Shown one piece after another: positions 1 through 64,000 of a stretch of DNA of 64,000 nucleotides. The position numbers were made by a program, and so were the translations under genes. The stretch is from Verrucomicrobiota bacterium (GTDB lineage: Bacteria > Verrucomicrobiota > Verrucomicrobiia > Limisphaerales > PALSA-1396), in contig JACQFP010000006.1 of the NCBI GenBank assembly GCA_016200005.1, positions 216,929 through 280,928 on the forward strand, given 5' to 3'. Below the pieces are notes generated by a model that worked only from the letters and a program-made list of their open reading frames with translations, had not been told where the DNA came from and ran no database searches. Positions within the stretch are counted from its first letter, which is position 1, and the number at the start of each line of letters is the position of its first letter.

Positions 1-1
1 G

Positions 2-85
2 GCTTTTCGCGCCCGGCGGAAATTGAGAAAACTGGCGGAGCAGTTCAAGAAGCGAGAGGAAATTTATGAATCGATTCGATCGTAA
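2..85 (+). CDS. 3' end of an upstream gene, possibly an ECF sigma-70 family C-terminus (partial at window edge)
   Basis: Frame is open from the window start to TAA at 83-85. The tail AFRARRKLRKLAEQFKKREEIYESIRS is basic and helical like sigma region 4. It is followed by an overlapping membrane ORF and an LTXXQ protein, a common sigma/anti-sigma/periplasmic-sensor triad. Too short to be sure. Confidence 0.3.
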   Translation, partial: AFRARRKLRKLAEQFKKREEIYESIRS

Positions 86-362
86 CTGGCAGGTGGGTGC
101 CGCCGCGGCGCGCAAAGCGCCCGTGCCGCCGCTGCGCGAAATCCCGTTCGGGTTCGCCACCCGTGTCGTGGCCCTGTGGCGGGCGCAGGCGCGCACGGTT
201 TCGCCGGACGTGATTTGGGAACGGTTGAGTTTGCGCGCGTTGGTTTGTGCCTCGGTTTTGCTTTTGCTGTCGCTGGCCTGGAGCAGCTCGATGTCCGCCG
301 ACGGGCAACTGCTGAAGCCGGCCTTGGAGCACACCGTTGCCGATCTCTTCTGGATGTTATGA
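66..362 (+). CDS. hypothetical single-pass membrane protein, possible anti-sigma factor
   Basis: 98-aa ORF with a hydrophobic segment (LRALVCASVLLLLSLAW). It overlaps the upstream stop region, and its own stop overlaps the next ATG (ATGA at 359-362). Confidence 0.35.
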   Translation: MNRFDRNWQVGAAAARKAPVPPLREIPFGFATRVVALWRAQARTVSPDVIWERLSLRALVCASVLLLLSLAWSSSMSADGQLLKPALEHTVADLFWML

Positions 363-763
363 GTTTGTTGAGGCATTGGAAAATCGCGCTGCTGTTGGTG
401 GCGGTCGTGGTGGTCAGCGGGACGGCGGGCGCGTTGCTGGGAATTTGTTCCACGAAACGGGCGATGCAAAAACGCCATGATCCCACCGAGTGGCACGACA
501 CCGCCATGCGCTATCTGGAATCGAAATTGAAACTGACGCCCGAGCAAAAGGACAAGGTGGAACTGGCCCTGGACCAGGCCGTGGACAAGCTCAAAGCGAC
601 GCGCATTGAAACGATCGCGGCCACGACGAAGACCATTGACGAATTCAGCGCCCAGATCGAAAAGGAACTGACGCCCGAGCAGAAGGAGATTTTTGCCAAG
701 ATCAAGGAGGAGAAAGGCAAAGCCAGCATCGACCTGCTCAAAATCGAACCCAAAAAGAAGTAA
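359..763 (+). CDS. periplasmic LTXXQ-motif protein (Spy/CpxP-like heavy-metal/stress sensor family)
   Basis: Internal ATG at 359 of ORF 176..763 gives MSLLRHWKIALLLVAVVVVSG (signal/anchor). Two LTPEQK motifs sit in a helical, K/E-rich body. Confidence 0.6.
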   Translation: MSLLRHWKIALLLVAVVVVSGTAGALLGICSTKRAMQKRHDPTEWHDTAMRYLESKLKLTPEQKDKVELALDQAVDKLKATRIETIAATTKTIDEFSAQIEKELTPEQKEIFAKIKEEKGKASIDLLKIEPKKK

Positions 764-833
764 GGTTTTGTAACCCGCCGACAATGGCAGCGTTACCATG
801 ACCGTGAGCGTCCAACTTCAACCTTCTCTTCAA

Positions 834-1445
834 ATGAAAAAATATCTTGTTGTTCTCGCCTTCACTCTTTCGATTGTGGCGGCCTTCGCCCAGGAGCAAA
901 TTGACCGCGATCAGGCCCGGAGAATTGCACAACGATTGACCGAATCTTTTGCCAAGCTCGACAATATCCAGTTCAAGATGGAAGCCGACGCCGAAAAGCC
1001 TTCCGCCTTTGCGGCGGGTGGCGGCGGCATCCTGGTGATTCCCGACAAGAAGCTGACCAAGGAATCGATGACGAAAGTCGGTGCGGAAATCCTGCCGCTC
1101 GGCCAGTTATGGATGTTGAACATCGCCCCCGCCCCGGAGGGAAAGGCGACGCCGAAAGACAAGTTGCGACTCGTCACAGTCAACGCGGAAAACGAGGAGC
1201 ACAAGCTTCCCCTCTGCCTGTTGGGCGTGCGCAAAAAGGCGGACACGCTGGAATTGGTCGTGTATGGCAAGGACAAGGAACCGTTGTTGAGCACGCCCTT
1301 GAAAAAATCGCAACTCAATCAGGAACTTCCGGTCGAATTAACCGGCGAACAGACGGGTGATGATTCTGGCGTTCTGACCATCAATGTGCTCGGCAATTAT
1401 CAAGCCACACTCAAAATGGTGAGCAAGCCGGAAGAAGAACTCTAA
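834..1445 (+). CDS. hypothetical secreted protein
   Basis: ATG at 834 gives MKKYLVVLAFTLSIVAAFAQ, a signal peptide. No recognisable catalytic motif. Confidence 0.5.
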   Translation: MKKYLVVLAFTLSIVAAFAQEQIDRDQARRIAQRLTESFAKLDNIQFKMEADAEKPSAFAAGGGGILVIPDKKLTKESMTKVGAEILPLGQLWMLNIAPAPEGKATPKDKLRLVTVNAENEEHKLPLCLLGVRKKADTLELVVYGKDKEPLLSTPLKKSQLNQELPVELTGEQTGDDSGVLTINVLGNYQATLKMVSKPEEEL

Positions 1446-1622
1446 ACGCTCAGCTTCTGGGCGACCGCCTGCGTGAAGCCCCGGGCGGGGTGAGCATCTC
1501 CAAACAGCCGCCATTATCCACGACCAGTGGCGCAACTTCCCGCGGTCCCCGCTGCCCGTCGCGGCAATCATTCCGTCGGCAGCAACGACATAAATGTGGT
1601 CCGGTCATGCCCCGGAAGAAGA

Positions 1623-1700
1623 TGGTCGGAGCGACAGGATTTGAACCTGCGACGTCTTGGTCCCAAACCAAGTGCTCTAGCCAGGCTGAGCTACGCTCCG
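1623..1700 (-). tRNA. tRNA-Pro (anticodon UGG)
   Basis: The reverse complement reads CGGAGCG-TAGCTCAGCCTGGCTAGAGC-A-CTTGG-TTTGGGA-CCAAG-ACGTC-GCAGGTTCAAATCCTGT-CGCTCCG-A-CCA. This is a full cloverleaf with the TGG anticodon in a 7-nt loop and an encoded CCA. Confidence 0.9.
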
Positions 1701-1889
1701 ATGACGGAAGCACAATACCCACAGCCGGAGTGCGCCAGCAACGACAATCTTTTGATTCGACGCGCAAATCGAACGAACGGGGAATGGCGAATACCTGGTC
1801 AGTCTTCGTGGCGAAGTGATTGTCGCACCGTGGTTGATCTGCGCCCAAAAACCTGCGCTTGAAGAAGCGCGATGCCGGATGCAAAACCA

Positions 1890-2852
1890 TCATCGATCAT
1901 CCAACTGCTGCAAGACGGCGCAGAGCGCCGCCAATCGTGGCGTAGCTACTCCGGTCCTTTGGGCGCGGCGGAAAGGTTCGTTGAAGAGACTGTTCAACTC
2001 CAACGGTTGCCCTCTTTCAAAATCAACGAGGGTCGAGGCCTTGTAAGCACCCATCGCGCGGGTGCGGGAAATCTGCGTCTCCGTGGTGCTTTCAGAAATC
2101 GCCAGGCCCAGCTTGTTGGCGGTGTCGATCACCTCCATCATCAATTCGCGAACCAGTTTTTCCCAGCGCGCATCACTCAACAAGTCTTGAGTGGTCAGAC
2201 ACGGGCCGAGCGCGCGTCCACCGGTCACCTGCCCTGTCACCACCGCGTCATAACCGGCGGCGCCGGCCACGCCGAGTCCGTTGAAGGGAATATTCCAGAC
2301 CAGTTTCTCCCAGTGCGCGCGTTCCAGATCCTCGGTCAGTTCACATGGCACACCGGCGCGACAAAACAATGCTGCCAGGTCGTGAGTGCGCGGTTGCGCG
2401 CGGCGTTGAAATTCGCCCAGGACGATCCTCCCATGCGCTGTATGCTGAATCACTCCCGGCTTGAGCCGATTCAGGCAAACGAAACAAAGTCCACCCAGAA
2501 TTTTTTCGCTACCGAACAAGGCCGCCAGTTGTTCTTCGTTGCCCAGACCGTTTTGCAACGTGACGACCGCGGTGGCCCGCCCGATCAGCGGCGGGAGCAG
2601 TCGCGCAAACTGGTCGTTCGCCGTGGTCTTCAATCCAATGAGGACCCAATCGCAGACGCCAATTTCTTCCGGAGCTTTCGCAATTAAGGGCCGAACCTGA
2701 AAGTCTCCATCCGGGCTGTGGATCAACACGCCCTGCCGTTGCACCGCTTCGTAATCCGAACGCAGCAAAAAATGAACCTGCTCTCCGGCGCGACACAGCT
2801 TTGCGCCGTAGTAACTGCCGAGGGCGCCACAACCAACCATGGCGAATTTCAT
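1890..2852 (-). CDS. panE: 2-dehydropantoate 2-reductase (ketopantoate reductase)
   Basis: MKFAMVGCGALGSYYGAKL Rossmann N-terminus and ApbA/PanE-like body. Start chosen at the internal ATG 2852 of ORF 1890..2909. Confidence 0.8.
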   Translation of the reverse strand: MKFAMVGCGALGSYYGAKLCRAGEQVHFLLRSDYEAVQRQGVLIHSPDGDFQVRPLIAKAPEEIGVCDWVLIGLKTTANDQFARLLPPLIGRATAVVTLQNGLGNEEQLAALFGSEKILGGLCFVCLNRLKPGVIQHTAHGRIVLGEFQRRAQPRTHDLAALFCRAGVPCELTEDLERAHWEKLVWNIPFNGLGVAGAAGYDAVVTGQVTGGRALGPCLTTQDLLSDARWEKLVRELMMEVIDTANKLGLAISESTTETQISRTRAMGAYKASTLVDFERGQPLELNSLFNEPFRRAQRTGVATPRLAALCAVLQQLDDR

Positions 2853-2963
2853 GCTGAAGTCGGGGAGCAAGCAGTTGTCGCCCGTGGTTCCAGGTCGCGC
2901 CCTCCCCACGAGGCTCAGGCACGATGTTCAAGCGCGAGACACGTGCCGGCTTCAATCGGCCGA

Positions 2964-2999
2964 AGCAAAAGAGGCACTCCGATGCCATCAGAGTGCCTC
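2964..2999 (-). terminator. rho-independent terminator downstream of the HU gene
   Basis: Perfect 9-bp stem GAGGCACTC (2971-2979) / GAGTGCCTC (2991-2999) with an 11-nt loop. On the minus strand it is followed by a TTTTG run. Confidence 0.55.
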
Positions 3000-3015
3000 A
3001 ATGAAAGCGGAAGAG

Positions 3016-3297
3016 TTAACTCAGGATGGCGTCCTTGGCGGCCTTGGCGACGCGGAACTTCACGACGCGCTTGGCGGGGATCTGAATCTGTTCGCCGGTA
3101 GCCGGGTTGCGTCCGATGCGGGCTTTGCGGTTGACCAACACGAGTTTGCCGATGCCGGGAAGAGTGAAAGTGTTCTTGGCGTTGCGATAGGCCATTTGGG
3201 CGAGTGATTCCAGGATCTGCACTGCCTGCTTCTTGCTCAGGCCGTTCTTCTCAGCGAGTTCTGCTGCGACTTGGGATTTTGAGAGTGCTTTTGACAT
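3016..3297 (-). CDS. hup: HU/IHF family DNA-binding protein
   Basis: 93 aa. LSKKQAVQILESL...FTLPGIGKLVLVNRKARIGRNPATGEQIQIPAKRVVKFR is the classic HU beta-arm sequence. Confidence 0.9.
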   Translation of the reverse strand: MSKALSKSQVAAELAEKNGLSKKQAVQILESLAQMAYRNAKNTFTLPGIGKLVLVNRKARIGRNPATGEQIQIPAKRVVKFRVAKAAKDAILS

Positions 3298-3495
3298 AGT
3301 TTGTTTTCAGTTGATGTTTGGTTAAGTAAAGTCGTTTGACTTGCGCGTATTAAAGCGTTTCACCCCGGCGGCGCAAGGAGAAAATGAAGAAATTCGCGCG
3401 AAGACAATTCTGCCTTCGGGCGCGTAAGGAGGGGCCAACGCCGGCCCCCAACCACAGGCTTGACTTGAACGGCCATTGCCACAACATCCACGTCA

Positions 3496-4503
3496 ATGGC
3501 TCTCTTCACGATTCAGAGCGAATTCCGCTACGATATCACGCGCGTGATTTTCGAAGGCGGCATGGGCGTGGTTTACGAAGCCGAACAACACGGCGCGCGC
3601 AACTTTGTCAAACGCGTCGCCATCAAGGTCATCCGCCAGAATTACGCCAATCAACAATCCTTCATCGAAAATTTCATCGGCGAAGCCAAGCTCGTCGCGG
3701 ACCTCATCCACACCAACATTGCGCAGACCTACCAACTGGGCGAGACGCGCGGCGTTTATTTCATCGCAATGGAACTGATTCGCGGCGCCAACTTGGAACA
3801 GTTCAGCCAGCAACTGGCCGACAAGAAACGCAAGCTGCCCAAAGAACTGGCCGTGTTCATCACCAGTCGCGTGGCGCGTGGACTGGCGTACGCCCACGCC
3901 AAGACGGACAAAGACGGCAAGCATCTGGGCATCGTCCACCGCGACGTCAGTTTCAAAAACATCATGATCGCGTTCGAGGGCGACGTGAAGCTGACCGATT
4001 TCGGCATCGCCAAGGCGCGCGGATTTCTCCAGGACAACGAAGGCGAAGTCGTGGCGGGCAAGGCCGATTTCATGAGCCCGGAGCAGGCCAATTTCCAGAT
4101 CACCGATAAACGCTCCGACATTTTTTCCGCCGGGGTTGTGCTGGCCAATCTCCTGCTCGGTCGGAATATCTTCAAAGGTCCCTCCCCGGAGGAATCCCGC
4201 CAGCGGATCATGAAACAACCCATCCCTGATTTCCGTACGCTCGACGACCGGATCGATGACCGCCTCAATGAGATTCTGCACCGCGCCCTGGCGCGCGAAC
4301 TGGATAAGCGTTACCCGGACGCCGACGAGCTGCTCTACAATCTGGAGCACTACATTTATCATCAAGGGTACGGCCCGACCAACGAGACGCTCGGCAAATT
4401 CATCCGCGAATTGTTCGGCCAGGCCGTTCCCCCGGCCGCCAACGATTCGAAAGGCAGCACCAAGTTGATGGAACACACCGCGCGCCTGGCTGCAAAAAAG
4501 TGA
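3496..4503 (+). CDS. serine/threonine protein kinase
   Basis: Hanks motifs: VAIKVI (VAIK Lys), HRDVSFKNIM (catalytic loop), LTDFGIAKA (DFG), SPEQ. Confidence 0.85.
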   Translation: MALFTIQSEFRYDITRVIFEGGMGVVYEAEQHGARNFVKRVAIKVIRQNYANQQSFIENFIGEAKLVADLIHTNIAQTYQLGETRGVYFIAMELIRGANLEQFSQQLADKKRKLPKELAVFITSRVARGLAYAHAKTDKDGKHLGIVHRDVSFKNIMIAFEGDVKLTDFGIAKARGFLQDNEGEVVAGKADFMSPEQANFQITDKRSDIFSAGVVLANLLLGRNIFKGPSPEESRQRIMKQPIPDFRTLDDRIDDRLNEILHRALARELDKRYPDADELLYNLEHYIYHQGYGPTNETLGKFIRELFGQAVPPAANDSKGSTKLMEHTARLAAKK

Positions 4504-4509
4504 ACTGCC

Positions 4510-5406
4510 ATGAAGGGTTCGCCGCGTTCCGCCATCGTCAAGCTGGGTCTCATCCAATCCGCTGCCTCCACTGACCCGGCTGCCAATCTCAAAAAAACAC
4601 TGGCCGCTGTTCAACGCGCCGCCCGGCAGGGCGCGCAAATCATTTGCACTCAGGAACTGTTTCGTTCCCAATATTTTTGTCAAAGCGAGGATCACCAGAA
4701 CTTCCGCCTGGCCGAACCGATTCCCGGACCGAGCACCGAGGCCTTTCAAAAACTTGCCCGGAAACACAAGATCGTCATCATCGCCTCGCTCTTCGAGAAA
4801 CGCGCCGCCGGCCTCTACCACAATACCGCCGTCATCATCGACGCGGACGGCGCGCTGCTCGGCAGCTATCGTAAGATGCACATTCCCGACGATCCATTGT
4901 TCTACGAAAAATTCTATTTCACACCCGGCGACCTGGGCTTTCGCGCCTGGCAGACCCGGCATGGAAAAATCGGCGTGTTGATCTGCTGGGATCAATGGTA
5001 TCCCGAAGCCGCGCGGCTCACGGCGTTGCAAGGCGCAGAGATTTTATTTTATCCCACGGCCATTGGATGGCATCCAAAAGAGAAAGCGGAATACGGCGTC
5101 CACCAGCATTCCGCCTGGGAACTGATCCAGCGCAGTCACGCCGTTGCCAACGGCTGCTACGTCGCGGTGGCCAACCGGGTCGGGTTGGAAAAGCCGGCCG
5201 GCGGCGAGGGCATCCAGTTCTGGGGACAAAGTTTTGTGGCCGGCACATCAGGCCAGATCCTGGCCAAAGCCAGCCTTGATCGAGAGGAGAACCTGATCGT
5301 TCCCATTGACCTGAACAAAGTAAACGTCACCCGCACCCACTGGCCATTCCTGCGCGACCGGCGCATTGATGCGTATGGCGACCTGACCAAACGACTGATA
5401 GATTAG
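4510..5406 (+). CDS. aguB: carbon-nitrogen hydrolase, N-carbamoylputrescine amidase-like
   Basis: Nitrilase-superfamily E-K-C triad context (CTQELF, YRKMHIPDDP, VLICWDQWYPEAAR). Overall similarity to AguB as I recall it. Confidence 0.8.
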   Translation: MKGSPRSAIVKLGLIQSAASTDPAANLKKTLAAVQRAARQGAQIICTQELFRSQYFCQSEDHQNFRLAEPIPGPSTEAFQKLARKHKIVIIASLFEKRAAGLYHNTAVIIDADGALLGSYRKMHIPDDPLFYEKFYFTPGDLGFRAWQTRHGKIGVLICWDQWYPEAARLTALQGAEILFYPTAIGWHPKEKAEYGVHQHSAWELIQRSHAVANGCYVAVANRVGLEKPAGGEGIQFWGQSFVAGTSGQILAKASLDREENLIVPIDLNKVNVTRTHWPFLRDRRIDAYGDLTKRLID

Positions 5407-5520
5407 AGCAAGTCGTTCATATCGGCTTTTTGGCTGCGTGAGGCATTGGTTTGGCCGATGGGGTGCTTGGAGCGGGCTCCCACTTTGGAGAAGCGCGCGG
5501 GTTGATATTTGTAGAATCCG

Positions 5521-6543
5521 ATGACCGGAAAAAAACTTGTTCTGATCGCGGTGTGCTTTTGGGTTGCCATCGATGCCGGCCACTTTGCGCCGTTCGAGAG
5601 CCGCGCCGCGGAAGGCACACCACGCGGTCCAGAAGGGCACGGGGTGACCACCAACCTGGTCGGCTGGTCAACCAACGGCGCGGCGGTGTTCGCGCTCCTT
5701 CAGTTGTCTTCACCGACCAACACGATCACCAACACCGTCTTTCACCATTACTTTCCGGACTCGCTGAACCACCGGATCTGGACCAACTTCGTTGCCCACA
5801 CGAACGGCAGAGATGCCCGCATCTGGTCTGTGCGGTCACTCCCGGCGGACTGGCCCACGAATGCAACAGCCCGCCGCTGGCCTGCGCCCATCGTACGATG
5901 GAACACGAATGGCTTGATGTGGGACATGAAAGGTCTGACCGCTCTCAGCCCGGTCTGGCAGGAGGCGGGCGCCGGCGGCCAGTCGCCCATCACCGCCTTG
6001 ACGAGGCGGCATGGCTACACTCGCGGGCACGGAACCGGATCACCGGGCTTCATGACCAACCGCACCGGCGAGAAGGTCTGGTTTGTCACCACGAACAATA
6101 CGCTCGTCGAGGCGACGGTGCTACGCTCCGTTGTCAGGACGACGGCGGAAAGCAATCGGGACTACATGATTCTGCTGTTCAACAAGGATCTGCCCGCCTC
6201 CATCGAGCCGCTGCGGGTGGTTGCCTTGACGAACGTGCTTGCGAAATACCCCACCTTCGGCAACGCCCCCCACCCCGTTTTCCGAACGGAACAGTTGGGC
6301 AACGTCAGCGCCGATGTGCCGGGACTTTACCTCAATACCTGGAAGGGCGGCGATTCGGGATCGCCGGACCTGCTGCCGCTACCCGGCGAACTGGTGTTCT
6401 TCGGGGGTCGCTCCACGTCCGGTCCGAGCGCCGAGATGCAGGCCGACATGGACGCCCTTTGCGCAAAGGCAGGGTTGAACAAAGCCAAATACCAACTACA
6501 GTGGGTTGATCTGTCAGGCTATCCGTCCTACACACCCCGCTGA
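5521..6543 (+). CDS. secreted protein with trypsin-like (S1-type) serine protease motifs
   Basis: Signal peptide MTGKKLVLIAVCFWVAIDA. Candidate triad contexts are ITALTRRHGY (His), NRDYMILLFNKDLP (Asp) and WKGGDSGSPDLL (GDSGxP Ser). Confidence 0.5.
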   Translation: MTGKKLVLIAVCFWVAIDAGHFAPFESRAAEGTPRGPEGHGVTTNLVGWSTNGAAVFALLQLSSPTNTITNTVFHHYFPDSLNHRIWTNFVAHTNGRDARIWSVRSLPADWPTNATARRWPAPIVRWNTNGLMWDMKGLTALSPVWQEAGAGGQSPITALTRRHGYTRGHGTGSPGFMTNRTGEKVWFVTTNNTLVEATVLRSVVRTTAESNRDYMILLFNKDLPASIEPLRVVALTNVLAKYPTFGNAPHPVFRTEQLGNVSADVPGLYLNTWKGGDSGSPDLLPLPGELVFFGGRSTSGPSAEMQADMDALCAKAGLNKAKYQLQWVDLSGYPSYTPR

Positions 6544-6626
6544 AGCCACGGAAATCACTGCGGTCAAAATCGTAACGCGATCGACGATTGACCAGCGTTT
6601 CACATGAGGTCAAAATTATTGACGCG

Positions 6627-8111
6627 ATGCGTCTCCCGAATCCAATTCGCTGGTTGGCAACCGCGGTCAGCTTCGTCAGCTTGTTTCTTCTCACAAGCCA
6701 CGCCGCTGGGAACAAACCCAATCGCCCGAACATTCTCTGGCTCATCGCGGAGGATTTTTCTCCCGACCTCGGCTGTTACGGCGCCAAACAAGTCTGGTCG
6801 CCCAACCTCGACCGGCTCGCATCTCAAGGCATGCGCTACACACGGGCGTTCACGACTGCGCCGGTCTGCTCCGCCAGCCGCTCGGCCTTCATCACGGGCA
6901 TGTATCAAACCACCATCGGCGCCCATCATCATCGCTCGCATCGCGACGACGGTTATCGGCTGCCCGACGGCGTGAAGGTGATCAGCGATTGGATGCGCGA
7001 GGCAGGTTACTTCACGGCGAACGTTCGCAAGCTGCCCGCGAGTTGCGGCTTCGACGGCACGGCCAAGACAGATTGGAACTTCACTTATTTTGGAAAGCCT
7101 TTCGATTCGGAGAGTTGGGTGGATCTGAAACCGCGCCAGCCATTCTACGCCCAAATCAATTTTCAGGAGACGCATCGCAAGTTTCACGCGCCCAAACGCG
7201 CCGACCCCGACAAAGTGGACGTGCCGCCGATTTATCCCGATCATCCCGTCACACGCGCCGATTGGGCCGCCTACCTCGATGCCGCCAGCGAACTCGACCG
7301 CAAGATTGGGCTGGTGCTCCAGCAACTTGAGGCCGATGGACTGGCTGACGACACCATCGTGCTCTTCATGGCCGACCACGGCCAATGTCACGTCCGTGGC
7401 AAACAATTTTGCTACGACGACGGCCTGCGCATCCCGCTCATCATCCGCTGGGCGAAACATTTTCCCGCACCCAAACAATTTACAGTCGGCGGCGTGAGCG
7501 ACCAACTCCTCGAGGCCATCGACTTCACGCCAACGTTTCTCGACGTGGCCGGCCACGCGAAGCCCCCCAAGATGCAGGGCCGCATTTTCCTTGGCGACCA
7601 CGCCGAACCGCCGCGCGAGGCCGTCTTCGGCGCACGCGACCGCTGCGACGAGACGATGTTCCGCTTCCGCACCGTGCGCGACGCGCGCTATCGCTACATC
7701 CGCAACTTCATGCCGGAACGGCCGTTCCTGCAAAAGAACGATTACAAAGAGCGCAGTTACCCAGTTTGGAATCTGATCAAGGAACTCGGCGCGGAGGGAA
7801 AACTGACCGAATGGCAGAAGAACTTCTATCTCGCGCCCTCGATGCCGCCGGAAGAACTTTACGACCTGGACGCCGATCCTTGGGCGATGAACAACCTCGC
7901 CGAATCGCCGCAGCCCGATCACATGGCCGCCCTCGAGCGGCTTCGCTCCGTGTTGCAAAAATGGATCGCCGAGTCCAACGACCAAGGACGCTTCGCCGAA
8001 CCGCCCGATGTGACCGCGCGCAAAGGCCTCACCAAACTGGGAGGCAACGCAAGCCAACAAGCCATCATCGACGAAACCGAACCGGGGAAACCAGCCAAGG
8101 AAAAGCCATAA
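6627..8111 (+). CDS. formylglycine-dependent sulfatase (arylsulfatase family)
   Basis: NILWLIAEDFSPDLGCYG, then the CSASRSAFITG (C-x-A-x-R) formylglycine motif. Signal peptide follows the ATG at 6627. Confidence 0.9.
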   Translation: MRLPNPIRWLATAVSFVSLFLLTSHAAGNKPNRPNILWLIAEDFSPDLGCYGAKQVWSPNLDRLASQGMRYTRAFTTAPVCSASRSAFITGMYQTTIGAHHHRSHRDDGYRLPDGVKVISDWMREAGYFTANVRKLPASCGFDGTAKTDWNFTYFGKPFDSESWVDLKPRQPFYAQINFQETHRKFHAPKRADPDKVDVPPIYPDHPVTRADWAAYLDAASELDRKIGLVLQQLEADGLADDTIVLFMADHGQCHVRGKQFCYDDGLRIPLIIRWAKHFPAPKQFTVGGVSDQLLEAIDFTPTFLDVAGHAKPPKMQGRIFLGDHAEPPREAVFGARDRCDETMFRFRTVRDARYRYIRNFMPERPFLQKNDYKERSYPVWNLIKELGAEGKLTEWQKNFYLAPSMPPEELYDLDADPWAMNNLAESPQPDHMAALERLRSVLQKWIAESNDQGRFAEPPDVTARKGLTKLGGNASQQAIIDETEPGKPAKEKP

Positions 8112-8140
8112 GCTTGGCGTGCGTCATCGCCCGCGCTCGC

Positions 8141-9085
8141 TCATCGGCCTTTTCGCAAAACGATGTAGAGATTGTCCGCCAGGTTCATCGTCGCCAGCAT
8201 TCTTTCAGTTGCCGAGTATAGCCACTTGATCGGCTTGAGCCACGGATTCTGTTTGTAAGCCGTCGTCCGTTTCAACAGCCGCGCGCGGTCTTCCTCAGCC
8301 ACTCGCTCTGCTCCTCCCCGAAAATCCTGCGCAATGACCAGCGGATTGAAGTGCGATGAGCCTTGCGCAACGATCTCGAATACCGATTCACACGCCGCAA
8401 ACTTTCTAAGCGTCTGGACTGTGAAGTAATTCACGTGATCGGGCATGAGGTAACGGTATTTTGCGCCCAACAAGCGCACTGCCAGCGACCGCAGATTCGG
8501 CACAAGGACGAAACAATAGCCGCCCGGTTTCAGAAGCGATGCGGCCTTCGTCAAAAACAGTTTCGGTTCAACCAGATGTTCCATCACCGCCCAGAATGTG
8601 ACGGCGTCGAAGCGCGCCGTTCCAAACTCGTGATCCAGGAATAAACCGCGGATAACGTTGATCCCCTTTTGCTCCGCATAATCCAGCGCGTCGCTCGTCA
8701 CGTCCGTCCCCGTCACTTCATAAGTTTGGGAAAACCTGCTCTTGAGTTGAAACAGGAATGCGCCCGTAGAACAACCGACGTCCAACACTTCGCCGCCTGG
8801 ACAAAATCTCCGGAACAGCCGCAACTCCCTTTCGAACCGCACCGGCGCGTAATCACTCTCCAATTTGTCCGGTGCAAGATAGAACGGCGTTCCTAATCGG
8901 TCGTAGAATTTTCCCGAAGCCAGTTCTGCGTCCACGGGATTCGCATAAATCATCGAACAGTCGCGGCAGCGAACCAATTGCAGTGAAGCCTTTTTCAGAA
9001 ACGACACAGCATTGTCCCGTTCGCACAAGGGACACGCTCGGCGGATTTCCGGGTTGGCCATGGCGCGAAGATAGTTAGCCGACAA
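8141..9085 (-). CDS. class I SAM-dependent methyltransferase with N-terminal zinc ribbon
   Basis: CPLCERDN...RCRDCSMIY (4-Cys ribbon) and VLDVGCSTGAF (motif I). The start may be the ATG at 9061. Confidence 0.75.
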   Translation of the reverse strand: MSANYLRAMANPEIRRACPLCERDNAVSFLKKASLQLVRCRDCSMIYANPVDAELASGKFYDRLGTPFYLAPDKLESDYAPVRFERELRLFRRFCPGGEVLDVGCSTGAFLFQLKSRFSQTYEVTGTDVTSDALDYAEQKGINVIRGLFLDHEFGTARFDAVTFWAVMEHLVEPKLFLTKAASLLKPGGYCFVLVPNLRSLAVRLLGAKYRYLMPDHVNYFTVQTLRKFAACESVFEIVAQGSSHFNPLVIAQDFRGGAERVAEEDRARLLKRTTAYKQNPWLKPIKWLYSATERMLATMNLADNLYIVLRKGR

Positions 9086-9143
9086 TTTCTTGTCGAATCC
9101 GCTTTCCGTTTTGATGGACCGGACGGATGGCTAAAAGAATCCG

Positions 9144-9228
9144 CCTGACCGGACCCACCCCAACCCCTCCAAGGAGGGGAGAACTGTTCAGCGCGCGCTG
9201 ACGCAGTTCCCCTCTTGGGAGGGGGTAG
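9144..9228. repeat. double-hairpin palindromic intergenic repeat, family B copy 1
   Basis: CCCACCCCAACCCCTCCAAGGAGGGGAG ... CTCCCCTCTTGGGAGGGGGTAGGGGTGGG. The arms are mutually inverted and each arm is itself a small hairpin. Related copies at 33310, 60560 and 61930. Confidence 0.8.
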
Positions 9229-9289
9229 GGGTGGGTTCCGTCTGCAGAAATGTATTTTGACAGTCGGTTTGGTTTCATAAACTACGCCT

Positions 9290-10222
9290 GTGACTGGCCA
9301 ACATGCTCAACCCGCAACCCTCAACTCTCAACCTCCCGGCTATCGCGGTCGCCTCGCGCCGTCGCCAACCGGCTTCTTGCATCTCGGTCACGCCCGCACC
9401 TTCTGGATTGCGCAGGCACGCGCGCGCTCCACTGGCGGCATACTGGTGTTACGCAACGAAGATATTGACGCCATGCGCTTCAAACTGGAGTTCGTCCCGG
9501 CGATGATCGAGGACCTGCGCTGGTTCGGTTTTGCGTGGCAAGAAGGGCCGGACTGCGGCGGGCCATTTGGTCCGTACAACCAAAGCCAGCGATTTCAATT
9601 CTACCGGGCCGCACTCGACAAACTACGAACCGACGGCTTCATTTACCCCTGCACCTGTTCGCGCAAAGATATTCAATCCGCTGCCCGCGCGCCGCACGCC
9701 AATGATGACGATGAACCAATCTATCCCGGCACCTGCCGCGCGCGAAAAGAGGTCAGAGGCCAGAAGTCAGATTTCGGAGTTCCGATTTCGGACCTCCGAC
9801 TTCCGACCTCCGACCTGCGCTTCAACTGGCGTTTCCGCGTCCCTGATGCCGAAACCATTTCCTTCACGGACGGCCACTACGGTCCGCAACAGTTCATCGC
9901 GGGAAACGATTTCGGCGACTTCGTTGTCTGGCGACACGATGATGTCCCTGCCTACCAACTCTCCGTCGTAGTGGACGATGCCGCCATGAAAATCACCGAA
10001 GTCGTGCGCGGCGCCGACCTGTTGAAATCCACAGCGCGCCAAATCCTCCTCTACCACGCGCTTGGTCTCCACCCACCTGCCTTTTATCATTGCCCGCTGC
10101 TGACCGATGAATCCGGTGCCCGGCTAGCCAAGCGCTACGATGCTCTCAGCCTGCGCAGACTCCGCGAGAGCGGTGGAACACCGGAATCCCTTCGCCAGCG
10201 ATGGCTTCAGTCGTTGCCTTGA
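9290..10222 (+). CDS. gluQ: glutamyl-Q tRNA(Asp) synthetase
   Basis: YRGRLAPSPTGFLHLGHARTFW (HIGH region), truncated GluRS catalytic core, 310 aa. Carries a low-complexity insert at 9750-9816. Confidence 0.8.
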   Translation: MTGQHAQPATLNSQPPGYRGRLAPSPTGFLHLGHARTFWIAQARARSTGGILVLRNEDIDAMRFKLEFVPAMIEDLRWFGFAWQEGPDCGGPFGPYNQSQRFQFYRAALDKLRTDGFIYPCTCSRKDIQSAARAPHANDDDEPIYPGTCRARKEVRGQKSDFGVPISDLRLPTSDLRFNWRFRVPDAETISFTDGHYGPQQFIAGNDFGDFVVWRHDDVPAYQLSVVVDDAAMKITEVVRGADLLKSTARQILLYHALGLHPPAFYHCPLLTDESGARLAKRYDALSLRRLRESGGTPESLRQRWLQSLP

Positions 10223-10226
10223 ATAT

Positions 10227-10424
10227 CGTAGGAGCCGAGGTAACGAGGCTCTGAGTGCTTGCACGAAAAAGCTGTTTGGTGTCCCAGCTTTAGCCGGCAA
10301 GCACGAACAACGCACGCTAAAGCCTGGACACCAAACGGTAAACTCTGCTCCCCGTCGCATTTCCGTACACGCTCTGACCATTCTATCTTCATTCAAAGTG
10401 AGCCTCGTTACCTCGGCTCCTACG
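10227..10424. repeat. 198-bp nested palindromic element (family C arms enclosing a family D hairpin)
   Basis: Perfect 25-bp inverted repeat CGTAGGAGCCGAGGTAACGAGGCTC (10227-10251) / GAGCCTCGTTACCTCGGCTCCTACG (10400-10424). Inner inverted repeat GTTTGGTGTCCCAGCTTTAGC (10274-10294) / GCTAAAGCCTGGACACCAAAC (10316-10336). Confidence 0.85.
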
Positions 10425-10471
10425 AGCGCTGGCGGCTCTGGTCACGGCTGAAACTTTTTCAAAAATCCCGC

Positions 10472-10494
10472 TTGACATCTTTACAACTGTAAAG
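10472..10494 (+). promoter_or_regulatory. candidate BlaI/CopY-type operator (TACAnnTGTA box) overlapping a TTGACA hexamer
   Basis: TTGACA at 10472-10477, followed by the perfect palindrome CTTTACAACTGTAAAG (10479-10494), 30 nt upstream of the BlaI-family repressor ATG. It matches the TACAnnTGTA cop/bla/mec box. Confidence 0.6.
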
Positions 10495-10523
10495 AACTCT
10501 CTACTTCATTAAACCATTTACCT

Positions 10524-10916
10524 ATGCCCAAGCAAACTGTTGAACTGACCGAAGCCGAATGGGCCATCATCAAGGCCGTTTGGGAACACGAACCGTGCGC
10601 CGCTCCCACCATTCAGGAGAAACTGCACAAACATAAGGAGTGGACCTACAGCACAGTTCGCACCTTGATGGACCGGATGGTTGCCAAGGGTTTGTTGACC
10701 GCGGAGAAAATCCGCAACCTGACCTTGTATCGTTCCGCGATCACCCGCGCCCAGGCGCAACGGGGTGAACTCCTTTACGCGCTGAAGCACGCCTTCAACG
10801 GCGCGCTGACACCCATGATGCAATGCCTGTTGGACAATCACGAACTCAGCGCCGATGAACTCGCCGAAATGGAAGCATTGATCAAACAGAAACGGAAGAA
10901 AGGCCGACGCAAATGA
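10524..10916 (+). CDS. BlaI/MecI/CopY family transcriptional repressor
   Basis: 130 aa. Winged-helix N-terminus EAEWAIIKAVWEHEP...TIQEKL...WTYSTVRTLMDRMVAKGLL. Paired with the downstream M56 protein. Confidence 0.85.
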   Translation: MPKQTVELTEAEWAIIKAVWEHEPCAAPTIQEKLHKHKEWTYSTVRTLMDRMVAKGLLTAEKIRNLTLYRSAITRAQAQRGELLYALKHAFNGALTPMMQCLLDNHELSADELAEMEALIKQKRKKGRRK

Positions 10917-10958
10917 CCAAGCAAGAGAACGAACGTCTTCGCGAACCCTGAAATCGAA

Positions 10959-13900
10959 ATGAACTCTTTCATAGAATTCCTAAACCTTTGGGGCGACCGG
11001 TTCATCCAGTTCGCCCTGCCGATGCTCATTCAATCAAGCCTGTTGATTGTTTTTCTGATCGCGCTCGATCTCCTCCTTCGCAAACGCGTTCGCGCCGTTT
11101 TTCGTTACGGTCTATGGATGCTGGTGCTGATCAAATTGATTCTGCCTCCTACCTTCGCTTCACCAACCGGCCTGGGCTACTGGCTGACATTGAAACAACC
11201 TGACAAACCGGTCATCGCTCCTGCACCTGTTCAGGTCACCGTCAGTTACTCTGAAGCCGAACCGATCTACATCCCTTCGATCACTCCTCTGGCCCCGCCC
11301 AAACCGACATTGGCTTGGCCGGCGATGTTTCTGCTAGGTTGGGCAAGTGTTGCGTTCGGCCTCATCGTTTGGCTGGTGTTGCGCGCTCGTTTCGTCGCAA
11401 GAATGTCGGCGCGCGCGAACGACGCTCCTGAATCGCTGCGGGAACTGTTGGAATCATGCCGTAGGCAATTGAAAATCAATCGTCCGCTTCGGCTTAAACT
11501 TTCCTTAGACGCAACCAGTCCCGCCGTTTGCGGACTGTGGCGTCCGACGATTTTGATTCCCGCCCAACTGGAGGCCAAACTGTCCGCGCTCCCGATGCGC
11601 GCCGTGTTGCTTCATGAATTGGCCCACATCAAACGCGGCGACCTCTGGGTCAACTGCGCGCAAACGTTGCTCCAGATTTTCTACTGGTACAATCCTCTGC
11701 TCTGGCTGGCCAACGCGGTCATCCGCCGCGTGCGCGAACAGGCTGTGGACGAAATGGTGATGGTGGAAATGGGACAGGAAGCCGACGCTTACCCGGCCAC
11801 CTTGCTCGAAGTCGCCAAACTTACGTTCACCCGGTCGGTGCTGAGTTTGGGACTGGTCGGCATCATGGAATCCAAGAGCGCGTTAAGGGAGCGGATTGAC
11901 CGAATTATGGATTTCCGCCCACCTCGTAAGACCGGATTGACCTTCACCTCGGCGCTGTGTGTCCTCGCGGTAGGTGCACTGGCTGTACCGATGGGTAAGG
12001 CGCCCCCACCTGTGCCGGTTGCCACGAACCTGATCCGTCGCGAGTACCGAGTTGATAAGCTAACCTTCGCCAAGAATCTCATAAAACGGGGCGGCCTCTC
12101 AGAAATCCGTATCTCTAGCGGAGACTTTGGACGTAGTCGTAACCGCAATGCCTACGATGGACCACTAGTTTCAAGCCGCCCAAATTCCCTTGAAAACCAG
12201 AAAAGCATTCAGGGCGCGCTACGTCGCGTGCTGGCGGATGCGGGTGTGGAAACGCAGCCAACCGAAATTGATATGTGGTTATTTACCAGCGGTGAGGTGT
12301 GGGTGCAAACCACTCCTGAAAAGTTGCCTGCCATAGAACGCGTCCTTGTGGAATTGAATGGTGCGCCTCTGCAGGATGGGTCTCGCCTGTTGTCGCCTGT
12401 CCCGCTACCAGGTGACTTGCCGCTAGTGACAGCTCAAAAGTCGAACGCCGTTTCCGCTCCGAATACAGAAGCGACTGCCACCGATCTCTACACTGGCACA
12501 AACATCAAGGATAAAGTCCCGGTGCTAGGAGACTTGCGTTTGTTCGGCAGATTTTTCCGCAGTGAGTCGGCAATTCAACAACTGGCGACCAATGCGCCGG
12601 CGCGAAAGGATAAGGTTCCGCTTCTGGGTGATTTGCCATTGGTCGCAACTCAAAAGACGACCACGAACTCCGCTCAATGGCCACCGGTGACCGCCAATCC
12701 GTACACGCGCACCAACTTGATTCGTACCGGCAAAGGGCGTCAGGCGATCCTTTCCAAGTTGGATCAAATCCGATTCGACGAAGTTCACTTTGAAGGTGTA
12801 CCGTTGAGCAAAGTCGTCGAAACTCTTGCCATTGAATCGAAGAATCGTGCCCCAGACAAGCGCGGGGTCAGTTTCATCATCAACCCGCACACGGACATTC
12901 AATCCACCGGAGGTATCGACCCGACGACCGGACTTCCTACAACTGTAGTTGAACAAGTGGACATCGGCTCTGTCATTATCCGTATCAACCCGCCACTGCA
13001 GGACGTGCGTCTGGCAGATGTGCTGGACGCCATCGTGAAAGTCGCGGATAAGCCGATCAAGTATTCCATCGAAGACTACGCAATCGTCTTCTCATTGAAG
13101 AAAGGCGAAGAAACTCCGCCGCTCTACACGCGCTTCTTCAGAGTGGAGACGAACACATTCTTCACCAACTTGCGCAAACAAACGGGCCTCTCGGAAACCA
13201 GCAGCTCTGAGGAGAAGCAACTAACCGTGCGGAAATTCTTTACAAATGCGGGCGTGGATTTGGAACCACCCAAGAATATCTTCCTTAACGACCGCCATGG
13301 AATGCTGATGGTTCGCGCTACTCTGCAAGACCTGGACATCGTTGAACGAGCCATGCAAACCTTAAACATCGCGCAACTGCAAATCATGATCGTGGCCAGG
13401 TTCATCGAAGTGGCGGAGAAAGCCGCCGTCGAGTTTTGGAAAACAGTCGGTGGTACGAGTATCGCAAACGGAACTCGGACGGCAGTTCTCACTTCTTCCA
13501 AAAATACTGTGGTGCTTTCGGCATTAGAGGAGTCCGGCAGCCAACTCCTAGGCGCGTCAAAGGTCACAACAATCTCAGGGATGAAGACACATATCTCTAG
13601 CGAGCAACAGACCAAGATTGAGGGGGCTCAAGTCATGGTCGGACAAAGTTGTGATCTTGTTGCAGAGGTTGCCACCAATGGATTTACGGTCAAACTGACA
13701 GCGGAAACCGAAATCAAGGATGTGCCCTTTTCAAACGGAAATCCTTCGAAGCTTGTCCACGCCCGGAAGCTGTCGGGGAAAGCTGTCTTGTACGATCATC
13801 AAACCTTGGTTCTTGGCAGTCCAACGGATGATCAGGGCCGGTCGTCGGAATCTCCCAACGACGGCAAGAAACGCCTGCTTGTGTTCCTTACACTGCATAT

Positions 13901-13985
13901 CGTTGATCCAGCCGGCAACGAGATTCATACGGGCCGCAACCTCCCGTTCCCTGCCGATCAGATTCCGCCGCAACGATTCGAATAA
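10959..13985 (+). CDS. BlaR1-like M56 metallopeptidase fused to a long secretin-related C-terminal region
   Basis: N-terminal TM helices plus HELAHIKRGD (HExxH). Three VPxLGDLxL motifs (KVPVLGDLRLFGRFFR, KVPLLGDLPLV, PLPGDLPLV). The C-terminal segment LQIMIVARFIEV...KKRLLVFLTLHIVDP resembles secretin-domain borders. Confidence 0.75.
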   Translation: MNSFIEFLNLWGDRFIQFALPMLIQSSLLIVFLIALDLLLRKRVRAVFRYGLWMLVLIKLILPPTFASPTGLGYWLTLKQPDKPVIAPAPVQVTVSYSEAEPIYIPSITPLAPPKPTLAWPAMFLLGWASVAFGLIVWLVLRARFVARMSARANDAPESLRELLESCRRQLKINRPLRLKLSLDATSPAVCGLWRPTILIPAQLEAKLSALPMRAVLLHELAHIKRGDLWVNCAQTLLQIFYWYNPLLWLANAVIRRVREQAVDEMVMVEMGQEADAYPATLLEVAKLTFTRSVLSLGLVGIMESKSALRERIDRIMDFRPPRKTGLTFTSALCVLAVGALAVPMGKAPPPVPVATNLIRREYRVDKLTFAKNLIKRGGLSEIRISSGDFGRSRNRNAYDGPLVSSRPNSLENQKSIQGALRRVLADAGVETQPTEIDMWLFTSGEVWVQTTPEKLPAIERVLVELNGAPLQDGSRLLSPVPLPGDLPLVTAQKSNAVSAPNTEATATDLYTGTNIKDKVPVLGDLRLFGRFFRSESAIQQLATNAPARKDKVPLLGDLPLVATQKTTTNSAQWPPVTANPYTRTNLIRTGKGRQAILSKLDQIRFDEVHFEGVPLSKVVETLAIESKNRAPDKRGVSFIINPHTDIQSTGGIDPTTGLPTTVVEQVDIGSVIIRINPPLQDVRLADVLDAIVKVADKPIKYSIEDYAIVFSLKKGEETPPLYTRFFRVETNTFFTNLRKQTGLSETSSSEEKQLTVRKFFTNAGVDLEPPKNIFLNDRHGMLMVRATLQDLDIVERAMQTLNIAQLQIMIVARFIEVAEKAAVEFWKTVGGTSIANGTRTAVLTSSKNTVVLSALEESGSQLLGASKVTTISGMKTHISSEQQTKIEGAQVMVGQSCDLVAEVATNGFTVKLTAETEIKDVPFSNGNPSKLVHARKLSGKAVLYDHQTLVLGSPTDDQGRSSESPNDGKKRLLVFLTLHIVDPAGNEIHTGRNLPFPADQIPPQRFE

Positions 13986-14034
13986 ACTCCCCATTCGTCA
14001 GCGGAGTCGAGGGAGTGTCCGCTGCTTCCAACTT

Positions 14035-14148
14035 TGGACTGCGGTGGCAAGCGGAGCGCGACACCGCTTTTGTTGGGTGCACTGGAAGATGCGGTAACTT
14101 CTCATCATGCGAAAGCGCCATCGCCACTACGCTCTGCTGGCGCAGTCC
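14035..14148. repeat. palindrome-bounded intergenic repeat, family F copy
   Basis: Bounded by TGGACTGCG (14035-14043) / CGCAGTCCA (14140-14148). Its internal GGCAAGCGGAGCGCGACACCGCTTTT motif is related to the arms at 32709-32809. Confidence 0.6.
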
Positions 14149-14218
14149 ATATACTCCCGTTCAAGCGCGCTCACTTACCCGCTTTCCCACTTTCCCACTT
14201 TCTCCTTTTCTCCCTTTC

Positions 14219-14615
14219 TCACCTGCTCCCCGTCCGCCCCTTCCCCGCCACCCACGCCTTCATCCGCGCTTCCAGAATGTCCATTGGCAATGCGCCGTTG
14301 CCGAGGAGTTCGTCGTAGAAGGCGCGTGTGTCAAACTGTTCGCCGAGTCCTTTTTGTATGTAAACGCGGAGTTCCTTCATTTTCAACTGGCCGATTTTGT
14401 AAACTAGCGCCTGTCCCGGCCAGACGACGTAGCGAGCCGGGCACGGTCATCCGCGTGTCGCCCGATGGCGAGCGCGTTTGGAAGAACGACTCGACCGAGG
14501 ACCTGTATTTCATTTGCGTCCAGGCCCGGGTCGGCATCATGGCGGGCAGCACAATTGAAGATGGTTTCCCCGTCGCCAATCCTGTCACCTGGCCTGCTTG
14601 AATCTGCGGCGCCAC
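14219..14615 (-). pseudogene. C-terminal relic of a DUF885-family gene (truncated, probably frameshifted)
   Basis: Minus-strand frame reads ...VVWPGQALVYKIGQLKMKELRVYIQKGLGEQFDTRAFYDELLGNGALPMDILEARMKAWV*, a good DUF885 C-terminus. An in-frame stop lies just upstream, and similarity seems to continue in another frame (SVESFFQT...). There is no room for the ~450-aa N-terminal part before the kinase gene at 14718. Confidence 0.55.
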
Positions 14616-14717
14616 GCATCGCCGCCCCGGCGCGCTTCTCTGCCGCAGGCCACGAACGGAAGATCATCGCTGCATTTCATGCCCGCGTGAATGGCGGCCA
14701 GCAGAATGTCAGTGCGC

Positions 14718-17195
14718 TCATGGCTTCAATCCGCACTTGCGAATGAGCGCCTGAAAGCGTGGGTGGGACCGGATGTCGTCAAACACCGGATCGTTGAGCA
14801 AACCGAAAAGGGATTCGTTTGCTGCAAAGGCCTCCTCCAAGTTGTCCAGCGCCCGATCGTACTCGCGCAAACCGAGATAACCCACGGCGATCAGGCCGTG
14901 CATGGCGTAGCCTTTCTGGAGCCAGGTTTCCATTTCCGCCAGTGCCCTGCGCGCGCGAGCCGGATCGCCGGCGCGGGCGCAGACGTACGCCAGCATGTCA
15001 AGCCCCACGGGACTGTCCTTTTCAAGCTCCCGCACTTTGGTCACCTCGGCAACGGCCTGCCGTGGCTGATCGTTTTTCAGGTAGAGCCAGCCCAAGGTGG
15101 CGTGCAGCATGGGAAAATTGGGAAACACCTGCACCGCCTGCTGGCATTGCGACAACGCTTCTTCGGTCTTGCGCGCGTAAACGAGAGAATAGATCAGATT
15201 GGCCTTGATGATCGGTGACAGTGGATCCAGTTCCTCTGCCCGCCGCAATTCGTGGAGCCCCTCGTCGGTGCGCCCCAATTCCCGCAACATCAAACCGTAC
15301 CAATGATGCACGGTGGCATCGTTGGCATTGATTTGGATGGCCCGCCTGAATTCCTCCTCCGCGCTTTTGAAATCGTAAGCCTGCATTCGCGTATGGGCCA
15401 GCACGCAGTGGGCTTCAACAGATTCAGCGTCCAACTCCAGCGCCTTCACCGCTGCGGCCTTGGCCAGAGGCAGATATTCTCTCTCCGGCCGGAGCGAGTA
15501 TCCGGGCAACACCGCGTACGCACTGGCTAACCCGGCGTGCGCGGCGGCGTAGGTCGGGGCTTTGTCAATCGCCTGCCGAAAGAGCTGCACGGCCTTTTCC
15601 AAATTGTCCTTGCCGCGCTCGTTCCAAAAATGCCGCCCGCGCAAGTAGAGAGTGTGGGCTTCCGGAGCAATCGCTGTCTGGTGTGATGCCGGTTGTGCCC
15701 CGCCAGCAATTTCCACCTGCAGGCGTTCCGCAATGCGGCGCGCGATATCCTCCTGCACAGCGAAGATGTCGTCCACACTGCGGTCGTAAGTTTCCGACCA
15801 CAAGTGGTAACCGTCAGCAACGTTGATCAGTTGCGCGGTGACACGCAACTGCCGGCCGGCTTTCCGCAAACTGCCTTCCAGAATCGTGGTGACGCCAAGG
15901 GCGGCGCCGACCTTGCGCAGGTCCTCCTTCCGGCCCTTGAAGGCGAAGGCGGAATTGCGCGCAACCACTTTCAGTCCGGGCAGGCGCGAAAGCGCCGTCG
16001 TGATTTCTTCCGTCAGGCCGTCACTCAAATACTCGGTGTCCTTCTCCGCGCTGAAGTTGTCGAATGGCAGGACGGCCACGGACTTTTGAGCGAGGGCGGA
16101 GACACTGGAGCTGGTCGGGGTGTCGTTATTCGCCAGTCTTGTCGAGCGCGTGCTTGCCACAAACCAGCCGGCAGCGGCGATTGCCGCGATAACCAGCACG
16201 GTCCCGAGGACCAAGCGCATTACATGACGTGCTTCATGACGGTCGGACTTTGCGGCGAGCTGCCAGAGTTTGGTCGGCTCGGCTCGCGGCTCTTTCGAGG
16301 GAGAGGTCGCCACCGGGGCGGCTGGTTCGACCCCGGGCGCAGAGGCGCGCTCGGATTCATGCCTGAGTTTGTTCAGGTCTTCAGCCAGCGCCTTGGCCGT
16401 GGCGTAACGTTTCGCCGGATCTTTCTCCAGACATTTGAATATTATGCCGTCGAGCGTCGGTGAGAACAGCGGGTTTTCGAGACCCAGTGAATCCGGTTGT
16501 TGATTGATGATCTTGTTGATGGTCTCGCCGACGGTTTTTCCGAGGAACGGCTTTTGCCCAGCCACGAGTTCGTAGAGCACAACGCCCAAGGCAAATACAT
16601 CTGAGCGCCGGTCCAGTTCCCCGCCCAGCGCCTGTTCCGGGCTCATGTAATGCGGCGTGCCAACCAAAAAGCCGGTCTGGGTATCGGCGGTGGAGAGGTT
16701 GGAAACGGCACTCGCGCCGTTCCCAAAACGCTTGGCCAGGCCGAAGTCGAGCACCTTCGCCTGTCCGCGCCGGTCGAGCATGATGTTGGCGGGCTTGATG
16801 TCACGATGCAGGAGGCCCCGGGCATGGGCGGCGTCGAGCGCGTCGGCCACTTGCGCGCCGAGCGCGAGGACTTCACGGATTTTCAGGCGACGCTGCTGCA
16901 GGACCACATCAAGCGTCTGGCCTTCGACGTATTCCATCGCCAGGAAGGGCCGGCCGTCCTCGGTCTCACCAACTTCGTGAATCACGCAAATGTTCGGGTG
17001 GTTGAGAGCAGAAGCAGCCTTGGCTTCGGTGTGGAAACGTTTTCGCTGGTTCTCATTTTTCGCCAGCTCGGCGGACATGAGTTTGAGGGCAACTGACCGT
17101 TCCAGTCGCGTATCCTCCGCGAGCAAGACCTCGCCCATGCCGCCGACCCCAAGGCGGCGCAGAATGCGATAACGGGCGATCATCTGTTCTGCCAT
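14718..17195 (-). CDS. serine/threonine protein kinase with TM segment and C-terminal TPR repeats
   Basis: GVGGMGEV, VALKLM, HRDIKPANIML, VLDFGLAK, SPEQ. Followed by a TM helix and a long TPR-like region. Confidence 0.9.
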   Translation of the reverse strand: MAEQMIARYRILRRLGVGGMGEVLLAEDTRLERSVALKLMSAELAKNENQRKRFHTEAKAASALNHPNICVIHEVGETEDGRPFLAMEYVEGQTLDVVLQQRRLKIREVLALGAQVADALDAAHARGLLHRDIKPANIMLDRRGQAKVLDFGLAKRFGNGASAVSNLSTADTQTGFLVGTPHYMSPEQALGGELDRRSDVFALGVVLYELVAGQKPFLGKTVGETINKIINQQPDSLGLENPLFSPTLDGIIFKCLEKDPAKRYATAKALAEDLNKLRHESERASAPGVEPAAPVATSPSKEPRAEPTKLWQLAAKSDRHEARHVMRLVLGTVLVIAAIAAAGWFVASTRSTRLANNDTPTSSSVSALAQKSVAVLPFDNFSAEKDTEYLSDGLTEEITTALSRLPGLKVVARNSAFAFKGRKEDLRKVGAALGVTTILEGSLRKAGRQLRVTAQLINVADGYHLWSETYDRSVDDIFAVQEDIARRIAERLQVEIAGGAQPASHQTAIAPEAHTLYLRGRHFWNERGKDNLEKAVQLFRQAIDKAPTYAAAHAGLASAYAVLPGYSLRPEREYLPLAKAAAVKALELDAESVEAHCVLAHTRMQAYDFKSAEEEFRRAIQINANDATVHHWYGLMLRELGRTDEGLHELRRAEELDPLSPIIKANLIYSLVYARKTEEALSQCQQAVQVFPNFPMLHATLGWLYLKNDQPRQAVAEVTKVRELEKDSPVGLDMLAYVCARAGDPARARRALAEMETWLQKGYAMHGLIAVGYLGLREYDRALDNLEEAFAANESLFGLLNDPVFDDIRSHPRFQALIRKCGLKP

Positions 17196-17306
17196 GGCCC
17201 GAAGATAGGAAACAGAAGGGACGAATTCAAGACGATTAGGCGGGCGGGCTTGGCTGAGGTCGCGATGTTTTTGACACGAGGAGATTCCACGTAATAGGCT
17301 GGCGGA

Positions 17307-19487
17307 GTGAAATCATTCCTCGTCCTTTTTGCCGCAAGTATCCTCGCTACCGCGAGTTTGAATGCCGTTGAGCAGGTGTCCTCTGCGCCACCGATCGGAC
17401 AGCCGGGTCAATTGGCGCGCTACCGTCACGAAATGGAATCGGGCTTGCGCGGCTCCGTGATAAAAACCTACACGCTCGCACTGGGACCAATCGAACAAAA
17501 GGCGGGCGCAATTCATCAATGGATGTTTTTGCTTGCGACGAAGGCGAACGGAGATCAGTTCCGCGTCTGGCTTCTCAGCGCCGGGTTTCCGCCTCCGACG
17601 CTGAAGGCCGCACAACAAAGAATCGCACGTTACATTTTTCAGGAAGGCGACGCGCAACCCTCGGAATTTAGAAATCGTTTCACGGGTGATGCGGTGTTAC
17701 CGACTCAAGGCGGTTGGCAATACCTGTTGCCCCGTGAAATCGCAAGCGACGCCAGCCAGAAGCAGGTTGAAATCTTCCCGCAACAAACGGCTTACCTTGG
17801 ACATCGTTACAAACTCGAAACGGTGGAAGCGGCGACTAATGCCACGCCTCCGAACGCCAGACGGGTCGAACTTCTCCCGGATGTGCTGATCGGTGTGCCT
17901 TCCAACACCCGCACGAAGAACAACGCGCGCCGTTACGACAATTCCAACTACGAAACGGCGAAACTCACACAAGCAGATTACCAAGAGATGGCCGAGGCCG
18001 GGATTAATTGTGTTCGCGTGGATGCCGAACAGCTTCGTTGGATGGACGGTCTCAATATTTTTTATTGGGGCGTCGGCGGAAACGATGTCCCTTATCCAGA
18101 AAGTCTTTACCGGAGTTGTTATCTCGGCCCGTCCTTGTTCCTCGATGAGCCGGCGGTCACCACCAGAGATTATGTGATCCGCCCGAAATTGGAGAAGGAC
18201 GCGGCCTTTCGGAAGGCGTTGACGCCGCAAACGGTTTTCGAAGCGTTTCAAGAGCACTTTCGCCATGTCGTGCAGGAAGGCGCGCCGACGAGTCTGCTCA
18301 AAGGGTTAAAAGCGCACACTGATGTGGATGTTGGGAATATGCAGTTCGCACAGGAGAATCTTTACAGTTGGGAAACGATGGTCAGCACGGCCGCGTATCA
18401 ATTGTCCCAAGCGCCTCATGTTCCGGCGGCGATGGTTTTCGAACCGCCCGGTCGGGTTGGAACTCTGCGGACGCTGCCCGAGATGAACATGACCTACGGG
18501 TGCCAACTGCCGGTGGACAACCCAAAGAATTTTGCCGACATCATCTACGGTTTCTTGCGCGGCGCGGCGCGAGTGACGGACAAGAGCTGGGGCACGAGCA
18601 TCTACGGTGCGGTGGACCAGGCGGACTCATTTTGGTTTCTGACTCACGCTTACGACCTCGGCGCCACGCGTTTTTTCTTTTGGGACAATGGCCCCACGGC
18701 CAGCGTCACTTACGGTGAATGTCTCGCGCTGGCGCGGAATCTCCAGACACACGCCAGAAACTTTCCGCAGCGAGATTTGCCTCGACTCAATCGTGCGGCT
18801 GAAGTCGCCATTCTCCTGCCGCCGGGCTACAACCTCGGCCATGTGCACCTGGGAAAGGGCAGTCTTTGGGGACTCGGCGAACTCAATTTGGAGCGCGTGA
18901 ACCGGAAAGGCGTAAAGTATCGCGCTGTAATGAGCAACTTTTTCACGGAGATTGAGCGGTGTCTTCGGCTCGGTGTCGCGTTTGATCTGCTTTGGGATTT
19001 GCCCGGGATTCATCCATCGGGATACCGCGAAGTCGTGCGCATTCGAGAAGATGGGAAAGTGGAAGTTGAGCAGGACAGAAAGCGTAGTCTGCTGAACAAA
19101 GCGCGTGTGCCGGCGCGCCCGCCGGGAATCCCACCCGGACTTGCGGTCAAGCTATCGGCCAGGGAAGGAAAAGCGCCGTTGGAAATCACGGCGCGAGCGA
19201 GCGTCGCTGAAAAGTCCGCACCGGTTTTTTACACCTATGGCACGGACACCGAAGGCGTCTATCACAATGCCGTGGTGGCGTGGGAGATTTACGGCCCGGG
19301 TGAGGAAGATTATCGCCACCTTCAACCCGCCGGTCTGAAACCCCGTGTCACGCGAAAGGATTCGAGTTATGATGTGACCGTCAATTTTACACTGAACCGA
19401 CCCGGTCACTACCGGCTTCGCACGGCGACCGTTGACCTAGCCGGGCGCAGCACCGTTACCTGGACGCCCATGGTTGTCGCAGAATGA
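17307..19487 (+). CDS. hypothetical secreted protein (726 aa)
   Basis: GTG start with signal peptide KSFLVLFAASILATASLNA. Long uninterrupted ORF with normal-looking composition. No motif recognised. Confidence 0.6.
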   Translation: MKSFLVLFAASILATASLNAVEQVSSAPPIGQPGQLARYRHEMESGLRGSVIKTYTLALGPIEQKAGAIHQWMFLLATKANGDQFRVWLLSAGFPPPTLKAAQQRIARYIFQEGDAQPSEFRNRFTGDAVLPTQGGWQYLLPREIASDASQKQVEIFPQQTAYLGHRYKLETVEAATNATPPNARRVELLPDVLIGVPSNTRTKNNARRYDNSNYETAKLTQADYQEMAEAGINCVRVDAEQLRWMDGLNIFYWGVGGNDVPYPESLYRSCYLGPSLFLDEPAVTTRDYVIRPKLEKDAAFRKALTPQTVFEAFQEHFRHVVQEGAPTSLLKGLKAHTDVDVGNMQFAQENLYSWETMVSTAAYQLSQAPHVPAAMVFEPPGRVGTLRTLPEMNMTYGCQLPVDNPKNFADIIYGFLRGAARVTDKSWGTSIYGAVDQADSFWFLTHAYDLGATRFFFWDNGPTASVTYGECLALARNLQTHARNFPQRDLPRLNRAAEVAILLPPGYNLGHVHLGKGSLWGLGELNLERVNRKGVKYRAVMSNFFTEIERCLRLGVAFDLLWDLPGIHPSGYREVVRIREDGKVEVEQDRKRSLLNKARVPARPPGIPPGLAVKLSAREGKAPLEITARASVAEKSAPVFYTYGTDTEGVYHNAVVAWEIYGPGEEDYRHLQPAGLKPRVTRKDSSYDVTVNFTLNRPGHYRLRTATVDLAGRSTVTWTPMVVAE

Positions 19488-19563
19488 AATGCGGGAGGAT
19501 CGCTACTTCCGCTCGCCGCCCACCTTGATTATTTCCAACTCCTCCCAGCGCGAATACGGCAAA

Positions 19564-20034
19564 TCAGTCATCTTCTCGAATCAATCGTTGCGCCCTTATC
19601 TCTCCGCGGTTGCAAAAACGACAGTGGCAAAATGGTTTCTTACCTTTTGCGTCAGGGTAATAGCGCCATCCAACGATTCTTGGCGCAGGATAAATCCGAA
19701 AGATTTCTTTGGGCAGAATCTTTCGATCAAATACAACCTCCAGTCCCATTGGGCCAGTGTGATTTGCCACAGTTGCCACCGATTCGGCTGCAGTCATCGA
19801 AAGCTTCTCGCCGTTATACATTCCAACCGAAACCACCTCGTCATCAGGAACACGAAACTGAACACATATCAATGACTTTACTCCAGTGCGCTTCAATTCA
19901 CGCGCCCACTGGTGTGTGACCGAAAAATCCTTCGTGACAGGAATACTGAACACGCCCCTCTTCCCAGCCTTGATGCCATTCCTTTCAATCAACCGCTTAT
20001 TCTTTGCGTCAGCAAGATGTATGAAGGAAGCCAT
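19564..20034 (-). CDS. hypothetical protein with C-terminal CHCRFC motif, lower-GC
   Basis: ATG at 20034 lies 2 nt after the ABC-F stop (TAAtcATG), giving MASFIHLADAKNKRLIERNGIK.... The sequence looks more A/T-rich than its neighbours by eye. Confidence 0.5.
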   Translation of the reverse strand: MASFIHLADAKNKRLIERNGIKAGKRGVFSIPVTKDFSVTHQWARELKRTGVKSLICVQFRVPDDEVVSVGMYNGEKLSMTAAESVATVANHTGPMGLEVVFDRKILPKEIFRIYPAPRIVGWRYYPDAKGKKPFCHCRFCNRGEIRAQRLIREDD

Positions 20035-20036
20035 GA

Positions 20037-21947
20037 TTAGGTAATCGACGAAGCTGACGTCGCCTTGATCGTTTCCAACTCTTCCCACCGCGCATAAAGC
20101 TTCGCAAGCTTTTCCTTTGCGGCGGCGAGGTCGGAGGTGAGTTGGTTGGTTTGCGTCGCGTGCGTGCGATGAAATTCTGGCGAAGCGAACAGCCCTTCGA
20201 TGTGGGCGATCTCTTCGTCAACGGCGTGAATTTGCGCCTCCATGCCTTCAAGTTCGCGCGCTTCCTTGAAGGAGAGTTTGCGCGCCTTCGTTATTTTCGT
20301 AGCCGCCTCCCCTGAGGGTGCGGATGGCTTGTTCAAGGCGACAATGACCGCGCTCTCACGAGACGCGGCTACAACGGAGCGTTGCCTTTTCTCCAGATAA
20401 TAATCGTAGTCGCCGACGCTGTGATGGATTTTGCCGTCGCCTTCAAACGCCAGCACGTCGGTACAAACGCGGTTCAGGAAATAACGGTCGTGACTCACCA
20501 CGCACACCACGCCTGGGAACGCGATCAGCGCTTCTTCCAACACGCGCAATGTCGGCAGATCGAGATCGTTGGTCGGCTCGTCGAGGATAAGAAAGTTGCC
20601 GCCGTTTTTCAAAACGCGCGCCAGCAGCAACCGGCTGCGCTCGCCGCCAGATAGATACTTCACCTGCGTCATGATGCGCTCGTCCGCAAACAGAAACCGC
20701 CTCAGATACGAGCGCACCGAAATCTTACCATCACCGAAGATGACGAACTCCGTGCCGTCGCTGACCTCCTCCAGCGCCGTGCGTTCCTCGCGCAACTGCA
20801 GCCGGCCCTGGTCCACGTAATTGAACTTGGTGAGCTGGCCAACTTTGACCGTGCCTTCAGTGGGTTTGAGTTCAGCGATGATGACCTTGAGCAACGTGGT
20901 TTTGCCGAGGCCATTCTGCCCGCAAACGCCGATGCGCTGGCCGTTCTCGAACGTGAAACTGAATCCGCGAAACAACGTCCGCCCGGCAAGGTCCATGCCG
21001 AGATTGCTCAACTCGACGACGCGATTGCCCAGTTGTGGCGGCGGTGGAATGCAAAGTTCAACGTCTTCCTCGACTGTCGGCCCATCCTGCGCGGCGGTTT
21101 CGTAGTAACGCTCGAAACGGTTCTTCTGTTTGCTGCGCTGCGCGCGCGCGCCCTGACGAACCCACGCGAGTTCCTTTTTCAAAAACATCTGGCGCTTGTG
21201 TTCGATGGTCGCGTCGGCTTCCTGGCGTTCAGCTTTTGCCAGCAGGTAATCGGTGTAGTTGCCGTCGTGTGAGAAAAAGCGACCATCCGACATCTCGACC
21301 ATGCGTTTCGCAACGCGGTCGAGGAAATAGCGATCGTGGGTGACGACCAGATACGTGCCGTGGAACTCGTCGAGAAAGTCCGCAACCCAATCAATGGATT
21401 TCGGATCGAGATGGTTTGTCGGTTCGTCCAGAATCAGAAAGTCAGGCAACGAGACAATCGCACGGCACATCGCCACTCGCCGTTTCTCGCCGCCGGAAAG
21501 CGTGTCAATGCGCCGGTCAGCAGCCGGACAATTCAAGTGCGACATCGCCGTGGCAATGCGCTGATCCAACGACCAACCTTCCAGCGCTTGAATGCGATGT
21601 TCAAGTTCCTCGTGTCGCTTTGAGTCGTGAGGCAGCGATTCAAACTCCGCGATCAAATCGAGCACCGGCTTCGCGCCGTCGCGAATGTTCTCCTCGACCG
21701 ACTTAGCCGCATCGAGCATGAAATCCTGCGGCAGGTAACTGACAACGAGATCGCGCCGTCGCTTGACATTGCCGCTGTCAGGCGATTGCAACCCGGCGAG
21801 GATGCGGAGGAACGTCGTCTTGCCACAACCGTTGCGCCCAACCAGCCCGATGCGATCGCCCTCTTCAATACCGAGCGTGGCGCTGTCGAGAATGGCACGC
21901 TCCCCGTAGCGCACAACGAGGTCAGTGGCGGTGAGGATCGAAGCCAT
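20037..21947 (-). CDS. ABC-F family ATPase (Uup/EttA-type, two ABC domains plus C-terminal coiled coil)
   Basis: Two Walker A motifs (GRNGCGKTT, GQNGLGKTT), two LSGGE signatures and two ILDEPTN Walker B motifs. No TM domain. Confidence 0.9.
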   Translation of the reverse strand: MASILTATDLVVRYGERAILDSATLGIEEGDRIGLVGRNGCGKTTFLRILAGLQSPDSGNVKRRRDLVVSYLPQDFMLDAAKSVEENIRDGAKPVLDLIAEFESLPHDSKRHEELEHRIQALEGWSLDQRIATAMSHLNCPAADRRIDTLSGGEKRRVAMCRAIVSLPDFLILDEPTNHLDPKSIDWVADFLDEFHGTYLVVTHDRYFLDRVAKRMVEMSDGRFFSHDGNYTDYLLAKAERQEADATIEHKRQMFLKKELAWVRQGARAQRSKQKNRFERYYETAAQDGPTVEEDVELCIPPPPQLGNRVVELSNLGMDLAGRTLFRGFSFTFENGQRIGVCGQNGLGKTTLLKVIIAELKPTEGTVKVGQLTKFNYVDQGRLQLREERTALEEVSDGTEFVIFGDGKISVRSYLRRFLFADERIMTQVKYLSGGERSRLLLARVLKNGGNFLILDEPTNDLDLPTLRVLEEALIAFPGVVCVVSHDRYFLNRVCTDVLAFEGDGKIHHSVGDYDYYLEKRQRSVVAASRESAVIVALNKPSAPSGEAATKITKARKLSFKEARELEGMEAQIHAVDEEIAHIEGLFASPEFHRTHATQTNQLTSDLAAAKEKLAKLYARWEELETIKATSASSIT

Positions 21948-21953
21948 GCGAAA

Positions 21954-23663
21954 CTATTCCCTCGCCGTCTGCGCTGGAAGAGCCGAGAGCGGGACAAGCT
22001 TGTTCGTCTCGCTGAAATAATTTGCCGACCACTCGTTCTGAAACAGCGCCACGGGGTTCTTGCCAATGTCGTAGGCGAGCTTTGCGCCGGTCGGCAGCGA
22101 AAGGGCGTCGAGGTCGTCCTCCTTCAGGTCGGGCGGCAGCCAGCGCACGACCGTCCACGGGGCAGATTCAAGGCGTGACACCGCGCCGTATTCGCTTTCG
22201 AGACGGAATTGCACGACTTCGAATTGCAGTGGGCCAACCGCTGCGAGCAACGGCGTTTTCACCGATGAGTTGCGCAGATAAAGCGCCTGGATCACGCCCT
22301 CCTGCAAAAGCTGTTCGAGGCCCTGGCGGAATTGTTTGAACTTCGCGGTGTTCGGATTGTGCAGGTGCGCGAAGGCTTCGGGTGTGAAGCGCGGGATTTC
22401 CTTGTAGAGAATCTTGGGGTCGGTGGTGAGCGTGTCGCCGATGCCGAAGCTGTCGTGGCCGACGAGGCCGATGACGTCGCCGGGCCACGCCTCGTCCACC
22501 GTTTCGCGTTCGTTGCCGAAGAGTTTGTGCGAACTGGAGAGGCGAACTTTCTTCTCGGAGCGCGAGTGATGCACGGTCATGTCGCGCTCGAATTTGCCGG
22601 AGCAGACGCGGACAAACACGATGCGGTCGCGGTGCTTCGGGTCCATGTTCGCCTGAATCTTGAAGATGAACCCGGAGAACGCGGAATGCTCGGGAGGAAT
22701 GTAGCCGCCGACGTGAGGAGGCGGATTGGTTTGTTCACCGTTTCTGCCACCAGGCACGTTCCGCCTCGTCACCTCGGCGGCTACGAGGGCATTTCGCCCT
22801 TTCGGACCCGGCGCGTGTTTCAAGAAACCATCCAAGAGTAACTGCACACCGAAATTATTGAGGGCGCTGCCGAAAAACACCGGCGTGGTTTTGTCCGCCA
22901 GCACCGCGGTGTCATCCCAGTCGTGCCCGGCGTGTTCGAGCATTTCCAGTTCTTCGACCGTGTGATGGAACGTTCCGTCGTCGAGCCGACCGCGGATGAG
23001 TTCGTCATGCAATCCGCCGACCTGCACCGGCGCGCGGTATTGGCCGCCGACCGTGCGCTCGAAGAGGTGCATCTGTTGCGTCTGCCGATCGAACACGCCC
23101 TGGAACTCGAAGCCGTTGCCGATGGGCCAGTTCACGGGGAACGCGCCGATGCCGAGCACGCGCTCCAGTTCATCGAGCAACGCGAGCGGGTCTTTCATCG
23201 GGCGATCGCACTTGTTCATGAATGTGAAGATCGGCACGCCGCGCTGGCGGCAGACCTCGAAGAGCTTGCGCGTCTGCGGCTCGATGCCTTTGGCCGAATC
23301 AATCACCATCACCACCGAATCCACGGCGGTGAGGACGCGATAGGTGTCCTCGGAAAAATCCTTGTGACCCGGCGTGTCGAGCAGGTTGAGGCGGTAACCG
23401 TTGTAATCAAACTGCAAAACCGTGGAGCTGATCGAAATGCCGCGCTTCTTTTCCAGTTCCATCCAGTCGGACGTGGTGGCGCGCTGGTTTTTACGCGCCG
23501 TGACCGAGCCGGCGAGTTGCACCGCGCCGCCGTACAGCAGCAGCTTTTCCGTCAACGTGGTTTTACCCGCGTCCGGATGCGAGATGATGGCGAACGTGCG
23601 CCGCTTCGAGATTTCTTCCGTAATGCTCACAATCGAGCCGCAGAAGGTAGCAGACCGGTGCAT
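21954..23663 (-). CDS. prfC: peptide chain release factor 3
   Basis: RRTFAIISHPDAGKTTLTEKLLLYGG, DTPGHKDF, NKCDR, FKIQANMDPKHRDRIVFVRVCSG. Start set at ATG 23663 (a GTG slightly downstream is possible). Contains an 84-bp in-frame repeat. Confidence 0.9.
   Translation of the reverse strand: MHRSATFCGSIVSITEEISKRRTFAIISHPDAGKTTLTEKLLLYGGAVQLAGSVTARKNQRATTSDWMELEKKRGISISSTVLQFDYNGYRLNLLDTPGHKDFSEDTYRVLTAVDSVVMVIDSAKGIEPQTRKLFEVCRQRGVPIFTFMNKCDRPMKDPLALLDELERVLGIGAFPVNWPIGNGFEFQGVFDRQTQQMHLFERTVGGQYRAPVQVGGLHDELIRGRLDDGTFHHTVEELEMLEHAGHDWDDTAVLADKTTPVFFGSALNNFGVQLLLDGFLKHAPGPKGRNALVAAEVTRRNVPGGRNGEQTNPPPHVGGYIPPEHSAFSGFIFKIQANMDPKHRDRIVFVRVCSGKFERDMTVHHSRSEKKVRLSSSHKLFGNERETVDEAWPGDVIGLVGHDSFGIGDTLTTDPKILYKEIPRFTPEAFAHLHNPNTAKFKQFRQGLEQLLQEGVIQALYLRNSSVKTPLLAAVGPLQFEVVQFRLESEYGAVSRLESAPWTVVRWLPPDLKEDDLDALSLPTGAKLAYDIGKNPVALFQNEWSANYFSETNKLVPLSALPAQTARE
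22701..22784. repeat. family C palindromic element inserted in-frame in prfC
   Basis: GTAGCCGCCGACGTGAGGAGGCGGA (22701-22725) and TCCGCCTCGTCACCTCGGCGGCTAC (22760-22784) are inverted repeats (23/25 match). At 84 bp (28 codons) it is translated as VAAEVTRRNVPGGRNGEQTNPPPHVGGY. Confidence 0.85.
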
Positions 23664-23736
23664 CACGACCAAGCAAGATTGGCCGCGGATCGAGATGCTC
23701 CGGGAAATCGGTAGGCACTTCCGTTCTCGCCGCGGA

Positions 23737-24927
23737 TCATTCGTTCTCAACCTGCAACACTTTGGGCAGCACAAAGCACGACCAGACCAGCACGCCGGCA
23801 ATCCAGATGACCGCGCCCCAATTGTAATGAGAAACCGTGATCTTCGGCCAGAAATCTCCGCTGATACGCGTCGCCATACCCAGGAGCATCAAGGCCACGG
23901 CGACCAGCATCCACCGGTTTCGTCCGCGCAACTTTTCCAGATTGCCGCTATGTCCGAACACGACGCGAGTCGCGACCGTAAATGTGACCACCGCAAAACC
24001 GCCAATCAAAGTCAGGTGCAGCAAGCTGACCCGAAAGGAGGGCCAAAGCGTAATTGCGACAAACCCGCTGACCAAGGCGGCGAATGCAATGCGCAAAGAC
24101 GCCCCGAGCGCATTGCTGAGCTTTGGTGCCTGGCGAAACGGAAATTCAAACGCCAGATAAACCAAAGTCGTCGCAAAACGGACCGCATGCGCCGTGCGAA
24201 ACCATCCTTCCACCTCCATGAAGAATGAAGCCACGATCAAACCACCGGCGACGAGGGCCAATGCCGCCTTCTTCTTCCACGCCGCTGCGGGCGCCATGCT
24301 TTCAGGAAAATCGTGCGGGCTGGGCAGCCCAAAAAATCGCGGCAGAATGAACGGGCCGATGCCGAGGATTGGAAGCAGAACGAATCCTTGATAACATAAC
24401 AGCCGTTGCAGACTGACCCAGTACGCGCCCGCCTCGTCTCCCCCAGGTTGAAACACCGCCAGCAAAGTTCCCGCGGCGACGCACAAGAAGGCCAGACCGA
24501 CCAGCACAAATCCGGGTGGTGGCGTGTCCTTACGATGGCTTGCCCGCCTAAATATCAGGACGGCGAAGAAACTGAGCAGCGCGAGAAATAAGCTGTCGCC
24601 CCAAATAATCTTCTGCATTGCGAAAGCGACAACCATGGACAGATGCAGCCCCAGGAGCAGCAGCACATTTCGAAGCCCAAGCGGCGGCGCCGACAGCATG
24701 CGGGGCATGGCCGTTCCCAGAAATCCAAACATAAATCCGCCAAAAAGCCCGTAGGCCATGATGCGGGCGTGTGCCTGGCCCGGGTAAAGGCTGATTAGTC
24801 CGCCAAAATGCAGTGGCCAAAGACTGACGCCAACGATTCCCGCCAGCACTCCTTCGGGGAAGAAAAGGCGGAACGGTTCTTTGCCGACGTCGCTCCATGT
24901 AATCTGTTTTGCCTGGTTCACATCCAT
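23737..24927 (-). CDS. nnrS: NnrS family membrane protein
   Basis: Polytopic membrane protein (~12 TM) with the N-terminal EPFRLFFPEG motif typical of NnrS. Confidence 0.75.
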   Translation of the reverse strand: MDVNQAKQITWSDVGKEPFRLFFPEGVLAGIVGVSLWPLHFGGLISLYPGQAHARIMAYGLFGGFMFGFLGTAMPRMLSAPPLGLRNVLLLLGLHLSMVVAFAMQKIIWGDSLFLALLSFFAVLIFRRASHRKDTPPPGFVLVGLAFLCVAAGTLLAVFQPGGDEAGAYWVSLQRLLCYQGFVLLPILGIGPFILPRFFGLPSPHDFPESMAPAAAWKKKAALALVAGGLIVASFFMEVEGWFRTAHAVRFATTLVYLAFEFPFRQAPKLSNALGASLRIAFAALVSGFVAITLWPSFRVSLLHLTLIGGFAVVTFTVATRVVFGHSGNLEKLRGRNRWMLVAVALMLLGMATRISGDFWPKITVSHYNWGAVIWIAGVLVWSCFVLPKVLQVENE

Positions 24928-25239
24928 ATTCTTGCTTACAGTCTTGATGACGCTGCTGCTATTCCCAAGTTCAAATCACGCGCCCTCAACGCTCCCTTTG
25001 CCGGGGGCGAAACCTTTTTCCAGGAAAGACATATGTTTGGCTGCGGGGCGCGCAAAAGACGTGCAAAGGTTACACGCAGAAACTTCGTTCGGAACACGGT
25101 AAAACGTCCAGTTCTGCAACGCCCGGATCAGCACTTCCTGAATCACGTCTCCGGCGAAGCGAACGTATTCGACCACTCGGGAGGATTCCGGCGCCTGCCC
25201 CTTCTCGGGTGCGATTCGTTTTGCTTCGATTCCGTGGCT

Positions 25240-25536
25240 TCAACCTCCAGCCATCGCCCCGACAATCAGAAACGGTTCCGCGCCATTGACGACTTCTTCG
25301 GGCAACTTCGTCTCTGGTGATTCGAGCGACAGGTCTTCTTTGCAGGCGAAAAACCTGATGAATGGCCGGCGCTTCAACGTGTCGTGGTCGCGGATTGTGC
25401 CTCGCAGCACCGGATACTGGACTTCGAGCGCATCGAGCACCGAGCGCAGCGTGACCGGATTCTCGACTTCAAGCTCAACCTCGCCATCCAGGTGCGCCAG
25501 GTTGCGCAGATGATATGGAAGCACCACGCGAATCAT
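25240..25536 (-). CDS. MoaD/ThiS-like ubiquitin-fold protein ending in Gly-Gly
   Basis: 98 aa from ATG 25536: [24 protein letters not shown]...IVGAMAGG*. Beta-grasp size with a C-terminal GG. Confidence 0.6.
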
Positions 25537-25675
25537 GAGAAAAGTTCCAAGCTCCAACATCCAAGCTCCAGAGAAATACCAAGCGCCAAATACCAAAGCA
25601 AACAAGCGCCAGCAGGTGATTCGGTGGTGGGTGCCCGGTGCTTCCCTGGAGCTTGGTGCTTGGGATTTGATGCTT

Positions 25676-26845
25676 TCATTTCAGCGTTTGCACTTCCACC
25701 GAATAAACCGCCGGCAGATTCTGCACGACGGGCTTCCACGAGTTGCCGCTGTTCGCCGAGCAATAGACCTGCCCGCCCGTTGTGCCAAAATACACACCGC
25801 ACTTATCGAGCGAATCCACCGCCATCGCGTCGCGCAGCACGTTCATGTAACAATCCTTTTGCGGCAGTCCTTTCGTGAGCGCTTCCCATTCGTTGCCACC
25901 GGTCTTGCTGCGATACACGCGCAGTTTTCCGTCAGGCGGATAATGCAGCGAATCGCTCGTGATCGGCACGACGTAAATCGTCTCCGGTTCATGCGCGTGA
26001 ACATCAATCGGGAAGCCAAAATCCGTTGGCAAGTTTCCGCTTACCTCGGTCCATTGGTCGCCGGCGTTGTCAGTGCGGAGTACGTCCCAATGCTTCTGCA
26101 TGAACAAAACGTCTGGGCGCGACGGATGCATGGCGATGCGATGCACGCAATGGCCGACTTCCGCATCCGGGTCGGGGAGTTCGTATTGAGACTTCAGGCC
26201 GCGATTGATGGGCTTCCACGTTTTGCCACCGTCGTTAGTTCGGAAAGCGCCCGCTGCCGAGATGGCGATGTAAATGCGGTTGGGATCCTTCGGGTCGAGC
26301 AGGATGGTGTGCAACCCCATGCCACCCGCTCCGGGTTGCCAGAGGTGTCCTTTGGCTTTGCGCAAGTCGGGAAGTTCCTTCCACGTTTTACCGCCGTCAG
26401 TGGTTTTGAAGATCGCCGCGTCCTCCGCGCCGGCAATGGCCGTGTCCGGGTCGGTCAGCGACGGCTCAATATGCCAGATGCGCTTGAACTCCCACGGGTG
26501 CTGGGATCCGTCGTAAAACTTGTGCGTGCCCACCTCGCCCTCGTAGAGGAACATGTTGCTCTTGCCGCCCTTGGGAAAACCATCCGGCCCCATCAAATCC
26601 TCGAGTTTCGTTCCGGGTGGATTCCACGTTTTGCCACCGTCGTCCGAGCGCTGGATTAACTGGCCGAACCAACCGCTCGTCTGCGATGCGTAGATGCGGT
26701 TTGGATCCACAGGCGAGCCTTTAAGATGATACATCTCCCAGCCCGCGAAATGCGGCCCGCTGACTTCCCAATTCTGGCGCTTGCCGTCGGCGGTCAGAAT
26801 GAACGCGCCCTTCTTCGTGCCGACCAGTAATCGAACTTTGCTCAT
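25676..26845 (-). CDS. BNR/Asp-box beta-propeller protein (sialidase-like fold, no signal peptide)
   Basis: Repeated S/TxDxGxTW Asp-boxes ([32 protein letters not shown]). Confidence 0.75.
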
Positions 26846-26854
26846 GGTAGTCTC

Positions 26855-27256
26855 CTATTTTGATTTGTGTTTTGTAGATTTAATCAATTTGCCCCTGGCG
26901 TCATAGACGCGCCACTCGCCGACCTTTTGGTTTTTAGCGAATCTGCCCTCGTCATATAACGCGCCGTTTGGATGGTAACGTTTCCAGACGCCCGATTTCA
27001 TTTCCGCTACGAACGAACCCGTTTGCAGCAGTTTGCCATTCTCGCGATACCATTTCCATGCGCCGGTCATTTTTCCATTAACGAATTTGCCCGCGGCCCG
27101 CAATTGTCCGTTGCGCAGATAATACTTCCACGTGCCGACTTTCGCGCCATCGCGATACTTACCGATACAAGCCAGCGAACCGTCCTTGTAATGCTCCTTG
27201 AATACGCCGCTCTTCAAGCTGCCGTCGGCGTCGCTAGCGCTTTGGTCCAACTTCAT
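26855..27256 (-). CDS. MORN-variant repeat protein (YwqK-like)
   Basis: Repeats GTWKYYLRNGQL, GAWKWYRENGKL, GVWKRYHPNGAL, GEWRVYDARGKL. Start at ATG 27256, just downstream of the DoxX stop. Confidence 0.7.
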   Translation of the reverse strand: MKLDQSASDADGSLKSGVFKEHYKDGSLACIGKYRDGAKVGTWKYYLRNGQLRAAGKFVNGKMTGAWKWYRENGKLLQTGSFVAEMKSGVWKRYHPNGALYDEGRFAKNQKVGEWRVYDARGKLIKSTKHKSK

Positions 27257-27278
27257 CGGCAACGGTCGCACAGGCAGT

Positions 27279-27737
27279 TCATTTCGCGCCCGGCGTCGTC
27301 CGCAAGGCGAGCATCGGACGGAACGTGCCACGATAGGCCCAAGCAAGGTAAAGTTCCAAAACCAGGACGACAACGCCCGGAGCGATGGTTGCTGGCGCGA
27401 GGAAAATGTGGAACGTGACGATGCCGACGATAATCGGTGCGATGAGGGCCAGCGCCAGCGGCACGAAGCGATTCAATAACAGCAGCACGCCGACGAGCAA
27501 CTGCGTGCCCATTACCAAGCGCATCATATAACCCGTTTTCATCAATGCTCCGGCGAAGGCGGCCGCGCCTTCAGGCATTGGATCCTTCGGTTGCGGAATG
27601 AAGTTCACAAAACCGTTCAACCCAAAAACGAAAAACATCAGGCCCATCAGCACTCGCGCAATGGCCGGAAGATAACGGGTAAAAAACTTTGATTCGCCGG
27701 TTTTGGTTTCGGCCGCCTGTGGTGCGATGTCGGTCAT
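27279..27737 (-). CDS. DoxX family membrane protein
   Basis: 152 aa with four hydrophobic helices and a DoxX-like pattern (ARVLMGLMFFVFGLNGF). Confidence 0.65.
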   Translation of the reverse strand: MTDIAPQAAETKTGESKFFTRYLPAIARVLMGLMFFVFGLNGFVNFIPQPKDPMPEGAAAFAGALMKTGYMMRLVMGTQLLVGVLLLLNRFVPLALALIAPIIVGIVTFHIFLAPATIAPGVVVLVLELYLAWAYRGTFRPMLALRTTPGAK

Positions 27738-27813
27738 TGTTTTTCCTTTCAGTTTTTCGCCAGATGCCTGGCTAGTTGCTCGAATCTTCCCATCCAGCCC
27801 CGTTTCATTCCGT

Positions 27814-27842
27814 CGCGCGGCGCGCCCGAGGCGCGCCGCGCG
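27814..27842. repeat. perfect all-G/C 13-bp hairpin
   Basis: CGCGCGGCGCGCC-cga-GGCGCGCCGCGCG, located between the YciI-family stop and the DoxX start. No U-tract on either strand. Confidence 0.8.
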
Positions 27843-27892
27843 GGATCAACATTCATCTAGGATAAAGTTTCCTGGTCCCGGAGTGAACCTGT

Positions 27893-28297
27893 TCAGGCGT
27901 GGGCAAGTTGCTTCTCGGCTCGAGCTTCCGCAGCGACGGGACATTCGCCCGCCACGGGACGCACTTCCACACGAATGCCATACGCCAAACCGGGACATTG
28001 CTGGGCGATGGCCACGGCCTCATCCAGCGTGTTGACCTTGAGCAGAAAGTAACCGCCGATCGCTTCCTTCGATTCGGCAAAAGGACCGTCGGATAATACG
28101 CGTCCGTTTTTGCCGGAAACAATCCGGCCTTCCGGTTCGAGCGGGTTTCCAGAGACGCATTTGCCTTCGTCCTTGAGTTGGTTGAACCACGCCATCCAGC
28201 GGTCGGCGACCTGTTGTATTTGTTCGGGCGAAAGGCCTTTGTGCCAGTCGGTGCCGCGGAAGATCAGCATGTAGCCATTTTGCGATTGTGTGCTCAT
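27893..28297 (-). CDS. YciI-family (DGPF domain) protein
   Basis: 134 aa. YMLIFRG...SDGPFAESKEAIGGYFLLKVNTLDEAVAIAQQCP is typical of the YCII superfamily. Confidence 0.75.
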   Translation of the reverse strand: MSTQSQNGYMLIFRGTDWHKGLSPEQIQQVADRWMAWFNQLKDEGKCVSGNPLEPEGRIVSGKNGRVLSDGPFAESKEAIGGYFLLKVNTLDEAVAIAQQCPGLAYGIRVEVRPVAGECPVAAEARAEKQLAHA

Positions 28298-28371
28298 AAT
28301 TTTCTTTTTTTGTTGGTTGATTGTTTTGTTTGTTCATTAATCCGACGAACGAACGCGCGTCGTCAGGACAA

Positions 28372-28761
28372 TTATTTTGCCTTTGGATTCATTTCCCAGA
28401 TGGCGAACTCGTTGTTCTCAGTGTCCCGGCAAATGGCGAAGTAACCCATCTGCGGCACGGCGGTCTTGGGTCTGTAGATGCGACCGCCGAGTTTTTCGAC
28501 CCTCGCCATGAACTTGGTCACCGATGGCACCAGAATGTAGTTGGTGATCGTGTGGGCCTGGTGCATGCGCTTCATCAGCCCACCATCTGGCGAAGCATCT
28601 GCACCGCCGGTGTCAATGTGCTGGTAATCCGGCATCCCAGGAAACGGATTGATCTTCCAGCCGAACAGTGTGTTGTAGAACTTCTTCGCGCGCTGGATGT
28701 CGTCGGCCGGGATTTCAAACCAGACGATGTTCGCAGCCGTTCTTTTCTTCGATTTGCTCAT
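28372..28761 (-). CDS. VOC/glyoxalase family protein
   Basis: IVWFEIPADDIQRAKKFYNTLFGW...GYFAICRDTENNEFAIWE. Start at ATG 28761. Confidence 0.75.
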   Translation of the reverse strand: MSKSKKRTAANIVWFEIPADDIQRAKKFYNTLFGWKINPFPGMPDYQHIDTGGADASPDGGLMKRMHQAHTITNYILVPSVTKFMARVEKLGGRIYRPKTAVPQMGYFAICRDTENNEFAIWEMNPKAK

Positions 28762-29011
28762 GTTTTGCCTTTCTATTGATACGTGTTGATTTTGTTCTGT
28801 CCATGATACAACGAATGAGCAGGTGCATTCGAGACAATGTCGCCCAAAAATTTTGACCAGCCAGGCAGTCTCGTCAACTTCTCTTTCTCCGTTTCTTCCT
28901 TTTTGATCCACCAGGGCTTTGTTGCGGAGGCGACAGGAGTTCAGCTTGCGAATAAGACATTGAATCTGTCATTTACGAGCAAGCCGCTTGATGCTACGGT
29001 TCTGCCGCCCC

Positions 29012-29827
29012 ATGACACTCAAACCGACCAGCACAAACGGAAGCGACCGGCGCGGCTTCACGTTGATTGAATTGCTGGTGGTCATTGCCATCATTGCGAT
29101 CCTTGCCGGATTATTGCTGCCCGCTCTGGCCAAGGCAAAATACAGCGGCCAGCGCGCCGCGTGCTTGAACAACATCAAGCAGCAATACCTGAGTCAAATC
29201 ATGTATGCGGACGACGCCAGCGGAAAGTTTCCTTATCACGAGGATCTCAGCCCGGATTACCACCGCACTAGCATCACGGGCAAGCGCAGCATCGTGGATG
29301 CGATGCGCGGCACTTATGTCAAGAACACGCGCATCCTCATCTGCCCCATTACCGCGAACGGCGTCGGCAAGACGTGGTTGAATTATGCCAACCCGGCCAG
29401 TTTCGCGGACAAGACCACTACGGATTACGGCGGATGGGACACCACGGCATCTTACGTTTTCACGCCCTACATGTGGTTTGCGAATTTCACTGCCACTCCC
29501 GCAATGAAATTTCTCAATTCCCAGGGCGCGGTGAGCGCCAATCCCGAGGACAATGAACCTGCGTGGCCGACGAAGACCTCCGAACTGGACAGTCGCCGGG
29601 CGTTCATCACGCATCGCGTCAGCGACACTCCGGGCACCGCTCTGTGGGACCTCGGGCATCTCGGCAGTTTCGGCGGAGGCACGCAAACCAAACCGCTTTG
29701 GTCCTGGGCCCTCACACCGGATCAACCCGTATGTCAAGCTGACGGCAGCGTCATCATCCGTCAAAAGACCCAAATCCGGGCGCGCGCCTTGGGCGGGCCG
29801 AGTCCCGACACGAAGTATTATTATTGA
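29012..29827 (+). CDS. prepilin-type N-terminal cleavage/methylation domain protein
   Basis: [31 protein letters not shown], the classic type IV pilin-like leader as seen in PVC-group DUF1559-like proteins. Confidence 0.85.
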
Positions 29828-29841
29828 AACTTTAGCGGGCC

Positions 29842-29911
29842 GTGGCAGCCGACGTGAGTCGGCTCTGACTTTCGGCGAATTCAGATGAAGCGGACTGACG
29901 TCCGCTGCTAC
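29842..29911. repeat. family C palindromic intergenic element
   Basis: GTGGCAGCCGACGTGAGTCGGCT (29842-29864) pairs with AGCGGACTGACGTCCGCTGCTAC (29889-29911) as an imperfect inverted repeat. It shares the GTAGSAGCCGA...TCGGCTSCTAC consensus with 10227, 10400 and 22701. Confidence 0.7.
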
Positions 29912-29967
29912 GAGATGAATAAGCGGCTCATGACTGTTCGTCTGCTCTTCAGGCAACTCTAAATGAT

Positions 29968-31323
29968 ATGAAAACACAAATCCTCCGAACCTCACGGCGC
30001 AGCTTTATCCGCCGCACGACGACGACCGTCGCCACCTTTTCCATCCTGCCGAGCTATGTGCTCGGGCTGCGAGGGCAGACCCCACCCAACAGCAAACTCA
30101 ACCTGGCCTTCATCGGCGTGGGCGGGCGCGGCGGCGACAACCTCAATGAACTCGCCCGGGCGGGGGAGAACGTCGTCGCACTTTGCGACGTTGATTCCCA
30201 GCGCCTCGCCACTGCGGGCAAGAGATTTCCCGACGCAAAACAATTTCAGGATTTCCGCCGCATGTTCGATCAGATAGGCAAGTCAATCGACGCGGTGGCC
30301 GTCTCCACGCCCGACCACACACATGCCGTGGCCGCCATCCGGGCGCTGAAGATGGGCAAACATGTCTATTGTGAAAAGCCGCTGGCCCATTCCATCCACG
30401 AAGTGCGCGCGCTGATGAAGGCCGCCCAAGAGCACAAAGTAGTCACCCAGCTTGGCAATCAAGGACACTCCACCGTTTCCATCCGCGTCTGTTGCGAATG
30501 GATTCGGGACGGCGCCATCGGCAACGTTCACACCATCCACGCCGGTTGCAACGCGGTGAACTCCGGCATCGACCAACTGCCTCAGCTCAAGGAACAACAC
30601 CCCGTCCCTTCGACGCTCGACTGGGACCTCTGGCTGGGGCCGGCGCAGAAACGGCCTTATCATCCGGCTTACCTGCCCGCCGCCTGGCGCGGTTGGGTGC
30701 CGTTCGGCAATGGGACCATAGGAGACTGGACCTGCCACGTCGTCGATCCCGTCTTTTGGGCGCTGGACCTCGGTGCGCCGAAGACGATTCAAGCAAAGGT
30801 GAAGGATTACGATTTCAAAACGCAAGGCGACGCCTATCCCAAAGGCGACAGCATCACGTTTGAATTTCCCGCCAAAGGCAAACGCGGGCCGGTCACTTTG
30901 CACTGGTACAGCGGCACCGAGCGGATTCCGCGTCCGCCGGAATTTGAGGCTGACGACAAGGACATCGACACCGGCGCGGCGGTGATTGGCGACAAAGGCA
31001 CGATGGTCTATGGCTCACACGGCGCCAGCAAGGTGCACCTGATCCCGCAGGCCAAAATGGACGCCTACAAGCGACCGGAGCCGACCATCCCGCGCGCCCG
31101 GGAGCATCATCGGGACTGGTTGGAGGCGATCAAGAACGGCACCAAGGCCGGATCAGATTTCTCTTACGGCGGACCGCTCACAGAAATCGCGTTGCTGGGC
31201 GTCATCGCGATCAAGCTGGCCGGCACGAAGCTCGAGTGGGATGCGACGCGGATGCGCTTCACGAATTCCCGCGAAGCCAATCAATACATCAACCCGCCCT
31301 ATCGGTCGGGTTGGAGTTTGTGA
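29968..31323 (+). CDS. Gfo/Idh/MocA family oxidoreductase with Tat-type signal
   Basis: SRRSFIRRTTTTVATF (twin-arginine), NLAFIGVGGRGG Rossmann motif, EKPLAHS. Confidence 0.85.
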   Translation: MKTQILRTSRRSFIRRTTTTVATFSILPSYVLGLRGQTPPNSKLNLAFIGVGGRGGDNLNELARAGENVVALCDVDSQRLATAGKRFPDAKQFQDFRRMFDQIGKSIDAVAVSTPDHTHAVAAIRALKMGKHVYCEKPLAHSIHEVRALMKAAQEHKVVTQLGNQGHSTVSIRVCCEWIRDGAIGNVHTIHAGCNAVNSGIDQLPQLKEQHPVPSTLDWDLWLGPAQKRPYHPAYLPAAWRGWVPFGNGTIGDWTCHVVDPVFWALDLGAPKTIQAKVKDYDFKTQGDAYPKGDSITFEFPAKGKRGPVTLHWYSGTERIPRPPEFEADDKDIDTGAAVIGDKGTMVYGSHGASKVHLIPQAKMDAYKRPEPTIPRAREHHRDWLEAIKNGTKAGSDFSYGGPLTEIALLGVIAIKLAGTKLEWDATRMRFTNSREANQYINPPYRSGWSL

Positions 31324-31522
31324 ACTTGAACCTCTGAACGCACGAAAATGCGCTTATTGCTCGGCGCGAGCCGATTCAGCAGCGTCCCATCGCCCGCGCC
31401 TAGCCGATGATCATGAGGTCGAAGTGCCGTGTATCGCGGGAGTAGGTCTTGTCGAAATTGACAACCTTACAAGACCAAACCTTTGCTTGGATTTATTGGG
31501 AGGTTGGATAATTTGGCACAGC

Positions 31523-32623
31523 ATGTTCTCGTCATTCAAGAAGCGTCAAACCTCACCCGAACTTACTTTCAAAGCGCGGGTGGAGCGATTCTGGGAGTGG
31601 TATGCAGAGGTCGCTGAAAGATTTTACCGCACGATCGAGAATGGCAAATGTTCTGACCTGGCTGCTGAAGTGAGTAACAATGTCGATGACATTTTGCCGG
31701 GGTTCGCTTGGGTATTCGGACCAGGCGCAGGAGGAGTCGGTCATTCTTTCACCTTGTCTGGTGAAGGCGTGCTACACCGTCAATTGCTCGCCATTCACTG
31801 CGTGAGCCGCGCTCCAAAGCTCAACGGCTGGACGTTTTATCCAGCACGCCAACCTGGTTCGATTGAAGGAGTCCAAATGGAAATCGGGAGGCACAAGTTT
31901 GACCCGATGGAATTCTGGCTCACTCCCACGATCAATAACGAGGCGGAGAAAGTGGATATCACGGTTTGGCATCCCTTGTTCGAGCGCCTCCGTGAAGAAG
32001 GTGAGCGCTTGGGTACTTTGTTCCTGTTCCTTGATGAAGTTCTCGGCGAATTCGGGACGGGCCAGTGGATTGGCGAGATCAAACTCAACGATCCGCGGCT
32101 TTCCGATGCGATCCCTCTGAAGGAGCTTCACGAGTTTATCAAGAAGGTCGAATCTGAGACGGGGTGGAAGAAGTTGCCTCCGGGCCAGGAAGGCGTCGTG
32201 TATAGGTGCGAAGAGCAGCATGATCGGTTCCCTCGCGGCGACGTTGTCGTTGGAAAAACAACCCACATAGAACTCATCAACGAATACCTTGAGGCCAAAG
32301 GAGAACTCCAGGATCCACTCGCAGGCACTGGCGCGGACTACATTTTTGTGTCGTTTGATGTCCATCTCCTGCCGGAAGGAGAACAAAGTGCGGCTCGTGG
32401 GACAATCGAAGATGCCTTGGAAGACGCACTCAAAGCTGCATATAGCGGTCGGTTGCTTGGAGGCGCCCACGGAAGGAAGTCTGCCTACATCGACTTGTTG
32501 ATTTTTGACGGGACGAGCAGTCTCGAAATTGTGCAGCGAGTCCTGCATGAAAAGAAATTGCCTGCAGGAACGGCTATCAACTTTTTCGCTAAGGAGAAGA
32601 CGGCGCAAAGAATTATCCTCTGA
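31523..32623 (+). CDS. hypothetical protein (366 aa)
   Basis: ATG at 31523 (MFSSFKKRQ...). Coding-like composition, no motif recognised. The upstream part of ORF 31241.. overlaps the previous gene and is Arg-rich, so it was rejected. Confidence 0.5.
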   Translation: MFSSFKKRQTSPELTFKARVERFWEWYAEVAERFYRTIENGKCSDLAAEVSNNVDDILPGFAWVFGPGAGGVGHSFTLSGEGVLHRQLLAIHCVSRAPKLNGWTFYPARQPGSIEGVQMEIGRHKFDPMEFWLTPTINNEAEKVDITVWHPLFERLREEGERLGTLFLFLDEVLGEFGTGQWIGEIKLNDPRLSDAIPLKELHEFIKKVESETGWKKLPPGQEGVVYRCEEQHDRFPRGDVVVGKTTHIELINEYLEAKGELQDPLAGTGADYIFVSFDVHLLPEGEQSAARGTIEDALEDALKAAYSGRLLGGAHGRKSAYIDLLIFDGTSSLEIVQRVLHEKKLPAGTAINFFAKEKTAQRIIL

Positions 32624-32708
32624 ATAGGGAAGACACATGGAGCCTTGGAATGTGCTCAACGTTACAGACACGCGCACCAGTGAGCGTCTCCGCAAGGCAC
32701 ATGGTCTG

Positions 32709-32809
32709 AAAGCGGTGCTGAAGCCACCGCACTCCAAACGCTGGCGCGCTTGCCGGGTGTCCTCGAACTTCGCGAAGCGTCTGGACTGCGGCGTGTTCAC
32801 CGCCGCTTT
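32709..32809. repeat. family F palindromic intergenic element
   Basis: AAAGCGGTGCTGAAGCCACCGCACTCCA (32709-32736) and TGGACTGCGGCGTGTTCACCGCCGCTTT (32782-32809) form an imperfect inverted repeat. Confidence 0.7.
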
Positions 32810-32842
32810 TCCCGTATCGTGGCCTTGGTCGCTGTGGGTGAA

Positions 32843-33283
32843 TCAACTCGGCTGCACCTGTTCGCTGAACTTTCTGAAAAACTCGTCCATCATCTTTTTG
32901 GCGGTGGCTTCGATGAGGCGTGAACCAATGGCCGCAATCAACCCGCCCACCTGCGCGTCGGCGTCGCAATGCAGTTCAGTTTGATTTCCTTTTTCCGCAA
33001 GCTTGATCTGTGCGGTGCCCTTGACGAATCCCGGCCCGCCTTTGCCTTCAATGATCAAGGTGAATGACTCCGGCGGTTTCTGTTCCTTGAGCTGTACTTT
33101 GCCGATGTAATTGCCCTTCAGTCCGGCGACGCCGATTTTCAGATGGGCATCGTAACTTTCCGCGCTGGTCTTGACCATTTTTTCACAGCCATCGATGCAG
33201 CGCTGTAAAATGTCGGGGTCGATGAGCGAGGAGAAAACTTTGTCGCGAGACGCGGCGATTTGGTACGTGGCGGTCAATTTCAT
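32843..33283 (-). CDS. CoxG-like SRPBCC family protein
   Basis: MKLTATYQIAASRDKVFSSLIDPDILQRCIDGCE...AQVGGLIAAIGSRLIEATAKKMMDEFF, typical carbon monoxide dehydrogenase subunit G family. Confidence 0.8.
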   Translation of the reverse strand: MKLTATYQIAASRDKVFSSLIDPDILQRCIDGCEKMVKTSAESYDAHLKIGVAGLKGNYIGKVQLKEQKPPESFTLIIEGKGGPGFVKGTAQIKLAEKGNQTELHCDADAQVGGLIAAIGSRLIEATAKKMMDEFFRKFSEQVQPS

Positions 33284-33309
33284 ATTCTTCAAACCTGTTG
33301 CCGAAAGTA

Positions 33310-33388
33310 ACCCACCCCCAGCCCCTCCCAAGAGGGGAGCGGCGCACGGTGGATTGTTCCCCTCCCGGGAGGGGTCAGGGGTGGGTAG
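33310..33388. repeat. family B double-hairpin repeat, copy 2
   Basis: CCCACCCCCAGCCCCTCCCAAGAGGGGAG...TTCCCCTCCCGGGAGGGGTCAGGGGTGGG, between coxG-like and coxM-like genes. Confidence 0.8.
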
Positions 33389-33496
33389 GTTGGCAGCAAG
33401 ATCATGGGAGAGGGTGGCCGAAGGTCGGGTAAGGGGATCGCTATTTTTCTATCCGGAATTCTTTTATGGCAATCACTTCAAAATGTTAGGACCGTA

Positions 33497-34339
33497 TCAA
33501 CGGCTGGCCGCCAGTGCCAGCGCGCGCCGGGTGTTCAGTTGGGCCAGGTGCAGCCGGAAGGCGGACGATGCATGAATGTCATTCAGCGGCTCGACTCCTT
33601 GCGCGGCTTTCCTGGCCGCTTTCTCAATCGTCTCCGTCGTGAGCGTCGCGCCGCGTAACTTGCTCTCGACCGACTTGGCGCGATACGGCTTGGGGGCGAT
33701 GCCCGTCACACCCACACGAACAGTCTTGTTGGTTTTGTCCACGACTGCCGCGACGCCCGCGATGGCAAAGCCGCTGGCTTTCTGCGCGAATTTTACATAC
33801 GCAACGGATTTGGGAGTCAGCGGCACTTGAATTTCAAAAAGAATCTCATTGGGCTGCACCGTGGACTGCATCATCTCGACAAAAAAATTTGCGGCTTTGA
33901 CCATGCGACTGCCATTCGGGCCGGCGAGGTGCAACTCGGCTTCCAGCGCGAGAATCGCCGCGGGCCAGTCCGCGGCTGGATCGGCGTGAACGAGACTGCC
34001 GCCAATGGTGCCCTTGTTGCGCACCTGAACATCACCAATGTGCGCCGCCACTTCGGGCAACAACGGGCATTGGTCGCGCAGCAACGACGACGATTCGAGT
34101 TCATAGTGCGTGGTCATCGCCCCGATGGCGATCTTCCCGTCCTGTTCGCGAATGTAGTTGAGGTCAGCAATTCGGCTGATATCGATGACCGTCTTTGGTT
34201 GCGCTAGTCGCAGTTTCATCGCTGGAATCAAACTGTGACCTCCGGCCAACACTTTCGCGTCTTCACCGTGCTGGGCCAGCAAGCCGACCGCTTCGTCGAG
34301 CGTCCCGGGTCGCAAGTAATCGAAGGCTGCGGGAATCAT
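33497..34339 (-). CDS. molybdo-hydroxylase FAD-binding medium subunit (CoxM/XdhB-like)
   Basis: FDYLRPGTLDEAVGLLAQHGEDAKVLAGGHSLIPAMKLR, the FAD_binding_5 type N-terminus. Confidence 0.85.
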   Translation of the reverse strand: MIPAAFDYLRPGTLDEAVGLLAQHGEDAKVLAGGHSLIPAMKLRLAQPKTVIDISRIADLNYIREQDGKIAIGAMTTHYELESSSLLRDQCPLLPEVAAHIGDVQVRNKGTIGGSLVHADPAADWPAAILALEAELHLAGPNGSRMVKAANFFVEMMQSTVQPNEILFEIQVPLTPKSVAYVKFAQKASGFAIAGVAAVVDKTNKTVRVGVTGIAPKPYRAKSVESKLRGATLTTETIEKAARKAAQGVEPLNDIHASSAFRLHLAQLNTRRALALAASR

Positions 34340-34373
34340 GGTGCGGAGTTACAGGGTTGCATGGTTACTTGGG

Positions 34374-36716
34374 TTACAAAGGGAGAGACGCTGATGAAAT
34401 CGCGTTCCATACTTTTTCCGGCGTCAGCGGCAGATCGAGATGCCGGACGCCGAGCGGCGAAAGCGCGTCGATGACGGCGTTGGCAATCGCCGGAGTCGCG
34501 CCGATGGTGCCAGCTTCGCCCACGCCTTTGATGCCCATCGGATTGCTCGGCGACGGCGTGACGGTGCTGCCCATCAGGTATTCCGGGATGTCGCGGGCGC
34601 GCGGCATGGCGTAGTCCATGAATTCGCCGGTGAGTAACTGGCCATTCTCGTCATAGACCGTGCGCTCGAACAAAACCTGGCCCAGCGAATGAGCAATACC
34701 GCCCTGCACCTGCCCTTCAACCAGCAATGGATTCACCTGCGGGCCGCAATCGTCCACCGTCACGTACTTCACAATCTTCACCTCACCGGTGTCGCGTTCC
34801 ACTTCAACAGCGACAATGTGCGTGCCAAAAGGAAAAGTGCAATTTGGCGGCTCGAAGAAACTGGATGCTTCAAGGCCAGGCTCGAAATTTTTCGGCAGAT
34901 TTTTCGCAACGTAAGCTTCAGCCGCCAGTTGCGCCCACGTCAGCGCTTTCTTGGGTCTGCCCTTCACAAAGAATTTCCCGTCGCGAAATTCAACTCGTTT
35001 CGCTGAAGCACCGAGCAGATGCGCAGCAAGAATTTTCGCCTTGGCGATGATCTTGTCGATGCACATGACGATGGCCGTCCCGCCCACGACCGTTGCGCGG
35101 CTGCCGTAAGTGTCGCGACCATAATGAGCCACAGCCGTGTCGCCACGCATGACGACGACGTCTTCGATGAGCACGCCGAGTTTGTCCGCGGCGATTTGAG
35201 CGAAGCTGGTTTCCTGTCCCTGTCCGTGCGGCGAGACGCCCGTGATGACGGTGACCTTGCCGGAAATCTCCATGCGCACGCAGCCCCATTCCCAACCGCC
35301 CGCGGCCATCATCTTCGACGGTCCGAGCGCGCAGATTTCGACATACGTGGAAAGGCCGACGCCAAAAAGTTTGCCGGCTTTGCGCGCCGTCTCGCGTTGC
35401 TTGAGCAGCTTGTCCCAGTTGGCCATCTTCTGCGCCTTCCGCAGCGCGCCCTGGTAATTGCCGCTGTCGTAGGTCAGACCGGTGGCGGTGTTGAAAGGAA
35501 ACTCGCTTGGCTTCGGAAAATTCTTCAGCCGCACCTTCACGGGGTCGAGACCAAGTTCATCGGCGATGATGTCCATGAGCCGTTCGACGAGGTAGGTCGC
35601 CTCCGGTCGGCCCGCGCCGCGATACGCGTCGGTGGCCATCTTGTGCGTGTAAACCCCGGTCACATCCATGCGCGCCGCCTTGAGTTTGTAACAACCGGCG
35701 AGCATCAGACCCGTCAACGTCGGAATGGCGGGCGTCAGCAGTTGCAAATACGAGCCGAGGTCGGCGATGGTGCGGGCTTTGATGGCGAGCAAGGTGCCAT
35801 CTTTTTTCACCGCCACTTCGTAATCGCCAATCTGGTCGCGGCCATGAATCGTGGCCGAGGCGTTTTCGCGGCGGCTTTCAATCCACTTGATCGGCGCACG
35901 GAGTCTCATGGCGAGGTGCGAGCAAAGCGCTTCTTCGGCGTATAGGTTTAGTTTCGAGCCAAACCCGCCGCCCACTTCTGGTGCAACGATGCGGATTTTA
36001 TTTTCCGCCACACCGATCATGCCGGGCAAGAGCGTGCGCACCAGATGCGGAATCTGCGTGGAAGTCCAGAGCGTGAGCGTGCCTTCGCCGGCGTGAAATG
36101 ACGCAACGCAGCCGCGCGGCTCGATGGCCATCGGCGTGAGCCGCTGATGAACCATCCGCTGTTTGATGACGCGATCGGCCTGCTTGAACGCGGCGTCAAG
36201 ATCGCCATTGGCCAGCGACCAGGTAAAGGCGACGTTGTTGCCGAATTCCGGATGCGTGAGCGGCGAATCTTTCGCGAGTGCTTTTTCGGGATCGCTGACC
36301 ACCGGCAACGGATCGTAGTCAACGTCGATCAAATCCAGCGCGTCGCAGGCCGCGTAACGATCGGCCGCGATCACCACGGCCACCGGATGTCCGACGAAAT
36401 AAACGCGGTCGCCAGCCAGCACGGTGTGTTTCGGCGCTTTCAAGTCAGGAAACGTGGAAGAGCACGGCACGACACCGCATTTGTCATTCACGTCGGCACC
36501 AGTGAATACGCCAACGACACCTGGGAGGGCTTTCGCGCCATCGGTCTTGATCCGGTTGATCATGGCGTGGGCGTACGGGCTGCGCAGAATGGCGGCGTGC
36601 AGCAGGCCTGACATTTTGAGGTCGTCCACATAGGTGGCGATGCCCTTGATGAGGCGCGGGTCTTCGACACGCTTCATCGCGCGACCGAAGTAGCCGTTGG
36701 ATTTCGCCGCTTTCAT
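34374..36716 (-). CDS. molybdopterin-binding large subunit (form II CoxL-like / xanthine dehydrogenase family)
   Basis: Start at ATG 36716 (MKAAKSNGYFGRAMKRVEDPRLIKG). Active-site loop AYRGAGR (form II type, not the AYxCSFR of bona fide CO dehydrogenases). Confidence 0.85.
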   Translation of the reverse strand: MKAAKSNGYFGRAMKRVEDPRLIKGIATYVDDLKMSGLLHAAILRSPYAHAMINRIKTDGAKALPGVVGVFTGADVNDKCGVVPCSSTFPDLKAPKHTVLAGDRVYFVGHPVAVVIAADRYAACDALDLIDVDYDPLPVVSDPEKALAKDSPLTHPEFGNNVAFTWSLANGDLDAAFKQADRVIKQRMVHQRLTPMAIEPRGCVASFHAGEGTLTLWTSTQIPHLVRTLLPGMIGVAENKIRIVAPEVGGGFGSKLNLYAEEALCSHLAMRLRAPIKWIESRRENASATIHGRDQIGDYEVAVKKDGTLLAIKARTIADLGSYLQLLTPAIPTLTGLMLAGCYKLKAARMDVTGVYTHKMATDAYRGAGRPEATYLVERLMDIIADELGLDPVKVRLKNFPKPSEFPFNTATGLTYDSGNYQGALRKAQKMANWDKLLKQRETARKAGKLFGVGLSTYVEICALGPSKMMAAGGWEWGCVRMEISGKVTVITGVSPHGQGQETSFAQIAADKLGVLIEDVVVMRGDTAVAHYGRDTYGSRATVVGGTAIVMCIDKIIAKAKILAAHLLGASAKRVEFRDGKFFVKGRPKKALTWAQLAAEAYVAKNLPKNFEPGLEASSFFEPPNCTFPFGTHIVAVEVERDTGEVKIVKYVTVDDCGPQVNPLLVEGQVQGGIAHSLGQVLFERTVYDENGQLLTGEFMDYAMPRARDIPEYLMGSTVTPSPSNPMGIKGVGEAGTIGATPAIANAVIDALSPLGVRHLDLPLTPEKVWNAISSASLPL

Positions 36717-37261
36717 GGTGGCGGGTGATTGGTGATCGGTGATGGGGGGTCGGTGATCGGTGACTCGGCGAGCAACGCGTCGGAACACGACAGGTCATCG
36801 TCGTTCACGCGGTAAGGGACAGAGTCTTCCCGCAAACCGAGGTTTGCGCCGGTTTTGCTTTCGCGCAGATAGCGGATATAGCCGTTAATCAGACGCAACA
36901 CGCTGGCCGCTTCCGCTTTGAGTCCTGCAACCTCGGCCGGGGTCAGATAGCCCTCGTCCTCGCAAGTGTTGAGGTCGTCAACAAGTTCCGACACCGAGCC
37001 TCTGGCGATCAGCACGAAACGGATATTGTCCGCGTAATGATACCGGCCATGCCCTTCAGCAACGTTATTGGTGACGGACAACGCGGCCTTGCGCATTTGC
37101 GGATTCAACACAAACTTCTCCGTGTCCAGCAACGACTTCGCGACACGGTACATCTTCTTTCGAAACTCTCGTGCCGTCCGATAAAGTTCCAAATCTTCAA
37201 ATGAGCCGTATCTTGTCGTTGTCTGTTCCATAACCATTTCAGTGTGTCGTAGGTTCACCAA
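36713..37261 (-). CDS. four-helix-bundle protein (23S rRNA intervening-sequence protein family)
   Basis: FEDLELYRTAREFRKKMYRV...QMRKAALSVTNNVAEGHGRYHYADNIRFVLIARGSVSELVDDL. Its C-terminal tail is encoded by GATCGGTGA-type repeats, and its stop overlaps the coxL-like ATG (ATGA). Confidence 0.8.
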   Translation of the reverse strand: MVNLRHTEMVMEQTTTRYGSFEDLELYRTAREFRKKMYRVAKSLLDTEKFVLNPQMRKAALSVTNNVAEGHGRYHYADNIRFVLIARGSVSELVDDLNTCEDEGYLTPAEVAGLKAEAASVLRLINGYIRYLRESKTGANLGLREDSVPYRVNDDDLSCSDALLAESPITDPPSPITNHPPP

Positions 37262-37282
37262 TCACAAATTAGCGATTACCGA

Positions 37283-37762
37283 TCACTTCTCCACCCGCGC
37301 CATTTTCTTCGCCGCGTATTCGATTGCATCAACAATGTGCGAATAGCCGGTGCACCGACAGAGGTTGCCTTCAATCCCATGGGCAATTTCATCGCGCGTG
37401 GGTTTGGGATTGCGTTGGAGCAATTGGACGCCGCTCAGAATCATGCCGGGCGTGCAATAACCGCACTGCAACCCGTGACATTCCCAGAAACCTTCCTGGA
37501 CCGGGTGCAACTGGCCGTTGCGGGCGAGTCCCTCGATGGTGGTGATCTGCGAACCATCCGCTTGAACGGCCAGAAGGGTGCATGACTTCACGGCTTGGCC
37601 ATCCATCAACACGGTGCAGGCGCCGCAGATGCTGGTTTCGCAGCCGATGTGAGTGCCGGTCAGGTTGCAGTGATCGCGCAGAAAATGGACCAGCAGCAGG
37701 CGGGGTTCGACTTCGTGCTGATGCTGAACTCCGTTGACGGTGATGTTGACAAGACTTTTCAT
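37283..37762 (-). CDS. (2Fe-2S)-binding small subunit (CoxS-like)
   Basis: [12 protein letters not shown] and CGYCTPG cluster motifs. Confidence 0.9.
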
Positions 37763-37918
37763 GAAAACGCATCCACGTTGATTGCCCGTCGTCAGGTAAC
37801 GGGCTGACTATAATCCTGCGCCCCGGCGTTGCAACGGGAAAAATTGCGCGCGACGCGCAGAAATATCCCCTTGCCAAATCGAGCCGGACGATTTTCAATA
37901 TCCGGGGTTCAGGGAGTT

Positions 37919-37994
<76 letters not shown>

Positions 37995-38145
37995 CTTCAA
38001 CCTCCGTTCACTTTTCATCCACTCGTCGACTATTGACAGCTTGGCAGGTCAATCCGGCCGTGTAGTTTCCTCGGTGTGCGTCTGCGCGAGTCTCTTTTCA
38101 AATGTTGCGTCTGCCACGCTTTGAAATACCATCGGTGCCAGACTC

Positions 38146-40281
38146 ATGATTTGGATCGCCCCATCCGAAAAGGACACCGACAACGCCGCACTCGAAAAAC
38201 GCCTCTGGGACGCCGCTGACCAGTTCCGCGCCAACTCCGGCCTCAAGTCCCAGGAATACTCCGCGCCCGTCCTCGGCCTCATCTTCCTGCGCTTCGCCGA
38301 GGTTCGCTTCGCTGCCCAGCGCGCCAAGCTGGAGAAAGCCAGCGCCTCCGCCCGCCGTGGATCACGGCTGGATGAACCCGCCGCCTATCACGCCGAGGGC
38401 ATCCTCTATCTGCCCGCCGAAGCGCGGTTCGATTACCTGCTCAACCGCCCCGAAGCCGAGAACATCGGCGCGAAGGTCAATGCCGCCATGCGCGACATCG
38501 AGAAGCACAACCCGCAACTCGCTGGCGTCCTGCCCAAGACCTACAACCTCTTCACCAGCACCCTGCTCAAGGAACTACTCAAGAAAGTCTCCGAGATTCC
38601 CGCCTCGCTGGACTACGACGCCTTCGGGCGCATCTACGAATACTTCCTCGGCGAGTTCGCCATGAGCGAGGGTCAGGGCGGCGGCGAATTTTACACCCCC
38701 AGCAGCATCGTCCGCCTCCTCACCGAAGTGATTGAACCCTATCACGGGCGCATCCTCGACCCCGCGTGCGGTTCGGGCGGCATGTTCGTCTCCTCCGCGC
38801 GCTTCGTCTCCGAGCACAAGCGGCAAGCTGCCGCTGGCAAATCTTCTCCCTCGCCCCTCGGAGGGGAGAGGGCCGGGGTGAGGGGTGAAAACTATTCCGG
38901 TGATCCATCCAAAGAACTCTCCATCCACGGCGTCGAGAAAACCGACGAAACCGGCCGCCTCTGCCGCCTGAACCTCGCCGTCCACGGCCTCGAAGGCGAA
39001 ATCAAACACGGCGGCAACATCAACAGCTACTACGACGACCCGCACGACGCCACCGGCCGCTTCGACTTCGTCCTCGCCAACCCGCCGTTCAACGTCAACG
39101 CCGTGGACAAGGAGCGGTTGAAAGACATGGTCGGCCCAGGCCGCCGCTTCCCCTTCGGCCTGCCGCGCACTGACAACGCCAATTACCTCTGGATTCAACT
39201 CTTCTATTCTTCGTTGAAGAATGGGGAGGCCGGAACTTCCGGCGGGCGGGCCGGCTTCGTCATGGCCAACTCCGCCTCCGACGCCCGCTCCTCCGAACAG
39301 GAACTCCGCCGCCAGCTCATCGAAAGCCGCGCCGTGGACGTGATGGTCGCCGTCGGCCCGAACCTCTTCTACACCGTCACGCTCCCCTGCACCCTCTGGT
39401 TCTTCGACAAGGGCAAGGGCAAAAGTGGGCGCACCGACTCGGTGCTGTTCATTGATGCCCGCCACATCTACCGGCAGGTGGACCGCGCGCACCGCGAATG
39501 GACGCCCGCGCAGATTGGCTTCCTCGCCAACCTCGTCCGCCTCTATCGCGGCGAAGCCCTCGACTTCACATTGGGTGGCGAAGAAGCGAAGGCCAAAATC
39601 CTTGAAGTGTTCGCCACCCAACCCTCACCCCATCCCTCTCCCAACGGGAGAGGGGGCTACAAGTTTGCCGGATTGGTCGAACGTGGTCGGGAATTGCGAA
39701 AGAAGCAGACGCCAGCCGAGGCGGTCCTGTGGGAAGTGTTGCGTGACCGGCAGTTTGAAAATCTGAAATTCCGGCGGCAACATCAGGCGGGCGATTACCT
39801 CGTGGATTTCTTCTGCCACGAACACAGCCTCGTCGTGGAGGCTGACGGCGACGTTCACGATGCTGGCTATCAGAAGAAGCACGACAAGAAGCGCGATGCA
39901 TGGCTGCGAGGACAGGGGTTCACGGTCCTGCGTTTTCGCAACGAGGACATCTTGAACGATCTTGAATCGGTGCTCGGGAAAATCGCCGCCGCTCTCCCTT
40001 CTCCCGCTGGGAGAAGGGCCGGGGATGAGGGTGACTGCAAGGTCGCGTATCGCGATGTTGCAGGCTTATGCCGCGCCGCCACGCTCAAGGAAATCGAAGC
40101 GCAAGGCTGGTCGCTCAACCCCGGCCGCTACGTCGGCGTGGCCGCCGGCGAAGCCGTGAGCGACGAGGACTTCAAGGAACAACTCGAAACGCTGAACGAG
40201 GAACTCGAAACCCTCAACGCCCAAGCGCGCGACCTCGAACAAACCATCGCCGGCAACGTGGCGGAGATTCTGGAGGCGTGA
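38146..40281 (+). CDS. hsdM: Type I restriction-modification methyltransferase subunit HsdM, carrying two in-frame insertions
   Basis: HsdM_N ([13 protein letters not shown]), AdoMet motif [11 protein letters not shown], catalytic ANPPFN, C-terminal [25 protein letters not shown]. At 711 aa it is longer than I expect for HsdM. Inserts at 38844-38887 and 39622-40031. Confidence 0.9.
38844..38887. repeat. family A ([11 protein letters not shown]) hairpin element inserted in-frame in hsdM
   Basis: TTCTCCCTCGCCCCTCGGAGGGGAGAGGGCCGGGGTGAGGGGTG, with inner stem CCCTCGCCCCTC/GAGGGGAGAGGG plus the right outer arm GGGGTGAGGGG. Translated as [16 protein letters not shown] between motif I and the rest of the methylase core. 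Confidence 0.75.
39622..40031 (+). mobile_element. inverted-repeat-bounded DUF559 (Vsr-like endonuclease domain) cassette inserted in-frame in hsdM
   Basis: Left end CCCTCACCCCATCCCTCTCCC (39622-39642), right end GGGAGAAGGGCCGGGGATGAGGG (40009-40031), imperfectly inverted. The interior encodes [58 protein letters not shown]...[17 protein letters not shown]. Boundaries are +/- a few nt. Confidence 0.7.
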
Positions 40282-40283
40282 CG

Positions 40284-41512
<1,229 letters not shown>

Positions 41513-41516
<4 letters not shown>

Positions 41517-44062
41517 ATCCGAAATCCAGTCCGCTTGGTTCAATCTGGCGAAAGTGGGATTTGCACTTTCACACGCCGGCTTCTTACGACTACGGTCACA
41601 AAGGCGCGACCAACCAGGAAATCGTTGACGGGCTACTCAAGGCCGGCATTGAGGTCGTTGCCATCACCGACCATCACCGAATCGACACGGCACGAGTCTT
41701 AGAACTTCAGAAGCTGGGAGGCGAAGACCTTACGGTGCTGCCAGGGATCGAGTTGAGGTCAGAGTTGGGCGGCAGCGACTCGGTTCACTTCATCGGCATC
41801 TTTCCTGAAGACTCCGATCTAGTGGACCTGTGGACGAAGTTGTCCGGCAAGCTCAATATCACTGAAGCAGAGGTGGCCAAGCGCGGAGACGACACGATCT
41901 ATTGTCCGTTCGTCGAAACGGCAAATGTGATACACGAACTAGGCGGCTTGGTGACCGTGCATGCTGGAAAGAAATCGAATTCTATTGAGGGCCTCAAGAA
42001 CACCGACTACATCAAACAGATTATCAAAAAGGATTTGGTCAGGGAGTGCATTGACATCTACGAGGTCGGCGATGCCACCGACATCCAAAGTTACCTTGAA
42101 AAGGTGTTCCCGCACCTTGACCGGCCAATCCCGCTGATTCTGTGCTCGGACAATCATGACATTCGGGGCTATTCGACGAAGTGCCCGCTTTGGATTAAGG
42201 GAGACAAGTCATTCGAGGCGCTGCGACAAACACTTTTTGAGCCGTCGTGTCGCGTTGGTGTTACACCGGATAAACCGCTGAAGCCGCTGTTGCGGGTGGA
42301 CCGCGTCACCTTGGATTTTCCTGCTGAAACCGAGCTGGTTTCGGAGTTTAACGGGGAAGAACGTCGCGACGCATTCTGCTTCAGAGGAAAGGCTGCGGTG
42401 GTTTTTAGTCCGTATCTCACTTGTTTGATCGGGGGAAGAGGTTCAGGCAAGAGCACTCTGCTAAATCTGATTCATGAGAAACTTGAGCGGGGACAGAACA
42501 AGTTTTTCGCTGCAAATCATCTTGCCCCACAGCCAGACGCTTCAGTCGCCACCTGTGTTCAGATTGACGGTGACACCGCAAAGAAGGTTGTCGAGTTCTT
42601 GCAGCAAAACGAAATCGAGGGCTTCGCCACCGACCCCTGGCGTTTCACGGAAGCCGTCTTTTCTAGGCTCGTGAAGCGGGACGAGGAGGGCAAACTCAAC
42701 GCGGTTAACGCTGAGTTGGCCGCCGCGTTATCCGCAACGGCTGAACAGGCGAAGCGATTACAGGAGCACACCGATTTGGTGTCACGGCTCGCAGATGCGG
42801 AGAAGGAATTAGTATCCAAGAAGGCGTTGATTGCCTCGTTCCAGAACGAAGAATACAAACGCATCAACGACGAGATGGGTAAGTTAAGCCAAGAACTCCA
42901 AGGCTTGCGAATCTGGAGGGAACGGCTTGAAGCGCTGAAGAACGACCTCAACAATTTGCCGGAACATCACAGCCATCCGATATCCGAGAACCCTAACGGC
43001 TACGAAAAAGAATTTCTGCGAATACTTGGTGTCGTCCAAGGCGCTGTGCAGCCACCTCAACCAAGTGCGGAGATGGCTGCGGCTGCCAGTCGAGAGGCTG
43101 ACTTAAACGGCCAAGTTGCCGCACTGAAAGAAAAACTCGACGCATTCCTCAGAGGGCGAGGGCTTTCGCAGGAGAATCTTGCCGATGTGGGAAAGGCAAA
43201 TCAAAGAGCTGCGCAACTGGAGCATGAGCTGCCCTCACTCAAGGCAAGAACCCAAACACTCGCCGCGCAAATCTCGGCCTTCCGGGCGCGGCGAGACTTG
43301 CCAGAAAAATACTCTGGCGCGGTCCAAGCGCTCCTCGCTCCGATTAACAATGCACTCAGGAATCTGAGCAAAGAAGTTAAACAAATCGAGTTGCACTATG
43401 AATTTGATTACGGCGCGTGTCGCCAGACGCTGATTGAACACATTCAGGATGTGTTGGGCGATGCAGGCGTCCGGATTGACCACGTCGAAAGCATGTTGCA
43501 GGACGTTGACCTGTTCCGTTTGGACAGCCGAGAAAAGTTCCTTCAAAGAATCTCGGACGCACACAAAACCGGTAAGGCCATCCGCGAGTGCTACTCGATT
43601 CCGCTGCGGTTCGACCTTCTGCGCATCGAAGTTGAACGGCAGTTGCTCGAAGTTGGAGGCTTTGGCCGTTTCCGAGTGCTTTATGACAAGAAGCCAGTCG
43701 AAAACACATCGTTCGGCCAGCGATGCACCGCGGCCATCGTCGTGCTGTTGATACTAGGGAATACACCAATCGTGATCGACGAGCCAGAAGCGCACTTGGA
43801 CAGCGCGCTCATTGCGAATTACCTGGTCGAGCTCGTGAAGAGCAAGAAGGTCAACCGCCAGATTATTTTCGCGACCCACAATGCAAACTTCGTGGTCAAC
43901 GGTGACGCCGAGCTGATCCACATTTTGGAGATGGGGGACGACAAGCAATCCAAAATCGTGAGCACAACTATCGAAGACCTGTCCCACCGCTCCGAGTTGC
44001 TTCGCCTCGAAGGTGGGCCAGAAGCTTTCTTGAAGCGCGAACACCGTTACGGCATCGCATAG
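41513..44062 (+). CDS. PHP-domain phosphoesterase fused to a Rad50/SMC-like ABC ATPase with coiled-coil insert (candidate R-M-embedded defence effector)
   Basis: PHP ligand motifs DLHFHT, ITDHH, GIE, VHAG, SDNHD in aa 1-250. Walker A GGRGSGKST (aa 307-315), ~230 aa of helical/heptad-like sequence, SFGQR, Walker B IVIDEPEAHLD (aa 753-763), FATHN. The ATG overlaps the hsdS stop (ATGA). Confidence 0.8.
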
Positions 44063-44072
44063 AACCCAAGCC

Positions 44073-44936
44073 ATGCCCCACGCCTACACCGAAGACCAGC
44101 TTGTCGAGCAGCCCGCCATCGGGTTGTTCGCGGAGCTTGGCTGGGCCGTGGCAGTGCCACCTCCCAATGCCGGCGTGGCCGGCGAGCCGCGTGACGCCGG
44201 GTTGCTCGGGCGCGAGACGAAGGGCGAGGTGGTATTGGTGTCCCGGTTGCGCGCGGCGTTGGAGCGGCTCAATCCCGCGCTGCCGCCCGAGGCCATCACC
44301 GCCGCCGTGGACGAATTGACCCGCGACCGTTCGGCCATGAGCCTGGAGGCGGCGAATCGCGAGGTGTATCGGTTGTTGAAGGAGGGGATTCCCGTTTCCG
44401 TGCTGGATGCGGAATCGACACCTCACCCCGGCCCTCTCCCCGGTCGAGGCGGAGAGGGTGCGAGCCGCACGGGAAATCACGGTGCGCTGGGGACAGCACG
44501 CCCTACCAAGGGAGGTCAGACCAGTGTCCGGGTGCGGGTGATTGATTGGGAGCATCCGGCGAACAATGGTTTCCTGCTGGTCAGCCAGTTCAGCGTCACG
44601 GGCGCGCTCTACACCTGCCGCCCGGATTTGGTCGGCTTCGTCAACGGCCTGCCGCTGGTGGTCATCGAGCTGAAGCAGCCCGGCGTGCCAGCGCGTGCGG
44701 CGTTCGACGAGAACCTGACGCACTACAAGGCGGAAATACCGCAGCTCTTTTGGTTCAACGCGCTGCTCATCGCCTCGAACGGCACGGAGAGTTGTCAGTC
44801 ACCTGTCTTCAAGCGGCGATTCTTTGGCTCGCCAAGAAACCCGACCGGCCATCCACTGTGCCTTCTTCCACTACGCACGCCGGAATCGCGTTGCGATTTT
44901 GCAGAACTCGATGCGCGATTTCTTCCATCGTCGTGA
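44073..44936 (+). pseudogene. hsdR: truncated Type I restriction subunit HsdR (N-terminal nuclease domain only)
   Basis: MPHAYTEDQLVEQPAIGLFAELGW..., with the PD-(D/E)xK core RPDLVGFVNGLPLVVIELK. Family-like sequence stops after ...LLIASNGTES (aa 240, nt ~44792). The remaining 47 codons are antisense to arnD. No helicase motifs were seen anywhere downstream. Confidence 0.8.
44421..44464. repeat. family A hairpin element inserted in-frame in hsdR remnant
   Basis: CCTCACCCCGGCCCTCTCCCCGGTCGAGGCGGAGAGGGTGCGAG, with left outer arm, inner stem CCCTCTCC/GGAGAGGG and a degenerate right arm. Translated as PHPGPLPGRGGEGAS. Confidence 0.7.
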
Positions 44937-45726
44937 AGGTAACGCCCGTTTGCTTCGCTGCCGTCACGAGTTGTTCGAACAGTTCTGCCTTCTGCATCCC
45001 TTCAATTTCGGCGTGAATGGTCAGGACATTCGGTAACTCCGACCTGAGCAAGCCAAGATAGTGAGCGACGATGGAGTTTTCCGGGAAATCAGGACGGCCA
45101 AGCAATTCGTCCAGCGTCGGCAGCGTCGTTGGAATTTGTAACGTCCGAAAAGTTTTCCCGTTCACTTGCGGAAAGAATGGAAATGCGCCCCGGCAGTCGC
45201 TGCCGTAGAGAAGTTGCTGTTCGTCATAGACCTGAAAACTGCTGGCGTTGGCCTGCCAGCCCGCTGCGCCTGCTGCCTGCGGATGCTCGCCGAAGATGCG
45301 TTCAAACTCCGCGACGGCGCGACCGAACTCTGCGCGCGTTTCTTCCAGCGAAAGGCGATGGAGATAATCCTGCCAGCGGAAATGGTCATAACAATGAATG
45401 CCGGCAGCGAATCCATCGGCTTTGACGGCGCGCAAAACGGATTCGTTGCGTTTCCCGATCTGCGGTGCGGGCAGGAGTGTGCCGGAGAGGAGCGTGCGCC
45501 AGCCGTAAAGTTGGGTGACGCGGGTGCGGGTGACTTTTTTTAGGAAGCCCGGACGGAAGACCCGTCGAATCGCCTTGCCGGTGTTGTCCGGGCCAAGGCT
45601 AAACAGAAACGTGGCGGGCACGGAATGGCGTTTGAGGATGGCGACGAGCGCGGGAACGCCTTCGCGCGTGCCGCGGTCGGTATCGACATCGATCTTGATG
45701 ATGAGTTGAGGCGCTTCGGACTTCAT
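44809..45726 (-). CDS. arnD: polysaccharide deacetylase family, ArnD-like deformylase
   Basis: LIIKIDVDTDRGTREGVPALVAILKRHSVPATFLFSLGPDNTG. The start ATG shares one nt with the upstream stop (TGATG). Last gene of the arn-type operon. Confidence 0.8.
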   Translation of the reverse strand: MKSEAPQLIIKIDVDTDRGTREGVPALVAILKRHSVPATFLFSLGPDNTGKAIRRVFRPGFLKKVTRTRVTQLYGWRTLLSGTLLPAPQIGKRNESVLRAVKADGFAAGIHCYDHFRWQDYLHRLSLEETRAEFGRAVAEFERIFGEHPQAAGAAGWQANASSFQVYDEQQLLYGSDCRGAFPFFPQVNGKTFRTLQIPTTLPTLDELLGRPDFPENSIVAHYLGLLRSELPNVLTIHAEIEGMQKAELFEQLVTAAKQTGVTFTTMEEIAHRVLQNRNAIPACVVEEGTVDGRSGFLASQRIAA

Positions 45727-46778
45727 CAACGCGTCTGCATTTTGTTCAGCTCGTAGTTTGTATTTCGCAGATGATAGTCGAGTGTCAACTTGAGGGCGGT
45801 GCGCAGGTCGGTGGTGGGTTTCCAGCCGAGATGTTTTTCGGCTTCCTTGATGGAGGGCACGCGATGGGCGATGTCCTGGTACGCTTCGCCGTAGTATTCG
45901 CGTGAATCGACGTCAATCAGTTGAATCTTTTCCGCGTTGTCACGGTATTCCTCGTAGTCTTTCAGCAGCTCGATGATGAGTTGAGCCATCTCCTTGATTG
46001 AATAGTTCATGTAGGGATTGCCGATGTTGAAGATGCGCTGTGAGGCGGCCTGGTCTTTGTTCTCGATGATGCGCACCAGGCAATCCACGCCGTCGTCGAT
46101 GAACGTGAACGAGCGTTTCTGCTGGCCGCCATCCACCAGTTTGATCGGCAGCCCATTGATGATGTTGTGAATGAATTGTGTGACAACGCGCGAACTGCCT
46201 TCCTTCGGCTCGTTGATGTCGTCCAGCTTCGGCCCGATGAAGTTGAAGGGGCGGAACAGAGTGTAGTCGAGGTTCTCCTTGTCGCCGTAAGCGAAGATGA
46301 TGCGGTCGAGGAGTTGTTTGATGCAGGCGTAAATCCAGCGTTGCTTGGGAATCGGGCCGAGGACGAAATTGGTCGTGTATTCGTCGAACTCCTTGTCCAT
46401 CGACATGCCGTAGATTTCGGAGGTGGAGGGAAAGATCAGGCGCTTCTTGTATTTCACGCACTTGCGGATGATTTCCAGGTTCGCCTCGAAATCCAGTTCG
46501 AAAACGCGGATCGGGTCGCTCACGTAAAGTCCGGGCGTGGCGATGGCGACCAGCGGAATGACGACGTCGCATTTCTTGAGATGGTATTCGATCCATTCGC
46601 GGTTGATGGTGATGTCGCCTTCAAAGAAATGAAAACGCTCATGGCCGAGGCAATGCGTGAGTTTGTTGGTGGCCATGTCCATGCCGAAAACCTCCCAGTC
46701 TTTGGTGGTGAGAATATTCCAGGCAAGGCTGTTGCCGATGAAGCCGTTGACGCCGAGGATGAGAATTTTTTGGCTCAA
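45726..46778 (-). CDS. arnA: UDP-glucuronate decarboxylase (ArnA C-terminal dehydrogenase domain as a separate gene)
   Basis: SQKILILGVNGFIGNSL Rossmann motif, SDR body with STSEIYG...Y..aK pattern. The only plausible start is TTG at 46778, overlapping the formyltransferase stop (TTGA). The upstream part of ORF 45726..47039 is Arg/Gly-rich out-of-frame sequence. Confidence 0.75.
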   Translation of the reverse strand: MSQKILILGVNGFIGNSLAWNILTTKDWEVFGMDMATNKLTHCLGHERFHFFEGDITINREWIEYHLKKCDVVIPLVAIATPGLYVSDPIRVFELDFEANLEIIRKCVKYKKRLIFPSTSEIYGMSMDKEFDEYTTNFVLGPIPKQRWIYACIKQLLDRIIFAYGDKENLDYTLFRPFNFIGPKLDDINEPKEGSSRVVTQFIHNIINGLPIKLVDGGQQKRSFTFIDDGVDCLVRIIENKDQAASQRIFNIGNPYMNYSIKEMAQLIIELLKDYEEYRDNAEKIQLIDVDSREYYGEAYQDIAHRVPSIKEAEKHLGWKPTTDLRTALKLTLDYHLRNTNYELNKMQTR

Positions 46779-47749
46779 GATGTTTTCAAGGTTAAGGGTT
46801 TGGATTGCTCGCCGACCGCGGAAAGAACCTGGCCGACCTCGAATTGCGGCGGCGCGATCTGTTGTGCCGGTTGCTGCGGGTTCACCCATTGGCAATCGGT
46901 GATCTGCAAAATGCCGTCCCCGGTCGCAATGGCAAACGGATTGAGGCTGATGACTTGTCCGGGAACCACGTCGCCTGCGCCTCTCGAAGAGAACCCCGGC
47001 GGCTGGACCCGCCAGATCATCAGCCGCGCATCGCCGCAATCAGTGAACGCACCGGGGTAAGGCCGCGTGACGGCGCGAATCAGGTTGAAGATGTTGATTA
47101 CGGGCTGGTGCCAGTCAATCCGGCCATCCTCCGGTTTGCGCGCGCCGAAATAAGTCGCTTGAGTTTCGTCCTGTGGATGACGCGGCGCGTGGCCGGTGAG
47201 AATCGCGTTCAATTGTCGCTCCAACACCTTCAACGCCGCCGCTTGAACTTTCTTCATCACTTCAATGGCGGTTTCCTCCGGTCCGATGGCAACCGCTTCC
47301 TGATCCACTATGGCTCCGGCATCCGCGCGTTGCACCATGTGATGAAGTGTGGCGCCGATCTGGCTCTCACCGTTGAGCACGGCCCAGTTGACGGGAGCTT
47401 TGCCGCGATATTTCGGCAGCAGAGAGCCGTGCATGTTGAAAGCGCCGAGCGGTGCGAGGTTCAACAACCGCATGGGAATCATGTTCCGATAGTAGAAGGA
47501 AAAGATGACGTCGGGTCGAAGGGTCTGAAGTTGCTCTTCTGTTTCCGGCGTTTTCAAAGAATCGGGCGTGAAAACCGGAACGTCATGTTCCCGCGCCAAG
47601 CCCGCGACTGATCGAAACCAAAGATTCTCGTCCGGTTTGTCTTCGTGAGTGAACACAGCGACCACGCGCGTCTTGCGGCGCAGCAACAGCTCCAGGCATT
47701 CATAGCCCACCTCGCTGTAACCGAAAACAATGACGCGCGGCTCAGTCAT
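46775..47749 (-). CDS. arnA: UDP-4-amino-4-deoxy-L-arabinose formyltransferase (ArnA N-terminal domain as a separate gene)
   Basis: MHGSLLPKYRGKAPVNWAVLNGE and the fmt-like fold. 324 aa. Confidence 0.8.
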   Translation of the reverse strand: MTEPRVIVFGYSEVGYECLELLLRRKTRVVAVFTHEDKPDENLWFRSVAGLAREHDVPVFTPDSLKTPETEEQLQTLRPDVIFSFYYRNMIPMRLLNLAPLGAFNMHGSLLPKYRGKAPVNWAVLNGESQIGATLHHMVQRADAGAIVDQEAVAIGPEETAIEVMKKVQAAALKVLERQLNAILTGHAPRHPQDETQATYFGARKPEDGRIDWHQPVINIFNLIRAVTRPYPGAFTDCGDARLMIWRVQPPGFSSRGAGDVVPGQVISLNPFAIATGDGILQITDCQWVNPQQPAQQIAPPQFEVGQVLSAVGEQSKPLTLKTS

Positions 47750-48689
47750 CGAGTTGCTCCAGAATTTCCCTGGTCACGTAACGGGGTCGTTGTTGCACTG
47801 ATTGATACGTGCGCCCGACGTACTCGCCGATCAGTCCGATGCCGACCATCGCCACGCTGATGAGGAAGAAAAGAATTGCGAACAACGTGAACACGCCGAA
47901 GGTTTCGCGGTCGAGATTGAGCACCAGCCGACGGTAAAGCAGCACGGCCACCAGACTCAGGCTGCCCGCCGAGCAGAGCATGCTGAAGAGCGTGAACAGT
48001 TGCAGCGGCGTCGTGGTAAAGCCGGTGATCAGATCGAAGTTCAGCCGGATGAGTTTGTAATAACTGTATTTCGATTCGCCCGCGGCGCGCGCATCGTGTT
48101 CGACTTCGACTTCGCCGGGCCGCGCGGCGAATTTGTAGGCGAGCGCGGGAATGAACAGTGACCGTTCGCCGGTCTGCACAATTGCCTGCACCACCGCGCG
48201 CCGATACGCCCGCAACATGCAACCTTGATCAGTCATCTTGATGTCCGTGGTCAGTTCGCGAACAAAGTTGATGAGCTTCGAACTGAGCTTTCGTCCCACG
48301 GTGTCCTTGCGGCTTTTGCGAAATCCGCCGACGACATCGAATCCTTCCTCCACTTTGGCGAGCAGTTTGGGAATTTCCTCCGGCGGATTCTGCAGGTCGG
48401 CGTCCAGCGTGACAACGATGTCACCTCGTGCGCGCTCAAACGCCGCCATGATGGCGGTGTGCTGTCCGAAGTTGCCGTTGAAGTCGATCACGCGAACTTC
48501 TTTGGGCCGCCGTCGGTGAAGATCGCGGAGGATTTCCATCGAGCGATCCGCGCTGCCGTCGTTGGTGAAGATGATTTCAAACGGTTTGCCGACGGAATCC
48601 AGCACCTTCGTAAGCCGCGTGAAGAGAGATTCGAGATTCTCTTCTTCATTGAACACCGGGATGACGACCGAGAGATAAATCGCTTTCAT
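47742..48689 (-). CDS. arnC: undecaprenyl-phosphate 4-deoxy-4-formamido-L-arabinose transferase (GT2)
   Basis: LSVVIPVFNEEENL, TNDGSADRS, LDADLQNPPEEIP, plus two C-terminal TM helices. Confidence 0.8.
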   Translation of the reverse strand: MKAIYLSVVIPVFNEEENLESLFTRLTKVLDSVGKPFEIIFTNDGSADRSMEILRDLHRRRPKEVRVIDFNGNFGQHTAIMAAFERARGDIVVTLDADLQNPPEEIPKLLAKVEEGFDVVGGFRKSRKDTVGRKLSSKLINFVRELTTDIKMTDQGCMLRAYRRAVVQAIVQTGERSLFIPALAYKFAARPGEVEVEHDARAAGESKYSYYKLIRLNFDLITGFTTTPLQLFTLFSMLCSAGSLSLVAVLLYRRLVLNLDRETFGVFTLFAILFFLISVAMVGIGLIGEYVGRTYQSVQQRPRYVTREILEQLDD

Positions 48690-48692
48690 GGC

Positions 48693-49904
48693 TCAGGCGC
48701 GTTTGAAAATGGCGGCCATCGCGGCAATGACCCGGTCCTGGTCGGCTTCCGTCATCGTCGGAAACAATGGCAGGCTGACCACGCGGTCAGAAATCGCCTC
48801 CGCGTTCGGAAAATCGCCACGTTGATAACCGAACTTCTCCCGGTAGTAAGGACTCAAATGAACCGCTTGATAATGCAGGCCGGTGCCGATGTTGTGCTCT
48901 TTCAACGCGGCCATGAATCCGTCGCGGTCCACGCCGGCGGCGTCGGGATTGATCAACGGCGCGAACAGATGCCAGGCGTGACGGTGTTCGTAGGAAACCT
49001 TGCCCGGCAAGGTCAACTCCGGCCAGCCGGCGAGTTTCTCATAATAACGATGAACCAGTTCCGTGCGCCGCTCGATGAAACCGTCCAGCGCGGGAAGTTG
49101 GTGGATGCCCAGGGCGGCCTGAATGTCCATGAAGTTGAATTTGTAACCGGGCAAAACAATCTCGTAATGCGGGCTGCCAGATTTGCCAAACCGCGCCCAC
49201 GCTTCGCGATCAATCCCGTGGAAGCGCAGCAACAGGATGCGCTTCTCCATGTTGGCGTCGGTGGTGGTGATGCAACCGCCTTCGCCCGTGGTCATGTTCT
49301 TGTTGGGGTGAAAACTGAAGACCTGCGTGTCGCCAAAACTTCCAATGCGCCGCCCTTTGTATTCCGTGCCAATGGCGTGGGCGGCGTCTTCGATGACGCG
49401 GAGACGATGTTTCTTGGCAATGGCGTAAACGGAATCCAAATCCACGGGCAGACCGGCGAAGTGAACCGGCATGATCGCGCGTGTGCGCGGAGTGATTGCG
49501 GCCTCCAAACGCGAGACATCCATGTTGTAAGTGTCTGGCTCAACATCCACCAGCACCGGTTTGCCGCCAGCGAGCACAATCGAATTCATCGTGGCCGCAA
49601 AAGTCATCGCCGTCGTGATGACTTCATCGCCCGGTTGCAAATCCAGCGAGAGCAGCGCCATCAACAGGCCGGCCGTCGCCGAGGAGCATGTCAACGCGCA
49701 CGGCGCGCGCAAATAGTCCTGCAACATCTTCTCGAACTGTTTGGTGCGCGGGCCGGTGGTGATCCAACCCGATTCCAAACAGGCGACAACCTCAGCGATG
49801 GCCGCCGGACTGATCGTCGGTTTCGAAAAGGGCAGGAAAGCGTCGTTCGTTATTACGCTCTGGCTCGATTGAATTGGCGGTTTGTCCGGCGCGACGGTTT
49901 TCAT
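48693..49904 (-). CDS. arnB: UDP-4-amino-4-deoxy-L-arabinose--oxoglutarate aminotransferase (DegT/DnrJ/EryC1 family)
   Basis: DegT-family sequence with the PLP-lysine context FSFHPNKNMTTGEGG. Confidence 0.8.
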   Translation of the reverse strand: MKTVAPDKPPIQSSQSVITNDAFLPFSKPTISPAAIAEVVACLESGWITTGPRTKQFEKMLQDYLRAPCALTCSSATAGLLMALLSLDLQPGDEVITTAMTFAATMNSIVLAGGKPVLVDVEPDTYNMDVSRLEAAITPRTRAIMPVHFAGLPVDLDSVYAIAKKHRLRVIEDAAHAIGTEYKGRRIGSFGDTQVFSFHPNKNMTTGEGGCITTTDANMEKRILLLRFHGIDREAWARFGKSGSPHYEIVLPGYKFNFMDIQAALGIHQLPALDGFIERRTELVHRYYEKLAGWPELTLPGKVSYEHRHAWHLFAPLINPDAAGVDRDGFMAALKEHNIGTGLHYQAVHLSPYYREKFGYQRGDFPNAEAISDRVVSLPLFPTMTEADQDRVIAAMAAIFKRA

Positions 49905-51652
49905 GGTTTGACCGGCTGCGGATTGTAGGCGTCGGGCTGGTTGCTGAGGAGCACAAAATCATCGTCCTTCATGATTTCGATCGGGCGCCAACTGGGATTC
50001 ATTGCGGCAAACGCCCGATAATGGCGCCAGCTTGTCAGCGCGTAAACGCGTTGATTACCTTGCCAGAGTTCGACGAACTGGTGCGCGTTCACGTAACGGT
50101 CGGAATGGCTCTCCAGTTGCAATCCGAAGCGCTGTTCGTCAGGTTCGAAGCTGACTACTCCGATCAACCTTTCCAGATACGGAGGCACGTCCTGACAGTA
50201 TTCGCGCAGGTTGAAGACCAATGTATCCGGCGCGAGTCTGGGCTTCAGAAACTTGCAGAGTTCCCGGGCGGAGGGACGATGCAACGCGGCGGCCAGCGGA
50301 TTGAACACCAGACAGATTCCAGCCGCCGCCAGCATCAGGACAACCAACCCGCGCGGTGAAGTCCGGCGCCGGCTGAAACGGAAAACCAAAATGGCGCTGA
50401 TGGCCAATATCCCGATCAACACGCCAAACCACGGCAGCGCAGCCGGGCGGATCGTATCAGGCCGCGAACGCAGAATGAAGGGCGTGGCCGCGGCGAGCAA
50501 GGCGGCGATGATCGCATAGCCAACGTAACCCGCTTTGAGTGAAACCCGGCCGGGATCACCCCACGCCGCCGACAAATATCTTCCCACCAACAGCGCCAGC
50601 GCCGGATACACCGGCAGAATGTAAGGAATCAACTTGGATTGGGACGTGGAAAAAAACAGCAGCACAAACGCAATCCAGATGATGAAGAAATAAACTTCCG
50701 GCTGCTCGTGTCGCTTTTTCCATCCGCCTTGCAATGATTGCTTGATGGCCTGGGGCAAAAAAGCGACCCACGGAAACAGGCCGGCCGGCAGCACCACCAG
50801 GAAAAACCAGATCGGTTCCTCGCGCCGGTCCACCGCCGTGAGATAGCGCAACACCTGCTGACGCATGAAGTAGTACCAGAGAAAACCCTGCCCTTCCTCC
50901 TTGGTGGAAAAGAATCCGGCGCTGTGTTCGCGGGCGGGCGTGGCCAGCGCTGCCAGCACATGCCAGGGCACCGCGACCAGCAAAAAAAGCGGGATGCCAA
51001 TCCACAGATAAAGCGGGAAAATGGATTTCCATCGCCACAAGAGCAGTGTCCAAAGAAAGATGATCGCCCCTGGAATCGCCAGACCAATGAGTCCTTTGGT
51101 CAGTGTCGCCACCGCCATGCACAGATAAAAGCCCGACAGCAGTCGTCGCCGCGTCGGTCCGGGCGGTTCGCGTACGCCAAGAATGAAACAACAGAGCGCG
51201 CCGCTGATGAACACGGACACCGCCATGTCCAGAAGAATGATCTGGCTCAAACCGAAAAAGAGCAGACTCGTGCCCAGCACAATGGCGGAAAAAATGCCCG
51301 CCGTCCTGCCGTAAAGTCTCCGCCCTGTGGCATAGATCGTGAGACAGCCGAGAATTCCCAACGCCGCCGGCCAGAACCGCAACGTGGCTTCGTGCATGCC
51401 GCCCGCCTTGAGCGCCAGTGCTTCGAGCCAGTAAAAGAACGGCGGCTTTTCAAAATACAAGACCCCGTTCAGGCGTGGCGTGACCCAATCGCCACTGGCG
51501 ACCATCTCGCGCGGGATTTCCGCGTAGCGTCCCTCGTCAGGATTGCTGAACGGTCGCAGACCGATCATCGAAAAGTAGATCAAGCCCAGACCGAGAGTCA
51601 GCAGCGCCACATCTTTGGAAATGTCTCGCGCTTTTGATTTATCGTTGCTCAT
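49901..51652 (-). CDS. arnT: GT39/GT83-type glycosyltransferase, ArnT-like 4-amino-4-deoxy-L-arabinose transferase
   Basis: Polytopic membrane protein with N-terminal RPFSNPDEGRYAEIPREMVASGDWVTPRLNGVLYFEKPPFFYW. Start uncertain (ATG 51652 chosen; the ORF extends to 51754). Confidence 0.75.
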   Translation of the reverse strand: MSNDKSKARDISKDVALLTLGLGLIYFSMIGLRPFSNPDEGRYAEIPREMVASGDWVTPRLNGVLYFEKPPFFYWLEALALKAGGMHEATLRFWPAALGILGCLTIYATGRRLYGRTAGIFSAIVLGTSLLFFGLSQIILLDMAVSVFISGALCCFILGVREPPGPTRRRLLSGFYLCMAVATLTKGLIGLAIPGAIIFLWTLLLWRWKSIFPLYLWIGIPLFLLVAVPWHVLAALATPAREHSAGFFSTKEEGQGFLWYYFMRQQVLRYLTAVDRREEPIWFFLVVLPAGLFPWVAFLPQAIKQSLQGGWKKRHEQPEVYFFIIWIAFVLLFFSTSQSKLIPYILPVYPALALLVGRYLSAAWGDPGRVSLKAGYVGYAIIAALLAAATPFILRSRPDTIRPAALPWFGVLIGILAISAILVFRFSRRRTSPRGLVVLMLAAAGICLVFNPLAAALHRPSARELCKFLKPRLAPDTLVFNLREYCQDVPPYLERLIGVVSFEPDEQRFGLQLESHSDRYVNAHQFVELWQGNQRVYALTSWRHYRAFAAMNPSWRPIEIMKDDDFVLLSNQPDAYNPQPVKP

Positions 51653-51957
51653 GCCCGGCGCAGTAAAACGTGGAACAAGCCCGCTCGCAATTGCAATTAA
51701 CTCGTCAGTCATTGGCGGCACAGGGCAATGTCCGTGGAGCAATCGAGTCACCAAGATTGTGCCGTCAGTTGACGGCTACATAATGGAGTTAAGATTTCCA
51801 AAAAACTTTTTCACAAGTTCCGGGCAAGTTTGCTTCAATTCGGCACCCCGGAGGTTTGCAGGCGTCTGTGCGAGCTTTTTGTTTCGCAGTTTCGTAGTGC
51901 GTAAAGTAAAGGGGTCGGTTCTGAATGGCCCTTAGATAAGGCCCATAAAGTAAAGTA

Positions 51958-52988
51958 AAGGGGTCGGTTCTTGGTATTGACAACTGTTGATGGGCGGTTC
52001 ACTCTCCCATCCATGGCGCGCAAGTTACGAGTGGAATATCCGGGGGCGATTTATCATGTGATGAATCGCGGCGACCGGCGTGAGGAGATTTTCAAGGATG
52101 ACCCGGATCGGGAGCGCTTTCTGGAAGCGCTCGGCGAGGTGTGCAAGAAGACCGGCTGGCAGGTTCATGCGTTGTGCTTGATGGAGAATCATTTTCATCT
52201 GGTGGTAGAGACGCCGCAGGGCAATTTGGTGGCGGGCATGAAATGGTTTCTGGGCACTTACACTTCGCGGTTCAATCGTCGTCACAAGTTGTTCGGGCAT
52301 CTGTTCAGCGGTCGTTACAAGGCGTTGGTGGTGGATGGCAGTGGCAGCGGGTATTTGAAGACGGTCTGTGATTACGTGCACTTGAATCCGGCGCGGGCGA
52401 AATTGTTGTCAGCGGACGAATCGTTGAGAAGTTATCGTTGGAGCAGTTGGCCGGAATACTTGAAGCGGCCCGGCAATCGCTGGCCGTGGTTGCGGGTGGA
52501 TCGCTTGCTGGGTGAGTATCGGATTCCCGAGGACAACGCGGCGGGGCGGCGGCACTTGGAACAGGAACTGGAAGCGCGGCGCCAGGCGGAATCGGGAGCG
52601 GATTACAGAGCGATTCGACGGGGCTGGTGTCTGGGTGAGAAAGCCTTTCGCGAGGGATTGCTGGAGCAAATGAGCGAGCGCTTGGGCGCGGAGCACTACG
52701 GAGAGGAGCGGTTGGAGACGGGGACGGAGAAGGCGGAACGGATTATCCGCGAGGAATTGAAACAACGGCGCTGGAAGGAACGAGATCTGGCGAAGCGGGC
52801 CAAGGGTGATGTTGAGAAGGTAAAACTGGCCGGACGATTGCGTGAAGAAACGACGGTGACGGTGAAGTGGATTGCGGAGCGGCTTGAGATGGGGACGGCG
52901 GGTTACGTGAACAACCGGCTGTATCGCTGGCGCAAAGGAACGTTGCCTAAGTGAGCATGGAGTGACTGATACCAAGAACCGACCCCTT
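51958..52988 (+). mobile_element. REP-flanked RAYT unit (IS200/IS605-like Y1 transposase bounded by a perfect 20-bp inverted repeat)
   Basis: AAGGGGTCGGTTCTTGGTAT at 51958-51977 and its exact reverse complement at 52969-52988. An extra partial direct copy AGTAAAGGGGTCGGTTCT lies at 51905-51922. Confidence 0.8.
52013..52954 (+). CDS. REP-associated tyrosine transposase (RAYT, Y1_Tnp/IS200-like) with charged C-terminal extension
   Basis: YPGAIYHVMNRG, LCLMENHFHLVVETP (HuH motif), FSGRYKALVV (catalytic Tyr context). Start at ATG 52013. Confidence 0.85.
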   Translation: MARKLRVEYPGAIYHVMNRGDRREEIFKDDPDRERFLEALGEVCKKTGWQVHALCLMENHFHLVVETPQGNLVAGMKWFLGTYTSRFNRRHKLFGHLFSGRYKALVVDGSGSGYLKTVCDYVHLNPARAKLLSADESLRSYRWSSWPEYLKRPGNRWPWLRVDRLLGEYRIPEDNAAGRRHLEQELEARRQAESGADYRAIRRGWCLGEKAFREGLLEQMSERLGAEHYGEERLETGTEKAERIIREELKQRRWKERDLAKRAKGDVEKVKLAGRLREETTVTVKWIAERLEMGTAGYVNNRLYRWRKGTLPK

Positions 52989-53058
52989 CGCTGTCGAGTT
53001 GCTGCTCACAAAAACCGGATTGCACTTCGGGCTGCGCTCGACCATAACTCTGCCCAAG

Positions 53059-54702
53059 TTAGCCAAGGTCTGTTCGGCTGCCGTCAACGGCATCGAGGCT
53101 TATCCGATCGAAGTCTTTCGTCGCGTGGCGTCGGAGCGCGTCCTTGACGGCTTCCGTGCCACCGGTCGTTTTTTCGGGAAGCTTCGCGCCCGCTTTGAGC
53201 AGCAACTCGACGGTCGTGGCGTAGTCTCCCGTCCGGCAATACCAGCCATGTTCCGAGCCGTGAATGGCCCATCCCAGTGGCGTGCTATGGAAGTCTGCAT
53301 CGGTCAGTTCGAGCGGCGGTTCGTAACGAAGGATCTCGCGGGTCAACTCCGCATTCCCATGAAACGCCGCCCAGTGCAGCGGCGTGGCACGATGCTGGCC
53401 GAGCGAGTCCACGGGCAGACCCGCAGTGAGCATCACGCGGACGGCGGCGAGATTGTTGTTCCGCGCAGCGTGAGCGACCTGGCGATGATAGGCGTCGGAC
53501 AAATCGGCGACGAGGTCAGGCTCTTGGGCGAGCAAGGATTTCACCGCGGTTTCGTCAACGGCCCAGCAAGCAGCAAGCAGTCTCACGTCGGCGGGACTGC
53601 GTTCCATCAATAAACGGAAGACGTCGTCGTGACCGAATTGCTTGGCGACGTCGTGCGGCGACACGTACCAACCGAGCGCCCATTGATAAATCGTTCCACC
53701 GGCCTTTTTGTTGATCATGGGAAAATATTCGTCGCTCACGCGCACGTGAATGCAGCCGGGATCGGAGTCCAGATGTTTGCGAACGAGGTCCGCGTCGCCC
53801 AGCGCTGCGGCCATGAGGATGTCGGTCTTGCAGCCGCGCTGAATCAAGTAACGCGCGATCTCCTGACGGTCGCCCACCATCCATTGTGCCGGTGTGGAAT
53901 CGTGGTCGATGTCGCGGGCGTCAATGTCTGCGCCGTGATCCAGCAACCACTTCGCGATTTCGACCGTGCTGGCAAAATGTAGCGGCGTCTGTCCATCGCC
54001 GCCTCGCGCATTCACTAGCGACGGATTGGCCGAGATGAGTTCACGGACCTTCTCGTTCATGCCGAGGCGTGCGGCGGCGTGCACATCCACGACGGCGCCG
54101 CGCTGTATTGCGTACGCGGCCAGGTCAGGTTTCGCGCCGTGCAAGAGCCCGAATCCGCCGGCCCACCACCGGCTCTTCGCATTGATGTCCGCCCCGGCTT
54201 CGAGCAACACGTCCAGCATCTCGCGGCTGCGCACCTGCGTGATCACCGGCGCGTCGAAGGCCGCCACGGGTTCGTTGATCTTTGCCTTCATCGCGGGAAA
54301 ACGTTCGAGTAACTGGCGGAACATGGTTGCGTCATTGTCTATAAATGCTTTCTTGAACAGTTCAACCGGGTCGTCTGCTTTGAGTGTGATGGAGTCCACA
54401 TGCTCCTTGAGCTTCATCCAACTGGCGAAACCGTATTCGCGAGCGATGACAAGTTGCGCGTCGTGAAGGCGGAAGCCTTTTCCCCTCACCCGACCTTCGG
54501 TCACCCTCTCCCCATCCGATGGGGAGAGGGATGGGGTGAGGGGCGTTCTTGGTGATTTGACCGACGAACCACCAAAGTCGGGATGAAGCTCGCGCATGCG
54601 ATTCACCGCCGCCGGCTCGCCGGCGAGATATTTTTTGAGGAGGTCTTTGGCCTGGTTCTTGAGTTGTTCAAGATTGGGCCGCGAAGGAAGCGACTTTGAC
54701 AT
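53059..54702 (-). CDS. ankyrin repeat protein
   Basis: Multiple TPLHxA/G..G...vv..LL..GAD repeats (e.g. GQTPLHFASTVEIAKWLLDHGADIDA, ATPLHWAAFHGNAELTREIL). Contains an in-frame family A repeat near the N-terminus. Confidence 0.85.
   Translation of the reverse strand: MSKSLPSRPNLEQLKNQAKDLLKKYLAGEPAAVNRMRELHPDFGGSSVKSPRTPLTPSLSPSDGERVTEGRVRGKGFRLHDAQLVIAREYGFASWMKLKEHVDSITLKADDPVELFKKAFIDNDATMFRQLLERFPAMKAKINEPVAAFDAPVITQVRSREMLDVLLEAGADINAKSRWWAGGFGLLHGAKPDLAAYAIQRGAVVDVHAAARLGMNEKVRELISANPSLVNARGGDGQTPLHFASTVEIAKWLLDHGADIDARDIDHDSTPAQWMVGDRQEIARYLIQRGCKTDILMAAALGDADLVRKHLDSDPGCIHVRVSDEYFPMINKKAGGTIYQWALGWYVSPHDVAKQFGHDDVFRLLMERSPADVRLLAACWAVDETAVKSLLAQEPDLVADLSDAYHRQVAHAARNNNLAAVRVMLTAGLPVDSLGQHRATPLHWAAFHGNAELTREILRYEPPLELTDADFHSTPLGWAIHGSEHGWYCRTGDYATTVELLLKAGAKLPEKTTGGTEAVKDALRRHATKDFDRISLDAVDGSRTDLG
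54482..54543. repeat. complete two-armed family A element inserted in-frame in the ankyrin gene
   Basis: CCCCTCACCC-gaccttcggtca-CCCTCTCCCCA-tccga-TGGGGAGAGGG-a-TGGGGTGAGGGG, with nested outer and inner inverted repeats. Translated on the minus strand as TPLTPSLSPSDGERVTEGRVRGKG. Confidence 0.8.
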
Positions 54703-54938
54703 ATAACCTTTCTGCTATCGCCTGTGGTCCGCGGGCAGGCAGCATCAAGGTTACGGTTGCACCGAGACTGGTAGGTAGGCTCAGCCCTTTCCGCGGACCC
54801 GGATGCGTCCTGAACGCAAATCAAGTCAGCCAGAATTGCATTTGCTTGTCAACTGACAGCCATTCGCATTTGAGTTTTTCTGGAGGGTGCGCGGTCTCAG
54901 TTACCAGTTACGCTACTGAACCACGTTACTCGTTGATA

Positions 54939-56201
54939 TCACTTTGTGATCGCGTCGTAGATGGGTCCTTTGACCACCGTTTCCAGCATCATGGAAAAGG
55001 GCAAAGACTGCTCCATCGTGACGACCACCAAATCATCTTTGGGCGAGGTCCAATAATGTGTGCTAGCCATGCCGCCCCAGCCGTATTCCCCCACCCGGCC
55101 CGACGGCGCGTCATCTGTGGACTCGACGCGCACGGAAAAGCCAAGTCCAAAGCCAACGTCGGCGCGCTTCCCCACGCTGATGGCAATGGGAATGAGCGCG
55201 GGCGGCAACTGGTTGTGCGTCATCAACGCCACCGTTTCGGACTTCAAAACCCGCACGCCTTGAAGTTCGCCTCCCTGCGCAATCATTTGCAGGAAACGCA
55301 TGTAGTCGCGTGTCGTGGACACCATGCCGCCACCGCCGGACAAGAGTTTGGGTTTGGTGAGGTAGGGGCTGGCGGTCTGCGTCTCGGCGGGTTTGAGAGT
55401 GCCGTTGCCATCGGAGTTGTAAATGGCTGCCAGGCGATCCGCTCTTTCGCGCGGCACGTAAAAACCGGTATCCTTCATGTCCAGCGGTTCCAAGAGGCGC
55501 TGTTGTAGGAACGCGTCAAACGTCATGCCCGAAGCGACCTCGATCACCCGACCGAGCACATCGATGGCAACGCTATACACCCACTTCGTGCCGGGGTCGT
55601 AGAGAAGCGGAAGTTTTCCCAATTTCTCACACATGGCCTTGAGGTCTTCGTTTGGATTCAAAACTTTGGCTTCACGGTAAAGCCTGTCCACGGGCGTGTC
55701 GCCGAAAGCGCCATAGGTCAAACCGGCAGTGTGCCGCATCAAATCGCGGATGGTCGGTTCGTGCGTCGGCGCGACGTTACCTGCTCCGTTCCACACTTTG
55801 AGACTCTTGAAATCGGGCACGTATTTGGACACCGGATCGTTGAGCTTGATCTTGCCTTCGTCATAAAGGATCAAGGCGGCGGCCGTGGTGAGCGCCTTGC
55901 TCATGGAGTAAATGCGGAAGATGGCGTCCGGGCGCATCGGTTTGTCTGCCTCCAGGTCCATCTTCCCGAACGTTTTGGAGTAAACCACTTTTCCATGCCG
56001 GGCGATCATCACCGTTGTACCGGCCAGTTTCTTTTGCTGGATCAGGTCTTCAATCACCTTGTCCACCTTTTCCAATTTCGCGGATGATATGCCAACGCTC
56101 TCGGGCGCGACGGAAGGCAGTTCACGAGCGGCGAGGGCGAGGGCGAAGCAAAGGCTGACCAGAAAACAAACCGACTTCAGGAAAGATGTTGGCGTGTGCA
56201 T
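54939..56201 (-). CDS. serine hydrolase, beta-lactamase/class C esterase family
   Basis: Signal peptide plus the SMSKALT (S-x-x-K) nucleophile motif. Confidence 0.8.
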   Translation of the reverse strand: MHTPTSFLKSVCFLVSLCFALALAARELPSVAPESVGISSAKLEKVDKVIEDLIQQKKLAGTTVMIARHGKVVYSKTFGKMDLEADKPMRPDAIFRIYSMSKALTTAAALILYDEGKIKLNDPVSKYVPDFKSLKVWNGAGNVAPTHEPTIRDLMRHTAGLTYGAFGDTPVDRLYREAKVLNPNEDLKAMCEKLGKLPLLYDPGTKWVYSVAIDVLGRVIEVASGMTFDAFLQQRLLEPLDMKDTGFYVPRERADRLAAIYNSDGNGTLKPAETQTASPYLTKPKLLSGGGGMVSTTRDYMRFLQMIAQGGELQGVRVLKSETVALMTHNQLPPALIPIAISVGKRADVGFGLGFSVRVESTDDAPSGRVGEYGWGGMASTHYWTSPKDDLVVVTMEQSLPFSMMLETVVKGPIYDAITK

Positions 56202-56298
56202 GTCGGCAAGGGTAGTGACGGGCTGCGCTGAGTTTCAAGTGTGATTTTTCCCGCTCTGCGTCGCACGGCGCAACTCGACATTGTCACCAACCACGAAA

Positions 56299-56362
56299 GC
56301 ACCCTAAAGGGTGGACACCGAACCGTCGCGGCCCTGTTTGGTGTCCACCCTTTAGGGTGTGC
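56299..56362. repeat. family D hairpin (GGTGTCCACCCTTTAGGGTG type)
   Basis: CACCCTAAAGGGTGGACACC (56300-56319) and its exact complement GGTGTCCACCCTTTAGGGTG (56340-56359). Related to the inner arms at 10274-10336. Confidence 0.8.
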
Positions 56363-56462
56363 CGGCGGCAGCAAGCAGGGTAGCAGTGTCAAGATGCGCT
56401 CCGTACCGTGCTTTCAACGGCGCCATTGTGTGTCCCATGTCGTTTGCGATACCATCGCCGAC

Positions 56463-58847
56463 ATGAAAGCCCGTGTGGTTTGCTATCTCGTCACGCTGCT
56501 GGCTCTGGGCATGGGATCATCACGAACTCCGGCGCTTGAGCCGATCCCGGATAAACTGGTTGTGCTGACCTTCGATGACTCCGTGGCGTCGCAATACTCG
56601 GTGGTGCGGCCCATCTTGAAGCGTTACGGATTCGGCGCCACGTTCTTCATCACCGAGGGTTTTTCCTTTCCCACCAACAAACGCGATTACATGACGTGGG
56701 AACAGATCAGGGAACTGCATCAGGACGGATTCGAGATCGGCAATCATACGCGCGATCACCTCGGTGTTTCGGACCGGACGCTTGGGCAATTGCGTGAACA
56801 GATCGAAGCCATCAACGCGCGCTGCGCCGAGCATGGCATTCCGCGGCCCGTCAGTTTCGCTTATCCGGGAAACGCCATCACACCGGGTGCGCTGCCAATT
56901 CTCAAGGAACTCGGCTTCCGTTTTGCCCGGCGCGGCGGCGCGCCGGAGCATCCGTATGCATGGGGACGCGGCTTCGCCTACGAACCGGGCTTGGACCATC
57001 CGTTGTTGATTCCATCGGCGGGCGATGCGCGGCCCGACTGGACGCTCGATGATTTCAAGCGAGGGGTGGACCAGGCGCGCGCTGGCCGGATCGCGGTCAT
57101 GCAATTCCATGGCGTGCCGGATAATGAGCATCCGTGGGTAAACTCGCGGCCAGAGCGTTTCGAGGAATACATGCGCTACTTGAAGACCAACGACTTCAAA
57201 GTCATCGCGCTTCGCGACCTGGCCCGCTACGTCGATCCGGATCGGGCACCGGCTGACCCGTTGGCGATTGTCGAAAAGCGAAAGGCTGGGCGCAAGGAGG
57301 TGGTCGTCGAGGGAGAGGTTGTGGACGCAGCGGGCGGGAAACTGCTCCCGGCGAGAGTTTACATTCGTGGCGGCGACGGCACCTGGTATTTTCCGAAGTC
57401 CGCTTCCTCAGCCGGCACCGCGATTCGTTACGAGCGACGCAATGGCGCCAACCCAAATGCAGTGGAGATGCACACCACACTTTCGGCGCATCCGTTTCAA
57501 ATCGAACTGCTGCCCGGCCGTTACACCTTTACCTTTGAGCATGGGAAGGAATATTTTCCCGAAACTCGCGAGGTGGTCGTTGAGCGTGGATTGCCGAAGC
57601 TCACGTTTCGACTGCGCCGGTGGGTGAACATGGCTGAGGAGGGTTGGTTTTCCGGCGACACGCACAATCACCGCGATCCGGCTGAGTTACCCAACACGAT
57701 GCTGGCCGAGGATGTGAATGTCGCCCTGCCGATGGTGGACTGGACGACGAGTTCAACCATAGCGCCGAGCGCGAGCGGACGCGGCTTTCAGGGAAACTTT
57801 GGCGATGCACCAGTGCCGATCGACGCTACCCATGTTTGGAATCCACGAAATACCGAGTATGAGATTTTTCAAACCGGGAGAAGCAACCACATGCTGGGCG
57901 CACTGCTGATCTTGAATCATCGGACGCGTTTTGATGAACCGGTGTTGCCGGTGGGGCGCATTGCCGAGAAAGCGCGGGCCGAAGGCGCGTTGCTCGACCT
58001 CGAGAAGCACAATTGGCCGTGGTCCATCGCCCTCGTGCCATTGCTCAAAGTTGATCTGTTCGAACTCGCCAACAATCATCACTGGGAAACGGAGTACGCG
58101 GTGAGGAATTGGGCCGTGCCGGCGCCAGCGTGGATGGGGTTGTCCAATTCAGGCACGGGCACGGAACGCGATTGGACGCTCTACGGTTTTCAGACCTACT
58201 ACGCGCTGTTGAACTGTGGGTTTCGATTGCGCCCCTCTGCCGGCACGGCCAACGGCGTCCATCCGGTGCCCCTCGGTTTCAGCCGGGTGTACGTTCATCT
58301 TGACGAGCCGTTCACTTACGATGCCTGGATGCGCGGACTCGCAGCGGGCCGCAGTTTCGTGACCACCGGCCCGATGGTGTTTGCGAAAGTCGATGACCAG
58401 TGGCCGGGAGCCACATTTCAGGCGACCAACCAGGCGAAGGATTACCGACTCGACTGCACCGTGCGGAGCAAGCAACCACTGGAAACCGTTGAACTGATCG
58501 TGAACGGCCTCGTGACCCAGCGCTTCGAACCGCAGAACAAGAAAACCGAAGTTGGCTCGTTCGCGACAGAGATAACGACCAGCTTCAGTCCCAAGACAAC
58601 GTCTTGGCTGGCGTGGCGCTGCTTTGAAACGAGGCTCGCCGGCCGTTTCCGTTTTGCTCATACAGCGCCGTGGTATTTCGAAGTTACAGGCCAACCGCTT
58701 CAGCCGCGCCGGGTGGAAACGGACTGGCTGGTGGCGCGCGTGAAGGAAGAGATCGCTCGAAGCCGGGGTATCGCGCCGGAAGGATTGATCGAGGATTACC
58801 AACGCGCGCTCAAGATGTATGAGAAAATTGCAGCGATGGCGCGATAG
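56463..58847 (+). CDS. polysaccharide deacetylase (NodB-like) domain fused to a CehA/McbA-like metallohydrolase region
   Basis: ATG at 56463 with signal peptide. VVLTFDDSVASQY...GNHTRDH (NodB motifs). A later WFSGDTHNHRD metal-binding motif. Confidence 0.7.
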   Translation: MKARVVCYLVTLLALGMGSSRTPALEPIPDKLVVLTFDDSVASQYSVVRPILKRYGFGATFFITEGFSFPTNKRDYMTWEQIRELHQDGFEIGNHTRDHLGVSDRTLGQLREQIEAINARCAEHGIPRPVSFAYPGNAITPGALPILKELGFRFARRGGAPEHPYAWGRGFAYEPGLDHPLLIPSAGDARPDWTLDDFKRGVDQARAGRIAVMQFHGVPDNEHPWVNSRPERFEEYMRYLKTNDFKVIALRDLARYVDPDRAPADPLAIVEKRKAGRKEVVVEGEVVDAAGGKLLPARVYIRGGDGTWYFPKSASSAGTAIRYERRNGANPNAVEMHTTLSAHPFQIELLPGRYTFTFEHGKEYFPETREVVVERGLPKLTFRLRRWVNMAEEGWFSGDTHNHRDPAELPNTMLAEDVNVALPMVDWTTSSTIAPSASGRGFQGNFGDAPVPIDATHVWNPRNTEYEIFQTGRSNHMLGALLILNHRTRFDEPVLPVGRIAEKARAEGALLDLEKHNWPWSIALVPLLKVDLFELANNHHWETEYAVRNWAVPAPAWMGLSNSGTGTERDWTLYGFQTYYALLNCGFRLRPSAGTANGVHPVPLGFSRVYVHLDEPFTYDAWMRGLAAGRSFVTTGPMVFAKVDDQWPGATFQATNQAKDYRLDCTVRSKQPLETVELIVNGLVTQRFEPQNKKTEVGSFATEITTSFSPKTTSWLAWRCFETRLAGRFRFAHTAPWYFEVTGQPLQPRRVETDWLVARVKEEIARSRGIAPEGLIEDYQRALKMYEKIAAMAR

Positions 58848-58904
58848 ACGGCCGCTTGAACGAAGAACTGGACAAGCCGGGCTGGAGGGTGGCAGTGTAG
58901 TCAA

Positions 58905-59375
58905 ATGGGAAAGTTCATTCTAGGTTTCGTCTTGGGAGCCGTCATAGCAAGCATAGTTACAGCCGTATTCTTGACTCGACAATTTGTCGACTCAGAGCGA
59001 CTCATCCAACAAGGGGATTTGGCGAAAGAAATAACTGAGGCGTTCGATGCCTACAAAAACCAAGACGCTTTGATCGCTAAATGGGAGTTGAACCGGCTTT
59101 TGCCCAGCCTTCACAAAGCGGCAGAGCTCGAAATCGAAGACAATGACCGGATCAGTTTCTATCTATTGTTGACTCACGGCCGCCTTTCAAAATTGTATTT
59201 CTCGCAGAATGACGATGAGAACGCTTCACGACATGCGGCGTTGGCTATTTCTGCAGGGAACAGCGTTTCGTTGATCCACACTGGAGCGACGACAATTCAA
59301 CTCTACGAGGTGTTGGAGAAATTCGATACACAAGGTTCATCCGAAATGAAAATTCCTAAAGGAGAAACCCGCTAA
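58905..59375 (+). CDS. hypothetical membrane-anchored protein, A/T-richer than surroundings
   Basis: MGKFILGFVLGAVIASIVTAVFL TM anchor. Composition is visibly less GC-rich. No motif recognised. Confidence 0.45.
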   Translation: MGKFILGFVLGAVIASIVTAVFLTRQFVDSERLIQQGDLAKEITEAFDAYKNQDALIAKWELNRLLPSLHKAAELEIEDNDRISFYLLLTHGRLSKLYFSQNDDENASRHAALAISAGNSVSLIHTGATTIQLYEVLEKFDTQGSSEMKIPKGETR

Positions 59376-59480
59376 GAGCAAAGCCCAGTAAACTTATCTC
59401 AACATAAAGTGGACAATGCTATTCCTGGATGTGCTGGGCTGACTGAATGAAGGTAACCTGAACCTCTAAAAATTCACTGA

Positions 59481-60227
59481 TCACTTCAGCAGCGACATTA
59501 AACTGTCCTGCATGGCGTCGGCCCAAATCTGATAACCGTTGGCGTTGGGATGCAGATAGTCCGGCATCACTTCCTTGGACATCGTTCCGTCCGGCTCCAA
59601 AAACTTGTCGCCGATGTCGAGATACTTCACGAGTTTGCCGTCGTCCAACCTGGCGATGCTGGAATTGATCTCTTTGATTTTGACGCGATTGGGGGTGTTG
59701 GGTTGGGCGTCGCGTGGGAAAATACCCAGCAGCAGAATTTTGCTTTGCGGAAGGCGAGTCCGAAACTCCTTTACGATGGCCATGATGCCTTCGACGATTT
59801 CAGGAGCGGAATTACTGCGGGTGTTGTTCGTGCCGATCATCAGGACGATCACCCTGGGTTTGATGCCGTCCAGCTCGCCATTCTGCAACCGCCACAACAC
59901 ATACCGCCACAACACATGCTCGGTGCGGTCGGCGGAAATGCCAAAGTCCGCCGCCTTGAGCGGGACGTAACGTTCCTGCCAGAGTTTTTGGTTGCGCCAG
60001 CCGTCGGTGATGGAATCGCCGACGAACAGCACATCGATGCCGCCCTCTTTGGCTTGCGCTACGAATCCTTCGTGTCGTTTGAGCCAGCCGGCCTCGCGCG
60101 GAACGGGTTTGATGGCCGTGTTGCCTGCCGGACTGGTTTGTGGGTCGGCGGCGCACGTTGTCCGTGCGACGAGTGTGCAAAGTGCGAAGGTGACTAAAAA
60201 CGAGCGAGCGGCTAAAGATTTTTGCAT
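59481..60227 (-). CDS. SGNH/GDSL hydrolase (PAF acetylhydrolase IB-like)
   Basis: Signal peptide, VLFVGDSITDGW (block I Ser), GTNN (block III), DYLHPN (block V). Contains a 15-bp tandem duplication. Confidence 0.8.
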   Translation of the reverse strand: MQKSLAARSFLVTFALCTLVARTTCAADPQTSPAGNTAIKPVPREAGWLKRHEGFVAQAKEGGIDVLFVGDSITDGWRNQKLWQERYVPLKAADFGISADRTEHVLWRYVLWRLQNGELDGIKPRVIVLMIGTNNTRSNSAPEIVEGIMAIVKEFRTRLPQSKILLLGIFPRDAQPNTPNRVKIKEINSSIARLDDGKLVKYLDIGDKFLEPDGTMSKEVMPDYLHPNANGYQIWADAMQDSLMSLLK

Positions 60228-60559
60228 ATGGCTTTTGTAGCGTGAAGTTTGACAGAGATCAACTTGTCTGTTGGATGCGTTGGAGTTCACGCTTCAGCGT
60301 GTCAGGACGACGTTAGCATCGTGGTGACGAGGCTAAACTATGCAGTTGAATACACCCATTTCCATGAACCTTGTAGCGCAGCCGTCCCGGCTGCGAGTTC
60401 GTGCGGCGTCTCGCCGCTCGGAAAAACACGGAGCGGGACGCCCCGTGAACTCGCAGGCGAGGACGCCCGCGCTACGACCGCAGTCCGAGTTCAGAGATTC
60501 AAGGCGCGAATTGTTTCGGGGAGTTCTCACCCGGGCGCGCCCCATCGACCTGCTGCCAG

Positions 60560-60640
60560 CCCACCCACCCCGGACCCCTCCCAGGAGGGGAACAATCCCA
60601 CGTGCGTTGCTCCCCTCCTGGGAGGGGCTGGGGGTGGGTT
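60560..60640. repeat. family B double-hairpin repeat, copy 3 (with extended flanks 60489-60700)
   Basis: CCCACCCACCCCGGACCCCTCCCAGGAGGGGAA...CTCCCCTCCTGGGAGGGGCTGGGGGTGGG. The left flank GTTCAGAGATTCAAGGCGCGAATTGTTTCGGGGAGTTCTCACC... is repeated in inverted form at 62038-62105. Confidence 0.8.
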
Positions 60641-60757
60641 CAGGGCTTAACGCACGACATCGTCATTCGGGGAATTCTCCCATCCGATGGGGAGGCATGA
60701 ACACGAACCGCTTTTTCTCCTCCTCATCCGCCTGAATTCTGTCATACACATCCATGT

Positions 60758-61858
60758 GTGAAAGAAGCGGAATCCAGTTATCTCGCGACTGCCCTTCATC
60801 CAAGTCTTGGCGACGAACCGGCCAACGGGCGGATTGTTGTCAGCCGCTGGACGCTGCGGTTCGAGTCCGAGGCCGGGAATGTCGAGCTGCCCATAGCGGG
60901 GCTGCAAATCGAGTTCAGCGAGGAGGCGGATCGAGTTTTCTTTTCGCACCCCGATCACCCCGACTGGACCATCTACACTTATGATCTGCACATTTTGGAA
61001 CACCATGCGCTGGCGCAAAACACGCAGGTTCGAAATCAAATCAAGGAGGTGCAGGCGCGCGGGGCTGGCCGAAAGGCGCTGATCATCACCGCGAGTTTCC
61101 TGGTCTGCTTCGGCATTGCGGCGGCACTGGTGTCCTGGCTCAGCGGTTGGATGGTTCGTACGCTGGTCGCCAAGGTGCCCGTCGAATGGGAGGCCGACCT
61201 TGGTAATTCACTGTTCGAAGAAATCAAGACCGAGGATAAAACGTCGGGCGCTACGAAGCCGGCGGCGGAACTGAAAGCATTGACCGACCGGCTGGCTCGC
61301 GCCCTGCCGGATACGAACCGCACGTTTCAAATCCACCTCCTCGATGTTCCCATCCCCAATGCCTTCGCGTTGCCGGGCGGACACTTGATGGTGAACACCG
61401 GCTTGTTGGAGGTCGTGAAAGGTCCGGAAGAATTGGCCGGCGTGCTCGCGCACGAAATGGCCCACGTCACGCAACGCCATGGTTTCCGCAAGATCATCTC
61501 CGCCATGGGACCGTTTCTGCTCGCGCGGCTGTTGACTGGAAATAATCGCGGCTTGTTGGGCGTCATCGGCAACAGTTCCGGTGTCTTGGTCGGGCAAACC
61601 TATTCCCGCGCGTATGAAAACGAGGCGGATGATGTCGGCTGGCAATATCTCGTGAATGCCAACATCGATCCGCGGGGAATGATCAGGGCGTTGCAGGCGT
61701 TGAAAGCCGAGGAAGACAAACTCAAATTGAGCCACACGAATCTGCGCGGGTTCAGTTCGCATCCTCCCACCGAGGCGCGAATTCGGCGGCTGGAAGCCAA
61801 GTGGGAGAAATTGAAACGGAAGACCGGCTTTGTGCAGTTTGATCCGCCCGGCCCATGA
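60758..61858 (+). CDS. M48 family zinc metallopeptidase
   Basis: HEMAHVTQRH (HExxH) and a downstream ENEAD glutamate. One TM segment. GTG start assumed. Confidence 0.8.
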   Translation: MKEAESSYLATALHPSLGDEPANGRIVVSRWTLRFESEAGNVELPIAGLQIEFSEEADRVFFSHPDHPDWTIYTYDLHILEHHALAQNTQVRNQIKEVQARGAGRKALIITASFLVCFGIAAALVSWLSGWMVRTLVAKVPVEWEADLGNSLFEEIKTEDKTSGATKPAAELKALTDRLARALPDTNRTFQIHLLDVPIPNAFALPGGHLMVNTGLLEVVKGPEELAGVLAHEMAHVTQRHGFRKIISAMGPFLLARLLTGNNRGLLGVIGNSSGVLVGQTYSRAYENEADDVGWQYLVNANIDPRGMIRALQALKAEEDKLKLSHTNLRGFSSHPPTEARIRRLEAKWEKLKRKTGFVQFDPPGP

Positions 61859-61929
61859 GTGGTCGGCTGTGACAACGGGGAGAGAATTCCCCGAAAGAAG
61901 ATTCCACGATTCCACGCATTAAACCCGTG

Positions 61930-62035
61930 AACCCGCCGCCAGCCCCTCCCAGGTGGGGAGCGGCCCGCCTGCTTCGCGGTGGGCAGGCGCACGGTCGCTT
62001 GCTTCCCTCTTGGGAGGGGTCAGGGGTGGGTTGGG
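61930..62035. repeat. family B double-hairpin repeat, copy 4 (with extended flanks 61868-62105)
   Basis: CCGCCGCCAGCCCCTCCCAGGTGGGGAG...TTCCCTCTTGGGAGGGGTCAGGGGTGGG. Flanked on both sides by GAGAATTCCCCGAAAG motifs. Confidence 0.75.
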
Positions 62036-62201
62036 TTGGCAGCAGGTCCATGGGGAGCGCCGGGGTGAGAATTCCCCGAAAGATTCGCGCATTGAACCCC
62101 TGAACTGCCCGGACAAATTTATGTTGCATATGCAACATGAAACTGTCCGAGCGGTTCATGGAGAGGGGGCGTTCAACACCGTCGTTCCGGCTCGGACCTG
62201 A

Positions 62202-63269
62202 TCAATTCTTTTCCGGCTCGAACAGTTTCCGATGCCGTTCGGCTTTCGGCAGTTTGCCCGTAACGCGGACTTCCCGATAAAACTTTTCGAGGTTGCCGTG
62301 GTTCTGTTGTAAAAGCTTTTGGAATGCCGGGACGAGATCATAGTAGGTGGCCACGGTGTTGAGTTGCGCGTTGTTGAGCGGTTGCGAGAACCAGTTGTCA
62401 TAATTGCCGACCCCGCCCCACTGCGCTTTGAGTCGCTCGTAGTTGCGGCGCAGTCGCCCCAGGATGTCTTCCCTTTGTCGCCGTCGCTCGGCTAACGAGT
62501 GCAGGATGTTCGTGGCGCAGCCCGAGCTTTCTTTGTCGTAAAATGATCCAAGCTCGCGCCGGGTCGCTTGAACCAAGCGCACGAATTGTTCGTTACGTTC
62601 AATCGCGAGTTGATAGTCTCCCAACGCCGCCGCATCCCCCGAGGCCAGCAGCCAGCGTCGCACGCCCTCTTGTCCCACCGTCGTGGCAAATGCTTCGTTG
62701 AAATCCGTGTCGCCGTGGATAAATTCCCGTTGGTGCGCCAGTTCATGAAAAATGGTCTCCGCCAGCTCCGCTTCGCTGTGATTGATGAACGTGTTTAGGA
62801 CGGGGTCTTTGAACCAACCCAGCGTGGAGTAGGCTTCCACTCCTTCCACGTAAACATCAAACCCTTTTCCCGCCAGGCTGTCCCCGTAGTGTCGGGCGTC
62901 GTGTTCCGAAAAATAGCCGCGATACTTGAGGCTGCCGACCACCGGATACCACCACGTTTTGGGCGTCAACGAGAATTCCGGCGCGGCATGAACGTTCCAA
63001 ACCACGTAGCGGCGATGGAGATCGACGTAGCTCCGGTAATGACCGTTGGCCGGCAGTTTGAGTTCCGACTCTGCAAACTCACGCAGCTTGAGGACCACTT
63101 GGAATTTTTCCTTGAGTGACGCTGGCGTCTGCGGATCGGCAATCAACTCGCTCATGGGCCGCCGATGTTTCAGAACCTGGTATTGACCCTGGACCGCCTG
63201 CTTATAGTAGTTGGCGGTCTGGCAACCCGTAAGCCCTGCCGCCAACATGAGCAAAAATACGCGCGTCAC
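62202..63269 (-). CDS. putative lipoprotein zinc aminopeptidase (DUF2265-type)
   Basis: Lipobox LAAGLTGC and HELAHQ zinc motif. Overall resemblance to the predicted-aminopeptidase family. Confidence 0.65.
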   Translation of the reverse strand: MTRVFLLMLAAGLTGCQTANYYKQAVQGQYQVLKHRRPMSELIADPQTPASLKEKFQVVLKLREFAESELKLPANGHYRSYVDLHRRYVVWNVHAAPEFSLTPKTWWYPVVGSLKYRGYFSEHDARHYGDSLAGKGFDVYVEGVEAYSTLGWFKDPVLNTFINHSEAELAETIFHELAHQREFIHGDTDFNEAFATTVGQEGVRRWLLASGDAAALGDYQLAIERNEQFVRLVQATRRELGSFYDKESSGCATNILHSLAERRRQREDILGRLRRNYERLKAQWGGVGNYDNWFSQPLNNAQLNTVATYYDLVPAFQKLLQQNHGNLEKFYREVRVTGKLPKAERHRKLFEPEKN

Positions 63270-63349
63270 TTCAGAACATTAGAATGTTGCCGCGACTGGG
63301 TCGAGGATAACCAATCCGACGATTCAAAATCGCGCCCTGCGGGAAAGGG

Positions 63350-64000
63350 TTAGAACGGGAGCGCGATTCCGGCGAACAGGACAGGGTTGCGTTTCGCATC
63401 CAGTCCGATATGCAGGTAACCGCCGTTCTTGAACTGCTTGTAGAGTTTAACCACGAGTCCTTTTTGATCGTCGCGCTGACCGAACTCGTAGGAGGTGCCG
63501 ACGTCGAAAGAGATTCCGTGGGTCAGCGGCACGGACAATGCCAGCTCGACCCTCTGTTCCGCGAACAGGTGATAATAGTAGCGCGCATTGGCCAGCAGAA
63601 ATACCCGGTCGCCGTCCTTGAAAGCCATACTCACGAATGCGTAGGGACTCGTCCTGAATGGACGGACGCCGTAGTTCACGCTGCGGCTGGCCGACAACTG
63701 CTGCCACCAGGAGCGTTCCGCAGCCCGGTAAGACGGGTCGAGCGGAGACACCGCTTCCTCGTGAACATTGCCCAATGAGTTCAGGAGCAGATCGGTCACG
63801 AACGTTTGATGATCCTTGAGCCACACCATGAACGGAAGCTCGAGCACGGTTTCCCGGAAACTGTCCACAACCGCCCTTGAAAGCGAATGGCGGGCTGCGT
63901 CGGGAATGCGCTCGCGGAGTTGCTGGGAGTCTCGGTCCGCCAGTTTCAGGCTCCAATTCAAGGCGTTAAACGGTCGAAAATCATCAGCAAATTGTTCCTC
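63350..64000 (-). CDS. hypothetical protein, possible outer-membrane beta-barrel (5' end beyond window)
   Basis: The frame stays open upstream of the listed start to the window edge. The C-terminus ...NPVLFAGIALPF* ends in Phe, and the preceding sequence has alternating beta-strand-like patterns. Confidence 0.45.
   Translation of the reverse strand, partial: EEQFADDFRPFNALNWSLKLADRDSQQLRERIPDAARHSLSRAVVDSFRETVLELPFMVWLKDHQTFVTDLLLNSLGNVHEEAVSPLDPSYRAAERSWWQQLSASRSVNYGVRPFRTSPYAFVSMAFKDGDRVFLLANARYYYHLFAEQRVELALSVPLTHGISFDVGTSYEFGQRDDQKGLVVKLYKQFKNGGYLHIGLDAKRNPVLFAGIALPF

Follow-up and report, generated by a model that had tools for sequence, protein, structure and literature searches.

A gene assigned to the TrlF family, encoding a PHP phosphoesterase joined to a Rad50/SMC-like ABC ATPase, occupies the slot between hsdS and a truncated hsdR

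The window (the whole 64,000-nt stretch of DNA analysed here) carries, between hsdS and the 5' remains of hsdR, a gene whose product belongs, judged by its profile match, to the named TrlF family. The protein consists of an N-terminal PHP phosphoesterase domain and a Rad50/SMC-like ABC head, and the head bears a hook-less coiled coil of about 220 residues. The reading that we favour, with a probability of about one half, is that TrlF is an autonomous, nucleotide-gated DNA-end exonuclease that occupies a cargo slot within a mobile restriction-modification (R-M) island next to tRNA-Phe. The trlF gene is thus a good candidate for a defence gene; it does not represent a new kind of system, since the TrlF family is already named, widespread and often found just 3' of R-M genes.

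The trlF gene within the remains of a Type I R-M island

The features of the island and of trlF are collected in Table 1. The ORF listing gives trlF as one uninterrupted frame, and reading of its two junctions confirmed those announced in the original prediction: its ATG overlaps the TGA of hsdS by 4 nt (ctATGAat), and its TAG stop (44060-44062) is separated by 10 nt from the hsdR ATG at 44073. As hsdS itself starts 2 nt past the hsdM stop, the operon is tightly packed, and these overlapping or close junctions uphold the view that trlF is an integral member of it. The gene does occupy the hsdS-X-hsdR position of the hsdM-hsdS-X-hsdR order known from PrrC. A scan for promoters and terminators returned counts not above those of shuffled sequence and was left unused. 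A record of an identical protein exists, from a Verrucomicrobia MAG.

Table 1. Features of the R-M island and domains of the TrlF protein (positions in the window)
Feature	Position	Strand	Length or residues	Evidence or remark
tRNA-Phe(GAA)	37919..37994	+		ARAGORN; left edge of R-M island, separated from the downstream hsdM by 151 nt
hsdM, Type I methyltransferase	38146..40281	+	711 aa	Pfam N6_Mtase 1.1e-68, HsdM_N 7e-22; PADLOC MTase_I 1.2e-228
DUF559 (Vsr-like endonuclease) insert in HsdM, C-terminal-proximal	about 39679-39996	+	aa 512-617	Pfam 1.7e-35
hsdS, specificity subunit	40284..41516	+	410 aa	Pfam Methylase_S 5.5e-22; PADLOC Specificity_I 1.8e-71
trlF-family gene (finding under study)	41513..44062	+	849 aa	NCBIfam NF045780 match
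PHP phosphoesterase domain of TrlF	41537..42277	+	aa 9-255	PADLOC Ppl profile aa 8-321; partial NCBIfam matches; fold match
ABC head of TrlF, N-terminal half	42290..42691	+	aa 260-393	Pfam AAA_15, ABC_tran; model secondary structure; invariant columns
Antiparallel coiled-coil insert of TrlF	42692..43363	+	aa 394-617	AlphaFold helices; Foldseek; no CxxC
ABC head of TrlF, C-terminal half	43364..44059	+	aa 618-849	Pfam AAA_21 2e-10; invariant columns
hsdR 5' stub	44073..44792	+		Pfam HSDR_N 8.8e-41; tblastn

The third codon positions of trlF had looked A/T-rich by eye. Its GC3 (0.634) is indeed below that of its operon partners hsdM (0.788), hsdS (0.723) and the hsdR stub (0.812) and below that of the arn genes (0.655-0.767), yet it lies inside the range of other genes of the window (0.61-0.81).

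HsdM and HsdS are both full length according to PADLOC and Pfam, HsdS covering positions 2-392 of the 405 of the Specificity_I profile. A different picture was obtained for hsdR. When six full-length HsdR proteins were used in tblastn, homology extended over roughly the first 210 of about 1055 residues and ended at 44786-44792, 17 nt from the stop of arnD on the opposite strand; the arn genes run on the minus strand from 44809. The frame of the stub continues antisense to arnD until 44936. Past this point, the plus-strand ORFs have no Pfam matches and the minus strand carries arnD, arnA, arnC and arnB; neither a helicase nor any other HsdR domain was found 3' of the stub. The island has therefore lost about four fifths of hsdR, and hsdM-hsdS-trlF remains. 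A Type I R-M system requires an entire HsdR, comprising the nuclease, helicase-motor and C-terminal domains, which this island does not have. The gene had been described as decayed: it is incomplete, but decay by frameshifts is rejected in favour of a clean truncation. It is also doubtful that TrlF is the only dedicated nuclease left in the locus, because the DUF559 insert of HsdM is a second nuclease-like domain. Concerning the island boundaries, the 3' end of tRNA-Phe is not repeated elsewhere in the window, and neither convincing flanking repeats nor an integrase were found.

Domain architecture and family assignment

The whole length of the protein aligns with the NCBIfam model NF045780 (TrlF_fam_ATP), residues 9-847 falling on profile positions 2-944 of 944 with 434.1 bits for a cut-off of 350 (E 1.7e-129). 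The original prediction had seen in it a relative of Ppl, a single-gene PHP+ATPase protein, and the PADLOC Ppl profile bears out this kinship (E 2.3e-28). However, strong similarity to Ppl is limited to the N-terminal ~320 residues, corresponding to roughly one third of the Ppl profiles, at their start: on NCBIfam NF042955 (Ppl), residues 9-326 match positions 1-303 of 882. The score of 134.4 bits fails the Ppl cut-off of 1000, so the protein is classified as a relative of Ppl and not as Ppl itself. The NCBIfam Ppl, Spaf_1101 and CehA/McbA profiles all give partial matches on the PHP region; the reference for Spaf_1101 reports no more than the position of that gene, bordering a conjugative transposon. 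The idea that a PHP-SMC fusion had not been described does not hold, as the TrlF cut-off is passed, RefSeq gives this name to plasmid homologues, PDC-M49 is a related candidate and the mechanism of Ppl is treated in a 2026 review.

The motifs listed in the original prediction were confirmed residue by residue, in the PHP domain (WDLHFHT 15-21, ITDHH 51-55, PGIE 77-80, VHAG 149-152 and CSDNHD 211-216) as well as in the ATPase (GGRGSGKST 307-315, SFGQR 733-737, IVIDEPEAHLD 753-763 and FATHN 786-790). The PHP ligand set is complete (D16, H18, H20, D53, H54, H55, E80, H92, H150, D213 and H215). The N-terminal half of the ABC head contains the beta wrap, the Walker A motif (G307-T315) and the Q-loop (Q365), and the C-terminal half contains the signature (733-737), Walker B (753-757), the D-loop and the H-loop (H789). 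Conservation was examined in 17 diverse TrlF members at 39-63% identity. D16, H18, H20, D53, E80, D213 and H215 of the PHP domain and K313, Q365, S733, Q736, D756, E757 and H789 of the ATPase are invariant in this set, so that the proposed catalytic residues H18, H20, K313 and E757 are conserved in 17/17 homologues.

In the AlphaFold model, which is a confident one (pLDDT 83.7, pTM 0.70), the helical, heptad-like stretch noted around residues 400-640 becomes an antiparallel coiled coil formed by helices 394-485 and 496-617, with its apex near residues 486-495. No CxxC zinc hook is present in this region, as had been claimed, or in the whole protein, and no cysteine occurs between residues 349 and 635. 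Between Q-loop and signature the ABC head is interrupted by the coiled coil, the arrangement that defines the Rad50/SMC fold class, and Foldseek agrees with the model: the ATPase part matches the heads of Smc (5xei, 7.5e-9), JetC, MukB, Rad50, RecN and LmuB, in line with the kinship to Rad50-type folds that had been anticipated. The PHP part matches the PHP phosphoesterase 2anu and the PHP domain of Pol III alpha (4gx8). Pfam recognizes the ABC part (AAA_15 and AAA_21), but its PHP model stays below threshold (E 0.0095, 16.7 bits vs 26.4); the PHP assignment is thus based on the NCBIfam and PADLOC profiles, on the conservation of the ligands and on the matches to known PHP folds. A search for structures by sequence retrieved generic ABC ATPases only, and neither sequence nor Foldseek comparison revealed a structure of TrlF or Ppl.

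Several other profiles match parts of the protein: PADLOC mad3 on the ATPase portion (aa 296-819, E 2.3e-19), two PDC-M49A profiles, weakly and partially, one at the N-terminal PHP end (aa 13-109, E 4.4e-8) and one at the C-terminal end of the ATPase (E 6.5e-10), and GajA and Old on the Walker B region alone (aa 751-822). PHROGs returned generic P-loop/ABC matches only, so a phage origin is not indicated.

Candidate assignments to known systems were rejected. PrrC is dismissed as the protein ends in the second half of the ABC head and not in an anticodon-nuclease domain, its sole nuclease-like domain being the N-terminal PHP, and RloC for want of the CxxC hook; no PrrC or RloC model figures among the best 25 PADLOC matches. 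OLD/Gabija GajA would require a Toprim nuclease domain after the ATPase, and Pfam finds no Toprim domain in the protein. Lamassu membership fails on a defining feature. For MADS, the mandatory MAD6-8 were not seen in the four-gene island, and HsdM and HsdS reach 38.8 and 19.9 bits for MAD2 and MAD5 cut-offs of 720 and 400. Finally, the locus is not a trlR-trlF-trlG operon, as neither TrlG (AlbA_2 + HATPase_c_4) nor TrlR adjoins trlF in an island made of hsdM, hsdS, trlF and the hsdR stub.

Homologues and their genomic neighbourhoods

The metagenome-scale search yielded at least 1,972 matching proteins, a lower bound obtained with 8,000 scored candidates. TrlF homologues are also present in 462 plasmid records, many of them already labelled TrlF by RefSeq and some standing alone; the carriers include conjugative KPC plasmids of Klebsiella and relatives. 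On one KPC plasmid the TrlF gene adjoins a type II R-M system, and some plasmid copies adjoin TrlG-like genes annotated 'RecG' or RNA-binding.

Neighbours were counted with iterated HMMs together with Pfam and PADLOC, all-against-all blastp clustering being too insensitive for such diverse loci (R-M and Helicobacter-specific clusters alone emerged). Across 80 sampled genomes, about one quarter of the TrlF genes adjoin Type I R-M genes, usually immediately 3' of hsdS, while in about three quarters of the 75 non-redundant loci no Type I gene lies nearer than 8 kb. Among the 46 operonic upstream neighbours, at least 11 match Pfam Methylase_S or N6_Mtase, and XhoI, HsdR and GmrSD-HNH proteins are also found upstream. 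The TrlF gene overlaps hsdS or follows it by no more than 4 nt in the window and at seven other loci (L005, L011, L018, L067, L075, L077 and L083), the 4-nt start/stop overlap recurring in several lineages. Equally short junctions follow hsdR (L066), MmeI (L053) and GmrSD-HNH (L070) genes, and an Eco57I-like methylase gene lies one small ORF upstream at L059. An AlbA_2+HATPase_c_4 gene adjoins the TrlF gene at one sampled locus. On the whole, the neighbourhoods are dominated by R-M, defence-candidate and mobile-element genes, and the expected enrichment of homologues beside R-M or other defence genes is therefore observed.

Free-standing and R-M-embedded members interleave in the tree, which contains no R-M-specific subclade, and a homologue at 66% identity stands alone among housekeeping genes. 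The proposal that the methylase guards the protein or works with it thus receives no direct support. Other genes found in the hsdS..hsdR gap of close relatives are TIR, PDDEXK_4 (PADLOC PDC-S26), NOV_C and Fic genes. The family has two PHP subtypes: proteins of ~850 aa carry all the metal ligands, and proteins of ~906 aa carry a reduced set that lacks H54, H55, H92 and H150. Either of these N-terminal subtypes can be borne by the same R-M backbone (HsdM 59-83%, HsdR 50-75% identical), which suggests cassette exchange.

Possible roles of TrlF and comparison with known systems

Ppl of E. coli is a single-gene anti-phage protein combining PHP and ATPase parts (Gao et al. 2020). As summarised in one sentence of a 2026 review, it is a 3'-5' ssDNA exonuclease that is held off by bound NTPs and activated by nucleotide depletion and free 3'-OH ends. 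By analogy, TrlF may be a Ppl-like single-chain nuclease-ATPase, that is, an SbcCD/Mre11-Rad50-style machine in which the PHP phosphoesterase takes the nuclease role. Two ABC heads on their short coiled-coil arms would close round nucleotide and bind DNA, which the PHP domain would next digest starting at free 3' ends. We infer that TrlF is most likely a self-sufficient effector of the defence type, and autonomy is suggested by the lone homologue at 66% identity, the three quarters of loci devoid of Type I genes, the interleaved tree, the stand-alone plasmid copies and the single-gene nature of Ppl. The slot just 3' of hsdS in mobile Type I R-M islands could be a cargo slot that gathers defence genes and lets them be expressed along with the methylase, and this would be why trlF sits in the hsd operon. 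Such a reading is based on the other defence genes found in the hsdS..hsdR gap, the lower GC3 of trlF, the exchange of subtypes and the work of Payne et al. 2024 ('guilt-by-embedding'), in which embedding in Type I R-M is general and PrrC is almost exclusively embedded there. The recurring overlap with hsdS and the enrichment after several types of restriction genes would also fit a functional partnership and count against autonomy, and coupling of TrlF to R-M is possible.

Such a coupling could take several forms. TrlF could load on double-strand ends made by a partner enzyme in foreign DNA and destroy the fragments, as a built-in substitute for RecBCD-type clean-up. In its favour, TrlF genes directly adjoin several classes of restriction genes (hsdS, hsdR, MmeI and GmrSD-HNH), and it agrees with the composition of the upstream neighbours, the type II R-M system on the KPC plasmid and the reported requirement of Ppl for free 3'-OH ends. 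We nevertheless consider it rather unlikely: most members lie farther than 8 kb from any restriction gene, the homologue at 66% identity stands alone, trlF is intact in the window beside a truncated hsdR, and defence genes commonly co-locate without being functionally coupled. Extended to the whole family, this would make TrlF proteins dedicated partners of restriction systems, either as exonucleases finishing Type I, IIL, IIG or IV cuts or, most radically, as an HsdR-independent PHP-SMC restriction arm working with HsdM2S1. That extension, likewise rather unlikely, would explain why hsdM-hsdS-trlF stayed intact after the loss of hsdR. Alternatively, the HsdM/HsdS complex could keep TrlF latent as in PrrC, until a phage anti-restriction factor frees it for cell killing or DNA degradation. 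The shared slot, the association of an ABC-type NTPase with a nuclease-like domain and the translational coupling of the trlF start to the hsdS stop all recall PrrC, and in MADS deletion of the S-subunit gene mad5 succeeded only when mad2 or mad3 was deleted with it, the TrlF ATPase matching the mad3 profile. Such a guard function appears improbable, given that the anticodon-nuclease domain is replaced by an N-terminal PHP effector, that PrrC and RloC models are missing from the best 25 PADLOC matches, that the family mostly occurs without Type I R-M and forms no R-M-specific subclade, and that the scan of ORFs around the island showed no MAD6-8.

Two further explanations do without any defence function. 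In the literature on TrlF, the paper on the Photorhabdus laumondii temperature restriction locus trlR-trlF-trlG, which gave the family its name, was the sole relevant item found, and no function has been shown for any TrlF. The name, the TrlG-like genes beside some plasmid copies and the AlbA_2+HATPase_c_4 gene at one sampled locus could point to a growth-arrest module for stress or temperature, or else the protein could be a DNA-repair nuclease. Both appear very unlikely, as trlG and trlR were not found among the island genes and R-M, defence-candidate and mobile-element genes prevail around the homologues. Moreover, the Photorhabdus suppressors all mapped to trlG and none to trlF; no trlF mutants were recovered in that study, which left the role of trlF open. 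It is hardly more probable that trlF is a functionless remnant, merely undisrupted so far in a decaying island, or that the arnD junction reflects a metagenome mis-assembly. The truncation of hsdR at 44792, the metagenome-assembled origin of the genome and the failure to find an integrase or att repeat would fit, but the 2.5-kb ORF is unbroken and retains all family-invariant residues, hsdM and hsdS are full length, and the tight gene junctions are kept.

What these analyses bring to the TrlF family is its structural kinship with Ppl, a validated defence protein, its repeated position directly 3' of restriction genes and its two PHP subtypes. TrlF genes are common, including on conjugative KPC plasmids, and these points offer a concrete and testable starting point. 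A functional coupling with restriction would mean a new accessory layer in R-M biology; without it, TrlF would join the single-gene nuclease defences as a further one of broad host range.

Compared with known systems, TrlF resembles PrrC by its slot between hsdS and hsdR and by the fusion of an ABC-type NTPase to a nuclease-like domain, but PrrC and RloC carry a C-terminal anticodon nuclease where TrlF carries an N-terminal PHP phosphoesterase; RloC also has a coiled coil, with the zinc hook that TrlF does not have. The predicted head and coiled-coil fold, the signature and the Walker B glutamate are shared with SbcCD/Mre11-Rad50, JetC (Wadjet) and LmuB (Lamassu). In contrast to these, the arms of TrlF are much shorter (about 90-120 residues each) and have no hook or hinge, and its nuclease is in cis and of the PHP type instead of the Mre11/SbcD calcineurin or Toprim type. 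Unlike in SMC-like defence systems, no kleisin-like or other partner genes accompany trlF. MADS also pairs an ATPase matching TrlF with Type I-like M and S subunits, and the joint deletion of mad5 with mad2 or mad3 would be echoed here if TrlF were a dedicated restriction partner; however, the mad3 profile has 374 positions and aligns to the ATPase part alone, and MAD6, MAD7 and MAD8, mandatory in the MADS detection model, were not seen here. PDC-M49, a PADLOC candidate of Payne et al. 2024 defined from cassettes embedded in R-M, BREX or DISARM, is matched at both the PHP N-terminus and the ATPase C-terminus, but it is a two-gene cassette whose second gene has no counterpart in the island. The Photorhabdus TrlF has the same PHP and ABC-ATPase architecture within a family widespread on plasmids and chromosomes, while its type locus includes the trlG partner (AlbA_2/HATPase_c_4) and no intact R-M operon, where the window has hsdM, hsdS and the hsdR stub. 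As for Ppl, it forms a separate family by the cut-off and is not described as R-M-embedded, yet it likewise unites a PHP domain and an ABC-type ATPase in one polypeptide, and its PHP and Walker A region is clearly homologous to that of TrlF.

The trlF gene and its island

The restriction-modification (R-M) island carrying trlF extends from a tRNA-Phe gene to 44792, between a xanthine-dehydrogenase-like operon and an arnT-B-C-A-D operon on the minus strand. Such a tRNA gene beside it is expected for an integrated island; neither an integrase nor a repeat of the tRNA-Phe 3' end was detected in the window. The 849-residue frame that was originally predicted, its ATG sharing bases with the hsdS stop codon (ATGA) and the 10 nt between its TAG and the ATG of the hsdR stub were all borne out. 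Since the hsdM stop is likewise followed after 2 nt by the hsdS start, so that the junctions overlap or nearly abut, hsdM, hsdS, trlF and the hsdR stub form a tightly packed operon. The GC3 of trlF (0.634) is below that of hsdM (0.788), hsdS (0.723) and the hsdR stub (0.812), in line with the A/T-rich third positions noted earlier, but it falls within the range of other window genes (0.655-0.767 for the arn genes, and down to 0.61 among other large ORFs). The composition of trlF is therefore distinct from that of its operon partners, not from the genome at large.

According to Pfam and PADLOC profiles, hsdM and hsdS both retain their full length. When six complete HsdR proteins of related loci were aligned to this region, the match was confined to 44073-44792 (at most 71% identity), which corresponds to residues 1 to ~210 of ~1055. 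The decay proposed for hsdR thus holds insofar as most of the gene is lost, although what is left is a clean 5' remnant and is not frameshifted. Homology to hsdR ends 17 nt from the arnD stop (44809-44811, opposite strand), and the stub frame continues antisense into arnD up to 44936; the 44792-44811 junction is possibly a deletion, or a mis-join as the source is a metagenome assembly. With hsdR reduced to a stub, restriction by this system is lost, and methylation by HsdM/HsdS is probably retained. HsdM also bears a DUF559 insert with Pro/Gly-rich peptides on both flanks, and the HsdM tail that includes it is 41-88% identical across related R-M backbones of four phyla. TrlF is therefore not the sole nuclease-like domain of the locus, contrary to the suggestion that it was the only dedicated nuclease left there.

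Features of the window, of the window protein and of a homologue locus
Feature	Position	Strand	Remark
tRNA-Phe(GAA)	37919-37994		directly upstream of R-M island
DUF559 / Vsr-like endonuclease insert in HsdM	39679-39996 (aa 512-617)		Pfam E 1.7e-35
trlF-family ORF	41513-44062	+	849 residues, ORF call
alpha/beta barrel	residues 9-255		AlphaFold model
ABC head, N-half	residues 260-393		AlphaFold model
antiparallel coiled coil	residues 394-617		AlphaFold model; apex near 486-495
ABC head, C-half	residues 618-849		AlphaFold model
GGGAGAGGGCCGGGGTGAGGGG, copy	38864-38885	+	
GGGAGAGGGCCGGGGTGAGGGG, copy	39621-39642	-	
GGGAGAGGGCCGGGGTGAGGGG, copy	44419-44440	-	
GGGAGAGGGCCGGGGTGAGGGG, copy	54522-54543	+	
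hsdS..hsdR gap genes, homologue locus L001	6819-7916 and 10714-11757		TIR-domain gene, PDDEXK_4 gene (PADLOC PDC-S26, 2.9e-84)

Several further features were observed in the window. A 22-nt GC-rich repeat, GGGAGAGGGCCGGGGTGAGGGG, is present in four copies versus 0 expected. Three of them are in frame, two in hsdM and one in the hsdR stub, where they encode Pro/Gly/Arg-rich peptides, such as those on either side of the DUF559 insert, and fall at gaps between the stretches of HsdM and the HsdR stub that align to profiles and homologues; the repeat looks like a dispersed element entering coding sequence without breaking it. ArnA is split between two genes (45726-47749, minus strand) whose frames differ and whose stop and start abut: 46775-47749 encodes a formyltransferase, and 45726 to ~46766 an epimerase/dehydratase. 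The xanthine-dehydrogenase-like operon includes, between its molybdopterin and 2Fe-2S subunits, a gene (36713-37261, minus strand) whose product belongs to the four-helix-bundle family of 23S rRNA-intervening-sequence proteins (Pfam 4.5e-27), and an IS200-like Y1 transposase ORF (51971-52954, plus strand) adjoins the start of the arn operon.

Family and fold of the window protein

Judged by its profile score, the window protein is a member of the TrlF family: it matches the NCBIfam equivalog model NF045780 'TrlF family AAA-like ATPase' over residues 9-847 with 434 bits (cut-off 350). The NCBIfam models Ppl (134 bits, cut-off 1000) and Spaf_1101 (161 bits, cut-off 475) both have their best stretch in the N-terminal ~320 residues. 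The ATPase and PHP assignments were recovered, the former above the Pfam threshold (AAA_21 and AAA_15 only) and the latter by a sub-threshold Pfam PHP match (E 0.0095) together with the PADLOC Ppl profile (E 2.3e-28, residues 8-321). PADLOC mad3 matches the ATPase part (E 2.3e-19), AriA, LmuB, PtuA, GajA and Old match more weakly in the Walker B region, and two PDC-M49A profiles match opposite ends of the protein. An identical copy is on record in a Verrucomicrobia metagenome-assembled genome, and a search that scored 8,000 candidates yielded at least 1,972 matching proteins at E <= 1e-5. A tblastn search of plasmids returned 462 records (316 conjugative), mostly from Escherichia and Klebsiella, and nearly all the RefSeq plasmid copies listed bear the TrlF family name.

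The AlphaFold model, built with 17 homologues as input, is confident (pLDDT 83.7, pTM 0.70). Foldseek against the PDB recovered the predicted Rad50/SMC-like head with its coiled coil (Smc, 5xei, 7.5e-9; JetC, MukB, Rad50, RecN, LmuB) and the PHP fold of the N-terminal domain (the phosphoesterase TM0559, 2anu; the Pol III alpha PHP domain, 4gx8), and a sequence search of solved structures gave none closer. All the motifs quoted in the original prediction are present at the residues assigned to them, and the whole protein is free of CxxC. The catalytic His, Lys and Glu proposed there proved conserved: across the 17 homologues (39-63% identity), the PHP ligands D16, H18, H20, D53, E80, D213 and H215 are invariant, as are Walker A, Q365, the SFGQR signature, Walker B D756/E757 and H789. 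The alignment of these homologues (A1) separates two N-terminal subtypes. The ~850-residue one, window protein included, also has H54, H55, H92 and H150, and thus the full PHP ligand set; the ~906-residue one (loci L005-L011, L014, L021 and others from GTDB species genomes) has lost these four histidines while keeping the seven invariant ligands, and may bind fewer metal ions or perform different chemistry. Some ~1030-residue homologues from a metagenome-scale search (P0063, P0064, P0091) carry an extra N-terminal gamma-glutamylcyclotransferase/AIG2-like domain (PF13772, PF06094).

Neighbourhoods of TrlF homologues

One genome per GTDB species was scanned, giving 80 loci from many phyla (75 non-redundant), on which ORFs were called and searched with iterated HMMs for HsdM, HsdS and HsdR seeded with the window proteins. 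The expected enrichment next to R-M or defence genes was found, with Type I genes within 8 kb in ~20 of the 75 non-redundant loci and hsdS immediately upstream of trlF in ~10. As genomes generally carry on the order of one Type I system, well under 1% of random genes would be expected to have one within 8 kb; against this rough yardstick the enrichment is large, in a sample to which pattern-based retrieval and crude calling of ORFs lend a bias. Among the 46 upstream neighbours in operonic arrangement are Methylase_S (8), N6_Mtase (3), MmeI (2), XhoI, HsdR and GmrSD-HNH (Pfam). Downstream lie HsdR, PDDEXK_4 (PADLOC PDC-S26), RhuM, KAP NTPase, PLD, GIY-YIG, Type II and III methylases, PDC-S05, PDC-S20 and one TrlG-like AlbA_2+HATPase_c_4 protein. 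For the window gene, TrlF membership, homology to Ppl and a defence and R-M neighbourhood are established, as is the makeup of its product, in which an intact PHP site is joined to an ABC head that is complete and bears a short coiled coil.

The R-M backbone of the window recurs in a set of loci from Verrucomicrobia, Planctomycetota, Gallionellaceae and Leptospirales (HsdM 59-83% identity including the DUF559 tail, HsdR 50-75%), always in the order hsdM-hsdS-trlF-(0 to 4 genes)-hsdR. Precomputed annotation gives hsdM-hsdS-orf-TrlF-...-NOV_C-hsdR for a 68%-identity homologue and hsdM-hsdS-TrlF-NOV_C-Fic-hsdR, with the same 4-nt overlap, for a 62%-identity one. The closest GTDB locus (63% identity) also has one TIR and one PDDEXK_4 gene in this gap, and NOV_C genes and a Fic gene occupy it in the closest relatives (gap loci include L081 and L083). 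In these relatives the hsdS..hsdR gap carries defence cargo of several genes. In other loci TrlF comes immediately after hsdR (L066), MmeI (L053) or GmrSD-HNH (L070), lies one small ORF downstream of an Eco57I-like methylase (L059), ends an hsdR-hsdM-hsdS-trlF operon (L077) or adjoins a type II R-M system on a KPC plasmid.

Possible roles and comparison with known systems

Ppl, the nearest validated relative, confers defence by a single gene with ATPase and PHP domains. In a 2026 review, it is described as a 3'-5' ssDNA exonuclease, off when NTPs occupy both domains and on upon nucleotide depletion together with 3'-OH ends from phage homing endonucleases. By analogy, nucleotide-dependent engagement of the ABC heads would gate DNA access to the PHP exonuclease of the window protein, and the DNA reaching this site would probably be free 3' ends. 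TrlF would sit after hsdS because this position is a cargo slot, which fits the finding of Payne et al. that Type I R-M, BREX and DISARM systems harbour embedded genes in the thousands, and the location of TgvAB within a Type I operon of Vibrio.

We favour a TrlF that works alone (probability about 0.5), because a close homologue (66% identity) stands alone among housekeeping genes, R-M-embedded and free members are interleaved in the neighbour-joining tree, and Ppl is active as a single gene. The close packing against restriction genes, which recurs with more than one class of them, could instead indicate a helper processing the ends that restriction enzymes create, which we regard as rather unlikely. 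A PrrC-style guard is less likely than this helper, since the effector domain differs from that of PrrC, most of the family lacks R-M and the tree has no R-M-specific subclade; suggestive in its favour is MADS, in which deletion of the S-subunit gene was possible only when mad2 or mad3, the latter encoding a TrlF-like ATPase, was removed as well. It is improbable that the window gene is a functionless remnant. Slightly more doubtful still is a growth-control role like that of the Photorhabdus temperature restriction locus trlR-trlF-trlG, the source of the TrlF name. Suppressor mutations there were all in trlG and none in trlF, to whose product the authors assigned no definite role; they also noted two hsdM fragments within the TRL locus of Yersinia ruckeri pYR3.

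In the searchable literature, we found no statement of a quantitative cross-phylum link of TrlF to the site directly after restriction genes, nor of a single R-M backbone that carries two PHP subtypes. Given its TrlF score, trlF in an R-M operon is a useful and testable observation, but not the undescribed system originally proposed. Identity with PrrC/RloC was rejected, as the window protein has neither an anticodon nuclease nor a zinc hook. SbcCD/Rad50 was likewise rejected (no hook, and a nuclease in cis of different fold), as were OLD/Gabija (no Toprim) and MADS (mandatory genes absent at the island). The window protein would work like Ppl but is a separate protein, and PDC-M49 is a related PHP-ATPase cassette already listed by PADLOC as a candidate via 'guilt-by-embedding'.

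Follow-up and report, generated by a model that had tools for sequence, protein, structure and literature searches.

Palindromic DNA repeats that stand in frame within unrelated genes of Rickettsia are known as Rickettsia palindromic elements, or RPE (Ogata et al. 2000, as cited in PMC10969869 and PMC3733652). A second group comprises REP and REPIN sequences, REPtrons, in which a RAYT gene is flanked by REPs, and the intragenic GTAG REPs of Opitutus terrae (PMC3733652). Further, the Vsr-like or EDxHD homing endonucleases, e.g. I-Bth0305I (PMC3239194, PMC2677866), have been grouped with DUF559 (PMC3424549), and the relatives of Vsr and DUF559 include a proven homing endonuclease (PMC3239194, PMC3424549).

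We analyzed a 62-base palindromic element translated within an ankyrin gene, together with its relatives, and compared it with these systems. It resembles RPEs in being an in-frame palindrome that lengthens unrelated proteins by a peptide where this is tolerated and that is found between genes too. RPEs are approximately 100-150 bp long, A+T-rich, found in Rickettsia only and have no coding member, whereas the present element is 62 bp long and C/G-rich, has a range that includes Verrucomicrobiota but extends far outside them, and shares its arms with the flanks of a nuclease gene. By its host (Verrucomicrobia), composition and length it is set apart from RPE as that repeat is described. With REPs and REPINs it shares G+C-rich imperfect palindromes, high copy number, occurrence as singlets and inverted doublets, and some intragenic copies encoding 20-30 residues; with REPtrons it shares a single protein-coding gene bracketed by repeats. 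However, the present family has no GTAG/CGTC tag, the bracketed gene encodes a PD-(D/E)XK protein (DUF559) and not an HUH tyrosine transposase, and the arms are conserved across phyla. A large share of the copies lies inside ORFs, and the family is not predominantly extragenic, as REPs are. The likeness to MITEs is that a cargo-less element shares terminal inverted repeats with a longer coding element (21 nt identical) and has the appearance of an internal-deletion derivative at one orthologous site. In contrast to MITEs, no target-site duplication was found, the protein encoded by the longer element is no known transposase, and 62 bp is at or below the usual MITE size. Finally, a companion cassette resembles elements of the I-Bth0305I type, being a small Vsr-fold nuclease gene inserted in conserved genes with presence/absence alleles. 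The known members of that type reside in group I introns or inteins or are free-standing, whereas the cassette is a translated internal domain with no splicing element, and its hairpin repeats are also found alone. The nuclease belongs to the cassette at 39621-40031, which encodes DUF559; the ankyrin element itself encodes none.

The window, i.e. the whole stretch of 64,000 nucleotides that was analyzed, contains the element in the following setting.

53059-54702, minus strand: host gene, 547-aa ankyrin-repeat protein (ORF; identical to an NCBI protein of a Verrucomicrobia MAG)
54475-54546, minus strand: codons 53-76 of the host gene, translated as TPLTPSLSPSDGERVTEGRVRGKG
54482-54543, minus strand: complete short element, 62 bases (coordinates and sequence as first reported)
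54482-54491, no strand: outer arm, CCCCTCACCC on the plus strand, 10/10 complementary to 54534-54543 (pair I6)
54534-54543, no strand: outer arm, GGGTGAGGGG on the plus strand, 10/10 complementary to 54482-54491
54504-54530, no strand: inner hairpin CCCTCTCCCCATC c GATGGGGAGAGGG (inverted-repeat and pattern search)
54492-54502, no strand: mini-hairpin GACC-TTC-GGTC(A), the A being 54503; 4-bp stem, paired in the MFE structure

The first-pass annotation had described nested outer and inner inverted repeats at 54482-54543, and both were found in full: the outer arms were complementary at 10/10 positions and the inner arms (54504-54516 and 54518-54530) at 13/13, with a loop of 1 nt between them. 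The mini-hairpin at 54492-54502 was absent from that description. On the sense strand of the host gene the order is outer left arm CCCCTCACCCC, AT, hairpin, TGACCGAAGGTC and outer right arm GGGTGAGGGG. The G-rich arm of the element contains four G-runs. A search with the inner-hairpin pattern returned the exact copy at 54504-54530 and one related copy with 3 mismatches, while 0.00 matches were expected from 100 shuffles. Folding had been suggested as a check; for the element it gave an RNA structure of -48.6 kcal/mol (z = -4.6) and a DNA structure of -27.8 kcal/mol (z = -5.3), and no shuffle was equally stable in either case. Rfam 15, applied to the whole window at the gathering score, detected two tRNAs only and gave no match on the element. 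The element had also been presented as two abutting arms with no cargo. The lack of cargo stood, while the two arms did not: the architecture is one hairpin and a mini-hairpin between two outer 10-mers. The ankyrin element is a single-hairpin variant and not two abutting arms of the DUF559 cassette; genuine two-hairpin cargo-less forms were found at other loci.

In the host protein, in which Pfam detected ankyrin families only, insert residues 53-76 are flanked by ...GGSSVKSPR and FRLHDAQLVIAREYGFASW. The claimed in-frame position before a conserved N-terminal module agreed with the ORF, and the FRLHDAQLVIAREYGFASW motif downstream of the insert was nearly invariant across 120 orthologues. In the AF2 model, residues 45-73 had pLDDT below 50 and no secondary structure, and the insertion site is predicted to be a variable, disordered linker. 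The 62-bp repeat would be translated there as a 24-residue loop rich in Pro, Ser, Gly and Arg, placed between two N-terminal helical segments of the ankyrin-repeat protein. Five of the six frames of the element are open, because its composition of pyrimidine and purine runs leaves them free of stop codons. These open frames, together with a net insert that preserves the reading frame, explain why the insert is tolerated in the ankyrin gene. An intein was rejected: 24 residues are too few for one, Cys/Ser/Thr...His-Asn junctions are missing from the insert, and Pfam detected no splicing domain in the host protein or in HsdM.

The comparison with orthologous ankyrin proteins, proposed earlier as the check for an indel, supported it. 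Among the 120 orthologous proteins, the majority show no more than a linker of 5-15 aa at the insert position, while about ten carry the insert or its decayed remnants at the same junction and others have unrelated repeats there. At the DNA level, one empty-site orthologue (L007) is without all 62 bases, and six loci (L001-L006) have the insert at an identical 3' junction. The 62 bases are a real insertion. In the six orthologue copies 1-9 of 10 outer and 7-12 of 12 inner pairs are kept, compared with 10/10 and 12/12 in the window copy; inner-stem pairs were lost in 4/6 of these copies and outer-arm pairs in 6/6. As the orthologues with decayed copies at the shared junction have 71-83% protein identity, the insertion is old and not recent. 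The insert-bearing orthologues are scattered on the tree, and this patchy distribution would require that the insert was lost precisely several times or entered the very same nucleotide position repeatedly. The first-pass annotation had counted a peptide conserved in orthologues that lack the palindrome against a mobile element; the peptide did outlast the palindrome to some extent, in the form of a decay series. No target-site duplication was visible at the ankyrin and hsdM junctions, where divergence limits both comparisons.

The ankyrin copy is one member of a very abundant, cross-phylum, selfish-looking family. The family modules are a 10-mer (CCCTCACCCC / GGGGTGAGGG), a CCCTCTCCC...GGGAGAGGG hairpin and an optional GRCC-GAA-GGYC mini-hairpin. 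The hairpin apex is variable yet self-complementary, with 1.39 extra pairs compared with 0.30 in shuffled sequences. The varying pair of the mini-hairpin covaries across the family (GC 116, GT 7, AT 2, AC 0), and the window copy has A-T in place of G-C. The suspected dispersed repeat family was recovered with at least 120 stretches in each of two scans. The left-arm pattern matched at least 120 stretches of viral contigs, and 88/92 arms among the matches listed were solo; the right-arm pattern matched at least 120 stretches of metagenomes, with 125 copies among the matches listed, 13 of them two-armed. Near-identical 62-mers stand in five unrelated metagenome contigs (L161, L192, L208, L225, L262) with unrelated flanks.

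Family copies occur in unrelated genes and also in intergenic DNA. The window has six copies in all, four of them within genes, and one intergenic copy is partial.

33404-33436, plus strand: intergenic partial copy ATGGGAGAGGG TGGCCGAAGGTC GGGTAAGGGG (half hairpin, mini-hairpin and outer arm)

All five open frames are used by copies in long ORFs among the sampled copies, and stop-free stretches of 300 aa or more hold 42% of the sampled copies, compared with 66% of random positions. The idea of translation-compatible insertion into unrelated genes held, since five frames are open and related copies in hsdM and hsdR of the window are read in frames other than that of the ankyrin copy. A peptide search with a doubled 24-mer returned 59 short ORFs with no Pfam domain; it missed the query's own protein and so gives no census.

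The second host gene in the window, hsdM, carries both a solo arm and a cassette, and a decayed copy stands in hsdR.

38146-40281, plus strand: hsdM, type I R-M methylase, 711 aa, host of the cassette and a solo arm
38848-38886, plus strand: solo arm (hairpin, CC, GGGGTGAGGGG), 13 translated residues in HsdM (pattern and orthologue comparison)
39621-39654, plus strand: left cassette arm (A)CCCTCACCCC AT CCCTCTCCC aac GGGAGAGGG (pattern and inverted-repeat comparison)
39658-39990, plus strand: DUF559 (Vsr-like PD-(D/E)XK) nuclease domain, in frame in HsdM (PF04480, 1.7e-35; PDB 3HRL, 1e-18)
39996-40031, plus strand: right cassette arm CCCTTCTCCC gct GGGAGAAGGG CC GGGGATGAGGG (pattern and inverted-repeat comparison)
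44419-44475, plus strand: decayed copy, 16 translated residues, in the N-terminal part of hsdR (pattern and orthologue comparison)

The first 21 nt after the A of the left cassette arm are identical to the ankyrin element. Pfam detected only N6_Mtase, HsdM_N and DUF559 in HsdM, and neither Pfam nor the PDB comparison revealed a transposase domain in the cassette cargo, which consists of the DUF559 / Vsr-like PD-(D/E)XK domain only. HsdM orthologues of 539 aa have neither the cassette nor the solo arm. Among HsdM orthologues of 69-90% identity there are at least four hot-spot sites, each of which is empty, holds short arm peptides or holds DUF559 with arms. These sites hold short elements of several subtypes and cassettes of at least two DUF559 subfamilies. 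At the DUF559 site of the window's hsdM, P0147 and P0198 keep both arms with 12 nt between them (GCGGCGGCGAAT), and this spacer matches the last codons of the cargo (AAA-N vs ...KIAAA); similar S/G-x-A-A-E/N spacers recur at other sites. At one hsdR site, the short remnant of the window has a DUF559 cassette as its counterpart in L009. Since cassette, cargo-less arms and empty alleles share orthologous sites, the relation between cargo-bearing and cargo-less forms is supported. It had been worded as autonomous versus MITE-like; the relation itself stands on P0147, P0198 and L009, while autonomy is at most putative, DUF559 being a hydrolytic nuclease and not a known transposase. The DUF559 dN/dS was 0.08-0.25, and the domain is under purifying selection.

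We observed the same arrangement at DUF559 genes of other phyla. Of 29 DUF559 copies, 15 have C/T-rich hairpins on both sides within 130 nt and approximately 8 more on one side, while in control viral DUF559 loci such a hairpin was present in 1.3% of 150-nt windows. Arms are present at DUF559 genes of Verrucomicrobiota, Leptospiraceae, Bacteroidia, Longimicrobiaceae, Balneolaceae and Alphaproteobacteria, and also in the cultured Azospirillum lipoferum 4B, S. meliloti Ak57 and Synechocystis B12. In an unbiased search of 2.2 Mb for compact cargo between inverted arms, DUF559 was the only cargo detected. Phage-borne DUF559 genes, found with a profile from a 7-sequence alignment, had no such hairpins in 50/53 cases; the link between arms and DUF559 therefore holds for a subset of the DUF559 family only. 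Loci selected for arms, about 1.6 Mb in all, contained only 4 DUF559 copies. Two arrangements of the arms around the cargo were seen, with the outer 10-mer distal or proximal, and this is at odds with a simple terminal-inverted-repeat model.

The megaplasmids of S. meliloti contain intergenic mosaics of approximately 110 bp, built of a 10-mer, hairpin, spacer, hairpin, mini-hairpin and 10-mer. They have 85% identity to the window element over 55 nt, and these repeats are unannotated. At the FAD-oxidoreductase/RES locus, S. meliloti BL225C has a two-hairpin relative of 119 bp that strain R14 lacks, and this clean filled/empty pair has no target-site duplication. The RIME repeats of S. meliloti, attributed to Osteras et al. 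in 1995, are reportedly intergenic and Rhizobium-specific, whereas the present family is also intragenic and crosses phyla. RIME and Sm-repeats of Sinorhizobium meliloti are mentioned in PMC2573895, and as a lead the mosaics might correspond to them.

The best overall explanation, to which we assign a probability of roughly 0.55, is an old insertion of a non-autonomous palindrome that forms one system with the DUF559 cassette and spreads by the action of the nuclease. The 62-bp sequence would be a palindromic repeat of non-coding origin and of the REP/MITE/RPE kind, inserted long ago. The nuclease cassette would be the coding member of the system, and the short elements its cargo-less relatives, at least some of which may have arisen by internal deletion. 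To our knowledge, a PD-(D/E)XK hydrolase alone is incapable of strand transfer. We infer that DUF559 recognises the arms and drives their spread by a break-and-copy mechanism: the nuclease would make breaks at or near arms, which would then be repaired by copying from another copy, in a homing-like process with no target-site duplication. Solo arms and short elements far outnumber DUF559 cassettes, which we counted against this explanation, as we did the hairpin-free phage DUF559 genes, the two arm topologies, the scattered insert-bearing ankyrin orthologues and the GGGGWSAS motif considered below.

A wider formulation, which we put forward tentatively, is that hairpin repeats and the DUF559 gene make up a new class of mobile element, a PD-(D/E)XK counterpart of the RAYT/REP 'REPtron' that is cross-phylum and translated in frame. 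Such an element would enter host genes in frame, notably those of type I R-M subunits, with neither intron nor intein. It would persist as a nuclease domain that is translated inside the host protein and kept by purifying selection, and would shed cargo-less palindromes, themselves translated in many unrelated proteins.

It is rather unlikely that these are REP/REPIN- or TIR-type repeats that owe their mobility to an HUH tyrosine transposase (RAYT/TIRYT) acting in trans from a single-copy gene elsewhere in the genome, with DUF559 as a neighbour, passenger or landing site. Short G+C-rich imperfect palindromes in high copy that occur singly or in inverted pairs and lack a target-site duplication are typical of REP/REPIN, and intragenic REPs are already known and most abundant in the verrucomicrobium Opitutus terrae. 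For the TIRs on either side of RAYT-like tyrosine transposases (TIRYT), a common GGGGWSAS motif is reported (PMC3733652), and GGGGTGAG fits it. However, the 62-mer contains neither GTAG/CTAC nor CGTC/GACG, and the supplements of PMC3733652 contain none of the arm sequences. No RAYT-like ORF was detected in 2.2 Mb of fetched loci, a weak test made with an approximate YafM query. Clustering of ORFs revealed no transposase family recurrent beside the arms, and the clusters adjoining them were phage structural genes and spurious GC-rich ORFs only. In hsdM and hsdR the unit of the indel is arms and DUF559 together. Further, the arms adjacent to DUF559 keep their sequence from phylum to phylum, whereas REPs as a rule vary between species.

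We consider it similarly doubtful that the short elements are landing pads, i.e. hairpin repeats of independent origin that are recognised by DUF559, the gene being copied in by homing. This reading fits the much greater frequency of solo and short elements, the presence of several short subtypes and cassettes of at least two DUF559 subfamilies at the same hot spots, and the homing endonucleases among DUF559 relatives (PMC3239194). It leaves unexplained how the pads arrive at new sites. The cargo-less hsdM allele keeps 12 nt matching the 3' end of the cargo and similar spacers recur elsewhere, and so looks like an internal deletion product that later spread.

Very improbable, in our estimate, is retention of the sequence by a host function, as a flexible linker, a translation-tuning mRNA hairpin or a G-quadruplex / i-motif DNA signal. 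The window copy is perfectly paired despite its old insertion, its G-rich arm has the four G-runs, and there are compensatory changes, namely A-T for G-C in the window mini-hairpin and T>G / A>C in the inner stem of P0024. Gene conversion from variant-bearing family members (L251, L255) accounts for such changes equally well. The insert is absent from most orthologues, with unrelated repeats in its place in others, and the orthologue copies lost inner and outer pairs as given above. The same element stands in unrelated genes and intergenic DNA in all open frames, and the peptide is modelled as a loop of low confidence. That the palindrome arose by chance, or is an ancestral linker of low complexity and no insertion, can practically be dismissed: although the linker varies and has a biased composition in every orthologue, this reading is refuted by the 0.00 expected matches, the empty DNA site and the near-identical 62-mers in unrelated contigs.

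Literature on DUF559/COG2852 and Vsr-like homing contained no description of hairpin-flanked DUF559 elements, and a literature search with the string GGGAGAGGG returned irrelevant primer matches only. In-frame palindromic repeats are of a known kind (RPE, intragenic REPs), while their link to DUF559 appears to be undescribed. Taken alone, the ankyrin copy is one more selfish palindromic DNA translated within a working protein. As such cases are known from Rickettsia and from intragenic REPs, its main bearing is on annotation: no conserved motif should be read into the 24 residues, and this repeat is all that many short 'hypothetical proteins' consist of. DUF559 is an uncharacterised nuclease family (PDB 3HRL, function unknown), to which an abundant cross-phylum repeat now appears to be tied. 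Arm-flanked DUF559 genes are present in S. meliloti, Azospirillum and Synechocystis, with LZK74_28985 of S. meliloti and AZOLI_RS31515 of A. lipoferum as examples, and therefore the idea is directly testable in the laboratory. If the nuclease recognises the arms, DUF559 would gain a function, the REP/RAYT paradigm would gain a second enzyme class, and one recurrent source of loop and domain insertions in bacterial proteins would be explained.

The first-pass annotation placed a nested palindrome inside an ankyrin gene, and both its sequence and its position (54482-54543) matched the window. The parts of the element and its host gene are the following.

Outer arms, CCCCTCACCC / GGGTGAGGGG: 10 of 10 bases paired
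Inner arms, CCCTCTCCCCATC / GATGGGGAGAGGG: 13 of 13 bases paired, one base between them
54492-54502: mini-hairpin GACC-TTC-GGTC, flanked by one outer arm and the inner hairpin
53059-54702, minus strand: host open reading frame, in which the element is residues 53-76, TPLTPSLSPSDGERVTEGRVRGKG

The element folded at -48.6 kcal/mol as RNA (z = -4.6) and at -27.8 kcal/mol as DNA (z = -5.3), and every shuffle was weaker in both cases. The minimum-energy fold included the mini-hairpin. The inner-hairpin pattern gave 0.00 matches in 100 shuffles and is not expected by chance. The G-rich half of the element (54518-54543, plus strand, GGGGAGAGGGATGGGGTGAGGGG) contains four runs of G separated by loops of 2-3 nt; by sequence it matches the canonical G-quadruplex motif, with a possible i-motif on the opposite strand.

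The host protein contains ankyrin repeats, and an identical NCBI entry comes from a Verrucomicrobia MAG (283-kb contig). We compared the host protein with 120 orthologues (67-83% identity). Most of them had a linker of 5-15 residues between ...HP(D/R)... and L(H/S)DAQLVIAREYGF(A)SW, the latter motif being nearly invariant across the set, and approximately 10 of the 120 carried the insert or its remnants (proteins P0002-5, P0016, P0023, P0024, P0051, P0071). Further, we aligned the DNA of seven orthologues and found the expected indel: L007, the locus of P0011, lacked all 62 bases, and the other six carried the element, with orientation and 3' junction as in the window. These six copies differed from the window copy at 6-18 positions and their pairing was eroded, with 1-9 of the 10 outer pairs and 7-12 of the 12 inner pairs left; perfect pairing was observed only in the window copy. 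Relative to the orthologue consensus, the window copy had one unpaired A/G difference and, in the mini-hairpin, one paired change (G>A / C>T). In the P0024 copy two changes, T>G and A>C, together preserved 12 of 12 inner pairs. By comparison of the orthologues, the element in the ankyrin gene is an insertion, and an old one.

In a neighbour-joining tree of the protein without the insert region, insert-bearing sequences were scattered over at least four positions, and the empty-site proteins P0011 and P0020 nested among P0001-4. Possible histories are a single ancient insertion that was precisely lost several times, recurrent insertion at the same nucleotide, or recombination between lineages. 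Different repeat-like inserts occupied the same linker in P0007, P0010, P0014 and P0042 (e.g. LLSPSLSSAQSGGEGGRRPGE, RSTNVLHGETPLKPAAEDGRAPF). Therefore the linker is a permissive spot, and several repeat families appear to use it. In an AlphaFold2 model built on 48 orthologues, residues 45-73 separated helices 30-39 and 79-89, had pLDDT <50 and formed no secondary structure. The palindromic repeat was inserted in a loop predicted to be disordered and is tolerated there in frame.

The element is a member of a very large dispersed repeat family, family A, and no Rfam family matched it. Other copies in the window are listed here.

33404-33436: related copy in an intergenic spacer
38848-38886: solo arm in hsdM, translated as a 13-residue peptide
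39621-39654: left DUF559-flanking arm in hsdM, CCCTCACCCC-AT-CCCTCTCCC-aac-GGGAGAGGG
39996-40031: right DUF559-flanking arm in hsdM, CCCTTCTCCC-gct-GGGAGAAGGG-CC-GGGGATGAGGG, inverted counterpart of the left arm
44419-44475: related copy in the N-terminal part of hsdR, translated as a 16-residue peptide

The left-arm pattern was present in at least 120 stretches of viral contigs, and 88 of the 92 matches analysed, among those listed, were solo arms. In metagenomes, a pattern of the hairpin 3' stem, the mini-hairpin and the outer 10-mer matched at least 120 stretches; among the matches listed, 96 of 125 were hairpins without the outer-left 10-mer and 13 of 125 were two-armed. Five contigs (L161, L192, L208, L225, L262) reproduced the window 62-mer approximately base for base within unrelated flanks. 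The near-identical, complete elements of metagenome contigs L161 and L262 had a further flanking inverted repeat (ATGAACCG.. / ..GGTTCAT), which is either an extra outer layer or a sign of orthologous sites in related genomes. The hairpin apex had 64 distinct sequences in 106 copies and kept its self-complementarity (1.39 extra pairs observed vs 0.30 ± 0.06 shuffled). The varying mini-hairpin pair was G-C in 116 of the listed copies, G-T in 7, A-T in 2 and A-C in 0.

Of the element's six frames only GGG-TGA-GGG is closed, and among the listed metagenome copies long ORFs held the element in all five open frames. Stop-free stretches of at least 300 aa surrounded 42% of sampled copies and, in the same contigs, 66% of randomly chosen positions; family A is somewhat depleted from genes, yet far from extragenic. 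Dozens of 'hypothetical proteins' of 40-83 aa without Pfam domains (P0241-P0299) are essentially translated repeat, and are probably gene-calling artefacts over intergenic copies. The window also holds two copies (33358-33385, 62004-62045) of a second intergenic family, CCC(C)TCCCGGGAGGGG-TCAGGGGTGGGT(A/T)GG(G)TTGGCAGCA, the first directly preceding a partial family A copy, and a perfect 13-bp G+C palindrome unrelated to family A (27814-27842, CGCGCGGCGCGCC cga GGCGCGCCGCGCG).

The hsdM ORF (38146-40281, 711 aa) includes an in-frame DUF559 domain (PF04480, E = 1.7e-35). The nearest solved structure is PDB 3HRL, an 'endonuclease-like protein' of unknown function. The domain is complete; hairpin arms delimit it (39621-40031 with the arms), and neither an intein nor an intron is present. 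The first 21 nt of the left arm are identical to the ankyrin element; the short elements and the nuclease cassette have their arms in common. The right arms of DUF559 cassettes show the same G-quadruplex-type G-run pattern as 54518-54543. A genome scan for the domain gave 23 loci. Among the 29 DUF559 copies in all fetched DNA, C/T-rich hairpins lay within 130 nt on both sides in 15 and on one side in approximately 8 more. As background, a separate control taken from the viral DUF559 loci had such a hairpin in 1.3% of 150-nt windows. The hosts of the DUF559 copies were Verrucomicrobiota, Leptospiraceae, Bacteroidia, Longimicrobiaceae, Balneolaceae, Alphaproteobacteria and others. The arm stem varied by taxon (CCCTCTCCC, CCCTCCCCC, TCCCCCT), the 10-mer CTCACCCC reappeared as distantly as Algoriphagus and Peregrinibacteria, and it lay either distal or proximal to the cargo. 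According to annotated records, arm-flanked DUF559 is present in the cultured strains Azospirillum lipoferum 4B (AZOLI_RS31515), S. meliloti Ak57 (LZK74_28985) and Synechocystis sp. B12 (NON20_25155). Such hairpins were absent from 50 of 53 phage-borne DUF559 genes, therefore the link to arms is not general to DUF559. Between Verrucomicrobia copies the cargo had dN/dS of 0.08-0.25, with synonymous sites saturated; these values indicate purifying selection, which argues that the domain is functional even when embedded in HsdM.

HsdM orthologues (69-90% identity) fell into size classes of 539 aa (no insert), 550-640 aa (short arm-derived peptides) and 676-789 aa (with DUF559). Inserts occurred at at least four hot spots, each of them empty, with short elements of several subtypes, or with DUF559 and arms; DUF559 itself occupied at least three different sites. 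The window site reads outerL-hairpin-GGC-[DUF559]-hairpin-CC-outerR. At this site the orthologues P0147 and P0198 have both arms with only GCGGCGGCGAAT between them, translated as A-A-A-N vs the cargo end ...K-I-A-A-A, and in P0159 the site is empty. In hsdR, the exact site of the window's short decayed remnant is occupied by a DUF559 cassette in the related locus L009 (from 16206). Cargo, cargo-less and empty alleles thus exist at orthologous sites, and the relation between cargo-bearing and cargo-less forms proposed in the first-pass annotation was borne out. Since similar spacers of 4-5 residues (S/G-x-A-A-E/N) recur in two-hairpin forms at other HsdM sites, the sequences suggest that the cargo-less form is a deletion derivative which spread afterwards.

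In the surroundings of hsdM, the window hsdR (44073-44936) departs from its orthologues after approximately residue 240 and ends at 287 aa. It looks truncated, and the R-M system is probably methylase-only. An 849-aa ORF of unassigned family (41513-44062) lies between hsdS and hsdR; its N-terminal part is rich in histidine, and it also shows a P-loop motif (GxxGxGKS) and long stretches that look coiled. Since a tRNA gene (37919-37991) lies approximately 150 bp upstream of hsdM, the type I R-M locus may have integrated as an island beside this tRNA.

Repeats on S. meliloti megaplasmids matched the window element (85% over 55 nt). These relatives form an intergenic mosaic of approximately 110 bp with two hairpins, and possibly correspond to the long-known RIME or Sm-repeats; they have numerous matches in plasmids of Sinorhizobium, Rhizobium, Ensifer and Shinella. 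At one pSymB locus, flanked by genes for a FAD-binding oxidoreductase and a RES-domain protein, strain BL225C carries a two-hairpin relative (L354 1194-1312), and strain R14 (L361) has a clean 119-bp gap, with flanks approximately 95% identical. There was no target-site duplication at this site. Such an indel polymorphism without duplication is a direct sign of gain or loss.

We prefer to explain the spread of the family by its nuclease. DUF559 would recognise the arms, and breakage, with subsequent copying from a different member of the family, would spread the cassette and the short elements alike. We infer this because the unit inserted or deleted is the arms with DUF559, because DUF559-adjacent arms are conserved across phyla, because one proven homing endonuclease is among the Vsr/DUF559 relatives (PMC3239194, PMC3424549), and because DUF559 was the sole cargo seen between inverted arms in the 2.2 Mb searched. 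The main rival, mobilisation of the repeats in trans by a RAYT/TIRYT tyrosine transposase, is the less likely of the two but a serious one: GGGGTGAG fits the GGGGWSAS motif common to published TIRs of RAYT/TIRYT genes (PMC3733652). A weak search with an approximate YafM query found no RAYT in the 2.2 Mb of fetched loci. In a variant reading, about as likely as this rival, the short elements would serve the nuclease gene as landing pads and would not be derivatives of the cassette. An intein was rejected, as the domain search returned ankyrin families only for the host protein, and N6_Mtase, HsdM_N and DUF559 for HsdM. The initial reading was largely right, but its term 'autonomous' went too far. 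[quoted passage not shown]

The element behaves like the Rickettsia palindromic elements, from which it differs in sequence, size and host, and like intragenic REPs, reported as most abundant in the verrucomicrobium Opitutus terrae (PMC3733652). Unlike REPs, it has no GTAG or CGTC tag and its family is not extragenic. As in MITEs, inverted terminal repeats are held in common with a coding element, but no target-site duplication was seen and the coding partner is not a known transposase. We found no description of hairpin-flanked cassettes in the literature on DUF559. The ankyrin copy alone is a translated palindromic repeat, of an already known kind. The tie of the family to a Vsr-like nuclease is, as far as we could find, undescribed, and this tie to DUF559 is testable in cultured bacteria.
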